Translations under genes and position numbers: made by a program
Notes under the pieces: generated by a model
What the model was told of the DNA's origin: nothing
Databases searched by the model: none
The model's input: the letters and a program-made list of their open reading frames with translations, nothing else
Assembly: GCF_902652985.1 (NCBI RefSeq)
Contig: NC_047017.1
Location: 8,370,001-8,434,000, forward strand
Direction of reading: 5' to 3'
DNA: 64,000 nucleotides
DNA from: Pecten maximus
Taxonomy: Eukaryota
Shown here: positions 1 through 64,000 of the stretch, piece by piece
Position numbering within the stretch: the first letter of the stretch is position 1
Layout: every line of letters starts with the position of its first letter

Positions 1-1500
1 CAATTGTCAAAATCCAAGATGGCAACCTGTCGGCCATATTGTTTTCCAATTGATCTCAAAATGCAATTAGCATAACGAGGCACCAAGGGGAACCTCCATA
101 TGAAATTTGAGAAAGATCCATTCAGTACTTTCTCAGAAATAGCGATAACAAACTTCAATTGTCAAAATCCAAGATGGCTGCCTGTCGGCCATGTTGTTTT
201 CTGATTGGTCTCAAAACGCAATATGCATAACTAGGCACCAAGGGAAACCTACATATGAAATTTCAGAAAGATCCATTCAGTACTTTCTCAGAAATAGTGA
301 TAACAAACTTAAATTGTCAAAATCCAAGATGGCTGCCTGTTGGCCATGTTGTTTTCAGATTGGTCTCAAAACACAACATGCATAACTAGGCACCAAGGGA
401 AACTTACATATGTAATTTGAGAAAGATCCATTCAGTACATTCTCAGAAATAGCGATAACAAACTTCAATTGTCAAAATCCAAGATGGCTGCCTGTCGGCC
501 ATGTTGTTTTCAGATTGGTCTCAAAACGCAATATGCATAACTAGGCACCAAGGGAAACCTATATATGAAATTTCAGAAAGATCCATTCAGTACTTTCTCA
601 GAAATATTGATAACAAACTTCAATTGTCAAAATCCAAGATGGCTGCCTGTTGGCCATGTTGTTTTCTGATTGGTCTCAAAACGCAATATGCATAACTAGG
701 CACCAAGGGAAACCTATATATGAAATTTCAGAAAGATCCATTCAGTACTTTTTCAGAAATAGTGATAACAAACTTCAATTGTCAAAATCCAAGATGGCTG
801 CCTGTCGGCCATGTTATTTTCCGATTGGTCTCAAAATGCAATATGCATAACTAGGCACCAAGGGGAACCTACATATGAAATTTGAGAAAGATCCCTTCAG
901 TACTTTCTCAGAAATAGCGATAACAAACTTCAATTGTCAAAATCCAAGATGGCTGCCTGTCGGCCATGTTGTTATCCGATTGGTCTCAAAAGGCAATATG
1001 CATAACTAGGCACCAAGGGGAACCTTCATATGAAATTTGAGAAAGATCCCTTCAGTACTTTCTCAGAAATAGCGATAACAAACTTCAATTGTCAAAATCC
1101 AAGATGGCTGCCTGTCGGCCATGTTGTTATTCGATTGGTCTCAAAACGCAATATGCATAACTAGGCACCAAGGGAAACCTACATATGAAATTTCAGAAAG
1201 ATCCCTTCAGTACTTTCTCAGAAATAGCGATAACAAACTTCAATTGTCAAAATCCAAGATGGCTGCCTGTCGGCCATTTTGTTTTCCGATTGGTCTCAAA
1301 ACGCAATATGCATAACTAGGCACCAAGGGGAACCTACATATGAAATTTGAGAAAGATCCCTTCAGTACTTTCTGAGAAATAGCGATAACAAAAATTGTTT
1401 ACGGACGGAGGGACGGAGGGACGGACGGACGGACGGACGGACGGACCACGGACGCAGGGCGATTTGAACAGCCCACCATCTGATGATGGTGGGCTAAAAA
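1..1500 (-). mobile_element. Non-autonomous Helentron-type (HINE/pearl-like) element with an internal ~155-bp satellite (~9 units), truncated by the window start
   Basis: 155-bp period (equivalent positions 191, 346, 501). This is followed by a (GACG/GGAC)n microsatellite at ~1401-1447 and a terminal palindrome AGCCCACCATC-TGAT-GATGGTGGGCT before an A-run at ~1470-1500. Same architecture as the element at 62891. Confidence 0.75.
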
Positions 1501-4139
1501 GTTGAAAATACATATTTTTTTAAAAATCTTTATTCATCAGTACAATACTGACCAAGGGGAATAACTCCAATATAAACCAATCTTACGAACATTGCAGTCC
1601 TGATAATTTGTTTTCTTAAAATAGTTTATATATCATACAAGCAACAATTTTGATGGTTTTTTGGCCTGGTCTGACAGGCTGCAGTATATGTATTACAATA
1701 TGACGACATTGGGTGTTGGATAAGAAATCTGGTGTAACATTACTCCATATACATTTGTACGTTCGTCTACATGGCAAGACAATTTTAAAATATTGTTTCA
1801 GTTTTAACACTTGACATACCAAAATGAAAATAGACACCAGGAAAATAATGATTCACCATTTCATTCCTCTTTAAACTTAAATGAGTAATACAGTTTCCAA
1901 CAGATCATCAATAAATTTAAACCTGATATTTCATGTAACATTATTAAAAGAACATTTTTCATAAATTATTGTTCAACAAAAACAATGGTTTCAACCACTT
2001 GCACAGAGAACAAATCTTCACCCTTAAATTGTAATAACAATTGAAAGCATCACATTCAACATTTTCTTGTAACTTATTTAAGAAATCAAATAAAGATAAA
2101 TTTTAATTGTTCAGCGAAGTTTGACATTCATTTTTTACAGTAAAACTTTGATACAATATAATCTCTTTCATTTGTAGCCATCTTGCATATTCTGATGTAT
2201 TTCAAAGCCTTCTCCATTTGCTGAAGGATTTATTTTAGCATATATTGCTGCAATATCTTAATTAAGATTTTCTTTTAATTTTCAAAATTTGACTGAACAA
2301 CAGACTCCAGTGTACTAGACTTCAACAATATAGAATTATCTGTGTGTGCACAGTGTATGGTCTAAACAGGCATCAATCCATCACTTAATAAAATAAAAAT
2401 TAATTGCAATGTGCAATTCATTAAATATCTTTGTATCAAAATTAATAATAAATTAATGATCACCTTCCAAATGAAGAATCAATATTCAATTAATGACTAT
2501 CTACATAAAACAAGTTATCTTAGTCCCAGCTAGTTTACTTCATGGTAGCTAATATTTTAACTTGTCATTTATATGAGACAATAAAAATTCAGGAAAAACA
2601 CAATTGAACCCCTTAATAAGAGTTTTCTCCTTCAAGGCCTATATTCATAGTTAAAGTTTTCATTTGGTATTGTCGATAAAACACAGCTAACATTTATTAC
2701 AGCGATATGTATTAGTGATACCTTTATATCTTGTTTTTCTTTTTACACCAAGTCAGCTTTAACTAAAGAAACTGAATTCTACAAGTTGCTGTAAGATCAA
2801 TAATATTCCAGTGTGTGTATCTTATGGTTAACAACACGACAAACCAGTTTAACTTCAATGTCTACATTCTCGGACGTCAACATGCACCAACACTTGCGAT
2901 CATCCAACATAACAGATACCTAACATTCATTACATGTTTAAATGCAAAGCAAACCTTGAAGTTCAAATTCAACTCACTCACTCGATCATACACGCCCAAC
3001 AACTCCACATAAAATATGTTAACACAATGGTACAGTAGGGAGAGGACAACATGTTGTACCAACGTCTGTGACAAAATACCTATATACCAGGGTCAGATGT
3101 ACCTGATGTATTGTGTAAGGTTCAAACACTTTGCATCTGATTTCGCCATTTCACTTGATCAGGCAAACATTGATCAGGCAAACATTGGCGTTAAGTGTAA
3201 CACTTTAACAGTACACGAGTTTTGCCCTTGTAACTTGCCTACATTGAAATCTCAGAGACATTTGGTTATATTACTACTACACTGTAGTTCTATCTCCATC
3301 ACAGAACTTTTTATAACCAAAACTCATTCCAGGTCATGATTGCTGACACCTTACACTCAAGATTTGTCCATTGCAAAATTTTGAGAAAAAAAAAAACCAA
3401 AAAAAACACCATTAACACAAACTGTGTCACCAGCAAGGAATTCTGGATTAGTAGACTTCTGGCACTGGAATTAAGAATGGATCTGTGATGGATCAGTGAT
3501 TGTGGTGCTGTGAACCATCACCATATTAACACCTCACAAATATTCAGGATTTAAGCAGAAGGGATTGTATTAAACTATGTAACACAGATACAATTTCTCA
3601 CCTACTTTCAGTTTAAAGATGTCCTTTCATAAAAAATATGCAATGCTATTATCATGTCTGAAATTCCGAGTTATAGGCTGAGTGAGCAATCCTCTGTAAA
3701 ACCAGAAGTCCAGACACTGGATAAGGGGAGATAACCACGTGATAATTTTCAAACAATGTTCCCTACCCACTTCAAAATTTAGAAATGAAATATACATGTA
3801 CGCCGATAACAAAAAATGATTCAAAATGAAAACAATGTTTTCGCAAATATTGGATGCTCATTCACCTTTTAAGAATAAAAATGTTCCCCTTAAACACATG
3901 TATGAGGTATGATGGATGAAACTGTCATACATGAGATGAGAGGAATATTAAAGCATTATATTACAATTTACTTCACTTCAAGTCAATGACTGATTAGGGA
4001 TCACAATTAATTGCATAACACAGGAAGACCAGTACAAATGTTTGCACCACTAGCAAGCCTGGATCCAACAGTGAAACTACCTATACATTGTACATATCAT
4101 CTGCTCCACTCAACATACATAATAAATAATGAGGTACAA

Positions 4140-4680
4140 CCGATAATGACTCGGACAGGTCACCGAGACACCATCTCACACAGCCTGCTGTAACAATGAC
4201 TCACACAGGTCACTGAGACACCATCTCACACAGCCTGCTGTAACAATGACTTACAGTGACAGGTCACTGAGACACCATCTCACACAGCCTGCGGTAACAA
4301 TGACTTACAGAGACAGGTCACTGAGATACCATCTCACACAGCCTGCTATATCAATGACTTACAGAGACAGGTCACTGAGACACCATCTCACACAGCCTGC
4401 TGTAACAATGACTCACACAGGTCACTGAAACAACATCTGACACAGACAGCCTTCTGTTTCAGGTCTCTGAAATACCATTTCACACTCTGCTGTAACAATG
4501 ACTTACACAGACAGGTCGCTGAAATACCATCTGACACACAGAGACTGTGCATGCTGTAGCAATGATTTACACACTCTGCTGTAACAATGAGTCTCAGACA
4601 CCCACAGACAGTCTGCTGTAACAATGAGTCTCAGACACCCACAGACAGTCTGCTGTAACAATGAGTCACAGACAGGTCAA
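4140..4680. repeat. Minisatellite, 50-54-bp unit (GGTCACTGAGACACCATCTCACACAGCCTGCTGTAACAATGAC...), degenerating toward the 3' end
   Basis: Unit starts at about 4158, 4208, 4262, 4316, 4370 and 4420. Confidence 0.9.
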
Positions 4681-5589
4681 CATACCTGCTATATGGCATA
4701 CAGGAAGAACAAGCAAAAATAAATTATAAAAAACTTTTCTACATAAGATTCCTTCCTTTCTTTTCTTAATATGCAGTGTACCTCTATTGTAATATATGAC
4801 GATATAAATTGGATATGCAGAGTATATATTTACCCCATGATTATTTTATTTCCAAAGACAGAAAAAGGACAGATAGATTATTCCTATGCAGATGCAGAAT
4901 AATTTGATCATTTCTCTCAACTGTTTAAAGGAGTTCAATACAAAGTCATCATGTAGTTACTACATTAACGACACCAGTAGCACCTAAAATTCCGATCGTG
5001 TTTATAACAGGTCTGGTCCAATTTCCATCAATTATCACTGGCTTAAACATGGTCATGTTGAGGTTAATATTTTGAGATATTGGCATGACCTGGTCATGGT
5101 GATTCAATTTTTAGGAATGCAGCAATATTGTATTACAACGTCATAATAATTGTGATGTCAAAATGCTCCAGGCCAGAGTAAATTTCAAGTTAGTGAGATG
5201 ACTATAATGCAAGTCCACCCTTCTGCAAACAAATTCCATGTCCAATATAAATTCAAGGAAGTCTGAATTGGCTAATATGGTGCTATATATTGACCCCGAT
5301 AGATAAAATAACAGAATATTGATCCCAGACTTTATCTGTTGTTAATATTTTTTCTACCAGGTCGGTATGCCATATTGACCTCAAAAAAGGTCCATAATTG
5401 ATTAATATGGTACAAAACTCAGCTTTTTGATTGTTCAAATAATCTTACAGCAGATATATACAAATTAAGGTCATTTTGTTTTTACATCAAAATGGACAAT
5501 TCCATCATCATTCCATTGGATAATGGAAAGTTATATTTTCCTGATAAGTTTATTACCTTATATACAATGTGGTGCTTTAACATAGTGTT

Positions 5590-5937
5590 AAAAGATCATT
5601 AAATGACTGCCACACATGTATGGACAAAGATCATAAAAGGACCGCCACACATGTACGGACAAAGATCATAAAATGACTGCAACACATGTACGGACAAAGA
5701 TCATAAAATGACTGCAACACATGTACGGACAAAGATCATAAAATGACTGCCACACATGTACGGACAAAGATCATAAAATGACTGCCACACATGTATGGAC
5801 AAAGATCATAAAATGACCGCCACACATGTACGGACAAAGATCATAAAATGACTGCCACACATGTATGGACAAAGATCATAAAATGACCGCCACACATGTA
5901 TGGAGAAAGATCATAGAATGACTGCCACACATGTATG
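5590..5937. repeat. Minisatellite, 35-bp unit AAAGATCATAAAATGACTGCCACACATGTATGGAC, ~10 copies
   Basis: 35-bp periodicity seen directly (5626, 5661, 5696 ...). Confidence 0.95.
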
Positions 5938-7360
5938 TACTGGATATGTTTCAGTGTCATACAAAATGTACCTTGTCCATTTGGGTGACTTTTTGCTAGT
6001 GTGAAAAAGAAATAACAGATGTTATATATTGTATGCATATTTCCTATATATTTAATTATAACTCTTTACTATACTGAATCTGTATAAAGTATGTGTACCA
6101 GGTAATTAAAATATCCAATTAAGAAATTTCCTTTATGGGTCTGTATCAATCTAAATTCAACAGGCTACAATATGATTAATGAGTTAATGAAGTATGGAAA
6201 CTCATCATGACATGGTCGTCTGTTGTGTAAAAAAATTATTTTGAGAAAACTCTTTCATAGCCATGTTAATTTATTGAGAGGGCTAGAAATATTGACAAAG
6301 GTGAGAGAGAAATATCGAGACATGAATGTATTAACAGAGTGGCAAGCCAAGCTAGTAGACCAAGACCCATACTGGTGACAGTAACATTATAATACCTGGT
6401 ATATATGTACATGTGGACAAGACCCACACTACAGTGATGTATGTCAACGTGTATTTTTTTAAACATTTTTTCCAGTCAGTTCAAATTTAATATATGATAA
6501 TTGGTGTAAGACAAGCATTTAAACATAATTGAACACTTTTTCTTCTCAATTAATGGTTTTGTTTATCAAGATACGAGAGTACTTTAGCTTGTTCAAAGCC
6601 TTTTTAAAAAAAAAATTTTATATTAAGTCTCGACGTTAATGAAACACGAATGTATCAAACTCTTTAAGTTTGGGACTTTGAAATCAAAGAAGATGGTTCA
6701 TTTTTTTAAGTTCATAATAACAGTTCACAAAATTAACAAACGAGGATACAATTTCTAACATCACAGAACACAAAAATGATTATCAACTTTATATAAAAAT
6801 ATGAAAGGATATTTCCCGAACAGTTTTTTATCACAAAGCACTTGACAGGTTGATTTCTAATGGATGTATAGGCCGTCACCACAATAAGGTGAGCACAGGT
6901 ATAACACTCACACTGGCAGTATATCATCGAACGGCAAGAATCAGTATTTGCTTACACTTTGAAGACTTAATACAATCACACAAAAAAAGTATGGATTTCA
7001 ACTGGTGTTGATGATGAACTGAAAATTATCAAATTTATAATGGTTCGGATTAGAATGCAGTACATTATGTTTTGAAGCGATACATACAGAACAAGATGGC
7101 ACAGTCATTATTTTGTCCGCGTTTTATCACTATGTAGTGGTCTTATAAATAATACATTTGATCCCTTGAGAAAAAAAAAAAAAAAAAGGGATAATGATTC
7201 TTGAGTCTATTTGTACATTCATTTCTCCCCACAAAACAAACACACACTCTGGTAACTACACATGATGTAAAATAACTTACTCAGTTTTATACCCCTTCAC
7301 ACACACAACACCTAACAATAAAACAGTTCCGCTGTTCATAACTAACATTTCTTTACACGT

Positions 7361-9803
7361 CTATCGTAACCACAGCTTCAGTCGTAACGCATCCACACCA
7401 TTCAAGTAGTAACGGAATAATCTTTTGTCTCGTACAAATCCCAGATTTTCATACAGGCGTAAGGCTGCTTTGTTGGTTATTTCTGTTTCAAGAACAACCT
7501 AAAAGAAGAGGAATGAAACAATGATGACTGGTGGAAAAATACTTAAGTGTATCATAGATTTCATATATATTAGAGCCTCTTGCACTTGTAGCAATGTCAT
7601 ATGGAATCATCAAACACATTCAGTAATTTAATATGCAATGACTTCGACCCTTTATGCCTATCTAATGTCAGAATTTTAGATTTTGGTTTACATGTATTTG
7701 ATTGATATCCATACCTCTACTTTTATTTGAATACTTTTTAATTTCCTCACCTCATCACAGTCATCTAGTATCATAGCTCTGATTGCCTTGCGGACAAGAT
7801 GGGAACCTGCAAGTAAAGATGGGATAATTATCAAAATTACATAGAATATAAAGACTTTATATTAATTAATAACAACAACACATGGATTAATCACAATGAG
7901 CATTATACTCAGATCTAATGCACTAGATCTGCTGACTATATATACAGGACTAGAGAACAAAAACATGTCTCCCCCCTTCTTCCTTATACTAGGCATTGAT
8001 TGTTTTCACAATTTACCTTTGACTTTTAGGCCCGAACAAGAAATAATTGTACTCATTTGACTTTCGATTTTGAGGTACCAAGTTTGAGTTATTTCCAATA
8101 ATTATAACAATCCATATAATTCATACTTTTGTTTGACCTGGCAATGGAAGATTTCATTGGGCGAGGGGTTTGTGGTCATGGAATAATTTCAAAATGTAAA
8201 TTGTTTACAGACAGACAAGGCATAGTGCTGGACAAGAAGACAGTTGCATTATAATAAGGTCACCTAAAATCTTCATCTTACCAATTCGTTTCCTTCTGTA
8301 ATCTGAATCTACAGCTAACATTGCTATGTATCCTCTTCGTACCATTTTCTTGTGCATATCTAATTTACAAACTATGGCTCCCACACATTTTACTCCATCC
8401 ATAGCCTGTTGTAGAAAAAAAAAATATAACTATTTCATGAAAATTGTAAGAATCAAAATGTTACATATAGCCAGCTTAAATTAGGAGTACTAGTAAATCT
8501 CATATAGTTTTCACCCAAAAACATACAAATGTAGTAACATTCAATATCTGAACTAAAGATCTGATCAACATGACATACTAGTACATTCTCCTGGGATACT
8601 GAGCCTGTGAATTCGAAGTTGTACAGCTTGGGTACCGGTGTACATGTAATTATAATTATAAGGCCTAAAAAATTCCACTATAACATGCCAGAAAAAAAAA
8701 ACAGGGTAAACAGGTCATGAAATCTTATTTATGTTTTAATAGTTTTTACTAGAGTCTCAACTTACTTTCTATAAAATAGAACAGCCAAAAAAGGGTAGGC
8801 TAGGGAAGGCTGCATCTCTTAGTGAAAACTGGTATGTTTACAAGGCCTAAATTATATACACAGTACACTGCATGTATTCTCTTTAACTATCCGTGTCTTA
8901 CTCTTTGGGAACAAACTGTCCTGAAGATGTTTTAGCTATAATTATCAATAATGAATTATGCATGATCAGCATTAAATCAGACACCTGTTCATGCAAGTTT
9001 TGGAGGACCTGTACCAAGTATTTTATTAAAGGCTCTGGTTAGTGTGTAGACGTTCTAGGATCTTAACTTTTGAATACCATCATGTTCATTTGGTATCAAA
9101 TTCAAACCAAGGGCCATTCACTTGCTGTCCCGATATAAAATTAGCAATGAAATTCTATCTTGGATAACTATGAATTCGAAGTAAGTGGCTCATACGTATA
9201 CTTTAACCAAGTTGGCTCATGCTGCAAACATAAAAGTGCAGTATAACTTACAAGGAAGCAAAGCTTTGGCCAGTTGTGGATGAAGTATCTGTAGGTATAA
9301 ATTGAGTATGGTTCCGACAAGTCTTTAGTTATCAGTCTCATGATATCAGGCATTTGAACTTCTGATTTATAAACAATATACTCTATTCCTTCTTTTATAT
9401 CACTTCCCCCAGGTGCATATACACCTAACTGCTGCACGGCTTCACACAAAGAGGATTCTGCATCACTTCCAAGACCAGTACAGTCAATACTGCTTCGCTC
9501 AGTCAGGGGGGTGTCGATCGTATTTTCACTTTCGCATGAGGAACATGCTTCCATTTCCTCTGGTGCATTCTCTGTCAATTTAGGACTTTCGGTCGTCAGT
9601 ATATGCGATACCAAACCATTTTCGTTTGGTCTGTGTTTGATCTTGCCATTTGGTAACTCATTGTCAATCTTTAATGGTTTTATTGATGCTTGAGGATCAC
9701 CAGCATCTAACGTCACGACGTCCCCCTCCATTTTGCGTTTCTGCAACTCCGGCAATACTTCGTCTGTTTCTGCTCCTGCGGTATCATGAGTACATTCTGA
9801 CAT
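7361..9803 (-). CDS. NAA30: N-alpha-acetyltransferase 30 (NatC catalytic subunit). Coding exons 9803-9252, 8405-8282, 7806-7751, 7498-7361
   Basis: The spliced translation gives [87 protein letters not shown]...[47 protein letters not shown], which is the hallmark NAA30/Mak3 GNAT sequence. All introns are GT-AG and phase-consistent. Confidence 0.97.
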
Positions 9804-10214
9804 TATATAAATATGTTCATCTTATTACAATATTATAAAAAGTAAGTGTTCCTTTTACATCTCCAATGCCTCGTCGATGCACGTGTCGTTTCCCATTTCT
9901 TATACTTAGCGTGACTTTCTAAATAACATCGTCCATGTTGCTGTGGACTATACTACTTCCGGTAGTGTACTTCCATTTACTTTTTATATTCGTGCGCCAA
10001 TAACTAACAGAGGAGTTATAAAAGGGGATTCTATCTATGAAATCATTTTTAAGTAATGCAAGAAATCTTGTCATGTTTTGATTCAAATGAAGGACATATT
10101 TGCGTCGAAATATTTGCAAATAATAAACTACTTTTGCGCAGGCGGAATTATGAGTTGGGTGTTGTGAGGCACTTCCGGTTTTAGGGGCACTTGTCACACG
10201 TGAATGTGTTTGAG
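9804..10214. promoter_or_regulatory. Putative bidirectional promoter and 5' UTR region shared by NAA30 and COA6
   Basis: The start codons diverge only ~410 bp apart. The region is locally CpG-richer and has ETS-type ACTTCCGG motifs at ~9955 and ~10171. Confidence 0.6.
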
Positions 10215-12940
10215 ATGGAGAATGCTGTCAAAAAAGGGTACGCCGGTATACAATTCTGTCTACATGTTTAATTTCAATGCACCAACACATTTATGCACAT
10301 TAATTCAAAATATCTTAAATTTGATTGCCTGATAAGATAACATTAAAAAATGAAACGGAGGTTGGTTGCATAATTAAAAAGTCCAGTTGTTGTAAACCAT
10401 ACCCCTGTGTTTTGACAGGGATTATTCCCGGGTAATAATTTGAATTAGATAAGTAACTTTTTATTACAGATGAAATTAAACTAATTTGTTTGCATTTACT
10501 GTATGGTGTTTACAGAGGTAACAGAATATGTATATGTCCATAATGGTTTAATTATGACCTTGATAATTCAAAGAATAGATAGCTGATGATAATATTATTC
10601 CCATTCCGTAGTACTTATTAGCGGCCTGTTGACTCCAAAGATAACGGCAAGATTGATTTACAAAACTTAGGACTACATTCAATGTAAACACTAATTTAAA
10701 GAGTTACTGCCCTTGGTTCACCCTTTGGGATCACCATTCTGGCCCAGGGAAATGACACTCCTTTCATACCAGATTGAGTCTATTTCATCAATTCATGCTT
10801 CAGACCAATTTTGATAAAATCTTCTTAAGAAGAGAGATCTCTCTTGTTGATCTATCAAGCTCCCAGTGCCCTGGGCCTTTTGTCACCTGTAGGTCCAGAG
10901 TGAGACTGTTTTTTGTTTTGTTTTTTTTCTTCCGGCCGATCCTTTTATCATAAATATTTTCTAAATCTGGTAATGAAAGGACTATCAGAAGGTAAATCCC
11001 GAATGAGTAATATTACTACATAGTCTTGTTTTTTTTAATGATACAAGCCTTATGGGTCTCTTGTCTAAACCTTGTGCAATAAATTCCGTTGTTTTTTCTC
11101 ATTATTTTCAGAGACACTAAAGAAAACAGAAAACTGTGTTATAGTTCAAGGGATGCTTATTGGAAATGTCTGGACAGAACAAGTGAAAAACTAGGTGAAT
11201 CAAAATGCAAACATCTAAGGGAAGATTACGAGAACTTTTGTCATCCTTCATGGGTAAGGCTGTTTTAATATTGAGAATGAGTTTATCAGAAAAAACCCAT
11301 CTTGACTTGCATTTCACCTATAGGTGGAGGGGGTTTGATTTTCAGATTGAATGTGAAAAGGTATTGGGTCTCATGCATGACCATGTGGGTTTTTCTACGG
11401 TTATTCATGCAGTTTTCTTCCCACTGCGCATGTGGGTTAATGTTGCATTTATAATTAAAAAGAACAAAAATCGTCATGTTTTTATATAAGTTCAATATTT
11501 GATTATTTCCCGGTAAGTTCTGTTTGTTTTCTTGATCGGATTTTAATGTTAGGTGTCCAACGTCTTTATCGGGATGTTTTCGTCGGTCCTCCTGTTCTCG
11601 CGTGGTCACGTGACCGGCACGAAGGACTACATTAACACTTGGTCGGTAAATATGGCCAGAGCACCCGACTAACGTATTTTGTCGTACAAACAAATATGAT
11701 GCACTTATTCATCGTGCTAAGAAACCGAGAAAAAGTGCTGTACATTCTTCTATTTATTCAAGTATGGTTACATAACGGCGTTATAAACTGGTCTTAATTG
11801 ACAAAGTGCCGATTAATTGACTACTTTTTAAGTAATTTTGACGATGTTTGTCATTTTCGTAAGAATGTACAGCACTTTTCGTTGTTCTCATACAATTACC
11901 TTCACGCTCTTACCTGTTTCATAATTATTGATTTAGGGTAGTAGGGTGCTCTAGGACGATTTATAGAGCAAGTGTTAATGTTCATTCTCCAATATTGGAA
12001 CTCTTCAGTGTTTTAAGTATCGAAATCGGCATATAGAAAAGAACAAACGTTAATAAACGAATGCAATGGATCGTAATTAATTCAAATAATTATTTACAGA
12101 TGATTTCCAAAGACATAAGGTATAGTTAGACGTTTTCGGCTGTACATGCAAGTTTGTAAATTCGACACTGTTATAAAACCACCGTCCTCGTCGTTGCCAT
12201 GACACCCGATCGAAGCTCCCATCACGAATGCACTGTCAAAGTGAAAGTTGAAGTATTTTTCGCAACATGCCGTTTAAACTTAAAATTAAATTCACACTCA
12301 TATTGATTGGGGTTGTTTAATCATACCTGATCAATTGAATTGTAAGAAAACTAACAAAAACACTAAAAAACACTGAATGAAGCCTTCGTGTCAGGCAGTG
12401 CAGACACAACGCGGGATCTGTAAACAATGTGACGTCATTGGAACGTACAAGTTGCAACAATGTACAACAATGTATTTTTTACATGAATACACTAATGAGC
12501 AACAAATCGGGACGCAACATTAACCCACATGCGTGTAAGACCCCCTGTGCTTCCATCTGGGTCAACTAGAGTGATTAATATACATATAAATGTATTAAGT
12601 TGATATAATTTGCATCACCATTATATCAAAATACAGTTGTTCAAACCAAAATCACTTTGGGATTGTTCAAAATGAAAATTGTTCTTTTTGTATATTGAAT
12701 AATGCATGGCATTATCATTAATCAATGATATTGGATATACATGTACATGTATTCAATTAAACAGAATTTAATTTCATGGCTATTTTTTCATTACAGGTCA
12801 TGCATTTTGATAATCTACGATTGAATGAATTAGCAACAAGAAAATATGCCATGTTTGATCCTGTGGACGATCTTCCTCCAGTGAGACAGAGTCCTGAAGT
12901 TGAAGCCAAAATGAAAACAACATTCATCCCATTTGATTAA
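10215..12940 (+). CDS. COA6: Cytochrome c oxidase assembly factor 6 homolog. Exons 10215-10237, 11112-11253, 12797-12940 (~102 aa)
   Basis: The spliced product is MENAVKKG/DTKENRKLCYSSRDAYWKCLDRTSEKLGESKCKHLREDYENFCHPSW/VMHFDNLRLNELATRKYAMF...FIPFD*. It has the CX9C-Xn-CX10C motif with R-x-x-C...RD-x-YWKCLD and C-x-x-x-W-x-x-x-FD, typical of the COA6/COX6B family and closer to COA6. Phases 2 and 0 join cleanly. Confidence 0.85.
11427..12533. mobile_element. Putative non-autonomous DNA transposon in COA6 intron 2
   Basis: Perfect 20-bp inverted repeat CGCATGTGGGTTAATGTTGC (11427-11446 / 12514-12533). Internal 19-bp inverted repeat AAAAGTGCTGTACATTCTT (11731-11749 / 11861-11879). CpG-rich relative to the flanks. 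Confidence 0.55.
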
Positions 12941-13713
12941 TTATGATATGTATTATTAGTCGTTGATTTTTATTGTGTTTATTTTATACAAATATATTAA
13001 AAAAGAACAAATTGACATTTCCATTTTTGATTTTTGTATCCTGTTGGTAAATATTCATCCTGTCAATACAAAATGTAATCTAATTAATACACTTGACATT
13101 CGCAAGAACTAAATAAAAATTGTCTCACATTTGGCCTTGGTGTTGAGACAGGGAGAGATGTCATACCAATATGCCTGTGACTTTTGCTGTGACTTTTCAT
13201 TGAAGTAATACTATAGAGGTCCTTAGTCAGCCCCATTCATACATTGATCTGTTGATGGAACGGCCATTGTTTTATACAATGTCATGAACCCCAGTAGTTT
13301 GGTCTCATTTAAACTGTTGTACATTGTACAAAGAAGGCCACACAATTCATAATGTCCTTGATATTGTTTTGAACTGATAAACAATAAGAAGTCGTCCAAC
13401 AGGAACTATAAGATTGTATTGCATCCATCCATCCATCCTTATGCCCATCTGAACTTTAGATTGTCCAGACTCTCTCTCATACAATACTTGTCAGTAGAAC
13501 TTCATACTTGGGGCACAAGTTCAACTTGCAGCGATAGCATATCGTGTATCAAAATTAGTGCACTCTGACCTACATTTTGACCTTTGGCTTACATACTTTG
13601 CACCCTTCAAATAATGTTTTCATTTGCCATGAATTATATGAGTGAGGTTGTGCAATGAAGATATCTGAGAAGTTAACAAAAACAATCATTATATATAAAC
13701 ACAGAACTAGTAA

Positions 13714-14610
13714 TAACAAGACCATGTCGGCCTGCATTGCTCACCTGGGCTTCACTTCTTTATTATGAAAAGGTACGAAGCAACCCTGGAACAAAGAAGG
13801 GACACCATGAGGAGAAGGTACTGAACTGAGGTCAAACTGGAAGAAGTATTTAATATCATAATCCCAAAATATTTAGTGTTTTAACAAATTTAACCCCAAG
13901 ACCTTGGATACAGGAAGAAATTTACAGGTGTTATACAAGGAACCTACATTTACCAGCCATGTACATATGCATATTGATTCTAGGCTTTTAGTTATCAGCA
14001 GAATTCATTAGAGTGTGTTAACAAAGTTGATCCCAGTGACCTTGAAAATGGGTCAAGGTCATTTCTTTGGGAAAATATTTTATGTAATCCAAGCAACCTA
14101 CATGTGCTAGCCTTGATTTTGGCAATTTATTGATCTGAAAAGTTTGTTTACCTGTGAACTTGAATATGGGTCAAGGTCAATTTCTTTTGGCAAACTTTAA
14201 TTTGTAATGTGTTGTCCAAGCAATCTTCATGTACTTGTCACATACATATACCTTGATTCTAAGCCTTTTAGCTAATCAGGAAAATCTTTTCAACATACAT
14301 GTATCAATTTACCCATGACCTGTAAAATGAGGCAAGGTAATTTCTTTTAACAACTTTGTTGAGCTTTCTTCAGATACCAACCATCAAAATATCTTCATTC
14401 TAGACCTTTTGTTTATCATTGGAAGTCAATCGAATATTATAACAAAGTTGACCCTGTGACCTTGAATATGGGTCAAGGTCATTTCTTTTCATAGCCCAAA
14501 TATGAAGATTCTTGGCATTTTGTTTTTTTGAGATGAAATTACTTATCGGTTAACACCGGATAAACTGACAATACACCACAGCATAAGATCACTCGGTCCT
14601 TTGGAAAAAC
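13714..14610. mobile_element. Degenerate HINE-like element with decayed internal repeats
   Basis: Begins AACAAGACC...GCTCACCTG and has recurring GTGACCTTGAA(A/T)ATGGGTCAAGGTCA palindromic motifs at ~14036, ~14154 and ~14456. Confidence 0.5.
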
Positions 14611-16884
14611 AACAAGATGTGACTTTGTGATTTTTATCTTAATTTTAATACAAAATTTGACAAAATAAGAGAATTGACTGTTGATGAGTTAAAATCAACA
14701 AATTTGTGTGCAATGCATACAGTACTAAGTAGCATTGCTAACTTATGTCTCATAATACGCATGTATGAAACATATATACTTCTATTGAATATTTCGTACT
14801 GCACTGAAATGACAGCAGCCTTTTATCTGTAAAAATTATACGATTATAGATAAAACTATCCAGGACTGTATAATAAGTCTTAATAATCAATTTGAAAATT
14901 TACAAATATTTTGTGTTCTACCTGGAAAGTAAAAGTGTTTAAACCCCATATAGATCATTTTAAGTTTTGAATTTCAAATATATCAAGAATATTTCTGAAG
15001 AAATATTTGTGATAATTTTTATAAACTTTAGATAGCTGTAAACATGGGTATTTCTTGTTGATGAAGAGAAATAAGTCTTAACACAGTTAAGAAGAACTTG
15101 GCTGTAATTATGAAATATGTTATTAGGGTCTGATATTATAAATTGTGTTGCATTTCTGTGTCGGTAATAAACAAATACACATCTGAGGTAAAACACTGTT
15201 TTCAAATCATTATCCCTCAGATAACATGTAAATGCTGTTTTTGATAATGATATTTTTTATTCGTAATTCTAGCTAATCACTGTCACAGTGGTAACATATA
15301 AATTATTTTAAAATGCTGTACTAAAATTTAATAAAACTGGATTCAAAGTGCTGTACTAAAATTTGATACCAGATTCAGACTTATATTATGTTACATTTAA
15401 TTTAATACTATTTAACACTTACTTGCATGAGATGACATGTTCTCATTGTTAAAGTTTTTGTTTTGTTGGAGGAATTGTGTGTCCAAGATAAACAATCACT
15501 AATATCATATATATCAGACAATTTGCCCATGCCTTGTAACAAGCCCACGCCTGGTAACAAGCCCCTCCATGTCTATTGCAGATAGTAAAATGTTAACAAA
15601 TGCTACTAAATTTCCTTCAGTAAGTCGGGTCTAGACCTACTTTGGATAAAACTTTGAGTGACACCCAACCCCTGGGCTTGTTATGGATATGGCTGATCAG
15701 TGCAGACATCTTTTGTATGACTATATTAGGAATAAAACAAATTAATGAATTTTTACCAAACATGATTAGTAGAATGGAAACACATTTACATAAAAACTTT
15801 TACCAATATATTTCACTTTGACTGTACCCTTTAAATTTGATGACCTTGACTTCTGAACATTATAAAAATAGTAGCATGTGTCCACTTCAACTGGACACAG
15901 CTCGACTGCATGGAAAAGAAGAACATTGCATATTGTATACAAGGGTGGTAAAGCATCAGTATTTATGAGTAAAAAGCATGTCCGATTCTGATGACAAGAT
16001 GCATCATATGATGGTGTGTCACTGTCTTATTAATCCATTTATCAATGAGATAGAAAGAAATGAATGAATGCTAATGTAGCTCCCTAGCCAAGTAAAAATA
16101 TTGAGAATGCTCTCAACTTTTCCACCCGAACTCCAATCTCTTTTCAATGGTTGCCCTATTTTCATGATCAGAGGTCCCTAGTGAAAGTAAAGGAATTTCC
16201 TTATTAAGTTGAGAAATATTTAACTAGGATCAGTGGTGAGTTCTGTTAGCAGTAAATGCACATGATCAGGAGATGAAAACTTCGCACTGAAGTAAACAAA
16301 AAATCATTTGAGATCCATGCTGCTGGAAATTTAGTGATGATCTTTGAACACAATATAAAGTATACCTGAAAGTAGGATATGTACAGCAGGGTAATTTATA
16401 CCAATATATTTCATATATATATGTGTATCAAGATGAACATTTTCAAAGTGAGATTTTATGCGACCTATTGACTAGAGGAGTAAGCTGTCAAATGAACAGG
16501 ACACATTTGGGGTCTAGTGAAATTTGATATTCCAACATTTTCTGAGAAATAAACTTCAGCTAACTTCAACGGTCATATCCATCTTGAAAAGAGAGAAGCC
16601 AAATTTTCTTGATTGGAATGATTGATCATATACACTTTCAAATAAATTTTCCTGTACTTATCAAATATATTATGGGATATTTTTTGCTCAAAAACATTTA
16701 AATGCAGGTCAAATCTATGACGTTATCACTCCTGTTAAGTTAATATAGCTGCATTTCAGTTGGGAAGTTTTATCCTTTGTTGACAACTCTGAGTGTAATA
16801 TTAGACAAATTTATCTCCGTACAATTGCTACATTCTGTAGCTATAGCAGCCTTGAGAATAAGATTTGTGACAGCCTTTAGTCTG

Positions 16885-17310
16885 CTCACTGTATTGTCTA
16901 AAATAACTTGATAGCTCTCATTATATGTAGAAACTACACTGTATTGTCTGAAATAATCTGATAGCTCTCAATGTATGTAGAAACTACACTGCACTATCTG
17001 AAATCACCTGCAAGCTGATAGCTCTCAATATATGTAGAAATTATACTGTATTGTCTGAAATCAACTGATAGCTCTCAATATTTATAGACACTACACTGTA
17101 TTGTCTGAAATCACCTGATTGGTCTAAGTATATGTAGAAACTACACTGTATTGTCTGAAACCACCTGATAGCTCTCAATGTATGTAGAAATTACACTGTA
17201 TTGTCTGAAATCACCTGATAGCTCTCAATATATATAGAAACTACACTGTATTGTCTGAAACCACCTGATAGCTCTCAATATACTCAGTATGTAGAAATTA
17301 CACTGTATTG
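16885..17310. repeat. Minisatellite, 50-bp unit CTACACTGTATTGTCTGAAATCACCTGATAGCTCTCAATATATGTAGAAA, ~8 copies; probably in or near the BRMS1L 3' UTR
   Basis: 50-bp periodicity (17091, 17141, 17191, 17241). Confidence 0.9.
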
Positions 17311-17471
17311 AACACAAAACTGAAAATCCATGGAAGGAAGTAAGACATTCTCATCCACGCATGGAAACCACAACCATGTCATTTTTTCCACATCTATATG
17401 TGATGCTGTTTCTCCACCATGCATGTGCATGACTCCTTTTCTTCTGTAATGTTATACACAGGATATACACG

Positions 17472-20400
17472 TCATTTTTTTCGTATTTCTGGCACAGACG
17501 TCATCTGTATTAGGTCAAATCTCCAACATACACATCCATAAAAGTCATATCTTTGATATGAACCTCTTGCCAAGTCTCCGAACAACATGTCATGAGCCAA
17601 GACCGTTTCCTGAAAAATGAAAAACAAGTGAAAATTGTACATTGTATATAATGGTAAGTGATATATACATTATGTATATGAGTATGATCATAGTGCATTA
17701 TGGGTACACTTGACAGTCCAGATCTTTCCTACAAGGAACTGGATTGTTTGTAATATTTGGTCATAGATATATATGGTGAACAAAACAACATAGGCAATGA
17801 ATGTATTCACAAGCTTGTTCAGAAAGTGACAGCTCTGATGTCAGATTCTGATCTAAAATACAAGATAAGATTTGAATCAATATGTAAATATCAACACTGT
17901 TTTTGTATACCATACCTTTTTATATCAATGCACTATTTAAAACCTTCAAAACTCGATATCTGGTTTCCGCTTCTGATTTTGTTTTAAAGCCTGAAAAAGA
18001 TGAAGCATTTCATTAGTAACAAACACTCCATTTTGTTTGGGTTTATTTTGCTTAATGTCCTATTAACAGCCAGGGTCATTTAAGGACATGCTAGGTTTAG
18101 GAGGTAAATGAAAGCCCAAGTATCCGGAGAAAAACCATGGGCCTACATTCAGTACCAGGCAACTGCCCCACGTGGGATTCAAACTCGCAACCCTAGAGGT
18201 GGAAGGCTAGTGATAAAGTGTCGGGACACCTTAACCACTCAGCCACTGTGGCCCTTCTCCATTTTGTATGTCACACAAAATTATTGTCCTTTATTAACTG
18301 TAAACAATCATAATTTACTGGAGAGGATGTCAGTATTGTATATATAATACCGAAATAATAACGAAAAGAAGTATTGAATATTCAGAAATCAATTAATATT
18401 TTTACGATCAGAATAAAAATTAATCACATAAACTCACCTTTTTAATAGCTGTCCAGTCTTCAATAATATCAACATCTTTTAACAGGTATACAATATATGG
18501 ACCTGGGAAAGTTAAGGAAAAGTAAAGACAGAAATTGTATTTACACTACAGGTATACAATATATGGACCTGGGAGAATTGGTAAAACACACAGAAATTGT
18601 ATTTATACTACAGGTATACAATATATGGACCTGGGAAAGTTAAGGAAAAGTAAAAGACAGAAATTGTATTTACACTACAGGTATACAATATATGGACCTG
18701 GGAGAATTGGTAAAACACACAGAAATTGTATTTATACTACAGGTATACAATATATGGACCTGGGAGAGTTAAGGAACAGTAAAACAGACAGAAACTGTAT
18801 TTATACTACAGGTATACAATATATGGACCTGGGAGAATTAGTAAAACAGAAAGAAATTGTATTTACACTACAGGTATACAATATATGGACCTGGGAGAAT
18901 TGGTAAAACACACAGAAACTGTATTTACACTACAGGTATACAATATATGGACCTCGCACAGGTATATAATATATGGACCACACACAGGTATACAATATAT
19001 GGACCTCACACAGGTATATAATATATGGACCTCGCACAGGTATATAATATATGGACCTCACACAGGTATATAATATATGGACCTCACACAGGTATATAAT
19101 ATATGGACCTCACACAGGTATACAATATATGGACCTCACACAGGTATATAATATATGGACCTCGCACAGGTATATAATATATGGACCTCACACAGGTATA
19201 TAATATATGGACCTCACACAGGTATATAATATATGGACCTCACACAGGTATACAATATATGGACCTCACACAGGTATATAATATATGGACCTCACACAGG
19301 TATATAATATATGGACCTCACACAGGTATATAATATATGGACCTCACACAGGTATATAATATATGGACCTGGGATAATTAAGTAAAACAGACAGAAACTG
19401 TGTTGATAGTCTTTGGAAATACAGGGAAGATAAAGGTTTAAATGAGAATCTTTAAGCTAAGAGAAACTGGGAAATAACAGATTTTTTAGCTTCAATTTGG
19501 CATTCATGATAGTAGAAATGTGATCATGAGATTGAGGAATGTTTGTAATCAAAATGTTTTAAACACAGAGTTTTATACAAGAAAATTAATGTCTCTTTTC
19601 ATGGTATCAAAAAGATGAATGGGTTCAAATTTTAAATTGGCAATGAAAACAACAAACAAAATGCTATCCACGAATGCTAATGTCAAATGATATACAACAA
19701 TGCTAATGACAAATAATATACAACAATGCTATACAACAATGCTAATGACAAATAATATACAACAATGCTATCCAACAATGCTAATGTCAAATGATATACA
19801 ACGATACTATACTATTCAAACTAGTTCAACAATATTCAAAACAAACATCACCAATTAGCACTTTCAACTATTATTTATGGGCTAAACAACTGCTATTATC
19901 AGTTATCAAAATATTCATCAATATCAAGGTTTACCATATCTACAATTCAAAACTGAAAAGTAAATGGAAACGGCTATCTATGGATACAAGACATAACTAT
20001 TGAATTGACTTAACAAACAACTTCACAAATTATTGTTAAAAGGATACCAGCCACTGTCACCGGTTTCTTTCGTCTGTCAGGGTTTGACGGGTCTTTATTC
20101 TTTTTATTTTTCTTCATGAACTGTGATTCATTCCATAAATCTGAAGCATCAAGCACAGTAATAGATGTATATGTAGTAATTATAGCAACTGAACAAGAAG
20201 AAAACAGTAAGATGGCTTAAAAATTCAATACGTTGATTTATTATTTCTAAAGAAAACTAGAAAAATAAATTATTTCATACTTGGAGAGAGCCAAGTAAGT
20301 TGCAACATATGTGTGTATTTCCTTTGATGGTTTTTCAATGAAATGTGACGTCACAAATCTCAATGTGAAGCAAAGAATGAGAATTTTCATAAAAAATGTA

Positions 20401-23400
20401 AATTTTGATTTAGTCTAATGGGGACAACTCAAATCGAAATAGACAGGCAATATAGTTACACACACTCACTCAGCCTCAGAATGTAGTCATTCAAATATTT
20501 GAAAGAAACTACTGGAACTTTTAGGACCAGATTCTGCTAATGGATTGATAAATATTGAACAAACAGATAAATCTTCAATACACAGACAATTAACAGATGA
20601 ATATTCTATAATACGACAATTTGATTCCAGCATAAACTGGAACTATAAATTTTACAGCAAAACATTTTTTATCTGCAGAACTGAATTTTAAATTGTTTTC
20701 CTTTTCTTTTTTGATTCTTTAACCAAATTAACATCACTAATCAGTACATACAATTAATATTTATGGAACAAATAATTGCTGTTATCAGTTATCAAAATGT
20801 TCATCAATTAAGTGGGTTTCATATTAGACTTGAAGCTCAGAGAATTCTTCAATTTTACCTTTGTCAAGTGAAGTAAGAGTAAAAAACACATCTACATAAC
20901 CAAGAACCAAGTTATCTACATCGTACATACTGATGTGTTTTCATAAGTCTGCTACTCCCATCATATAAATGATAGAATCTTGGACATGAGTTTACCAATA
21001 TTTCTTTGCATTAACATAATTAAGACATTATCACAGAATACCTGATGAAATGTCTATGTTATGTCTATCTTCCTCTAGTCGACGGATCTTCTCCTCCAAG
21101 TCCTGCTTGACAGAGTCAAATAATATATCCTTCTCACTCTGAAAAATATAGAAAAAATCAATTTAATGAAATAGAAAATCAGAAATCTGAATATCAAGCA
21201 TTAATCAATGTTTTTTTTATTATAACAAGGCATCGTAAACGATACAAATCCCCTCGCGTGCTAACACATGAACTCTGACGCAAAATGGGGGGTGGGGATA
21301 TTGCAGGACATTGAAATAACATCAGTTGTCATTTGCACTGAACTGCAATAGACATGGATGGGCTTATGATCAGGCATGGGCTCATTGCCAGATAAATATG
21401 GTATATATTGTTATGCATTCAACAGTATCTGGTTATGCATCACACTAGCAACTTCATTTCCTGATAGTTATTATATGTGTGTATCTAAATGCATATATAA
21501 GCATTTTCGAGGTATTGCCATGCTGGACCAACATATGAAGTTTGGTCAGGATCAATTCAAAAATGAAGTCGCAACAACGCTGACAAAGATTTTCTATAAA
21601 TAGTAACGTGACCTTGACCTTAACCTTGGCGCCCTGAAACACGTTCTTGTTTGAGGTATTGCCATGCTTGACCCATATATGAAGTTTGGTCAGGATCCAT
21701 TCAAAAATGAAGTCACATTACAGCGCTGACAAAGATTTTCTATAAATAGTCACGGTGACATTGGCCTTGACCTTGGCGCCCTAAAACACGAACTCGTACG
21801 AGGTATTCCCATGCTGGACCCATATATAAAGTTTGGTCAGGATCCGTTCAGAAATGAAGTCGCAAGAGTGCTGACAAAGATTTTCTATAAATAGTAATGA
21901 TGACCTTAACCTTGACCTTTGCACCCTGAAACACGAGCTCGTTCGAGGATATTCCAATGCTGGACCCATATATGAAGTTTGGTCAGGATCCGTTCAAAAA
22001 TGAAGTCGCAAGAGCGCCAACAAAGATTTTCTATAAATAGTAACGCTGACCTTGACACCCTGAAACACAATCTGGTGCGAGGTATTCCCATGCTGGACCC
22101 ATATATGAAGTTTGGTCAGAATCCGTTCAAAAATAAAGTCGCAAGAGCGCTGACAAAAAGTGAACATACGTACGTACGTACGTATGAACGGAACGCTATA
22201 TCCCCCCTCCCCGACTTTCTTTGCGAGGAGATCATAAATGAAGAGTATAATGACTACCATACAACATAATGGAAGTGCATAAGACAACAAAATTATATAA
22301 TCTCCAATGTCAAAAGCATTCTGGTATTGTTTCAGTATTCTTGTCACTTGTCTAGTTCTCTTTTTTTTGGAAAGTGACAATACCTGGATTTACCTGGATT
22401 TACCTGGCAGGTGTCCATGATGATACAGAAGATGCTCATCTGCCAGGAACACCTGGTCTTATTTTCCATGTATTTTTTCCAATTTTGAGTTAATTTTTAA
22501 CTTTCTTTTGAATTACTTTTAGGACAATTTTCAGGTTATTTTAATTTAAACTTTCAACTATTTAAAATTCTTACTGATTAAATAGAGTTGGGTAGGCTGG
22601 TGGATTAAATACATGATGGGAAGACTTACCTCCATATTCTGTCTGGTGGATCAAGTGTATGATGGGTAGACTTACCTCCATATTCTGTCTGGTGGATCGT
22701 TTGATTCGAGTGTATGATGGGTAGACTTACCTCCATATTATGTCTGGTGAATTAAGTGCATGATGAGTAGACTTACCTCCATATTCTGTCTGGTGGATCA
22801 AGTATATGACGGGTAGACTTACCTCCACATTCTGCCTGGTGGATCAAGTGCATGATGGGTAGACTTACCTCCATATTCTGTCTGGTGGACCAAGTATAAG
22901 ATGGGTAGACTTACCTCCATATTCTGTCCAGTGGATCAAGTATATGATGGGTAGACTTACCTCAATATTATGTCTGGTGAATTAAGTGTATGATGTGTAG
23001 ACTTACCTCCATATTCTGTCTGGTGGATCAAGTATATGACGGGTAGACTTACCTCCACATTCTGCCTGGTGGATCAAGTGCATGATGGGTAGACTTACCT
23101 CCATATTCTGTCTGGTGGACCAAGTATAAGATGGGTAGACTTACCTCCATATTCTGTCCAGTGGATCAAGTATATGATGGGTAGACTTACCTCAATATTA
23201 TGTCTGGTGAATTAAGTGTATGATGTGTAGACTTACCTCCATATTCTGTCTGGTGGCTAGTTCTTCACTCTCAAATTTATTTTGGATACAAATTTTTCTG
23301 TATTCTTTAAGAATTCCTGAAATTATGCAAATAAATTGTTACTTGATAGGGTCATCAACAAATGCATATTACTGGTAGTCTGGACTGATAAGTGTGATAA

Positions 23401-26400
23401 TCATTTCTCTTCTTCAAATACCAAAATCACCTGTATATGTAAATGGAAACTTTATCTATTTTACAACAATCACAAAACCAGTTATATAAACTGATATAAT
23501 CATGCTTGTTGGCCCAAAGGAAATGTGCTAGGGGTATTCCTGTGGAAGGAAACCTGTGTATCTGCAGATCATGCCATATTCTTTATTAATGTAAACTACC
23601 GGTAATACACTCTTTATGTCGTATTATTTACCAATTAAACACTTTAATCAAAGGATAAGAAAAAGCCTGGATTCTCTAGATCTGCCCTTTTTAACTCTTA
23701 CCCCGACACCTGTATCCCTCAGGTTCCCACACTTTTGAATCCTTTCCCGACACCTGTATCCCCCGGGGCCCAGTCTTTTTGAATCCTCAACCTACAAATA
23801 TATCCCCCAGGTTCCCACCCTTTTTGAATTTTTATCCTACACATGTATCCCCCCCGTTTCCTACCCTTTTGAATCCTTACCCTACATCTGCAGCCATCAG
23901 GTCCCCACCCTTTTGAATCCCCTTCACCTGTATCCACCGGGACCCAGTCCTTTTAAATCCTCAACCTACACATACCATATCCCCCAGGTCCCTCCCTTTT
24001 GGAATTTTTATCCTACTCATGTATCCTCCAGGTTCCAACCCTTTTGAATCCTTACCCTACATTTGCAGCCATCAGGTCCCCACCCTTTTTAACCCTTACC
24101 CCTCACCTTTATCCACCGGGGGCCCCACCCTTTTGAATCATTACCCTACATCTACATCCCCCAACCTTTTAAATCTGTACCCGACACCTGTATCCCTCAG
24201 GTCCCCACCCTTTTAAATCCTTATCTGACACCTGTATCCCCAGTTCCCCACCCTTTTCAATCCTTACCTGATACCTGTATCCATCAGGTCCCCACTCTTT
24301 AAATCCTTACCTGACACCTGTATCCGTATCCTCATGTTATCCTGGAGCTCAGCCAGAGGATTAAGGTACTCTATAGCTTTGCCGGCCTTGACTTCCTCAA
24401 GTTTGGCTTCATACTGCCCCATCCTCTCCTTGTAAAGTCTAGGAACACAAAGATGATATTTAGTTTTATTGACGATATCCTCTGTGTCGACTAAGCCTAC
24501 TTATTTTCAATAAATCATGATATGGTACATGTATATTTATGGTCAGTTTGAACAAATTAAAGTTAAATAAATTTTGTTGAACCTTTGGTATCTTAATATA
24601 CCAAATTATGCTTCAGAAAATAATTGCAAGTTCAAAATATCAGAGTCAATAAATTATGCCCAAATATATAATCCTCAATACTCTAGGGTTACACCATATA
24701 TGGAAGCGAATGTATATACCAGGCTTGCGAGATCTAAGTTGAAGATTTTTTTAATATTAAACTAGTGTACATGATAGCTAATAAAACAAGAATTTTTAAC
24801 AGAAGTAAAAGCTGTCTTTAATTGGAACCTAATTATAGAGACATTATAAATATATGTGTGTGTTTGTCTACACAGAGTGACTTTTTTATTATCTGATGCT
24901 GTACATCAATATGTATATTTCATAATGTTCATACTTACTTATATTTAAGATCTGATGGAGGTTTGAGTAATTTGATAAGCAGGTCAACGTTCAAATAATC
25001 AGAAATGTATACTGTACATATATATCAAAATTGGAATTAGAGCACTTCAGATTAAAATGTTCACATGACAAATGATAGTTGATACAAAACCTTTTTAAAT
25101 TATGAAAGGACATGTACAATGTAAACCAAAGTATGTTTATAATGACTGTGTTAAAATTTTGTATACTAGCTAGAGTTATAGAATATGGAGCTAATCATAC
25201 ACAACTTTCAGTTACAAATCAAAACTTGTCCGATTGTTATCCATGAATACATACTGTTCTTTAAGATCTGTGAATTGTCTTTCCAAATCAATCATATCAT
25301 CCAGGAATTCATTTTTACGCCTCTCACATTCTTCTTCATCCAGTTCTGAAATTGAAAATCATGAGTTATGGATAAAATCATCTCATTGGGACATTCAGCA
25401 TTCAAACAAAGAGAGATTACATCACTAGAGTAGATATATATCACTTACTTATCAATCCAACATCAGCTATTGGAACAAAAAGCTCACAATTTATATGATT
25501 ATATGTTATAAATTTCCAATTAAATTAATTTAATGTGCATGTCATTTTCAGTTTTGTTTGTTTTATTTGTTTAACATCCTATTATATATTAACAGCCAGG
25601 GTCATTTAAGGACATGCCAGGTTTTGGAGGTGGAGGAAAGCCGGAGTTAAAATAGTCGGAGTACCCAGAGAAAAACCACCGGCCTACGGTCAGTACCTGG
25701 CAACTGCCCCACGTAGGTTTAGAACTCGTAACCCAGAGGAGGAGGGCTAGTGATAAAGTGTCGGGACACCTTAACCACTCGGCCACTGCTGCCCCCTCAT
25801 TTTCCGTACTTATCAGACATTCATGTAATGCAAACAATGGGGAAAATGCCTGTAGTGGGTTCAATCACTAGTACTTGTGTACAGGTGGAGATATGACACT
25901 ATATTACTAGCCTATTATAAGGTGTTTGGATTTTTCAAGTTCATGAAATGAGAATAAAAATTGGAGTGCTTGTGTTGGATTTAATAATACACTACTTGTA
26001 CATGTGACTATAGGTGTCTTCCACATTCCACATGAGTCTTCTTACATTTCTTTTCCTTTTTGCATATATATATACCCAGGAATTATCGAGCCTCCCTTTA
26101 GCCTATAGTGGTAGGATGCATATATATATACCCAGGAATTATCGAGCCTCCCTTTAGCCTATATATAGTGGTAGGATGCATATATATGCTTGCCTTGAGA
26201 GCAAGAGATCGCCAGTTTGAGCCCCAACACAAGCAGGATATTTTTCATTACTTCTTCCTATATATATTACAGATTTGGTGCCCTTGACCTCTCCAAGTGT
26301 ACCTGTAAGCTATAGGAGAGTGAGAAGCCTCCTTGAAGCTACATGGGTTATGGTTGTCTTCGGGGATGAAGACTTTGTTGATGGAGTGAGGAATGTAGAG

Positions 26401-27629
26401 GAAATGCACTGGAAAAAGCACTAGTGGCCTGGTAGCTCAAGTTGTAAGAGTGCCCGTCCAGAATTCGGAGGTCCTGAGTTTGAGTCCAAAATGGGACGTT
26501 GCATTTTACCTCTCCTTATACATTTGGTGTGCAGCTAATTATATAAATACCCACAGAAGATAGTAAAAGGTCTTGTGTATGTCTCCGTGGTCAAATATTT
26601 TGTTGACGGAGGGATTATGTAGTGGAACTGGAATGGACTGAAAACCAGTGGCCAGGTATTATAGCTCAAATGATTAGAGCGTCAGCCTAGTCCTGGGTTT
26701 GAGTCCAGATCTAGTCATTGCTATTTTTCCCTTTCGATACGTATACACATGTATATTGCAATGACAAAAACAGTCATAACATATTTACATCAAGAATCGT
26801 TGGCAGAAAAGTTAAACTTCGTCATTATATATGATAATATCTTTTGCTTCGCCTTGATTGACGGAGTGGAGAAAACCTGGTGAACACTGGAGTGGTTCAA
26901 TCCTTAGGCAGTTACAATACTCATTTATATAATTAGGTTATATTGGTACAAAACACTATGCCTTTTTCTATGCAGTGTAGAGCTTAAAAATCACAAAGGA
27001 AACTCGAAGTACTGTATACATGTAGTGTTATTACTTTGGAGTCGTGTAAAATCTAGATCTAGTAAAATGAAAGTAAAGGATTTCGGCACATAATATACGG
27101 TATAGACTATAATAATAATCTGTTAAGTGTATCGTAGATTTTGTTAGAACACTTTTATTATGTATTAATAAAATATTCACAAGGTTCACATGGCAGCAAT
27201 GACTCTTTTCCCCAAGATAAGATAACAAATCATGTCCTCCTCACTAGCTCCTAGGTTGTTTTTCACGTTGTGAAATGTGGCATGTTGTAAACCATGTTTT
27301 ATAAAGCAATGCGTTTAGCCCAAATGTTATTTAAATAAACACAAGCAATTTAATTACTTAACATCAAAATACAAGAGATAGATATATGAATATAAAGAGA
27401 AGGTCTCATATAAGATGAACATATCCCCAAATGCAATCTCCATCGATCGACGCACAGAATGCATTGGGATTCCTTACAGGGAGATCACTCTAAGAGCACA
27501 CCACATACCCGACTCATCTTCGTCCATAGAACCCAATTCCGACTCATCTTCGGAACTTTTATCACTATCTGGAGTTTCCTGTTCCATTTCTTCTTCCCTT
27601 TCTCGTTTACCGTTTTCTATTGTTGGCAT
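17472..27629 (-). CDS. BRMS1L: Breast cancer metastasis-suppressor 1-like (Sds3 family, Sin3-HDAC subunit). Exons 27629-27509, 25345-25255, 24438-24311, 23316-23237, 21138-21042, 20140-20048, 18502-18438, plus candidate last exon 17609-17472
   Basis: The translation is ...[79 protein letters not shown]...[38 protein letters not shown]...[30 protein letters not shown], matching BRMS1/BRMS1L. All phases are consistent. The last exon is supported only by a strong acceptor and an open phase-0 frame. Confidence 0.93.
18031..18254 (-). mobile_element. tRNA-derived SINE (V-domain-like core), full-length copy
   Basis: Minus-strand head has A-box TGGCTGAGTGG and B-box GTTTGAATCCC, a core GGTTTTTCTCCGGATACT and an A-rich tail. 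Flanked by the target-site duplication CTCCATTTTGT. Four related copies in the window. Confidence 0.85.
18483..19400 (-). repeat. Acceptor-junction-derived tandem array: seven 62-69-bp units, then sixteen 26-bp units, each containing AG plus the first ~20 nt of the BRMS1L exon
   Basis: Copies of AG|GTCCATATATTGTATACCTG start at 18502 (true exon), 18568, 18630, 18697, 18759, 18828, 18890 and 18952, then recur every 26 bp to 19368. Confidence 0.95.
18503..20047 (-). other. U12-type (minor spliceosome) GT-AG intron of BRMS1L
   Basis: The 5' splice site is GTATCCTTT (20047-20039). The branch point TTCCTTAAC lies just upstream of the acceptor (ACTTTTCCTTAACTTTCCCAG|G). Confidence 0.9.
21224..22240 (-). 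mobile_element. HINE/pearl-like non-autonomous element with ~146-bp internal tandem repeats (~5 units), in a BRMS1L intron
   Basis: TTTGGTCAGGATC recurs at about 21541, 21686, 21832, 21978 and 22111. There is an (ACGT)n microsatellite at ~22167-22184 and a subterminal inverted pair ATCCCCTCGC / GCGAGGAGAT. Confidence 0.7.
22600..23257 (-). repeat. Donor-junction-derived 46-bp array (last ~20 nt of exon + GTAAGT + ~20 nt intron): 13 decoy copies plus the true donor
   Basis: ACTTACCTCCATATTCTGTCTGGTGG repeats every 46 bp from 22624 to 23231, and the last copy is the genuine exon end. A 230-bp higher-order duplication is visible (22801 vs 23031). Confidence 0.95.
23690..24326 (-). repeat. Donor-junction-derived ~43-bp array downstream of BRMS1L exon 3, ~15 progressively degenerate copies
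   Basis: Unit GGATACAGGTGTCAG|GTAAGGATTTAAAAGGGTGGGGACCTGA; plus-strand CCTTAC-like motifs at 24305, 24262, 24219 and beyond. Confidence 0.85.
25551..25796 (-). mobile_element. tRNA-derived SINE (same family as 18031)
   Basis: A-box TGGCCGAGTGG, degenerate B-box, GGTTTTTCTCTGGGTACTCCG core, TSD TCATTTTC(A/C)GT. Confidence 0.85.
26075..26750 (+). mobile_element. Degenerate tandem TRIM (miniature LTR retroelement) with three tRNA-like LTRs, Helenus-like
   Basis: Pattern LTR(...TTACA)-TTTGGTG PBS-like-~100 bp-purine tract-TGTAG LTR...TACA-TTTGGTG-~95 bp-purine tract-TGTAG LTR. Each LTR has an A-box-like TAGCTCA/TAGCCTA motif and a B-box-like GTTTGAG(T/C)CC. Confidence 0.6.
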
Positions 27630-27800
27630 TTTCTAGTCCAAATGCCGTTCAACAAGAAAAAAACCTCCACCAAAACAAACGTGCCTCCATTTCAAAGTGC
27701 GCCAAGCGGAAGTGTGTAAGAATAGAAAATAGTGTGTGCGCATGACTTGTGGAATATCCCCTTGCGTTTGGGGAAATCCTCATTATAGACTTGCACAAGT
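27630..27800 (-). promoter_or_regulatory. Putative BRMS1L 5' UTR and proximal promoter
   Basis: Lies directly upstream of the ATG. ETS-like GCGGAAGTG at ~27706 and NRF1-like TGCGCATG at ~27737. Confidence 0.4.
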
Positions 27801-29569
27801 CAGCCTATAAAATTTTCTTTTTACAGGAAATGGGTCTTGTCAGAACTTTTCGTAAAATTGTTTACAAATATCGATGGGAATACTGTGGATAGGTTGATTT
27901 GATTTGGAGTAGTTTATTAAGACAAATTTATAATTTCATGATTTTGTGTGACAATGATAATTAGATAGAATCATAACTGTTTAAAGGAAAGAAAAGAAGC
28001 CGATAAAAGGACAGAAATGATACAGGATGAGAGGAATGATAAAGATAGATATCAGAAACAAGAACATGATGGAAGTCAAACCAGAGCTAGATGCTAATTA
28101 AGGTTTAGTAACAGAATTAATACTGAATAATTAAGATATTGAAAGAGGAAGTAGAACATATGTTTTCGGCCTTAATCATGTCAGGGTTTTATCAGCTAAT
28201 TTCATCTATTTCTTCCATTTCTTCCATCATTTAGAGGAGGAAATGTATCCAACGGTCACTTCTGCCATATGATATACATCTTTGAACCACATTTTTTCTT
28301 GTATTGAATTTACAAGAGCCATAACGTACAGAGCGAGTACCGTTTATAGATTATAGTTCTTGTATTTAATCATGCATTAAGAGAATTTCATGACAATGCG
28401 ATTATATATGCCTGTACATGTATATTATTTACCATTCGAAACACATTGTTTCTTTATCAATAGGTTATGTAATTGTGAGTACATTTGGCAACATTTGCCC
28501 AAAAATACTGAACCTCTTCACATTCCCAGAACATATATAATATGCACGATTGTCTCCCTTCCTCTATTACAGACATAACAATAAGGATTGTTTGGTAAAC
28601 TTTCTTTATACGCATAAGAGTAAGGTTGTTAGAATGTAGTTGTTATCCTTAAATTGTAGCCAGCGGAGTTTATAATTTTTAGTTGATAGAAAAAAAAGGA
28701 ATACTGTATTATTAATATTATTATTTGCATTTGCATTTATCTTCGTAATAGTCCAAGACATTCCACCTTTTTGCTGACCAGTTATGTAAATATTGTTTCT
28801 CCAGAGCAAACGGTAGAAGTCATGCGACATCTCTTTTTCTTTAGTATTTGCTCAATATTAAGAGGAAAATCGGAAACGTAAATGTTCTACTTAGAGATGT
28901 AAAACTTAAAAGGCCTGACGTTTTGGATTGCTTCACAATACTGTAAATATTTTGTTATTGTACAAAACACAGATAATTGTGAATTTTTTTTTTTTGTCTT
29001 TTATTAAATCATTCACTATACTAACTCCTCCATTGAACCATTCTTCGTAGAAAATTGGTTATTTACAACAATGTTGTTATTAAACTAATGAAGTTTGAAG
29101 TATACCCTCCTCATCATTATCTAACAAGTTCTTGTTTAACTCTAAGGTTACACCAGGCCTGAAATACATCTTCCCAGAACATATTTTTACATTTCGTTTT
29201 CGCTACTTGTAGATAATCATTGCCACATGTAAATAATTATGAGTTTGAACATGTGCAGGCTTTCATCAAATCCAGCAAGAGATTTTAAACATGCAAGTTA
29301 TATTGTATGTCTATATCTTTATATAACCATTTACATAATTATGTAAAATTGACTTATTTCAACTTTGAATTAGTAAATATCTATGTCATCACCTTTATAA
29401 AATGTTTTGTTCATAGGAGATGGCTTCATAAGTTGTCATAACTTGTGCCTAATCCTTTGTACGTATTTTAGAAAATAAATATGTTTGAAATCATGCCATA
29501 CATATGTATGTAGGTGCCTGCTGAACGTCTTCATTTTAAAAAAAAAAAAGATTATTTACCAAATGAACT

Positions 29570-30590
29570 AAAAATACTCCTGATCCAACCTATCTTAAAA
29601 GCTTCTCTATATATTTCTTAACATGAACCATTTTTAGACTCCCTCCAATGTAAGTTTGTACAATTACCTCTTGCTAACTCTATCTGCCGTACTTTTCCGT
29701 AAGACGTTGAAAAGGACTGAGATAAGTTGGGTTTTTTTTTTTTTTTTTTTTATTTTGATATTTTTTCTGCTTTTTTTTTCTTTTCTTTTTTTTTATAAAA
29801 AAATCATCGTCAGGATTGGATAAAGCTATAAACAGATGACTGAACCAAGTAACTATGAAGATTGTGCGAATTCTACCGTCAAGGAGTAAGAGGAATACGA
29901 CTCCAAAATTTGATAAGAAATTTGAGTTTAACACGTTTTTTTTATCATACATGTGTTCAATTTAGCTTTTTTAAAAAGGTCTACATGGATTTTTCATCCT
30001 AAAAAAAAAAAAAAAAAAAACTATTTTAAACACAGTATTTGAAAGATAAATTGGTCGTCAGTGCTTGATAAAGCGTCTGGGTTTATCACCTAAGACAAAT
30101 TAATTACAGCATGCCTTGCCTCTGTGTAACAGATAATTGATTCATCATAAATTTATAATTGAGAGACCTCACAACAAAGTTTCCAAAATCTTTCCAAACA
30201 AATTCTACCGTGAACCCATCAGACCCCGGACTTCTAATATTCTTCATACTTGTCCGAGTGCCAGAGGCCTCCTTAAGAGTAATATCCCCTTCTACTAACA
30301 TAATCATCATTGCCTAACTTTGGAACATGACAGTTCTTCAAGAACTCTTCTAGATTTGTATATATCAGCCGCTCCATTATTTACATTATCTATAACTGTT
30401 CAAAAAACAGTTTCACTTCCGTTAAAATACATTTTTTCTGTTATTATTTCCGCATTATCAAGCTGTAGTTTTAGAGTAATCTTTGACGTATAATTTCTAT
30501 TCTCTAAATTGAAAAATAGTTTGAAGGATGGAACTAATTTTAGAATTCACTTTTTCTCTGATTGTTTTTCATTATTATTCTAAATATTGT
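29570..30590 (-). mobile_element. Decayed L1/Tx1-clade LINE ORF2 fragment
   Basis: Minus-strand peptides RSPGSDGFTVEF..WKDFGNFVVRSLNY...LSVTQRQG, RPIYLSNTV and FFNLENRNY resemble the pre-RT/RT region of Tx1/L1 elements. Interrupted by stops, deletions and poly-T/A runs. Confidence 0.75.
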
Positions 30591-30959
30591 GGCTTCACAG
30601 AAGTCTTAGTTATGTTTATATATTTATGTAAAATGTTATCTTAAGTAAAAAAAAAAAAAAAAAAAAAGCGATGAAAACATCGAACTTTAGATGAAATTCA
30701 TATGACGTCACATTTTCCAAATGCTGTGACGTCACAACGTAATATGTACTAGCCTACTACGTTTGCTTTTTTCGGAGAGAAAAATAGATATCAACAAAAA
30801 TGAAAAAGGCGTGACGGTTGTTTGAATTAAGATTTTCAGAAGAATTACAAACACTGTTTACAGTGTAATCGATTTTTCATAAACCATCTCGTTTTTATTA
30901 TTTTTTGGAACATTTTAATAATTTTGGAGTAAATCTTTTCCATTGCATATATTAATCAA

Positions 30960-31200
30960 TGGTTGAGAAATCCACGTTTTACTTTGACGTGACACAGGTA
31001 GAGGGTCAGAACTGACGTAGTGATTTAAACCACACATGTTACAGCCCCAATCGATAGAGAAGCCTGCGTCGTCAGATACACACAAAGAAGAATAAACAAC
31101 TTTTATTCAAAAGGCGGGGTTAGTGATCAATGTCTGGTGATGTGTACAGCAAGCCACGTCACCACGTGGAGTCAATTATCAATAAAAACACGTCCTGGTG
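30960..31200 (+). promoter_or_regulatory. Putative promoter of the fibrinogen-domain gene with clustered bZIP/bHLH sites
   Basis: TGACGTGA at 30985, TGACGTAG at 31013, GC box GGCGGGG at ~31113, CCACGTCA at 31154, CCACGTGG at 31162 and a TATA-like AATAAAAA at 31181, ~70 bp before the ATG. Confidence 0.4.
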
Positions 31201-31254
31201 TACGGAGCTATACCACTTAAACACTAACACTTGGAATTCAATTAGGAAAGAAAT

Positions 31255-34200
31255 ATGAACACCGCAAGCAAAGTGCTACTTTTACTTTACGTATTCAAAT
31301 TGTCCAGGTAAGTTATTGTTTTTATTTTTTCTTCCTTGCATATAGATATATGTCATATTTAAATCTAATAAGTTCATTATTATGTAAATCATAGAATATA
31401 TACGTGTAACGCACACCGATACGCGGTTTACCTACACTAGATTGTTACAAGCCCTATAGGTGTTGTTAGTCGTGTATTTGTAATTATAAATGGCCTACCA
31501 TTATCAATGGATTCTTATCGGTCACTTTCACTCGTGGATTGAAAAGCTAAAGGCAATGGATATGGCAATGCACGTTGACTTTTATACGAAGGGCATGGTC
31601 GATACTGCGGTTTACAGTATTATATATTGTTCTATGTATTTCTTATGATAAAAGCACCCATGGAGAGACGTATTACTAGAAATAGATAATTGTCAAATAG
31701 TAATAACGACAGTACAGACAAGTAAATTGTCGAACTTTCTAGGCAATCTGCCCCTTTATCAAGACACAAGTAAATTACAAACGATCACATATAGACATAG
31801 AACATGGAAAAGTTACACAAATATAGTGGGTATAAATAACAATAAATATCGTTATGTTGTGAAAACGATCCCCCTCGGCCGATAATTAATTCACCGAGGG
31901 CCTAGTATGATTAATTAGCAAACATCTTGGGTGGTGTACAGATGGTAAAAGTAAATAAATAAATAATATAACTAAAAGGTTTAACAAAATAACATCGCGA
32001 GTTGAGTCGATGTGATGGAAGCGCGTGCTATGTAGTGAATGTTTTTGTTTTTCTACGCGGTATGTTCATTTCGTCCCGCAAATACGTCCCTGTTATAATC
32101 AAAGATACCTTATATTCATACGGGGTATAACATAACTATGTATGATCAAATTTAAACCCATATATAGATTATTAAACATGGGAACAGCTGTACAGAGGAA
32201 CGTGCCGTGTTTAATCAGTATTGAGGATAGAAGTGATGGTTAAATTGAAAATGTAAGTCAAATGATTGGACTATATAACATATAGTATACAATTTTATAT
32301 TATATAAGCGTGTTCAACATGTTATTTCTATCTTTCTCCATCATATAGCCCTTGCACTTTATTTTTGTTTGACTAGTACGAATTTTGCAAACGTTCCATA
32401 ATATCCTTTCTGTCCTCGCCCAACATACGTGTTCATAGTATTTGCTTGTGTTGTAATGACCAAGTGCTCACTACTATACTGGTAATTACAACACAAAGTA
32501 CTTACTGATATACATGTATTGGTCATTACAACATAAAGTGTTTACTACTATACTGGTAATTACAACACAAAGTACTTACTGATATATTGGTCATTACAAC
32601 ATAAAGTGTTTACTACTATACTGGTCATTACAACACAAAGTGCTCTCTACTATATTGGTCCCAGCCCAGTGCATAGCCCTTACAATAGATAAGGCTTCAT
32701 CAATATAAGCTCCACATAGCCAACATGTTTATCACTTTCTTCAAACCAATGCATTACACTAGTAGTGCTGTGACCGATTCTTTCACAAAGTCTGATAACA
32801 CCACTCTGGTCGATTTCAATATGAAAGATTTCCTAAAATAACACACAATTCATTACTATTTCAGAGCAGAAGAATGTGACGTCAGGATATGGTATCTGGA
32901 AATGACGAAAAATGGAGTATTTGATGGGGAACTAAGTGCCGAGCAACTGTTCCTACAGAAAACCATTAATGAAATGGTTTTAAGTAGCAAAAAGGATTCA
33001 TCAAAGAGAAAAGTCAATTGTGATGTTCTGGAAATGTACGAGGAAATGCTAAAACCCGATGAAGAAGAGGACTCAAGTGACAAACAGGATGGCAATGAAG
33101 GAGAGAACGAGTCAAAATCAAGCAAAGAAGAACAATCGAAAGAAGATACTGCATTACTTGTAGATAAGGTTAATGACAACGAAACGAAGACTATTTCAGA
33201 TGTTAGTGAAGAGACTGCGGATCAGTTAGTTAGTGAAGGAACAGAGTTACACAGTTCAAAAGAGGCTGATGAAACAGATACAACTGAGAAAGTTTCGGAT
33301 GTTAATGAAGAGGCCGATGAAACAGATACAACCGAGAAAGTTTCGGATGTTAATGAAGAGGCCGATGAAACAGATACAACCGAGAAAGTTTCGGATGTTA
33401 ATGAAGAGGCCGATGAAACAGATACAACTGAGAAAGTTTCAGATGTTAATGAGGAGGCTGATGAAACAGATACAACCGAGGCCGATCAAATGGAAGCGGA
33501 TGAAACAGAACTATTTTCTGATGATTCAAATGATGACGAAGAGGAAAAGGTGGAAATAGAAAAAATCGATACCATTGAGGAAGAGATTGTTTCAGATTTC
33601 TCATCCAATAGTTTAGATAAATTAGAAGACGAAGAAACAATAGTATCATCGATTGATCTATTAGAAGAAACAATTTCGATTGATGATGACAGACCCGTGG
33701 AAAATGCCCCAAGAGTCTTTAGTCAATGACAATAACAACAATGAAAAAAATAAGGATGAAAAGCAGTAACGTCAATAGTGGAAACTTCATACGGTACAGA
33801 AAAACGGAAAGGAGTCCAAAGAAAACGATGGAGATGATAATGACGATAAAAAAACTGATGGTTACAAGAAAAATGACGGATCTGATTTAGAAAAGAAGGA
33901 AACAAAAGATATGGAAGCAGAAGATAAAGGAAGTAATAAAAGCATAAAGTCAAAGGTCGGAGACGCTTCATCATTGAACAAATCTGCTTCCATCAAGGAT
34001 GGTTCCATAGAAACAAAACACGCAATAGGAGAAAGCGAAAAGGTTGTAATTCACTTTGGAATGAGTAGGAGATACTGTAGCTACTGGTGTGATATATTCG
34101 ATCTCCTTCAGAACAATGGCGGATTTATAGAAAATACACCACTTGTCAATAAAACGGACCAACAGCGTAATGCAAAGTTGAATAAAGATATAGATCTATC

Positions 34201-37200
34201 TAATGTAACTTCTCCGGTGATTTATAACCGACTTCTGTGTTCACCATGTAGTCTACTGATGAAGTTCTCTACAATTAGCACCTCGTGTAGTGCCGATAGT
34301 GAAGGGAACGTGTATACTCAAATCAAATCAAACGAAACGCAAACAAATCAAACGAACGCTAAGAATTCTTCTAATAGTAACGTAGAAACTCCATTGGGAA
34401 CGGACGCATCACATACTCTTAAGGCAAAAGAAACAGAAGAAAACTTGGAAAAGATTACAACCAGTACGAATAAGGAAAACCCAGAGGCAAAAGCACATGA
34501 GGCAATTGCTGATGTATTAAAAGTAAGTGATGAGTCCTTAGACCAATCGGAATCAAAAGAAACAGACGATCAAGACACTGATATTGAAGAGACAGCAGGT
34601 TCAGGTAGCGACTATAAGGCAGCTATTGATGCCGTTCCTCAAAGAAAACTCACAGAAAATAGTTTAGAAAAGGATCTACCGGATGACAAGAGTCACCCAA
34701 CATCTAATGTAAAGACACCCAGTAATGAGATATCACCACCTGAAGTGAATTCTGATCCGCCGAGGGACAGTATAGATACCAATACAGACAAAGTGAATGA
34801 CAAGAAGCTACCAACAGGTGAAAACATACAAAATGCTGCAGACAAGGCACTGTTACATGAAGGGAGCGAGGGGCAACCGAGAGAAAAAACTGTCTCGACA
34901 ACAGCTGAAGCGTCAGAGACAAAACAAGACGCTAATCAGTTGAACAAACCAGAAACTAATGCAGATGGAAAACAAACGAACAGTGAGGAAAAGGGAACAA
35001 TAACTGTTGAAGGAAACCAACCTGAAACAGAAACAGATAAGAAGGCAGCGCTGATTCTGGAACAACTTCAATCGAATTTCGACGACTTTCAAGAACAAGT
35101 CGTAAGTAAAACAGATAGCTACTCAAACAAACTTCAAAATCTTGAAATGATGGTTATAAGACTGGAAAATCAATTACTGAAAGAGAAACTTAACAAAAAC
35201 AACCACTCGAGCACTATAACGAGGATGGAAAACCATATACTTAAACTAGAGAATGAGCTTTTGAGACTTAACCAGAGTTACAGCGATATTCGACAGAAGA
35301 GTGATTCAATGGTGAAGGACCAGAAAAAGTATCTTGAACTTAGCCACAGTTCCCAACAGACACCTGCCTACGGATATTCGGCTGTAAGCGGACGGACTAA
35401 CTCGATCAGTATTGAATTTCAGGCAAAGATCACCTACTTAACACAGCTGCTAAGTAACCAGTCGATGACTATCAGACACCTCAAAACGCGATCCGAATAT
35501 TTGGAGGACCAGAACCGACTTCTTTATCACATGATCATGAATCAAACTGCGTTGATGACCCAGATCATGACAAGAGTTCAGGATCTTACGGAACAAAATA
35601 TACAACAGAGAATTGAGGCACAAAAGATCAGACACGAAATGGACAATATGACAAGTAAACGAGGCATGGCTGGAACAACTGACAGATTCCTTCTGGATAA
35701 ACTAGAGGAAATGGTATCAGATGTTCAGAAAAAGACATTGGGTGATAATGACGAAATACAGCAAAAGCAAATTAAAATAACTCATATTCATGAAGATAAA
35801 TCTGAGCAGGAACTCGAGAAATACATGCAAAATGAAAGTATGTCAAAAACAGAATCCTGGTGTGGGGCTTTGTCTGGTACCGGTGTTCTCGCGACAGTTG
35901 TCAAAACGACATGTATTCCATTTTCACTATTGCAGTGGAAAGTAGGCTTCAATAGAAAAGAAACAAAGAAAACCAGCTTGAAATTATCAGGGACGTCAAC
36001 ATTGAAAGAAGACGAAAAACCGATTGAAAAGGAAAAACACACCGCTAAATTACCAACAGATAGCCAACAAACCAGAGCATCTTATCAAGCAGAAACGTCC
36101 CCAAACGCCAAAACCAAGGAGGATTCCCTAGTTACTACACAAACACCAAATAAAACTCCGGGGGCTTCATCTCACACGGGTGCAGATACCAATACAGTGG
36201 ACAGTAAGGTTAACGTTCTTGAACAGGAGGAAAATTCTAAAGAAAGTGCGGAAAAAGAACTTGGAAAGCAGGGAAATTTTGATACTTTACCGACACAAGG
36301 GGAATCAAGTACGAAAGATTCAAGTGATGATCGTAAACAAGTAGAAAGGTCTCCGACAGATGCTGATGCTAAAGTTTCTACACACGCGCCGGATGGTGGT
36401 GATGGTAAGGCGGAAGTGTCGGCGTCTGATGGTGGTGATGGTAAGGCGGAAGCGTCGGCATCAGATGGTGGTGATGGTAAGGCGGAAGCAACGGCGTCTG
36501 ATGGTGGTGATGGTAAGGCGGAAGCGACGGCGTCTGATGGTGGTGATGGTAAGGCGGAAGCGTCGGCGTCTGATGGTGGTGATGGTAAGGCGGAAGCGTC
36601 GGCGTCTGATGGTGGTGATGGTAAGGCGGAAGCAACGGCGTCTGATGGTGGTGATGGTAAGGCGGAAGCGTCGGCGTCTGATGGTGGTGATGGTAAGGCG
36701 GAAGCGTCGGCATCAGATGGTGGTGATGGTAAGGCGAAAACGTCGGCATCAGATGGTGGTGATGGTAAGGCGAAAACGTCGGCATCAGATGGTGGTGATG
36801 GTAAGGCGGAAGCGTCGGCATCTGAGAAAGACATGAAATTGTCAGAAAGCGCGTCTGATAGTGGCGATGAAAAAGTGAAAACTTCAATGTCGGGTGCAGA
36901 ATCTAAAGATTCTTCACACATAGCTGATAATAGTGATAACGTGAAAGCTTTAGATACAGGTTCGGATATACGTATTGACACAGCAGATAAATCAGGGAAT
37001 GGAAATGAACCAGTAGATGTAAACACAAAAGCGGCTTATAAAAAAGACACACATCTAACTGATGAAATTAAAGAAAAGGAAAATACAAAGCCGGAAAAAG
37101 ACGAGAAACTAAAAATAATGGACACAAAGAAACACAACATGACAGATTCTCAAAATAAGAAAGAAACGACATCTCTCAGTGCCGAACAGAAAGAAACCAA

Positions 37201-40200
37201 ATTGACATCTGGAGAAAGTGTAGGTAAGACCGAAGGGAGAGATGCTACATCAGCGAAGGATGTTCAAGATGCAAACATTAATACAAAACCAACAAAGGAA
37301 ACACAAGAGAAGGTCGAAAGTAAGAAACAGGACCAGAAAGAACAGGTCAAAAAGGAGGAAGTGAAAAAGGAAATAGGAAATGTTAAAAAGGAAGAATCAA
37401 AAACGGAAAAGCCTAAATCGAAAAGCGATGAAGCGGTAAAAGTGAAATCTAAAGAAAAGAAATCAGAAGAACCATTGAAGAAACCAATAAAGTATCTAGC
37501 TAACGGACAGAAAGAACCAAAAGGTAAAGTTATACCCCACCAGGTAAAGTCATAGTACACCAGGTAAAGTCAAACTACACCAGGTAAAGGTATACTACAC
37601 CAGGTAAAGTCATACTACACCAGGTAAAGTCATACTACACTAGGTAAAGTTATACCCCACCAGGTAAAGTTATACTACACCAGGTAAAGTTATACTACAC
37701 CAGGTAAAGTTATACTACACTAGGTAAAGTTATACTACACCAGGTAAAGTTATACTACACCAGGTAAAGTCAAACTACACCAGGTAAACTTATACTACAC
37801 TAGGTAAACTTATACTACACCAGATAAAGTTATACTACACCAGGTAAAGTTATACTACACCAGGTAAAGTCATAGTACATCAGGTTAAGTTATACCCCAC
37901 CAGGTAAAGTTATACTAAACTAGGTAAAGTTATACTACACCAGGTAAAGTCATACTACACTAGGTAAAGTTATATCCCACCAAGTAAAGTCATACTACAC
38001 TAGGTAAAGTTATACTACACCAGGTAAAGTCATACTACACTAGGTAAAGTTATATCCCACCAGGTAAAGTTATACTACACCAGGTAAAGTTATACCCCAT
38101 CAGGTAAAGTTATACTACACCAGGTAACGTCATACTACACCAGGTAAAGTCATACTACACCAGGTAAAGTTATACTACACCAGGTAACGTCATAATACAC
38201 AAGGTAAAGTTATACTACACCAGGTAAAGTTATACTACACCAGGTAAAGTTATACTATACCAGGTAAAATTATACTACACCAGGTAAAGTCATAGTACAC
38301 CAGGTAAAGTTATACCCAACCAGGTAAAGTTATACTACACTAGGTAAAGTTATACTACACCAGGTAAAGTTATACTACACCAGGTAAAGTTATACTACAC
38401 CAGGTAAAGTTATACCCCACCAGGTAAAGTTATACTACACCAGGTAAAGTTATACTACACCAGGTAAAGTTATACTACACCAGGTAAAGTTATAGCCCAC
38501 CAGGTAAAGTCATACTACACCAGGTAAAGTTATACCCCACCAGGTAAAGTTATACTACACCAGGTAAAGTTATACCCCACCAGGTAAAGTTATACCCCAT
38601 CAGGTAAAGTTATACTACACCGGGTAACGTCATAATACACAAGGTTAAGTTATACTACACCGGGTAACGTCATAATACACAAGGTTAAGTTATACTATAC
38701 CAGGTAAAGTCATAGTACACCAGGTAAAGGTATACCCCACCAGGTAAAGTTATACTACACCATGTAAAATTATACTACACCAGGTAAAGTTATACTACAC
38801 CAGGTAAAGTCATACCACAGCAGGTAAAGTCATAGTACATCAGGTTAAGTAACATACCACCAAATAATGTCATTCTCCACCAGCTCCAATGTGTAAAGTC
38901 ATACTCCACATGTCAGGTAATGTCATGCTCCACTAGCAACATCAGGTAAAGTCATACTTCAACAACACCATCAGGTAAAGTCATACTCTAACAACACCAT
39001 CAGGTAAAGTCATACTTTAACAACACCATCAGGTAAAGTCATACTCTAACAACACCATCAGGTAAAGTCATACTCTAACAACACCATCAGGTAAAGTCAT
39101 ACTTTAACAACACCATCAGGTAAAGTCATACTTTAACAACACCATCAGGTAAAGTCATACTCTAACAACACCATCAGGTAAAGTCATACTCTAACAACAC
39201 CATCAGGTAAAGTCATACTCTAACAACACCATCAGGTAAAGTCATACTCTAACAACACCATCAGGTTAAGTCATACTCTAACAACACCATCAGGTAAAGT
39301 CATACTCTAACAACACCATCAGGTAAAGTCATACTCTAACAACACCATCAGGTAAAGTCATACTCTAACAACACCATCAGGTAAAGTCATACTCTAACAA
39401 CACCATCAGGTAAAGTCATACTCTAACAACACCATCAGGTAAAGTCATACTCTAACAACACCATCAGGTAAAGTCATACTCTAACAACACCATCAGGTAA
39501 AGTCATACTCTAACAACACCATCAGGTAAAGTCATACTCTAACAACACCATCAGGTAAAGTCATACTCTAACAACACCATCAGGTAAAGTCATACTCTAA
39601 CAACACCATCAGGTAAAGTCATACTCTAACAACACCATCAGGTAAAGTCATACTCTAACAACACCATCAGGTAGTCATACTTTAACAACACCATCAGGTA
39701 GTCATACTTTAACAACACCATCAGGTAAAGTCATACTCTAACAACACCATCAGGTAAAGTCATACTTTAACAACACCATCAGGTAAAGTCATACTCTAAC
39801 AACACCATCAGGTAAAGTCATACTCTAACAACACCATCAGGTAAAGTCATACCTAACAACACCATCAGGTAAAGTCATACTTTAACAACACCATCAGGTA
39901 AAGTCATACTTTAACAACACCATCAGGTAAAGTCATACTCTAACAACACCATCAGGTAAAGTCATACCTAACAACACCATCAGGTAAAGTCATACTTTAA
40001 CAACACCATCAGGTTAAGTCATACTCTAACAACACCATCAGGTAAAGTCATACTTTAACAACACCATCAGGTAAAGTCATACCTAACAACACCATCAGGT
40101 AAAGTCATACTTTAACAACACCATCAGGTTAAGTCATACTCTAACAACACCATCAGGTAAAGTCATACTCTAACAACACCATCAGGTAAAGTCATACTCT

Positions 40201-43200
40201 AACAACACCATCAGGTAAAGTCATACTTTAACAACACCATCAGGTAAAGTCATACCTAACAACACCATCAGGTAAAGTCATACTTTAACAACACCATCAG
40301 GTTAAGTCATACTCTAACAACACCATCAGGTAAAGTCATACTTTAACAACACCATCAGGTAAAGTCATACTCTAACAACACCATCAGGTAAAGTCATACT
40401 CTAACAACACCATCAGGTAAAGTCATACTCTAACAACACCATCAGGTAAAGTCATACTCTAACAACACCATCAGGTAAAGTCATACTTTAACAACACCAT
40501 CAGGTAAAGTCATACTTCAACAACACCATCAGGTAAAGTCATACTCTAACAACACCATCAGGTAAAGTCATACCTAACAACACCATCAGGTAAAGTCATA
40601 CCTAACAACACCATCAGGTTAAGTCATACTTTAACAACACCATCAGGTTAAGTCATACTCTAACAACACCATCAGGTAAAGTCATACTTTAACAACACCA
40701 TCAGGTAAAGTCATACTCTAACAACACCATCAGGTAAAGTCATACTCTAACAACACCATCAGGTAAAGTCATACTTTAACAACACCATCAGGTAAAGTCA
40801 TACTCTAACAACACCATCAGGTAAAGTCATACCTAACAACACCATCAGGTAAAGTCATACTTTAACAACACCATCAGGTAAAGTCATACTTTAACAACAC
40901 CATCAGGTAAAGTCATACTCTAACAACACCATCAGGTAAAGTCATACTCTAACAACACCATCAGGTAAAGTCATACTCTAACAACACCATCAGGTAAAGT
41001 CATACTTTAACAACACCATCAGGTAAAGTCATACTCTAACAACACCATCAGGTAAAGTCATACTCTAACAACACCATCAGGTAAAGTCATACTCTAACAA
41101 CACCATCAGGTAAAGTCATACTCTAACAACACCATCAGGTAAAGTCATACTCTAACAACACCATCAGGTAAAGTCATACTCTAACAACACCATCAGGTAA
41201 AGTCATACTCTAACAACACCATCAGGTAAAGTCATACTCTAACAACACCATCAGGTAAAGTCATACTTTAACAACACCATCAGGTAAAGTCATACTCTAA
41301 CAACACCATCAGGTAAAGTCATACTCTAACAACACCATCAGGTAAAGTCATACTCTAACAACACCATCAGGTAAAGTCATACTCTAACAACACCATCAGG
41401 TAAAGTCATAGTACACCAGGTAAAGGTATACCCCACCAGGTAAAGTTATACTACACCATGTAAAATTATACTACACCAGGTAAAGTTATACTACACCAGG
41501 CAAAGTCATACCACAGCAGGTAACGTCATAGTACATCAGGTTAAGTAACATACCACCAAATAAAGTCATTCTCCACCAGCTCCAATGTGTAAAGTCATAC
41601 TCCACATGTCAGGTAATGTCATGCTCCACTAGCAACATCAGGTAAAGTCATACTTCAACAACACCATCAGGTAAAGTCATACTCTAACAACACCATCAGG
41701 TAAAGTCATACTCTAACAACACCATCAGGTAAAGTCATACTTTAACAACACCATCAGGTAAAGTCATACTTTAACAACACCATCAGGTAAAGTCATACTC
41801 CGCCATCCCCACCAGGTAAAGTCATACTCCGCCATCCCCACCAGGTAAAGTCACACTCCACCGAAGGTAAAGTTATAATCCACAAGTCCACTTTTAGTTA
41901 ATCTGTCATTTGGTCACAAAATACAATGTAGTAGGCTACTCTGGCAGTTGTGTGATTGTGTTAGCTAGATTCTTACTTATCGAATAATTTTAATATTTTA
42001 TCGAAATGTTGTCCGACGTTGACGTGTTAACATGATGGCCAGGTTAATTAAATCTAGATCAATTTACCTGTCTTTTTTTTTTACAGCTTTCACACTCACT
42101 TTCACACGTTTACTGAATACATATATCTATACTTATACAAATAAGTGGTGTGTTTTAAGTTTGAGAAAAAAATCTACTTCATATTGACCATTTATTTTCA
42201 AAATTATTGTACTCCATCTTATTTCTAAATATTACTTCTTCTATTTTCAGGTAAATATATATAATTCGTTTTTAAAGCCATTTATATTAGGAAGACAATT
42301 TCTAAGTCTTTGTAAATATGAAACTTTGCTAATAGAAGTAAAGTGTTGAGATATTTTAACTATTGTTCCTTGGGTAATTTACCCAATATTACATCAACAT
42401 TTTGTAGTTGTATAGTTCTAGTTGTCTTATTGTATAGCCATACTTTAGATTAGTCCCACAAGTTTTCAACTATTCTGCATTCCCAAAAAAAACATGTGCG
42501 TAATTGTTTCAATATGGCGGTTGCAGGAAGTGCAGAGAGGAGAGTCTTTCATGTTGATCATATGTAAAAATGTATTTGTACTAATTATTCTATGTATTAT
42601 TCTGTATTGGAACCATTTCAGTTTACAGTCTATGGTGGGTTTAAATGGTATTTTATATTTACCTGTCATTACTAACACTAAAAAGTGATTCAGTATGGCT
42701 GTCCACTCCCAAATTGCCATGAATTTACCATATTTGGTAAGCAAGTTCCTTAGGGTCCTCCTCAGAGTTTTGGAGATCGACATATTTTCATCAAGTTTGC
42801 ATTTCCACAATGTCTGGTGATTTCTCTTTTTTTTTTTTTTTTTCAAAACTGGCAGTAAATGTGGTGATTACCATACGAAAGCTACCAAAACTCAGTTTGC
42901 TTTGTTTGATTTCAGATTGCTATGATTACTACAAGCGAGGTAACAAGAAAAGTGGCGTATTCAAGATAAAACCATACGGAAGGTCGTCAATGGTGGAAGT
43001 CTTCTGTGACATGAAGAATGGTGGATGGACTGTGATACAGAAGCGAAATGATGGCACAACAAGGTTCCTGAAGAAATGGCAAGACTTTAAGGAAGGATTT
43101 GGAGGTAACTATTCATTTTAAAGCATAAAACCGACCTCAATTTAATTTTCTTTTGGTTGAATGCTGCAGACATAATTATTTGTTAACATAGAGGCCATCA

Positions 43201-45833
43201 AATACGAGATTTGATCGGTACGATATACGAAAAAAAAAAAAATTTTGCTACCGAATAATATAATATTTTTCAATTTCATACACGTATGAACTAGTATGAG
43301 GGAAAAGGAAACAATTTCATACACGTATGAACTAGTATGAGGGAAAGAAGACAATGTCATACACGTATGAACTAGTATGAGGGAGACAATGTCATACACG
43401 TATGAATTAATATGAGGGAAAGGAGCCAATGTCATACACGTATGAACTAGTATGAGGGAAAGGAGACAATGTCATACACGTATGAACTAGTATGAGGGAA
43501 AGGAGACAATGTCATACACGTATGAACTAATATGAGGGAAAGGAGCCAATGTCATACACGTATGAACTAGTATGAGGAGGACAATGTCATACACGTATGA
43601 ATTAATATGAGGGAGACAATGTCATACACGTATGAACTAGTATGAGGGAGACAATGTCATACACGTATGAACTAGTATGAGGGAGACAATGTCATACACG
43701 TATGAAGAAGTATGAGGGAAAGGAGACGATGTGATACACGTATGAACTAGTATGAGGGAAAGAAGACAATGTCATACACGTATGAACTAGTATGAGGGAA
43801 GGAAGACAATGTCATACACGTATGAACTAGTTGGAGGGAAAGGAGACGATGTGACACACGTATGAACTAGTATGAGGGAAGGAAGACAATGTCATATACG
43901 TATGAACTAGTATGAGGGAAAGGAGACGATGTGATACACGTATGAACTAGTATGAGGGAGACAATGGCATACACGTATGAACTAGTATGAGGGAAAGGAG
44001 ACAATTTCCTACACGTATGAACTAGTATGAGGGAAAGGAGACAATGTAATACACGTGTAAACAAGTATGAGGGAGACAATGTCATACACGTATGAAGAAG
44101 TATGAGGGAAAGGAGCCAATGTGATACACGTATGAACTAGTATGAGGGAAAGGAGACAATGTCATACACGTATGAACTAGTATGAGGGAAAGGAGACGAT
44201 GTGATACACGTATGAACTAGTATGAGAGAAAGGAGATAATGTGATACACGTATGAACTAGTATGAGGGAAAGGAGACGATGTGATACACGTATGAACTAG
44301 AATGAGGGAAAGAAGACAATGTCATACACGTATGAACTAGTATGAGGGAGACAATGTCATACACGTATGAACTAGTATGAGGGAAAGAAGACAATGTGAT
44401 ACACGTATGAACTAGTATGAGGGAAGGAAGACAATGTTATACACGTATGAACTAGTATGAGGGAAAGGAGACAATGTAATACACGTGTAAACAAGTATGA
44501 GGGAGACAATGTTATACACGTATGAACTAGCATGAGGAGACAATGTCATACACGTGTGAACTAGTATGAGGGAAAGGAGACAATTTCATACACGTATGAA
44601 CTAGTATGATGGAAAGGAGACAATGTGATACACATATGAACAAGTATGAGGAAAAGGAGACGATGTGATACACGTATGAACTAGTATGAGGGAGACAATG
44701 TCATACATGTATGAACTAGTATGAGGGAAAGGAGACAATTTCCTACACGTATGAACTAGTATGAGGGAAAGGAGCCAATGTGATACACGTATGAACAAGT
44801 ATGAGGGAAAGGAGACAATGTCATACACGTATGAACTAGTATGAGGGAGACAATGTCATACACGTATGAACAAGTATGAGAGAAGGGAGACAATAATGTG
44901 ATACACGTATGAACTAGTATGAGGGAGACAATGTCATACACGTATGAACTAGTATGAGGGAGACAATGTCATACACGTATGAACTAGTATGAGGGAGACA
45001 ATGTCATACACGTATGAACTAGTATGAGAGAAGGGAGACAATAATGTGATACACGTATGAACTAGTATGAGGGAAAGGCGACAATGTCATACACCTATGA
45101 ACTAGTATGAGGGAGACAATGTCATACACGTATGAACAAGTATGAGGAAAAGGAGACAATGTGATACATGTATGAACTAGTATGAGGGAAAGGAGACAAT
45201 GTGATACATGTATGAACTAGTATGATGACATCATAATTCTATCGGTGAAAGGCCAAGCGTATAGCCAGTTAGCCACTTCGTCTGTATACTATGCATTACA
45301 CTTGATGTGATGTATACAAGCACGTATTGGAATTGAAAAAATGTCAGTGGATTGTATTTCGTCTTTTAGGCATCCATGGAGAACATTGGCTTGGAAACGA
45401 TTACATTCACTACTTGACCAACCAAGACCACTACACACTACGGATAGAACTTACAGACTGGAATAAAACAAAGAAATTCGCAGAGTACGATTACTTTATG
45501 ATTGATGACGAGGCTGAAGGATATCGACTCCATATTGGTGGTTACCATGGAGACGCAGGTGACGGAATGGCCAAACATAACAACCACAAATTTTCAACCA
45601 TTGACGTAGATAATGACAAGGTGACAAAAGAATTCGGAGGCAGTTGTGCTAAACGGTTTAGTGGGGCTTGGTGGTATTACAAGTGTTACATGTCAAACCT
45701 TAACGGGATCTTCTACAGAAACGGTGCGATACCACCCAAACTGTTCGACGGTATCACATGGAAACCTTGGACTGGCTCTAACTATTCTTTGAGAAGTGCT
45801 GAGATGAAGATTAGACCCAGTAATCTCGCCTAA
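31255..45833 (+). CDS. Large secreted acidic low-complexity/coiled-coil protein with a C-terminal fibrinogen-related domain (FReD), ~1,790 aa. Exons 31255-31307, 32865-37523, 42916-43104, 45370-45833; apparent frameshifts at ~33707-33803
   Basis: Exon 1 encodes a signal-peptide-like MNTASKVLLLLYVFKLSR and splices in frame to AEECDVRIW. The long exon is D/E/K/S/T-rich with a heptad-rich segment. The C-terminus reads EPK/DCYDYYK...VFCDMKNGGWTVIQKRNDG...WQDFKEGFG/GIHGEHWLGNDYIH...KFSTIDVDND...GAWWYYKCYMSNLNG...EMKIRP*, a canonical FBG domain. Confidence 0.9.
32447..32660. repeat. Intronic minisatellite, ~34-bp unit (TGGTCATTACAACACAAAGTG...), ~6 copies
   Basis: Repeats seen directly. Confidence 0.8.
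33258..33486 (+). repeat. Coding 48-bp repeat (EEADETDTTEKVSDVN) x~4.7
   Basis: Visible in the DNA and in ORF 32902..33729. Confidence 0.95.
36389..36822 (+). repeat. Coding 36-bp repeat (SDGGDGKAEASA) x12
   Basis: Visible in the DNA and in ORF 33911..37555. Confidence 0.95.
37522..41880 (+). repeat. Donor-junction-derived compound array: ~66 x 20-bp CAGGTAAAGTTATACTACAC, then ~85 x 29-bp CAGGTAAAGTCATACTCTAACAACACCAT, then a duplicated transition block
   Basis: The array starts at the true donor AAG|GTAAAG (37523/37524). It has a 20-bp period to ~38840 and a 29-bp period from 38943 to ~41400. Confidence 0.97.
42100..42820 (-). mobile_element. Decayed L1/Tx1 LINE 3' fragment (zf-RVT-like zinc-binding region)
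   Basis: KLKWFQYRIIHRIISTNTFLHMINMKDSPLCTSCNRHIETITHMFF in ORF 42466..42846 is the CxxC...H C-terminal motif of L1/Tx1 ORF2. Confidence 0.8.
43272..45226. repeat. Intronic minisatellite, 40/35-bp unit GTCATACACGTATGAACTAGTATGAGGG(AAAGG)AGACAAT, ~50 copies
   Basis: Direct periodicity. It fills most of the last intron of the FReD gene. Confidence 0.97.
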
Positions 45834-46480
45834 ACTGATGGTCTTTTGATATGAACAATCGTAAAATTATCAGTTGTATATCCTATAATCCGACGAGGAT
45901 ATAATGTGTCCATATAATCCAGTGGTACTGTGGTTGATATGTAGTGAAAGAGAACCATTCTATATTCATATGCTGCCAAAATGTGCCGTGTCACTCTTAA
46001 CCAATTAGCAAATTTCTGATTTTGCTTTTATCGTAGTGACAGCGATCAAACACCGTTTACCAAATTAAAGATGAAGCGTCATATCTCGACCATAGGTGTT
46101 TAGCCCGTCCATTAGTCACATACCGATTATGAGATAATATATAGAAACATAAATGGCATAATCGGTCTTTGACGAATGAGCGAGCTAAACACATAATGCC
46201 TTTGTCTGAAATTGTTTCAGCGCGAATGTCAAATTGTAAGACTGAAATTAGCATTTAGTTGTCGTTTTCCTGACTCCATTTAACAAGGAAAATATAACCA
46301 AAAAAAACCCCGAAACCTGTTATTACAATCTATAATAATATAATAACAAAGAATTAACAAAGTGCCTTCCATAGTGAGTTTCATTAAGTTTCGTTGTACA
46401 GTTGAAATTAAGGGCAGTTGTGCAATATTTACGGTGTGCACGATTGGCGAGTCTTGGGCGCGATGTGCTGAAAGGTTCAA

Positions 46481-46625
46481 TACTGTATGTTTGGTAATTT
46501 CCGCGGAGGATCTAATTTCGCTTTATTGCCGGCCTGTTTACAAGGCATGGTTTCGCGAAATTTAATACCTGCGACTGGGACAACCGCGAAATATTAGCCT
46601 GTGAAATTAACAACTACATAGAGTA
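46481..46625. mobile_element. Degenerate MITE-like element (TACTGTA... terminus, internal TTTCGCGAAA motifs)
   Basis: Resembles the element at 51661; right end decayed. Confidence 0.4.
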
Positions 46626-48247
46626 CTACAGGAGTGCAATAATGTTTGTGTGTGGGAGGATGTTTGTGCGCGAGTGTCTTTAAGTAGAGCATACTTCAGT
46701 GAAAAATGAAACTATGCATTGGTATTTCCCCCCGTATTCTAATGAAGTAAATCAAGAGATGTAAACCAAAATTGACATGTGGCTTATTGTCTAAGGTATG
46801 AGCTCAATATATAATACGATATTATTACCGGTACAAGCAGATTACCAAAAACCTCAAAAGTCAGTTGTCAGGATTTACTAAACACGTGATGTTCTTATAT
46901 GTGTAATGATATTGTATTCTGAGGATAGTATGTAATTTCATCGTATTTTGAAGATGTTATGTAATGAGGTTTCACAGTTTTTCATATGCAATTCTCTAAT
47001 TTATTTTAGTGGTGTCACTTTATTAAATCCATATCGCCCGTCAATTACAGTCAATTATTATATGATAATTATCACTAAAGTGAAGTGTCGGATATGGTGA
47101 AGAATTAGTGGTATTAGTAGCTATTATAATGTTATTATATGTTATTATAATCTTTCAAATTATCATCAATTGATTTGTAATATAGCTACATAATATTTTG
47201 AAATATATGGTAAATCAGCGCCCTCTATAACTTACACAACTTTGCTATGAATATACGATAGGCTGGCAACAGAAGATGAATAAGACTTTACAGCTTCTTA
47301 ATCGAACGATGTTGTAAATGACCACACTTGTTTTCATTACTTAAACAGTTTTTTTCACTAGTTACGATTTATTTATATGTATGAATGCAACAATTGGTGC
47401 CAAATCTTGCAATGCCATTGCAATATCTTCCATACTTTTAAATGTACATTCTGTGTCATTGTTTATAATCCATTTATTCTGTGAAATTCATCATAAATCA
47501 TCTTTGTTATAATAAAATATTTAAACAAGTATATATACTATGCTTGTCCTCTTTGTTAATGTAGACAATAAAGAGGACATCTTTTGTTCTGCACCATACT
47601 CCTCACGTTAGATTTTTGTTGACAAAAAATGTTTCATTTGTATTCATATTTTTTCTCAAAAAATATAGAAACAACAGGCCAATCAGGCCTGAAACGTTCA
47701 TCTGATATCGATGAATTAATCAGATGAACATGTTTCTATGTTTTTAAAGAAATTGACTTCTGTGACCTTGACTATGGGTCAAGGTTATTTCTTTTCACAA
47801 TTTTGTTGGGCATCATCCCAGAAACAAATCAGCCGAATACCTGGATTCTAGACGTTTTGGTTTACAAGTTTGAAATGGGTCAAGGTTTTATAAGTGAACT
47901 AAAATATCTATTTAATATCCTTTCCAAAGTTACATATGAATCACAAAGTCCTTTTATGTCAACGTTGATTTCTTTAAATATTTTCACGATCTGGATTGAT
48001 GCGTTCAGCTGACCAATAAACTATTTACATAATTATGTACAATGTACGACCAAGCCTGCAGTGTCCAGTAGCGTTGGGCAAGGTATTTGGTAACTGTGAT
48101 GGTGTTACCAGGTACTGATAGGGACGGGACCAGTGACAGTGCTGGAAATCAAAAAAGCTTTATGACTGTGGTTACTGATAAGGACCAGAAACAGTGATGG
48201 AAATCAAAGGAACCATCATAACTGTAGTGTTACTGATGGGGAACAGA

Positions 48248-48663
48248 AACAAGAGGCCCAGATGCCTCTTCCAACATTGGTTCAAAATACAGGTGAATCA
48301 AATCCTGTCATACCTGAAAAAGGATTTCAAAGTTGTTGTTTTTTTTTGTTTTGTTTTTTTGCTACATTTCCACTTCCTTTAATAAGATCTTATGTGGCCA
48401 AAAATACTCAAGACCAAATTTCATCAAAATCCATGAGGCATTCAGGACAAGTAGGGGTTCAAAGGATTTACCTCAATTTCTCCTATTGGGCCCCATCTCT
48501 CTCCCAGGGGAGCCACACTCTCTGTTTATACGTTTGATCTCCTTTGCCAAATAATGCTTCAGACCAAATTTCATCAAAATCTATTCAGTCGTTCAGGACT
48601 AGTAGAGATTTAAAAGAATGTTGACGAACACTGCATCATGGCATTAGCTCAGGTGAGCTAACA
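48248..48663 (-). mobile_element. Short degenerate HINE-like element related to the family at 62891
   Basis: Starts AACAAGAGGCCC, has about two units containing AGACCAAATTTCATCAAAATC, and ends in the palindrome-like TTAGCTCAGGTGAGCTAA. Confidence 0.55.
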
Positions 48664-48811
48664 ATGCTGGAGGGAACCTTTGGTTTGTATGGCGTTGTCT
48701 ACAGCATACATTAATTCTGTATGACAATTACAGCAAAATAGCTACATGTATCGCTTAAACAGAACAAAAACATTTCAAACAGTAAAATCATAATTTTAAT
48801 AAACAGAGATG

Positions 48812-55706
<6,895 letters not shown>

Positions 55707-55860
55707 ATTTTCTGTCTGTTTATATATCGTAATTACGTTTGTTAAAAGCACGTTCATTGGTCGAGTAATTTAGCGTCTCAATGCAGCCAATCAAATTCTT
55801 TTTTAAAATTGCTTGGGCTTCACTTCCGCTTGGAAATCCAGCATGGTGGACCACAGTGCT
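55707..55860. promoter_or_regulatory. Putative bidirectional promoter ALKBH6 / Dicer
   Basis: Opposed CCAAT boxes (ATTGG ~55756, CCAAT ~55787) and CACTTCCG at 55821. The Dicer ATG at 57632 directly follows an acceptor AG, implying an upstream non-coding exon near here. Confidence 0.5.
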
Positions 55861-57631
55861 CCAGTTGACTGCTTCACAAAAACTTTGATTTTCTAATGAT
55901 GTTTTAAGGACACCTCATCTCCCAGAGACACCGTAAGATCTCATGTCAATTAATTGAGAGATAAATGTTTGTTTACAATTGTTAGATCGACAATCGATGC
56001 TGCATTTTCCCTGATGTAATCGTCGAAATCGCCAAACAATCGAGATCTGTTCATGGAAAACGGGTTCTAAAGTGATAGAGGAAATTGACGTTGTTTATTT
56101 ACTTTCGGCGACGTTAGAGCTTTCTTAACTTTTATAAAAATTTGTTGGGTTATATTTTTGTTTTTGAAAGACAGTTTCCTGTTCAAAGTATGAGTTTGTG
56201 TTCGTGAACTATGAATCTTGATCACGATTATCAGCACAATTATTATTGTGGACTCGACAAATTATATGATTATGCTACAATACAATGAATGCATCTCACT
56301 AGTCACTTTTATATACAAGATTGACAAATAGCATATATATGTATGTTAGTTCCGAACCATTTAGAAATGCAATCTAATGAAAATACTGAATCATGGATTA
56401 CAGGTAGTTATTAAAAACGTAAAATAATACTAGTGTGATAATAATAAATAGATATGTGGTGATTGTTTTGTGTTTCCGAGCTACTGTACTTTCCATCTTA
56501 TCTGTTTTGTGTTTCCGAGCTACTGTACTTTCCATCTTAGGCAGATATTCAATCATAAATTAACACCATGTATGCTTCTCTGAATCGCAGTTGATAGAGT
56601 CATGTAATTATCAGGTTTGATTCTTGTCTGGCCTTTTCACTTAAGCTTCTACTTTTCTCTTTCATCATGATGACATTGTTACGACCTGATCAGTTAATTG
56701 TTTGTGAATTTGAAAAACATGGAAGCACCTGCTATGAAGGCACAGAAGTATATTCACTAGTGGTGGGTCGATGATCGAAAATGATTGAAAATTATAATTA
56801 GCTGAAGAAAAGTAAATAAAACTGATCATCGATGACAATTTTGAAAATGTATTTAATTGGAAATTTCTGTAAGTGTATGTATATCGCGTAAATCTTATAT
56901 TTTGACTTTTTGTATTTTTGTAATGTTGCCAAACCAAGAAGTAGTTGTTTAATTTTACCAATATATTCATTGGTCGTTTACAAGCAATTAAGGATATTTA
57001 GATATATTAAGGTTAATGTAACCTTTGTTTATGTTCAGTATATAACATATTGATAACAAATCAAGGCCTAACACATGTAAATTATATAATAAATGAACTC
57101 GATTTTCAAAAATTATCTACAAAAGGACACAATACTGTGCTTAATTTAGAAAACCAATAATAATCGATAATCAATTCATTCCGATTTCCGATTATTGACT
57201 CTGAAAGTGAAACCGATTCCCATCACTAATATACCACAATACCATACTTTTCATAAATCCTAAGATACAATATGCTGTAAAAGGATGGGGCACAGGGACC
57301 TGATAATTTATACTTCGTTACAGTCTAGATATATTTGAACCTATCTTAATTTGTATAGAACACTAATGTTTTCAGACATTTTAGGCCTCATATAATAGGG
57401 ACTATAGATTAACATTTAGAGAAAAGGACATGCAGTCATTGCTATTTATTATAAAGAAGAGAGCTCGAGGAAAGTCCTCCATCGAACCCCTGGTAAATAA
57501 ATTTCTGGTGAATGAAAGTTTGTAGTTTGTCATGTTTTGTTAAATATTTTACAAAAAGTATGATTCAGACAAACCTCATAAAAAAGAACATCGAATACTT
57601 AAATTTGTTTTATTCATTGCATAAATTATAG

Positions 57632-64000: not shown

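What the first reader, a model, noticed from the sequence alone, without database searches (positions are those of the whole stretch)
18483..20047. Minor (U12) intron whose branch point + acceptor + exon start is tandemly amplified, each long decoy ending in an immediate stop
Seen: the BRMS1L intron 20047-18503 has the U12 donor GTATCCTTT and branch point TTCCTTAAC. Upstream of the true acceptor lie about 23 copies of the exon start, nearly all preceded by AG. Two of them (18630 and 18759) keep an intact TTCCTTAAC at the same spacing as the real site; the others have lost it. Splicing to a long-unit decoy reads G-P-Y-I-V-Y-L-TAG, because CTG TTA of the true exon is CTG TAG in the copies. The transcript therefore meets two complete U12 acceptors before the productive one. 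Established: U12 introns are rare, depend heavily on the branch-point sequence, and are often rate-limiting. Inference: this is a natural test of U12 3' splice-site choice and possibly a built-in poison-acceptor rheostat for a Sin3-HDAC subunit.
Basis: partly seen in the sequence, partly recalled or inferred. Interest (0 to 1): 0.8.

Follow-up and report, generated by a model that had tools for sequence, protein, structure and literature searches.

The report
Minor intron acceptor copied by minisatellite
An ancient minor-spliceosome (U12) intron in a scallop BRMS1-like gene has had its branch site, acceptor and exon start copied many times by an intron minisatellite of a known kind ("mirage"), yet the assembled mRNA uses only the last, genuine copy, so this is probably a tolerated accident and not a splicing control.

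Summary
On the minus strand, intron 20047-18503 starts with CTG|GTATCCTTT. It has TTCCTTAAC 10 nt before the acceptor cccag|GTCC at 18502. Upstream lie 23 more copies of the first 20-21 exon bases, 22 of them behind AG. Only the copies at 18759 and 18630 keep the branch site at the same spacing. All seven long-unit copies read GPYIVYL-TAG.

The intron is a genuine U12-type intron:
- Its donor is the only GTATCCTTT in 64 kb.
- mRNA contigs from four studies join 20048 to 18502.
- The genome encodes U11, U12 and U6atac.
- Published tables list a minor intron in mouse and human BRMS1 (same CTG|GTATCCTTT) and BRMS1L.

The regulatory reading has no support. No decoy junction appeared, although contigs cannot show rare forms. 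The array is young. Tandem arrays cover 24% of the window. The same gene has two more arrays that copy an exon end plus its donor. Such arrays, which cover an exon border, are known from amphioxus as "mirage" minisatellites and do not disturb splicing. Earlier notes of this scan report many in this genome, on other DNA.

What remains is a modest natural test of how the minor spliceosome chooses among three identical acceptor modules.

The parts
20048..20140 (-). Exon 6 of the BRMS1-like gene (…[31 protein letters not shown] + G); ends in phase 1.
   Evidence: tblastn to P0148, P0145 and P0027; RNA joints 21042|20140 and 20048|18502 in 4 runs.
20039..20047 (-). U12-type 5' splice site GTATCCTTT (GT-AG subtype).
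   Evidence: Only occurrence in 64 kb on both strands. It sits exactly at the RNA-defined donor. Together with the three preceding exon bases it forms the 12-mer CTGGTATCCTTT, the same 12-mer that Olthof 2019 lists for human BRMS1.
18503..20047 (-). U12-type intron, 1545 nt, phase 1.
   Evidence: Joint skipping 1545 nt with GT..AG ends in one ~1.2-kb mRNA contig in each of 4 runs from 4 studies.
19642..19812 (-). Unrelated 39-bp minisatellite inside the same intron.
   Evidence: TRF.
18953..19400 (-). A diverged oldest unit, with the degenerate branch-site-like TTACTTAAT 8 nt before cccag|GTCC at 19368, followed by the 26-bp array. The array has 16 units of GTCCATATATTATATACCTGTGTGAG, each an exon-start copy behind AG (one behind TG), with no branch site and no immediate stop.
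   Evidence: TRF period 26, 16.9 copies, 96% matches.
18503..18952 (-). Long-unit array. Each of the 7 units is 62-69 bp: the last ~45 nt of the intron plus the first 21 nt of exon 7. Units alternate between A-type (branch site kept) and B-type (branch site lost), giving a 129-bp higher-order repeat.
   Evidence: TRF periods 62 and 129; unit alignment.
18737..18776 (-). Decoy acceptor module 1: TTCCTTAAC (18768-18776), AG, exon-start copy from 18759, in-frame TAG at 18739-18737.
18608..18647 (-). Decoy acceptor module 2: TTCCTTAAC (18639-18647), AG, exon-start copy from 18630, in-frame TAG at 18610-18608. Over the 45 nt before the acceptor it differs from the true module by one 1-nt indel.
18503..18519 (-). 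True branch site TTCCTTAAC (18511-18519) and acceptor TTTCCCAG; the branch A lies 10 nt from the junction.
   Evidence: RNA joint.
18438..18502 (-). Exon 7 (65 nt; [21 protein letters not shown]), followed by the strong U2-type donor AAG|GTGAGT.
   Evidence: tblastn; RNA joints 20048|18502 and 18438|17990.
17916..17990 (-). Exon 8 ([14 protein letters not shown], stop at 17948-17946). A further intron (17915-17610) lies in the 3' UTR.
   Evidence: RNA joints; translation.
22597..23256 (-). Second exon-edge array in the same gene: the last ~20 nt of exon 4 plus GAG|GTAAGT, repeated 13 more times (46-bp units).
23685..24325 (-). Third exon-edge array: the end of exon 3 (GGATACAGGTGTCAG|GTAAGG...) repeated as a diverged array.

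Best explanation
Intron 6 of a single-copy BRMS1-like (Sds3-family, Sin3-HDAC subunit) gene is an ancient U12-type intron of the GT-AG subtype. It sits at the same position and phase as the minor intron of vertebrate BRMS1 and BRMS1L. A 66-bp piece, made of the last ~45 intron bases (including the U12 branch site) and the first 21 exon bases, was tandemly duplicated. It expanded in two modes: a 26-bp derivative and a 129-bp two-unit repeat. This gave a 'mirage' minisatellite that ends at the genuine acceptor. Two copies are still complete U12 acceptor modules. In steady-state mRNA only the last, genuine acceptor is seen. Inferred, not shown: the genuine site wins because only it is followed by real exon sequence and, 65 nt on, by a strong U2-type donor (exon definition). 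The other AG-preceded copies have no intact branch site and so are not expected to be recognised by the minor spliceosome. Any transcript spliced to 18759 or 18630 carries a TAG about 170 nt or more before the next exon junction and would be removed by nonsense-mediated decay. On this reading the array is a tolerated by-product of a very minisatellite-rich genome and not an evolved control.
For: Structure.
U12 identity:
- The only GTATCCTTT and the only three TTCCTTAAC in 64 kb lie at this intron's ends.
- Four RNA runs from four studies each hold one mRNA contig joining 20048|18502 with GT..AG ends.
- The genome has U12, U6atac and U11 genes above Rfam cut-offs. U12 carries the GUAAGGAA box and U11 starts AAAAAGGGC.
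Orthology:
- Olthof 2019 lists minor introns in mouse and human BRMS1 (CTG|GTATCCTTT/C) and BRMS1L (CAG|ATATCCTTT).
- Younis 2013 treats human BRMS1L as a minor-intron gene.
- Mis-modelled proteins from Capitella, Pleurodeles and Gambusia read S/T-D-I-L at this junction, as expected for G|ATATCCTT.
Gene identity: exon-by-exon tblastn to homologues that hit Pfam Sds3 and are named BRMS1-like; single locus in the genome.
Neutral-array reading:
- 24.5% of the window and 30% of the gene is tandem array.
- Two further arrays in this gene copy an exon end plus its donor.
- No close copy of the array exists elsewhere in the genome.
- Arrays that cover an exon border ('mirages') are described in amphioxus and do not disturb splicing.
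- Earlier notes report many such arrays in this genome with silent decoys.
Exon-definition help for U12 introns is reviewed in PMC8329584.
Against: Decoy use was not measured. Only Logan contigs were available, and they drop rare isoforms. A decoy junction shares its first 21 exon bases with the true one, so it is hard to see. All four runs show low depth on 18534-18714 (array words), while the 26-bp array and the unique intron stretch up to 19619 show none. This could be unspliced precursor whose repeated words pass a depth threshold, or it could be decoy-extended exons. Nothing in the local sequence tells the module at 18630 from the real one, so some use is mechanistically expected. Reviews call U12 3' site choice error-prone. 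Array age and polymorphism were not tested in other individuals or species.
Confidence: 0.75

Rival explanations
1. Constitutive leak. The two complete upstream modules capture an appreciable fraction (say 10% or more) of minor-spliceosome events because they are transcribed first and are locally identical to the real site. The products are destroyed by NMD, so the array lowers BRMS1-like output as an unregulated cost.
For: The modules at 18759 and 18630 have the same branch site, spacing, AG and 21 exon bases as the real site. Predicted U12 pairing is 10-11 bp for all three (my reading of the U12 sequence). U12 3' site choice follows the branch site and is error-prone. Array words are present in all four RNA runs.
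Against: No contig covers 18503-18533, which a decoy-extended exon must contain (bin arithmetic). Amphioxus mirages give normal mRNA.
Confidence: 0.15
2. Evolved poison-acceptor rheostat. The cell tunes the share of decoy versus productive U12 splicing to set the level of this Sin3-HDAC subunit.
For: The architecture would allow it: complete decoys, an immediate stop, and an NMD-competent position. Minor introns can be rate-limiting, and human BRMS1L responds to the U6atac level. A precedent for duplicated minor-spliceosome signals used in regulation exists in the USSE.
Against: No decoy isoform was seen. The array is young and homogenised. Most copies have lost the branch site. The same gene carries two analogous arrays at U2-type donors, and the genome carries many more. 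This points to a mutational process and not to a device specific to this intron. No conservation data could be obtained.
Confidence: 0.06
3. Assembly artefact. The array, or its copy number, is a mis-assembly of a shorter repeat.
For: Tandem arrays are error-prone in assemblies. No independent DNA reads were laid.
Against: The ordered higher-order structure has unit-specific variants. One RNA-run contig carries a copy-specific variant of the long units (18606 T>C in X1). The flanks are confirmed by mRNA joints. Many analogous arrays occur in the same assembly.
Confidence: 0.03

Closest known systems
'Mirage' minisatellites of amphioxus (Adh3, troponin C, globins BflGb6/9, PGBD5), as described in PMC3087553 and PMC3902484
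   Same: Tandem repeats whose unit spans an intron/exon border. The array lies in the intron and ends at the genuine border. Many units keep AG or GT signals. The mRNA is spliced normally. Both 5' and 3' borders can be affected, and this gene has both.
   Different: Here the host is a mollusc. The copied signal is a U12-type branch site plus acceptor, so each intact unit is a complete recognition module for the minor spliceosome. A derived 26-bp sub-array and a 129-bp higher-order repeat coexist. Length instability was not tested here.
Conserved minor (U12-type) intron of vertebrate BRMS1 and BRMS1L (MIDB tables of Olthof et al. 2019, PMC6717393; Younis et al. 2013, PMC3728624)
   Same: Same gene family. 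The donor context implies the same position and phase (…xCT G|GTATCCTT in BRMS1; …CA G|ATATCCTT in BRMS1L). The 12-mer donor is the same as the one listed for human BRMS1. The branch site is of the TCCTTRAC type.
   Different: The listed vertebrate branch sites are TTCCTTGAC and GACCTTGAC. No tandem duplication of the acceptor is reported there. I could not compare orthologous DNA directly.
USSE (U11 snRNP-binding splicing enhancer) of SNRNP48 and RNPC3
   Same: Duplicated minor-spliceosome recognition signals inside a gene that lead to unproductive isoforms (NMD or nuclear retention).
   Different: The USSE is a tandem pair of U12-type 5' splice sites. It is deeply conserved and acts by activating an upstream U2-type acceptor. 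Here the donor is single, the duplicated part is the branch site and acceptor, the array is young, and no function is shown.
AS-NMD through alternative 3' splice sites or poison exons
   Same: An upstream acceptor would add sequence with an early in-frame stop well before the next exon junction.
   Different: No alternative junction has been observed and no conservation is known. The decoys arose by repeat expansion.

Membership tests
U12-type (minor-class) intron, GT-AG subtype | 5' splice site matching |RTATCCTTT | tested here: met
   CTG|GTATCCTTT at 20047-20039. It is the only match in 64 kb on both strands.
U12-type (minor-class) intron, GT-AG subtype | Branch site TCCTTRAC close to the 3' splice site (optimum 11-13 nt) | tested here: met
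   TTCCTTAAC at 18511-18519. The branch A is 10 nt (second A) or 11 nt (first A) from the junction. This is at the short end of the working range.
U12-type (minor-class) intron, GT-AG subtype | Intron really removed at these borders | tested here: met
   Joint 20048|18502, skipping 1545 nt, in one mRNA contig in each of 4 runs from 4 studies.
U12-type (minor-class) intron, GT-AG subtype | Organism has the minor spliceosome | tested here: met
   U12 (107 bits), U6atac (97.5 bits) and U11 (98 bits) genes in G000, with canonical recognition boxes. U4atac was not searched.
U12-type (minor-class) intron, GT-AG subtype | Orthologous intron is U12-type in other animals | tested here: met
   Olthof 2019 supplement lists mouse and human BRMS1 and BRMS1L minor introns with matching donor context. 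S/T-DIL read-through footprints occur in an annelid, a newt and a fish model.
U12-type (minor-class) intron, GT-AG subtype | Splicing depends on U11/U12/U4atac/U6atac; classifier score (intronIC) | not testable with these tools
   Needs snRNA knock-down or morpholino work, or a run of intronIC on an annotated genome.
'Mirage' minisatellite | Tandem unit spans an exon/intron border and the array abuts the genuine border | tested here: met
   The unit is ~45 nt of intron end plus 21 nt of exon start. The last unit is the real acceptor.
'Mirage' minisatellite | Regular mRNA splicing is not disturbed | tested here: met
   Only the true junction was assembled in 4 runs. Rare forms are not excluded.
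'Mirage' minisatellite | Length instability or polymorphism of the array | not tested
   No DNA reads were laid. A neighbouring 3'-UTR array does vary by 307 nt in run X1.
Regulated unproductive splicing (AS-NMD poison acceptor) | Alternative junction is actually used | tested here: inconclusive
   No decoy joint among contigs. Contigs drop rare variants, and the junction words are shared for 21 nt.
Regulated unproductive splicing (AS-NMD poison acceptor) | Premature stop more than 50 nt upstream of a later exon junction | tested here: met
   The TAGs at 18739-18737 and 18610-18608 lie about 300 and 170 nt before the 18438|17990 junction.
Regulated unproductive splicing (AS-NMD poison acceptor) | Conservation and regulation of the alternative site | not testable with these tools
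   No related genomes were reachable and no raw reads were available.
USSE-type element | Tandem U12-type 5' splice sites | tested here: not met
   A single GTATCCTTT in the window.

The most novel reading that the evidence does not exclude
The two complete upstream U12 acceptor modules are used co-transcriptionally at a meaningful and variable rate. Output of this Sin3-HDAC subunit would then be set by the minor spliceosome's choice among three identical branch-site/acceptor modules plus NMD. This would make the locus a natural assay showing that U12 3' site choice is decided by exon definition from the downstream U2-type donor and not by the branch site alone.
Probability: 0.12. Interest if true: 0.6.

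Novelty: new member of a known kind. Interest (0 to 1): 0.4.

Why it matters
U12 introns are rare, conserved and thought to be recognised mainly through their rigid donor and branch-site sequences. Here nature has placed three indistinguishable branch-site/acceptor modules in a row behind one U12 donor, and the mature mRNA still uses only the last one. That makes the locus a ready-made substrate for asking what, beyond the branch site, fixes the U12 3' splice site. Candidates are exon definition, exonic enhancers, and kinetic order combined with NMD clean-up.

More broadly, three arrays that copy an exon edge in one gene, together with many more noted in this genome, show that 'mirage' minisatellites are not confined to amphioxus. 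They can hit both spliceosome systems. This matters for gene prediction in repeat-rich invertebrate genomes and for models of intron gain by duplication of AG|GT sites.

Tried and rejected
- Pfam on single exons gave no hit. PDB sequence search with the exon 3 frame gave nothing relevant. Pfam Sds3 searched over the whole genome missed this locus because the exons are too short. Gene identity was therefore taken from a HMMER search with the exon 3 frame, followed by Pfam and source names of the hits and exon-by-exon tblastn.
I used published tables and read-through footprints in mis-modelled proteins instead.
- The Moyer 2020 supplement that is held has no BRMS1 entry.
- I asked whether the array is a genome-wide satellite that landed here. 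It is not. The only matches elsewhere are 62-72% hits, and the three of those arrays I inspected have other periods (25, 28, 49 bp) and share a TATATACCTGT-like core. The repeated 21 nt encode the conserved GPYIVYL.
- I considered a U2-type intron and rejected it on the donor and branch-site evidence. I considered a USSE-like element and rejected it because there is a single donor motif.
- Rfam and tRNA scans of 16000-21400 and 17900-18420 found nothing.
All protein work was done exon by exon.
- No contig that I took for human was handled. Only short motifs printed in a paper's table are cited.
- Read laying could be run once and returned contigs only, so junction counting was impossible.

Full report
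**What is in the sequence.** All features below are on the minus strand.
- Exon 6 of the gene ends ...CCGGTGACAGTGGCTG at 20048. The intron begins GTATCCTTTTAAC.
- The intron ends ...CTTTACTTTTCCTTAACTTTCCCAG. Exon 7 begins GTCCATATATTGTATACCTGTTAAAAG at 18502.
- A pattern scan finds 24 copies of GTCCATATATT[AG]TATACCTG between 19368 and 18502. That is the true exon start plus 23 decoys. Twenty-two decoys follow AG and one follows TG.
- Tandem Repeats Finder gives two arrays that abut each other. One has a 26-bp period (16.9 copies, 96% matches, 18932-19370). The other has 62-69-bp units that form a 129-bp higher-order repeat (93% matches, 18482-18954).
- A long unit is the last ~45 nt of the intron plus the first 21 nt of the exon. 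Units alternate between an A-type that keeps TTCCTTAAC and a B-type that has TTTTACCAATTC instead.
- TTCCTTAAC occurs exactly three times in the 64-kb window on both strands: before the acceptors at 18759, 18630 and 18502. In each case the branch adenosine lies 10 nt from the junction.
- In the phase set by exon 6, all seven long-unit copies read G-P-Y-I-V-Y-L-TAG. The real exon reads [22 protein letters not shown].

**The gene.**
- Single exons are too short for Pfam. A full HMMER search with the frame that contains exon 3 found 218 relatives. The full-length ones hit Pfam Sds3. Their sources name them breast cancer metastasis-suppressor 1-like protein in Capitella, Ptychodera, Darwinula, Cordylochernes and Pleurodeles.
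- tblastn of four of them maps exons 1-7 on the minus strand between 27629 and 18438.
- The locus is the only one of its kind in the 918-Mb genome.

**RNA evidence.**
- Each run holds one ~1.2-kb mRNA contig with four joints: 21042|20140, 20048|18502, 18438|17990 and 17916|17609. All have GT..AG ends on the minus strand.
- So the intron is removed exactly at the proposed donor and at the last, genuine acceptor.
- No joint to 18630, 18759 or any other copy was listed.
- This does not exclude rare decoy use, for two reasons. Contigs drop minor variants. A decoy junction also shares 21 exon bases with the true one, so its distinguishing words start only at the end of a 31-mer.
- All four runs show low depth on 18534-18714. 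They show none on the 26-bp array or on the unique intron stretch up to 19619, and none on 18503-18533. The depth of the bin 18353-18533 equals that of the exon 7 contig alone.
- The simplest reading is unspliced precursor or carry-over DNA whose repeated words pass the assembler's depth threshold. Decoy-extended exons are not excluded.

**Is it U12-type?**
- The only GTATCCTTT in the window is this donor.
- The branch site is a perfect TTCCTTAAC at the short end of the accepted distance. The optimum is 11-13 nt according to the Turunen review.
- The genome encodes U12 (two genes), U6atac (four) and U11 (one), all far above Rfam's cut-offs. U12 carries GUAAGGAA, which pairs with UUCCUUA-C with one A bulged. 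U11 starts AAAAAGGGC and U6atac carries AAGGAGAGA.
- The supplement of Olthof et al. 2019 lists a minor intron in mouse and human BRMS1 with donor CTG|GTATCCTTC/T and branch site TTCCTTGAC. It also lists one in BRMS1L with donor CAG|ATATCCTTT.
- The scallop 12-mer CTGGTATCCTTT is identical to the one printed for human BRMS1. The context (xCT G|GT = Ser/Ala-Gly) gives the same codon position and phase.
- Three mis-modelled proteins run into the intron at this very junction. They read S/T-D-I-L, the translation of G|ATATCCTT. They come from an annelid (Capitella), a newt (Pleurodeles) and a fish (Gambusia).
- Younis et al. 2013 treat human BRMS1L as a minor-intron gene.
- The intron is therefore an old, conserved U12 intron. 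In the scallop it is of the GT-AG subtype.
- intronIC itself could not be run.

**What the array is.**
- The array has no close copy elsewhere in the genome. The other matches are 62-72% identical. The three of those arrays that I inspected have other periods and share a TATATACCTGT-like core.
- The repeated 21 nt encode the family's conserved GPYIVYL. So the exon border seeded the array, not the reverse.
- The window is extraordinarily rich in minisatellites: 24.5% of its bases, and 30% of this gene.
- Two further arrays in the same gene also start inside an exon edge. One repeats the end of exon 4 plus GAG|GTAAGT 13 more times. The other is a diverged array of the end of exon 3 plus CAG|GTAAGG.
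- My crude estimate is that about 0.25 such edge-anchored arrays would be expected by chance in this gene, against three seen. This is my own rough arithmetic, not a formal test.
- Earlier notes of this scan led me to the term 'mirage'. I checked the papers. [quoted passage not shown] They are also reported for troponin C, globins and PGBD5. They affect both 5' and 3' borders, show concerted evolution and length instability, and leave the mRNA normal.
- The present array fits that class. The earlier notes also say that the genome is the king scallop and that several such arrays elsewhere in it have silent decoys. I did not verify the species.

**How it most likely works.**
- Shown: the donor, three complete acceptor modules, productive splicing to the last one, and the early stop after each long decoy.
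- Inferred, point 1: the 20 copies without an intact branch site are not expected to be recognised by the minor spliceosome. The donor is also a poor U1 target, so the major spliceosome should not use these copies either.
- Inferred, point 2: the modules at 18759 and 18630 can pair with U12 as well as the real one (10-11 bp by my reading of the U12 gene). Discrimination must therefore come from downstream.
- Inferred, point 3: only the real module is followed by true exon sequence and, 65 nt on, by AAG|GTGAGT. Exon-definition contacts between a downstream U1-bound donor and the U11/U12 complex are the established way in which U12 acceptors are reinforced (review).
- Inferred, point 4: transcripts that do use a decoy would carry a TAG about 170-300 nt before the 18438|17990 junction. 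They should then be removed by nonsense-mediated decay.
- The near identity of module 18630 to the real one (one 1-nt indel) shows that the last duplication is recent. That argues against an old, selected device.

**Verdict.** The U12 call is well supported. The 'rheostat' reading is unsupported and less likely than a tolerated mirage minisatellite. The locus keeps some value as a natural three-module test of U12 3' splice-site choice. Raw reads with and without NMD, lariat mapping and minigenes would settle it.

Noticed in passing
window 22597-23256 and 23685-24325 (minus strand): Two more minisatellites in the same gene start inside an exon edge. One has 13 extra copies of the end of exon 4 plus a perfect GAG|GTAAGT donor. 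The other is a diverged array of the end of exon 3 plus CAG|GTAAGG. That makes three edge-anchored arrays in one gene, against roughly 0.25 expected by my crude estimate. It hints that exon borders seed or anchor minisatellites in this genome.
   Followed up: partly
window ~18046-18254 (intron 7), with a similar sequence near 25589-25864: An interspersed repeat of about 200 nt shows enormous depth in all four RNA runs (summed word depth 10^4 to 10^5), with many loose ends at its borders. ARAGORN finds no tRNA and Rfam finds no match. It is probably a highly transcribed SINE-like element.
   Followed up: partly
window 17916-17990 and 17610-17915: The assembled mRNA ends its reading frame in exon 8 (…[14 protein letters not shown], stop at 17948-17946), 30 nt before a further intron in the 3' UTR. 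The C-terminal domain found in annelid, hemichordate and arthropod BRMS1-like proteins (…ARFxDGKLxY…LQxGKY…) was not found in the window or elsewhere in the genome. The scallop protein therefore resembles the short vertebrate BRMS1 form.
   Followed up: partly
window 16887-17282: A 50-bp minisatellite lies in the 3' UTR. Run X1 has a contig that skips 307 nt of it (16927 to 17235), which suggests a length polymorphism between individuals.
   Followed up: no
G000 C3:35.40 Mb, C3:45.45 Mb, C9:4.05 Mb and about 20 other places (L002-L008): Long minisatellites with periods of 25, 28 and 49 bp, in the three arrays inspected, share a TATATACCTGT / ACAGGTGTATAATATA-like core with the 26-bp unit here at 62-72% identity. 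This may be a common core motif of this genome's minisatellites, or it may be AT-rich chance similarity.
   Followed up: partly
proteins P0027 (Capitella), P0057 (Pleurodeles), P0112 (Gambusia), P0067 (Cordylochernes): Public gene models of BRMS1-like genes are wrong exactly at the U12 intron. They either read through it (S/T-DIL…) or skip the GPYIVY exon start. The likely reason is that the intron is of the AT-AC subtype in those species.
   Followed up: partly
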